From contig NW_021826898.1 in NCBI RefSeq assembly GCF_006345805.1, positions 1-11,770 on the forward strand: 11,770 nucleotides of DNA, read 5' to 3'. Under the pieces are notes generated by a model. The model was not told the DNA's origin, did not search any database, and saw nothing but the letters and a program-made list of their open reading frames with translations. Below are positions 1 to 11,770 of the stretch, one piece after another. Both the position numbers and the translations under genes were made by a program. Within the stretch, counting starts at the first letter, position 1. Every line of letters begins with the position of its first letter. This DNA is from Octopus sinensis (Eukaryota).

Positions 1-780
1 TCTCACGCGACTCGCATCTTTCTTTCTTTCTCTCCCATTCCTTTTTCGTCTTTTCCTCACTTAACTTGTCTCTTCCTCTCTCTCTCTCATTCTTCTATTC
101 TCTCTCTCCTTTCACCATTCTTCATGGTCTCCTCGCACCATTCCCCTTCTTCTCTCTCTTCCTCTTGCTCCTCCTCCCCCATTCCCGTCATCCATCTGCG
201 ACGATACTTCCGTCGTACCGCTATCCTGTCCTTTCTCGCCCGCCTTGCAAGGCTTCTGGTTGACAAAATTTCCCTCTCTGTCTTCCACGATAATCCAGCG
301 TTTACAATACTTTTTCGTCTGGCGTTAACAGCCTTCTTATCTTGTTCTACTTGTCTTGTCTCTCACTGTTTATATTTATTTTTCACTGTTTATATATATA
401 TTTTTTACGTTTATATGTTTGTACTGTCGTTACCGTCTTGCTTTTTTTTACCCCTCTGCGAAAAGATCTCAGAATTTTAATTGATTTGCTTTTCGCGGGA
501 AGGAATTTTTCTTCGAAGTATACGTCTCGCTTTTTCCTTCGAAACGTTTAGTAGATGAAATCTTAGCGACTGAAGAAGGGGATTTTCGTTGGTGCTTATT
601 GTCCTGTATCTCTCCCTTCTTTTTGCTTGTCTTGTTCCTTGGTTTGTGTCTATGTGTTTCGTCTCCTCTATGTGTTCGACGTCTTTTTGGTGTCCTGTAC
701 ACATATATGCGTGTATATGTACATGTAGAAGGTAGGTACGTACATATATGTTTATATATATGCATATATTCTATTTTATT

Positions 781-783
781 AAC

Positions 784-814
<31 letters not shown>

Positions 815-845
815 TACATACAGGGCTATATGTGTTTGTGTGTGT
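781..845. repeat. Compound (TA)n/(CA)n/(TG)n microsatellite
   Basis: Directly visible dinucleotide runs. Confidence 0.9.
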
Positions 846-1630
846 CTATGTGTAACCAACAATTTCTGATCGAAAATTAAACGCATCAATTATTATTAAA
901 GTGAAATAAACGGTCGCTGTCTGAATGGTTGCCGCACAGTCACTTAACGTATTCATATCCATCTTATTAGGTTTTAAGCGTTTATATTCTCCACCGAAAC
1001 AGTATGGCATATTATCCCTTATAATTTACTCGTTAGCTTAGAAAATTGCTATTGTTAATTTTCTACTAATGTTTAATTCAGAAAGAGACTTCACCCTCTC
1101 CGATGACGGTATACTTAACTAATGGAATCCTTGCTCATTATCGTGATCCACATGCAATGATATTCTAGAAAGAGCTATAAGGGACTGTCTGTTATCATTC
1201 TCGATAAAAGACAAATGGTTTTTGGTGATGCCAAATGTTTTTATGTTTTGTTCTTTCATTCTATATTTTAATCCATATATACATGTCTGTGTGCGTGTCT
1301 CTGTGTGTGTATGTGTGTCGACAATGGAGGTGAGTAAAGGTAAATCCAACGCTTCAGACAATTCCTCCTTCAAGAAAAATTTGACGGAAGTGAAATTAAT
1401 GTGAAACAGAAGGGTTTTACATTCTCTATGTTTGTGAAGGTGGTTACAAAAGCTCTGCTGCCCCCTCAATAATTTCACTTTTCTCACCATTTTTCAGAAT
1501 CATTTCGTCCGAAATTATGGATTTTTCCACTCTCCACGGCTATTTCACAGTGCGATTTTCCCGGGTTTTTCTGCACAAGTCTTGCCGACGCACACCATAA
1601 CTAATCTCACAGGGTTTTATTGAAACCTAC

Positions 1631-1968
1631 AGATACGGTTTTGTAGTAAGAACTTTACTTCCCAACCACATCGTTTTGAGTTCAGTCCCACAGGGTGACA
1701 CATTGGGTAGGTGTCTTTTACTATAGCTTCAGGTCTTGGAATCGATTTTGTCGATGGAAACTGAACGAAGCCCGTAGTATATATATGTGTGTGTGTTTGA
1801 CCCATATCACCGCTTGACAACTGTTTGCTTTTATACGTCCCCGTAACTTAGTAGTTCGGTAAAGGAAACGGATGGAAGAAGGCTTAAAAACTGAGTACTA
1901 GCGTCGGTTTTCAAGGCGTAGCTCTAGCATAGTTACACTCCAATGACTGAAACAACTAAAACATAAGA
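1631..1968 (+). mobile_element. Diverged tRNA-derived SINE, octopus OK/OR-type, near full length
   Basis: B-box-like GAGTTCAGTCCC (1678-1689), degenerate A-box region at ~1638-1650, internal TA/TG microsatellite at ~1778-1797, and a tail ending ...caatgactgaaacaactaaaa. An inverted homologue of the 3' half lies at 1971-2135. Family recognised from memory of abundant octopus SINEs; needs RepeatMasker/Dfam confirmation. Confidence 0.75.
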
Positions 1969-1970
1969 GA

Positions 1971-2190
1971 TTCGACTATGGCCACGCTGGAGTACCGCAT
2001 TCAAATCGAAGCCAGCACTAAGTTTTTTTAAACCTAGTACTTATTCTAACGGTCTCTTATTGCAAAACCGCAGCATTGCGGGGGAAAATCAACGAATTAA
2101 CACCGGTTGTTAAGCTGGGGTGGGAAGAATCACACGCACAAAGACACTGAAAAACATACAAACATATGCACACATGTACATACGTACATA
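1971..2190 (-). mobile_element. 3' half of the same SINE family, inverted, ending in its internal microsatellite
   Basis: ggccacgctggagtaccgc, cctagtacttattctaacggtctctt and ggttgttaagctggggtggg are reverse-complement homologues of the SINE 3' body (compare 1800-1960 and 11512-11627). Confidence 0.7.
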
Positions 2191-2207
2191 TATATATATA
2201 TATATAT

Positions 2208-2935
2208 ATATAAATTAACAATTGAGGATAAAATCTTTAAAAGAAATTATCAGTAGTCAGCGTGAAAAACCTCGTAAGAGAAAAAATCCGTAAATTCCTC
2301 CTCTTTGAAAATATTCATTTATATTATATTGAGGGTACTACTATTCGTAGATACCAACACGCTAAGAGGGACCAATGCGGTCAAAACTACTAAAAATAAA
2401 CAAAATTTTACCGAATGCAAAACTTCAAAACACATCATTTTAAAAAAGAATTCAGTTACATATCACATGTGATTTCGCATTTAATGCAGAATATGCATTT
2501 CATGTTCGTCAGTGCAACAACTCAAGAAATATAAGAAAAAACATAACATTACAACTCGATAGCCAACCGTAGAATTCGTCGTAGCTTGTACGAATGTTTA
2601 TCCTTACATATCTATGAAAATGGCGGGCTTTTTCGCAATGCATTTCGGTAAAAAATTGCCTAGTCGGAATAAAAATCAGTATTGAACTATTCCGGTGAAA
2701 AATATAAATTAACAATTGAGGATAAAATATTTAAAAGAAATTATCAGTAGTCAGCGTGAAAAACCTCGTAAGAGAAAAAATCCGTAAATTCTTCCTCTTT
2801 GAAAATATTCATTTATATTATATTGAGGGTACTACTATTCGTAGATACCAACACGCTAAGAGGGACCAATGCGGTCAAAACTACTAAAAATAAACAAAAT
2901 GTTACTGAATGCAAAACTTCAAAACACATCATTTT
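2208..2935 (-). repeat. Partial tandem duplication: 234-bp direct repeats, period 494 bp
   Basis: 2208-2441 matches 2702-2935 at constant offset 494, with 4 substitutions seen by eye. Confidence 0.95.
2448..2523 (-). ncRNA. Type I hammerhead ribozyme, copy 1
   Basis: Minus strand reads GAGUU-GUUGCA-CUGACGA-[helix II]-GAAA-UCACAUGUGA-UA^UGUAAC-UG-AAUUC. Helix I GUUGCA/UGUAAC abuts the core; predicted cleavage between 2461 and 2460. Confidence 0.85.
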
Positions 2936-3269
2936 TACCGAAATGCATTGCGAAAAAGCCCGCCATTTTCATAGATATGTAAGGATAAACATTCGTACAA
3001 GCTACGACGAATTCTACGGTTGGCTATCGAGTTTGTAATGTTATGTTTTTTCTTATATTTCTTGAGTTTGTTGCACTGACGAACATGAAATGCATATTCT
3101 GCATTAAATGCGAAATCACATGTGATATGTAACTGAATTCTTTTTTAAAATGATGTGTTTTGAAGTTTTGCATTCGGTAAAATTTTGTTTATTTTTAGTA
3201 GTTTTGACCGCATTGGTCCCTCTTAGCGTGTTGGTATCTACGAATAGTAGTACCCTCAATATAATATAA
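2931..3269 (+). repeat. Inverted duplication of 2320-2656
   Basis: Near-identical reverse complement. It also appears in the ORF track as the shared peptide in 2509-2715(-)/2799-3038(+) and 3116-3562(-). Confidence 0.95.
3064..3140 (+). ncRNA. Type I hammerhead ribozyme, copy 2
   Basis: Helix I GTTGCA 3070-3075/TGTAAC 3128-3133; CTGACGA 3076-3082; helix II 3083-3111 (CAT/ATG and ATGCA/TGCAT, loop TATTC); GAAA 3112-3115; palindrome ATCACATGTGAT 3115-3126; AUA triplet with predicted cleavage at 3127/3128. Confidence 0.85.
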
Positions 3270-3289
3270 TAATATATATATATATATGT

Positions 3290-3373
<84 letters not shown>

Positions 3374-3417
3374 GCAGACAGACAGACAGGTACATACATA
3401 CATATATACATACATAT
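3270..3417. repeat. Compound (TA)n-(TAGA)n-(CAGA)n-(CATA) microsatellite
   Basis: (TAGA)n 3291-3354 grades into (CAGA)n 3355-3388. Confidence 0.95.
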
Positions 3418-3888
3418 AAATCGAAAAATGGAACAAGAATGCAACAGAAGACAATAGAACATCCCGGCAGATTGACGATACGACGACGGACAGGAAAAAA
3501 ACAACAGAGACTAACAGAACAAAACAAGGACGGGTCATTCGTACCCTCCTCTCCTCAATCAAGTGTCCAGATCATCCTAACAGTTTCGGCCGATTTACAC
3601 TTGAGACTGTTCAAATCTGGCTGGCCCCAAAGTTCTAAGCTAAGAGCATTAAATATTTTGGGAGAAAGCAAGCGTATGTGTACGACAACAAAGACAGAAA
3701 TAAAAGAAAGGAAAAAAAACGGAGAAAATGTTACTCGATTACAAATACAAACAAGAAAATAACAACAGGTGTCTTTCGACTAATAGAGATGAATCAAGAT
3801 CAGATGGCGTGTGTAGAGTGAAAGCCTTCAGGCAGGAGCATAGTAGATGAATGTAAGAGATGAAAGTCATATACATACCTATTTGTGT

Positions 3889-3906
3889 GCATACATACAT
3901 ACATAT

Positions 3907-3939
<33 letters not shown>

Positions 3940-3958
3940 TATATATTATATATATATT

Positions 3959-3992
<34 letters not shown>

Positions 3993-4022
3993 ATATATAT
4001 ATATTATATACATACATATGTA
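3889..4022. repeat. (CATA)n/(TA)n microsatellite
   Basis: Directly visible. Confidence 0.95.
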
Positions 4023-4254
4023 TAATGTTGTGTCTTGGGAGAGACGTTTTCTTTTTGTGCGTTTTAATTTAACACACTCACCAGTAAAATTTCCACTTTT
4101 TTCTTATTTTTATTTTCTTAAAATTTTCGTTGCGTCTTGCAACCTTTTCAATAGTCAAGGCACAAACAGAAAATGACTTTTCCCAGACACAGCAGAATAT
4201 GTTTCAATATACGAACTCACATAAAGAATCTTGCAAGCCAAATCCAAATGTGAA

Positions 4255-4269
4255 AATATATATATATAC

Positions 4270-4316
<47 letters not shown>

Positions 4317-4420
4317 GTGTGTGTGTGTGTATACATAATATATATATATATATATATATAAGAGTAAAAGAGTAAAAAAGTGTAATACATACATATACAT
4401 ATATATATATATATATATAT
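4255..4420. repeat. (TA)n/(TG)n compound microsatellite
   Basis: Directly visible. Confidence 0.95.
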
Positions 4421-4544
4421 AGGTTATGCAACAGGTTGCTTAGCCACATATCGAAAATTTAGAACTAGCAGTCAAAAACCGCTTATTTCTATTTTCTACA
4501 AATACAACTCCACATATAACATACAACTGTATGTGTATGTGTGT

Positions 4545-4757
4545 GAGGCGTGTGTCTTTGCGTGTCCACTCATGTGGCAAAATTGAGTAGTACCTGTATT
4601 TCAAAAGGGCCAGCTTTGTCATACTCTGTGTCACGCTGAATCACCCTGTGAACTACATTAAGGGTACACGTGTCTGTGGAAACTCGGCCACTTGCACCAT
4701 TTCACGAGCACGCTGTTCTTCTGATTGAATCAACTGGAACATCCATCGTCATCAATG
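4545..4757 (+). mobile_element. Fragment of a second octopus SINE family (3' body, tRNA-like head largely missing)
   Basis: gtccactca..ggcaaaattgagtagtacctgtatttcaaaagggccagc..ctctgtgtcacgctgaatc..aagggtacacgtgtctgtgga..atcaactggaac resembles a recalled abundant octopus SINE tail. Recognition from memory only. Confidence 0.6.
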
Positions 4758-4815
4758 ATATATATATATATATAGTATATATATATATATATATATATAT
4801 ACGTATATATATGTG
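4758..4815. repeat. (TA)n microsatellite
   Basis: Directly visible. Confidence 0.9.
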
Positions 4816-4954
4816 TGTAAAAAATAATGCCTTACGGCAGACGAAGACAGCGATGTTATCGTGGCGCTGGTCCGAGGCGAAAAGGCTATAGTGGTCAGCG
4901 GTCACGTGAGAAGAGAAGAGAGAGAAAAAGAGGGGCGAAGGAATTAAAGAGAGG

Positions 4955-4987
4955 GTATATATACATATATAGATATATTATATATAT

Positions 4988-5057
<70 letters not shown>

Positions 5058-5063
5058 ATATAT
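4955..5063. repeat. (TA)n microsatellite abutting the left PLE terminus
   Basis: Directly visible; runs into tattagaaaaatggagg, where the left inverted repeat starts. Confidence 0.95.
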
Positions 5064-5447
5064 TAGAAAAATGGAGGTAATCAGATCAGGGTCTATTTGT
5101 AGATATTATTTATAATTACATTTTTTACATATATATCATCATTCGGATTAGCGCTGCTCCCATTCTAGTGGGCTTTTCAAATCAAATCAGTTGTGGGGAG
5201 TTTGAACATTTTATAGTTTCGTAGTAGTGGGTGAGGAGGAAGTGAGACAGAGAAAAAAGTGTGTATGTGTATGTGTGTGTATATGTGTGTGGTGCGTGTG
5301 TGGTGTGTGTGTGTGGGGCGTTATATCTGAGAGTGAAGAAGTGTTATTTCCGTTGGTCTGCTGGACCGCCTGTGGTTTTATAAGAACTTTGGCCGTCCAT
5401 TTCGATGTCACTGAGTGTGTGTTGTGCGTAGGTTGGCCTGGCGAAAT
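5061..5447 (+). repeat. Left arm of the long inverted repeat
   Basis: Reverse complement of 9768-10174. The inner ~120 nt (5325-5442) differ by one substitution; the outer part has small indels and a variable TG tract. Confidence 0.95.
5379..5412 (+). promoter_or_regulatory. Candidate TATA + Inr core promoter for the PLE ORF
   Basis: TATAAGA 5379-5385 with an Inr-like TCACT whose A (5410) lies 31 nt downstream. The first ATG after it is 5491, in strong context (agcATGg). Motif-level evidence only. Confidence 0.3.
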
Positions 5448-6960
5448 AAACAAGACAGAAGCACATCTTCAACAGGGAAATACCAGAAGCATGGAAGATC
5501 TACTCACAGAAACCTGTAGTAAGTTAAATTCACTTCTCTCAAAAATTGATACGCTCTTTGCAAACATTGCTTTAACAATAAATACAATCCAAACACAAAA
5601 TATTCTCTGTAAAAATAATCAAACAAACACAAACTGACAACACAAAACCTTCTGGCGGGACTACCCCAATCACAAAGGACAACAAATGACGAAGAAACAA
5701 AAAACTGACACAAACCAAGAAAAACCTTCAAAACCCCAAGACTGGAACAAACTTCTAAACCAACGCAAATATGCTTATTGGAAAAACATACGCTGTAAGA
5801 ACATAGCCAACATATATCAAAACTGGCGGGACTTGAAGAACCCAATACTCCCTAGAAAATTTCTTATCAAAGAAATAAGGGGTGAAACACTAGAAAGAAA
5901 CAACAATACGTGCAAAACCTAGCCTCTGCCGACTAGAAACGGAAATTTCCCTTCTACAAACACGAAGCACACACAGGAAGATAAGATTAAACAATCGATA
6001 CCGTCATAATGGCCGAGATAACAGAAAGGAACAATAACCAAAACAAAGAAAAAAAACTACAACAATTATGGAAAGAGGATACCGAACGAGAGGAGGAAAG
6101 ATCCAGATTTATGTGGACCAAACAACATGAGTGGTTTTTAAACTACGAAAAGAACTATGGGGAAGAATCAATTATGAAGACAAAAAACTACCAAAACAAA
6201 TGAATAGATACAACAAACCAACACCACAAACATATTGGACTCCCAGACATCAAAATAAGCCCTACCAAACACAAACCAAAATCCTGCTCCTTACACTGCC
6301 GAACCCCCCAATTAACAGATACACAAAATATGAAAGACAACCATCAACCCAAAACCCCACAAAAACAAACACACCAACAGCAAGGCGAGCACAATACATA
6401 CAACCAACAACCTATAACACTTCGAGAGAACAAATAGAATAGGAACAACCACCAACACATAACACTGGACACCCTAAAAGGACACACACATGGAACAATA
6501 TACAAATGGATAGAAATCAACACATAACCTACAACAAACATCAAGGAAATCGAAACCACACAAACACCAACCCCATGCAACCCCACAAATTTCCAAGATG
6601 GATAAAAAACAACTCCCACTATCAATACAATACAAACACAATACATGAACCATCCACCTACCCCAAAGAAACCTGAACCCCAGTAATAAATATTGGCTCA
6701 ACCAACACAGAAGATGGAAGAAAACAACTACCAAAGACAAAACAACACATACAGACCACACAGACCACCCAACTACAAGAAAACCTAAGAACTGAAAATG
6801 GAATTTGAAGACGTAACAACAAAACCCATTTTTTAGGGAGAGGATACTTCAACCATACTCCAGACCCAATACACCAAAAATTCCGGATGAACTCCCAAAA
6901 CACATAGACCCCAAAATAATAAACTTATCTAAAAGAGAACTTGACGAATATGAAATGAAC

Positions 6961-8400
6961 CTACTACTAAAAGGCCTCAAATTTACACCTACACCCACTC
7001 CAAACTTCATAGAACTAAAAAACTGACATAGACAACTTCAGCCGCTACCTCCGCCTTATGGAATTCTTTGAAAATAAAGAAACAGAGAAGATAACTCAAT
7101 CATAAGAAAAAAATCCCACTTCACCCCTTACAAGGGAAGTGACAAACACCTTGACACATTACATAGAAACAATATCCAAATTCCCTCTTCACACACACAA
7201 ATGCAAACAGAATCTCCGCAGAGAGAGAAAAACAAGCCCTACAAAAACTGAAAAATGACAAATCAATCGTTATAAAAAGAAGCTGACAAAGGTGGAGCAA
7301 TAGTAATTATGGACACAGATTACTACAAAGAAAAGATACTAGAGTTACTGAACAACCAGACATATTACAAAGAGGAACCAACACCACCGGAGAAAACAAC
7401 AATAAGAAAAATTAGAACTTTAGTCAATGAATATCAGGACTCCTTTACAGATAAGGAGGAAGACTATCTATGCAACTCACAAACCAAAGAAAGCAACTTT
7501 TATGGATTACCTAAAATTCAAAAAGCTCGGAAATACAGAGAGCCATAAAGGAACAGAGGAACCACTACATAAGAGTACAAAGACCTGCAGACCTCACGAT
7601 GAGACCAATAGTGGCAGGACCCCAGGCACCAACACACAACTAAGCCACTTCATAGATATACTCCTCAAACCTCTATGCCCACAGATTCCAAGCTACATAA
7701 GGGATGACATAGACTTCCTCACACACATTCCAAATACAGTCCCGAAAAAACACCATACTTGCAAGCTTTGATGTCACAAATCTATACACAAACATACCAC
7801 ACACCCTAGGTCTAGAAGCTATAAAACAATCAATAGAAAAATACAGAGAACTTATAGACGAACGCTTCAAGACAAACTTTATCACCCAAGCCACCCAACT
7901 AATACTAGAAGAAAAAAACATTCTCATTCAACAAACAAGACATACCGACAGATAAAAGGCACGGCTATGGGTAAAAAATTCGCACCTTCAAATGCCAACC
8001 TGGTGATGGGCTTCTGGAGAAAAAACTATATGACGAAATAGGGAAAGTCTTCGAACACGACTTCAGAGAAGACATCAAGAAAAAGTGGAAACGCCTCGAT
8101 GACTGTTTCATCTTTTGGAACAGATCAGAAGAGGACCTACAAACATTCCACAACATCCTCAATACGCTGCACCCATCTATCAATTTCACAATAGATACCA
8201 GCCACAACGAACTTCCCTTCCTAGACATCAACATCAAAATACACAACTCCATCGGCACAACAGACATCCACTACAAAAAAACTGACACACATCAATACTT
8301 AAATTTCCACTCCTGCCACCCATCCCACACAAAAAGAAACATCCCATATAGTATGGCACGACGAATATGTAGCATAGTAACTGATTCACAAATACGATTA
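6961..8400 (+). other. Reverse transcriptase domain and thumb (frameshifted)
   Basis: PLE-type RT motifs listed above; frame 1 is open from ~8012 to 8643. Confidence 0.9.
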
Positions 8401-8749
8401 ATAAGACTAGATGAACTCAAAAGCTTCCTCCTAGAGCAAAAATACCCCCTTAAACTAATAGAAAATGGAATCACAAGAGCATTAAAACTAGACATCACAC
8501 AACTCAGGACACCCAAAACAAAAACAAAGAAAAACACTATCCCTTTTATAAACACACACAACCCTGGAGTTACCAACATCTTCCAAACCATACATTCAAA
8601 CCTACCAATAGCCTTACAGAGCCCCAAAATGAAAACATATTAAACAAATATAGCATAAAAAACAGTAGACGACAGGACAAAAAACAAAAAAAAACATAAC
8701 AAGAGCGAAATTCTCTTCAGAAACTAAAACGGAATTCTTTGCAAAAGAG

Positions 8750-9147
8750 TGCGGAGATGGTAGATGTGGGACCTGCAGCAACCCCACCTACAAATACATA
8801 GAGAGCAACAGAGAGACAAGATTTAAAAATGGTGTCATATTCAAAGTAAATGCAGATATGAACTGCAAGACGCGCAGAACGTCATATACTGCATAACCTG
8901 CCCCACGTGCAAGGAGAATTACGTAGGTGAAACTGGTAATTCTTTGTGCCAGCGAGCCAGGATCACCGACAACATATCGGCAGGAGAAGAACTACGCAAA
9001 ATACCACTAAGCACACACCTAGCTACATGTGGAGAAGGAAAATTTAAGATATTTCCCTTCTACAAGTGTCCGAAGAACGACACCCCCTTCAGGAGGAATA
9101 TGGAAAAACATTTCATAGCTAAGTTCTCCCCCAAATTAAATGGCTGA
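8750..9147 (+). other. C-x4-C-x2-C linker motif plus GIY-YIG endonuclease
   Basis: CGDGRCGTC at 8750-8776; VIY..CPTC..YVG at 8878-8940; downstream R, HLATC, E and terminal LN residues typical of PLE endonucleases. Confidence 0.85.
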
Positions 9148-9429
9148 AACTTACTCAACATACATTGAAGGACAAATCTGTGTGTGTGTAGATGTGTGTA
9201 TTGCCTGTTATATACATCATATTATATTATTATCTTTATAATTCACTTCCATCTTTACCTTTAATTGTCACTTTAATTTAACTTTCCTATGATATACAAT
9301 TTTCAAGATGGTATAATTTGGTTGTTCATTTTGAACCGATAAAAAGGTTTTTTCAAATATTTTATGTATAAGTCTGTGTGTGTGTATATATATGTGTGGT
9401 ATAAATATCAACACACAAAAATATTTTTT

Positions 9430-9728
9430 CTTCTCCACTTCCTCCCTTATTTTTATTTTATTTTTATTTTTATTTTTTTATTTTTTATATTATTTTTATA
9501 TTTTATTTATTCTTTATATTTTTTATTTTTATTTTTTTATTTTTATTTTTATATTTCTATATTTTTTTATTTTTTTATTTTTATTATTCTTTTTATTTTC
9601 CCTTTTCTCTTTTTGTCTCTCTCCCCTTCTCCAAACACACAGACACACACACACATACACACACACACACACACGCACGCACACAAAAACACACACGGAC
9701 ACACAGAGACACACACACACACACACAC
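9430..9728. repeat. (TTTTA)-type low-complexity tract followed by (CA)n
   Basis: Directly visible; lies between the PLE stop codon and the right inverted repeat. Confidence 0.9.
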
Positions 9729-9767
9729 CTCCACAGAATGATCATAGAAAGTGTGACCCCAAATGAC

Positions 9768-9923
9768 ATTTGCCAGGCCAACCTACGCACAACACACACT
9801 CAGTGACATCGAAATGGACAGCCAAAGTTCTTATAAAACCACAGGCGGTCCAGCAGACCAACGGAAATAACACTTCTTCACTCTCAGATATAAACGCGCA
9901 CACACACACACACACACACGCAC

Positions 9924-9954
<31 letters not shown>

Positions 9955-10174
9955 TACACACACACATTTTTTCTCTGTCTCACTTCCTCCTCAACACTAC
10001 TACGAAACTATAAAATGTTCAAACTCCCACAACTGATTTGATTTGAAAAGCCCACTAGAATGGGAGCAAGCGCTAATCCGAATGATATGATATGATATAT
10101 ATGTAAAAAATGTAATATATAAATAAATATCTACAAATATGAACCATCTGATCTGATTACCTCAATTTCTAATA
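9768..10174 (-). repeat. Right arm of the long inverted repeat
   Basis: Reverse complement of 5061-5447; ends ...ctgattacctcaatttctaata. Confidence 0.95.
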
Positions 10175-10206
10175 TATAATACCTGTAACATTATCTCCAA
10201 ACCTTC

Positions 10207-10208
<2 letters not shown>

Positions 10209-10254
<46 letters not shown>

Positions 10255-10262
10255 ATATATAG
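10209..10262. repeat. (TA)n microsatellite
   Basis: Directly visible. Confidence 0.95.
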
Positions 10263-10676
10263 ATATCCGTAAAATATAAGAGAGTTAACGTTCAATAGGT
10301 CAACTCTAGTGCTAGAAAATATTCTTGTATAGCCGCCGACGCTACCTCCACATAGAATAGCACTACCCTCAACGTAAGGAAATGGAAATACAACTAAAAA
10401 ATAGATTAATGTTGTACAATTGTTTCTTATCAAATATTAATATGCAAATTATACTCACATATATAGCTATAAATCATCAGCAACATTTGTCATTGATACA
10501 ATTATCAGACCTACACGGGCGACGATTACCCATGCGGTCTATGTGCTAGCTCGTTTGGTGTTAAACCAATGGCATTATTAAATTAATATCTAATTTTTCA
10601 CCCTCATTTTTGAATATATATATATATGTACGCGCACACACGCACACAGGCACACACACACACACACACCACATAC

Positions 10677-10834
10677 CTTCTTTCATGTTTAATCCACCAA
10701 ATCCACTCATAAAACTTTGGTTGGCACGAAGGTAGAATAAAACACATTTTCCCAAATAGCGGCGTAGTGGGATAGAACCCGTATTCACATAATTCCAATG
10801 CATGCTTCTTGACCATACAATCCTCCATGTGCAC
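10677..10834 (-). mobile_element. 5' half (tRNA-like head) of the OK/OR-type SINE
   Basis: Minus strand: A-box-like GGATTGTATGGTC (10811-10823) and B-box GGGTTCTATCCC (10769-10780), then ...gagtggatttggtggattaaacatgaaagaag, homologous to 1640-1775. It continues into a TG/TA microsatellite at 10615-10670. Confidence 0.7.
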
Positions 10835-11034
10835 ATATGTAATTTGTTCCCAGTGTGTTTGGAGAAAATGTTTTTTTATTTGACACATTGAATAAAGGTG
10901 TGATATAGTCTGTTTACATTGGACGTAAGTAAAGTAGCATGCCTCGATGGCGCTAGGTGGATGACAAATTATCTGCGGAGACGTTTATTGCTTCAGGTGA
11001 TTGAAAAGTTCAGTTTGAAGACAGATAAGCAATT

Positions 11035-11036
<2 letters not shown>

Positions 11037-11075
<39 letters not shown>

Positions 11076-11093
11076 CGAGTGCGAGTGTGTGTG

Positions 11094-11127
<34 letters not shown>

Positions 11128-11335
11128 AGTATATATGTATGTATGTACGTATGTGTTATATATATATATACATTTGTTTATATATACATATATATACATA
11201 TACATACATATATTGTGTGTATGTGGGGGTAGTGTATATATATGCATACACTTTCCTATATATATGTGTGTGCGTGTGTGTTTATATATATATCTATATA
11301 TATACATTGTTGTATATATACTTATACACACACAC

Positions 11336-11373
<38 letters not shown>

Positions 11374-11465
11374 GTGTGTGTATGTGGGGGTAGTGTACAT
11401 ATATACATACATTTTCCTATATATATATATATATATATAGTTTGTGTGTGTGTGTGTGTGTGTGT
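11037..11465. repeat. (TG)n/(TA)n compound microsatellite with an internal ~160-bp duplication
   Basis: gtgtgtatgtgggggtagtgta..catac..ttcctatata occurs at ~11215-11262 and ~11376-11425. Confidence 0.9.
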
Positions 11466-11504
11466 ATTAGTATGTCTTACACGTGCATATTCGACCATAT
11501 ATTC

Positions 11505-11627
11505 TTTTCTCTTTTCTTTCACTTGTTTCAACCTTTGGGCAGTGGCCATGCTGGAGCACGGTTTTGAAGGATTTAGTCGGAAAAACAAACCAGTTCTTAT
11601 TCCTTTTTAAGCCTTGTACTTATTTTA
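11505..11627 (-). mobile_element. 3'-terminal fragment of the OK/OR-type SINE
   Basis: acttgtttca..ggccatgctggagcac..tttagtcg..ttcttattc..aagccttgtacttatt is homologous to 1971-2047 and to the reverse complement of 1880-1965. Confidence 0.7.
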
Positions 11628-11770
11628 CACACACACACACATACACCACACATACATACACACACCATGCACTCACAATCACTTAGGTACGCATATATAT
11701 GTACGTTGAACCGTTAATCCCTGCACATTTTTTCATTCTCCTATTTCTCCTCTCTCAATCCTTTCTGCGA

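What the first reader, a model, noticed from the sequence alone, without database searches (positions are those of the whole stretch)
2448..3140. Two divergently oriented type I hammerhead ribozymes in a non-coding mobile unit
The sequence shows a complete HHR core twice, on opposite strands: helix I GUUGCA/UGUAAC, CUGACGA, hairpin helix II, GAAA and an AUA cleavage triplet. Helix I extends through a bulge (GAGUU/AAUUC), as in natural type I HHRs with helix I-loop II contacts. It is established that PLEs and their non-autonomous retrozyme derivatives carry type I HHRs. The inference is that this is a cephalopod HHR retroelement family that protein-based annotation would miss.
Basis: partly seen in the sequence, partly recalled or inferred. 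Interest (0 to 1): 0.85.

Follow-up and report, generated by a model that had tools for sequence, protein, structure and literature searches.

The report
Hammerhead-like motif in octopus Penelope-type repeat
A small non-coding repeat in what looks like octopus DNA carries a near-canonical self-cleaving hammerhead RNA motif and is laid out like an insertion made by Penelope-like retrotransposons; this is an expected, already known kind of element, and its activity and copy number remain unproven.

Summary
A type I hammerhead (HHR) motif lies at 3064-3140 (+), with a near-identical copy at 2523-2448 (-). All core bases, three helices and an AUA cleavage triplet are present. About 0.0025 such motifs are expected per window by chance, so the match alone is not proof in a multi-Gb genome.

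The context supports it. The motif sits in an ORF-less 494-nt unit arranged as a partial tandem plus a head-to-head inverted 5'-truncated copy, with both outer ends in (TA)n. [quoted passage not shown] Rfam finds no hammerhead here, but it also misses the once-per-unit PLE hammerhead-like motif in a related tandem PLE array.

No other genomic copy could be reached, so family status, covariation and cleavage are untested. This locus does not meet the operational retrozyme criterion of two HHRs in tandem.

Verdict: probably a PLE-mobilised, retrozyme-like non-autonomous insertion, a new member of a known kind. Interest is modest.

The parts
3064..3140 (+). Type I hammerhead-like motif, + copy. 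Helix I 3064-3075 / 3128-3140 (6 bp, U3134 bulge, 6 bp). Core CUGACGA 3076-3082. Helix II 3083-3111 (A.C at its base, 3 bp, GA/AA internal loop, 6 bp, 5-nt loop). GAA 3112-3114. 12-nt palindromic helix III 3115-3126. A17 at 3127. Predicted cleavage at 3127|3128.
   Evidence: Sequence read; descriptor hit; MFE fold equals the HHR junction; chance estimate.
2448..2523 (-). The same motif, - copy, with one U fewer in distal helix I. Predicted cleavage at 2461|2460.
2442..2654 (-). Segment B of the 494-nt unit (HHR sense = - strand). Carries the HHR at its 3' end.
   Evidence: Inverted repeats I1 and I4; alignment.
2208..2441 (-). Segment A', the downstream copy (pseudo-LTR-like direct repeat). 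Its 3' end runs into (TA)n.
   Evidence: Direct repeat D10 with spacing 494; 4 substitutions relative to the other copy.
2655..2701 (-). Segment L', a 47-nt single-copy linker that closes the 494-nt unit (A' to L' to B).
2702..2935 (-). Segment A', the upstream copy of the partial tandem. It is 98.3% identical to 2208-2441.
2932..3269 (+). Inverted, 5'-truncated copy (B plus the first 129 nt of A'). It is joined head-to-head to the upstream A' through a 4-nt TTTT overlap, and its outer end runs into (TA)n/(GATA)n.
2188..2212 (.). (TA)n microsatellite at the left edge; presumed target.
   Evidence: TRF; flank printed.
3270..3416 (.). (TA)n followed by (GATA)n at the right edge; presumed target.
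   Evidence: TRF; flank printed.
5450..9147 (+). Neighbouring decayed Penelope-like element: ORF1-like region, reverse transcriptase pieces, and a GIY-YIG piece at 8827-9144. It shows the required machinery exists in this genome, but this copy is broken by frameshifts and stops.

Best explanation
The block 2208-3269 is one insertion of an ORF-less, 494-nt, AT-rich repeat unit that carries a PLE-style type I hammerhead. It is a non-autonomous derivative or passenger of Penelope-like elements, the kind called a 'non-LTR retrozyme' when tandem.

Inferred mechanism:
1. A multimeric or circular RNA of the unit was reverse-transcribed by a PLE RT / GIY-YIG endonuclease supplied in trans, at a break in a (TA)n microsatellite.
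2. Each 3'-OH primed on a UA-rich stretch of the RNA, which gives two different outer junctions.
3. One cDNA ran for more than one unit (A'-L'-B-A').
4. The two cDNAs met 5'-to-5' and joined at a TTTT microhomology. This gives a partial tandem plus a head-to-head inverted 5'-truncated copy.

In source arrays the hammerhead would cut multimeric transcripts into 494-nt monomers. It would probably act as a dimer through its 12-nt palindromic helix III. A host RNA ligase could circularise the monomers.

This particular locus has only one motif per strand and is most likely a dead-on-arrival copy.

What is shown: the motif, the architecture, the nearby PLE and the octopus affinity. What is inferred: the RNA template, trans-mobilisation, cleavage and circles.
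For: - All invariant HHR core positions and three helices are present, and the MFE fold is the HHR junction.
- The chance expectation is 0.0025 per window. Decoys gave 0 hits.
- The unit closes at 494 nt with no ORF.
- In HHR sense the layout is [inverted 5'-truncated copy][upstream repeat A'][L'-B with HHR][downstream repeat A'], with both ends in (TA)n. This matches the typical PLE arrangement and the reported microsatellite insertion bias of PLEs ((TA)n is named there for the Naiad clade; PMC8557442). It matches only if the sense strand is the one on which the HHR reads correctly.
- Dual HHRs 100-700 bp apart on opposite strands are reported for PLE remnants, as are a long helix II and a palindromic helix III (PMC4209133).
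- A decayed PLE lies 2 kb away.
- Related PLE loci carry minimal-HHR-like motifs matched by my descriptor. Their helix II bases are U.U, A-U or A.A, so a non-G-C base pair is not unusual among these motifs.
- An experimentally cleaving axolotl retrozyme HHR has a U.U mismatch at the base of helix II (PMC7229834).
- The circular 494-nt monomer folds better than shuffles: z = -3.69 in sense and -2.37 in antisense.
- GC content is 32%, as in animal retrozymes (PMC7229834).
Against: - No second genomic copy was found, so mobility, family conservation and covariation are untested.
- The A.C at 10.1/11.1 departs from the highly conserved G10.1-C11.1 pair (PMC4209133) and may cripple catalysis.
- Rfam hammerhead models do not score it. 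This is weakened by the same miss on the L006 array motif.
- The fold energy of the motif is ordinary (z = -0.53).
- The unit shows no sequence similarity to the neighbouring PLE or to four sampled octopus PLE loci.
- The 494-nt unit is slightly above the 150-450 nt range reported for animal retrozymes.
- The upstream A' differs from the other two copies by 4 substitutions while those two are identical. A single clean insertion event does not predict this.
Confidence: 0.55

Rival explanations
1. Chance hammerhead-like string inside a local rearrangement. A piece of unrelated AT-rich non-coding DNA was duplicated in tandem and inverted by replication slippage or template switching in a microsatellite-rich region. 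The HHR resemblance has no function.
For: - About 0.2 chance motifs per Mb are expected, so hundreds per cephalopod genome (arithmetic).
- A.C mismatch at 10.1/11.1.
- No Rfam hit.
- Ordinary fold energy.
- No other copy found.
- The region is packed with microsatellites.
Against: - The probability that a chance motif falls within this particular 494 nt of unique sequence is about 1e-4 (arithmetic).
- The motif's strand agrees with the sense predicted by the PLE-type layout (PMC8557442).
- The palindromic helix III and long helix II are features outside the descriptor that match PLE HHRs (PMC4209133).
- PLE sequences and other HHR-type motifs occur in the same window and in related loci, against 0 in decoys.
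Confidence: 0.2
2. Not a separate non-autonomous family. It is the terminal (pLTR/UTR) part of an autonomous octopus PLE family: 5'-truncated or internally deleted copies produced in one PLE insertion.
For: - Most PLE min-HHRs in genomes are single motifs ascribed to truncated PLEs (PMC4209133).
- In the intact array L006 the HHR-like motif sits in the short spacer after the endonuclease stop.
- In L002 an HHR-like motif lies about 200 nt from a (TA)n edge, a geometry like that seen here.
Against: - The partial tandem closes the unit at 494 nt with no ORF remnant: A' runs into L' and then B.
- There is no similarity to the window's PLE, to L001, L002, L004 or L005, or to L006 and L007.
- An internally deleted PLE is in practice also a non-autonomous element, so this rival differs mainly in ancestry.
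Confidence: 0.15
3. A foldback/MITE-type DNA transposon, or an assembly artefact (a palindromic chimeric long read), creates the inverted arms. The RNA-based reading is then unnecessary.
For: - The arms are 336/338 nt and identical apart from two homopolymer indels, which is typical of very young palindromes or of long-read artefacts.
- The flanks are TA-rich, as for TA-targeting DNA transposons.
Against: - The direct repeat A' (2208-2318 = 2702-2812) extends 111 nt beyond the left arm. A simple foldback or a read palindrome does not explain this.
- The upstream A' carries 4 substitutions, so the three copies are not one mechanical duplication.
- An artefact would remove only the second copy, not the motif or the partial tandem.
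Confidence: 0.07

Closest known systems
Minimal type I hammerheads of metazoan Penelope-like elements and their dispersed solo copies (Cervera & de la Pena 2014, PMC4209133)
   Same: - Type I topology.
- Long helix II.
- Palindromic helix III / loop 3, implying action as a dimer.
- An unpaired or odd nucleotide after A9.
- Occurrence as single or opposite-strand paired motifs 100-700 bp apart near PLE remnants.
- Not recognised by standard models.
   Different: - Helix III here is a real 4-bp hairpin within a 12-nt palindrome, rather than 0-2 bp.
- Helix I is long (6+6 bp).
- Helix II is 29 nt with an internal loop.
- 10.1/11.1 is A.C instead of the conserved G-C.
- The motif is not inside a recognisable PLE.
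Animal non-LTR retrozymes (Cervera & de la Pena 2020, PMC7229834; Li et al. 2026 preprint, 10.64898/2026.07.22.740005)
   Same: - ORF-less, low-GC unit of a few hundred nt carrying a type I HHR.
- A more-than-unit-length copy.
- Co-occurrence with PLEs.
- Predicted compact fold of the circular monomer.
   Different: - Only 1.47 direct units and one HHR per strand at this locus.
- The 494-nt unit is above the usual 150-450 nt.
- No tandem array, no circRNA evidence and no further copies are available.
Axolotl HHR_Amex2 and newt satellite hammerheads
   Same: - A weak point at the base of helix II (U.U there, A.C here).
- Reliance on a palindromic helix III for dimeric cleavage.
   Different: - Those have conserved loop 1-loop 2 contacts and a 4-bp helix II.
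- They occur in very large tandem arrays.
- Their cleavage is demonstrated.
Plant LTR retrozymes
   Same: Non-autonomous, HHR-bearing, circRNA-based retroelements.
   Different: Plant retrozymes have type III HHRs, true LTRs, a PBS and PPT, high GC and mobilisation by Gypsy elements. None of these apply here.

Membership tests
Hammerhead ribozyme, type I | Invariant core: C3 U4 G5 A6 N7 G8 A9, G12 A13 A14, A15.1-U16.1, and H17 not G | tested here: met
   3076-3082 CUGACGA, 3112-3114 GAA, A3115-U3126, A3127.
Hammerhead ribozyme, type I | Three helices around the core, with helix I open (5' and 3' ends in helix I) | tested here: met
   The MFE structure of 3054-3142 is this junction.
Hammerhead ribozyme, type I | Watson-Crick 10.1-11.1 pair, normally G-C | tested here: not met
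   A3083 opposite C3111. The descriptor hits only when this pair is not required.
Hammerhead ribozyme, type I | Match to curated covariance models (Rfam Hammerhead_1 and relatives) | tested here: not met
   No hit at gathering score or at E<=10. As a control, the once-per-unit motif of the PLE array L006 is missed too, so this test has low power for PLE-type motifs.
Hammerhead ribozyme, type I | Loop 1-loop 2 tertiary contact | not testable with these tools
   There is only a 1-2 nt bulge in helix I, and helix II is much longer than the canonical 4 bp. There is no sequence signature to check.
Hammerhead ribozyme, type I | Compensatory changes in the helices among homologues | not testable with these tools
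   The only copies are two near-identical arms. No other copy could be retrieved.
Hammerhead ribozyme, type I | Site-specific self-cleavage | not testable with these tools
   Requires a bench assay.
PLE-type minimal hammerhead | Palindromic 15.2-16.2 and loop 3 (capacity to dimerise) | tested here: met
   AUCACAUGUGAU is a perfect 12-nt palindrome. Criterion taken from PMC4209133.
PLE-type minimal hammerhead | Extra nucleotide between A9 and 10.1, followed by G10.1-C11.1 | tested here: not met
   An A follows A9, but the next pair is C-G and a C is left opposite. Related loci show U.U, A-U, A.A and A+G-C variants.
PLE-type minimal hammerhead | Located in a PLE pseudo-LTR or in a truncated PLE remnant | tested here: inconclusive
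   The PLE-style partial tandem plus inverted copy in (TA)n is present, but there is no sequence similarity to any PLE sampled.
Animal non-LTR retrozyme | At least two consecutive tandem units, each with a complete HHR | tested here: not met
   There are 1.47 direct units and one HHR per strand. TRF reports no 494-nt array. Criterion taken from the 2026 preprint.
Animal non-LTR retrozyme | Short ORF-less unit with low GC and no LTR/PBS/PPT | tested here: met
   494 nt, 31.8% GC; the longest open frame is 64 aa and has no relatives.
Animal non-LTR retrozyme | Many genomic copies and expression as linear and circular RNA | not testable with these tools
   No cephalopod genome or transcriptome can be searched by DNA here. 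82 kb of sampled octopus loci held no copy.
Penelope-like element (autonomous) | ORF with a reverse transcriptase and a GIY-YIG endonuclease | tested here: not met
   None in 2208-3269. The separate element at 5450-9147 does have them, in decayed form.

The most novel reading that the evidence does not exclude
The 494-nt unit represents a so far undescribed, cephalopod-specific retrozyme family. Its atypical hammerhead (A.C at 10.1/11.1, 29-nt helix II, 12-nt palindromic helix III) is nevertheless active as a dimer and yields abundant ~0.5-kb circular RNAs in octopus tissues.
Probability: 0.2. Interest if true: 0.45.

Novelty: new member of a known kind. Interest (0 to 1): 0.3.

Why it matters
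If confirmed genome-wide, it would add cephalopods to the animals known to carry PLE-dependent hammerhead repeats. I found no open-access paper that describes such elements in octopus. Only 235 Rfam Hammerhead_1 hits are reported for the giant squid (PMC6962438).

It would also give a natural test case for how much a non-Watson-Crick 10.1/11.1 pair is tolerated.

In practice it shows that curated covariance models miss PLE-type hammerhead motifs, so such repeats stay unannotated. It does not open a new question, because the association between PLEs, hammerheads and retrozymes is established.

Tried and rejected
- Rfam scans of the whole window, of 1 kb and of 116 nt found no hammerhead. I judged this uninformative after the same models missed the L006 PLE array motif.
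- I searched the protein collection with the 64-aa open frame of segment A, hoping for spurious gene calls on other copies. Nothing was found.
- I scanned JGI metagenomes, bacterial/archaeal genomes and IMG/VR with CTGANGA-N{15,40}-GAAATCACATGTGATA. There was one hit in each of the first two collections, both chance matches in bacterial coding DNA without helix I, and none in viral contigs.
- BLAST of the unit against the rest of the window and against 7 fetched loci showed no similarity.
- I attempted an alignment of five PLE HHR-like motifs to build a covariance model. MAFFT misaligned the helices, so the model was abandoned.
- No tRNA or SINE head was found.
- TRF did not report a 494-nt period.
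- The second HHR-like motif at 10486-10409 does not fold as a hammerhead on its own. I left it as a note.
- Pfam scans of the RT pieces were negative because the pieces are too short. Only the GIY-YIG piece scored, and below threshold. PLE identity was instead established by homology.

Full report
**Observation.** The + strand at 3064-3140 reads GAGUUUGUUGCA-CUGACGA-[helix II]-GAA-AUCACAUGUGAU-A|UGUAACUGAAUUC.

- All invariant hammerhead positions are present: C3-A9 at 3076-3082, G12-A14 at 3112-3114, A15.1-U16.1 at 3115/3126, and A17 at 3127.
- Helix I has 6 bp, a one-base bulge (U3134), then 6 more bp.
- Helix II is 29 nt: CAU/AUG, a GA/AA internal loop, AAUGCA/UGCAUU, and a UAUUC loop.
- Helix III is a 4-bp hairpin with a CAUG loop, and the whole of it is a 12-nt palindrome.
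- The MFE fold of 3054-3142 is exactly this three-way junction, although its energy is ordinary (z = -0.53).
- A second copy lies on the - strand at 2523-2448.

**Chance.** My descriptor requires the core, helix I >=5/6 bp, helix II >=3 bp and helix III >=3 bp.

- It finds only these two sites in the window, and only if the 10.1/11.1 pair is not required.
- 3000 simulated windows with the same dinucleotide transitions gave 0.0023-0.0027 hits per window.
- Reversed or complement-only decoys of 144 kb of the window plus fetched loci gave none.
- That rate corresponds to roughly 0.2 chance hits per Mb, so the motif alone would not be decisive in a multi-Gb genome.
- The two copies are not independent. 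They are arms of one inverted duplication, 336 and 338 nt long, and differ only by two 1-nt T-run indels. One indel shortens distal helix I in the - copy.

**Anatomy of the block 2208-3269.** Repeat analysis gives, read in HHR sense (the - strand for the left part):

- an inverted, 5'-truncated copy B-A'(partial) at 2932-3269 (+ strand);
- joined head-to-head through a TTTT overlap to A' (2935-2702), then L' (2701-2655), then B with the hammerhead (2654-2442), then A' (2441-2208).

The direct repeat spacing is 494 nt, so the unit (B 213 + A' 234 + L' 47) is closed and contains no ORF. The longest stop-free frame is 64 aa and has no relatives.

Both outer ends run into (TA)n, followed by (GATA)n on the right. 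The two outer junctions fall at different UA-rich places in the unit.

The upstream A' differs from the downstream A' by 4 substitutions. The inverted copy is identical to the downstream one.

**Context.**

- The window is AT-rich and full of microsatellites.
- At about 5450-9147 (+) lies a frameshifted Penelope-like element. Its stop-free pieces, searched separately, show reverse-transcriptase motifs and a GIY-YIG piece (Pfam E = 6e-4, below threshold).
- The 222-aa piece finds 55 relatives carrying RVT_1, HTH_animal and GIY-YIG domains. The highest identities, 76-80% over about 41% of the query, are to Octopus bimaculoides proteins. O. sinensis and bivalve proteins follow at lower identity.
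- At the DNA level, 6189-9149 is 82% identical over 3 kb to an O. bimaculoides locus.
- A cephalopod, probably octopod, origin is therefore supported.

**Comparison with PLE hammerheads.**

- The literature describes PLE insertions as partial tandems forming pseudo-LTRs, often with an inverted 5'-truncated copy next to the upstream pseudo-LTR, and reports an insertion bias for microsatellites ((TA)n is named there for the Naiad clade). HHRs sit in the pseudo-LTRs (PMC8557442).
- It also describes PLE 'min-HHRs' with a long helix II, an extra nucleotide after A9 and a palindromic helix III. They are frequently solo or paired on opposite strands 100-700 bp apart, and have low activity unless dimeric (PMC4209133).
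- The block matches that architecture only if the sense strand is the one on which the hammerhead reads correctly.
- In fetched relatives, a relaxed descriptor found HHR-type motifs as follows:
  - once per 3716-bp unit in a head-to-tail PLE array (L006), 84 nt after the endonuclease stop;
  - twice in L007;
  - once each in O. bimaculoides L005 and O. sinensis L002.
- That is 13 hits against 0 in decoys over 134 kb.
- Their helix II bases are U.U, A-U, A.A or A+G-C, so a non-G-C base is not exceptional among these descriptor-matched motifs.
- An axolotl retrozyme hammerhead with a U.U mismatch there still cleaves, better as a dimer (PMC7229834).
- Rfam misses the L006 motif just as it misses the window motif, so the Rfam negative carries little weight.

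**Other copies.** None could be obtained.

- The protein collection holds no spurious ORF from the unit.
- Pattern scans of JGI metagenomes, prokaryotic genomes and IMG/VR gave only two chance bacterial matches.
- 82 kb of octopus loci and 40 kb of other mollusc-like loci show no similarity to the unit.
- No tool here searches cephalopod genomes by DNA. Copy number, conservation and covariation, which are the decisive tests, remain open.

**Mechanism (most likely, confidence about 0.55).** The block is a PLE-mobilised, ORF-less, hammerhead-bearing repeat.

- Inferred steps:
  1. A multimeric or circular unit RNA served as template.
  2. Target-primed reverse transcription started from both 3'-OH ends of a break in (TA)n, each priming on a UA-rich tract.
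  3. One cDNA ran for more than a unit.
  4. The two cDNAs joined 5'-to-5' at a microhomology.
- In source arrays the hammerhead, dimerising through helix III, would release 494-nt monomers that a host ligase could circularise. The predicted circular monomer folds better than shuffles (z = -3.69 in sense, -2.37 in antisense).
- This locus has one motif per strand and cannot itself yield monomers.
- The 4 substitutions in the upstream A' suggest either a heterogeneous multimeric template or later conversion between the inverted arms.

**Rivals.**

1. A chance motif in a local tandem/inverted rearrangement (0.2).
2. Terminal fragments of an autonomous octopus PLE rather than a separate family (0.15).
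3. A foldback/MITE element or a palindromic assembly artefact (0.07). This does not explain the direct repeat extending 111 nt beyond the left arm.

**Classification.**

- It works like a PLE-type hammerhead repeat.
- As a hammerhead it meets the core and helix criteria but fails the conserved 10.1-11.1 pair and the curated models.
- As a retrozyme locus it fails the requirement of two consecutive HHR units, while meeting the unit properties (ORF-less, 32% GC).
- It is not an autonomous PLE.
- I rate it a probable new member of a known kind. Cephalopod genomes are already known to hold PLEs and Rfam-detectable hammerheads (PMC8557442; PMC6962438). I found no open-access description of an octopus retrozyme.
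- Interest is modest (0.3).

Noticed in passing
window 5303-5445 and 9769-9911: Inverted arms of 143 nt, 96% complementary, that continue outward into (GT)n and (CA)n. They bracket the decayed Penelope-like element and may be inverted pseudo-LTR-like ends or a duplicated target. They have no match in the fetched loci.
   Followed up: partly
window 5450-9147 (+): Near full-length but frameshifted PLE with an ORF1-like part, RT pieces and a GIY-YIG piece. It is 82% identical over 3 kb to an O. bimaculoides copy that is itself flanked by (TA)n. I found no hammerhead motif in its own flanks, unlike the related array L006.
   Followed up: partly
window 10409-10486 (-): A second hammerhead-like motif: helix I 6/6, CUGAUGA, GAA, palindromic helix III ACAAUUGU, and H17 = A. 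Its helix II is 47 nt and folds poorly. It sits in a ~340-nt block between (CA)n and (TA)n. It may be a decayed PLE-type motif or chance.
   Followed up: partly
window 1642-1970, 1970-2140 (inverted), 10677-10781, 11507-11627: A dispersed SINE-like repeat, 68-74% similar to sequences in O. sinensis (L002 2933-3305) and O. bimaculoides (L001).
   Followed up: no
L006 1-18835 (ENA ERZ26168041): A head-to-tail array of intact-looking PLE units with a period of about 3716 bp. Each unit has one minimal hammerhead-like motif 84 nt after the endonuclease stop. Rfam models miss it.
   Followed up: partly
L007 7041-7103 (-): A SECIS_1 hit of 45.8 bits, above the gathering score, next to a called 203-aa gene in a mollusc-like contig.
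   Followed up: no
L002 10611-10655 (+): The O. sinensis PLE remnant carries a compact hammerhead-like motif with an A.A mismatch at the base of helix II, about 200 nt before a (TA)n tract. This geometry resembles that of the window element.
   Followed up: partly
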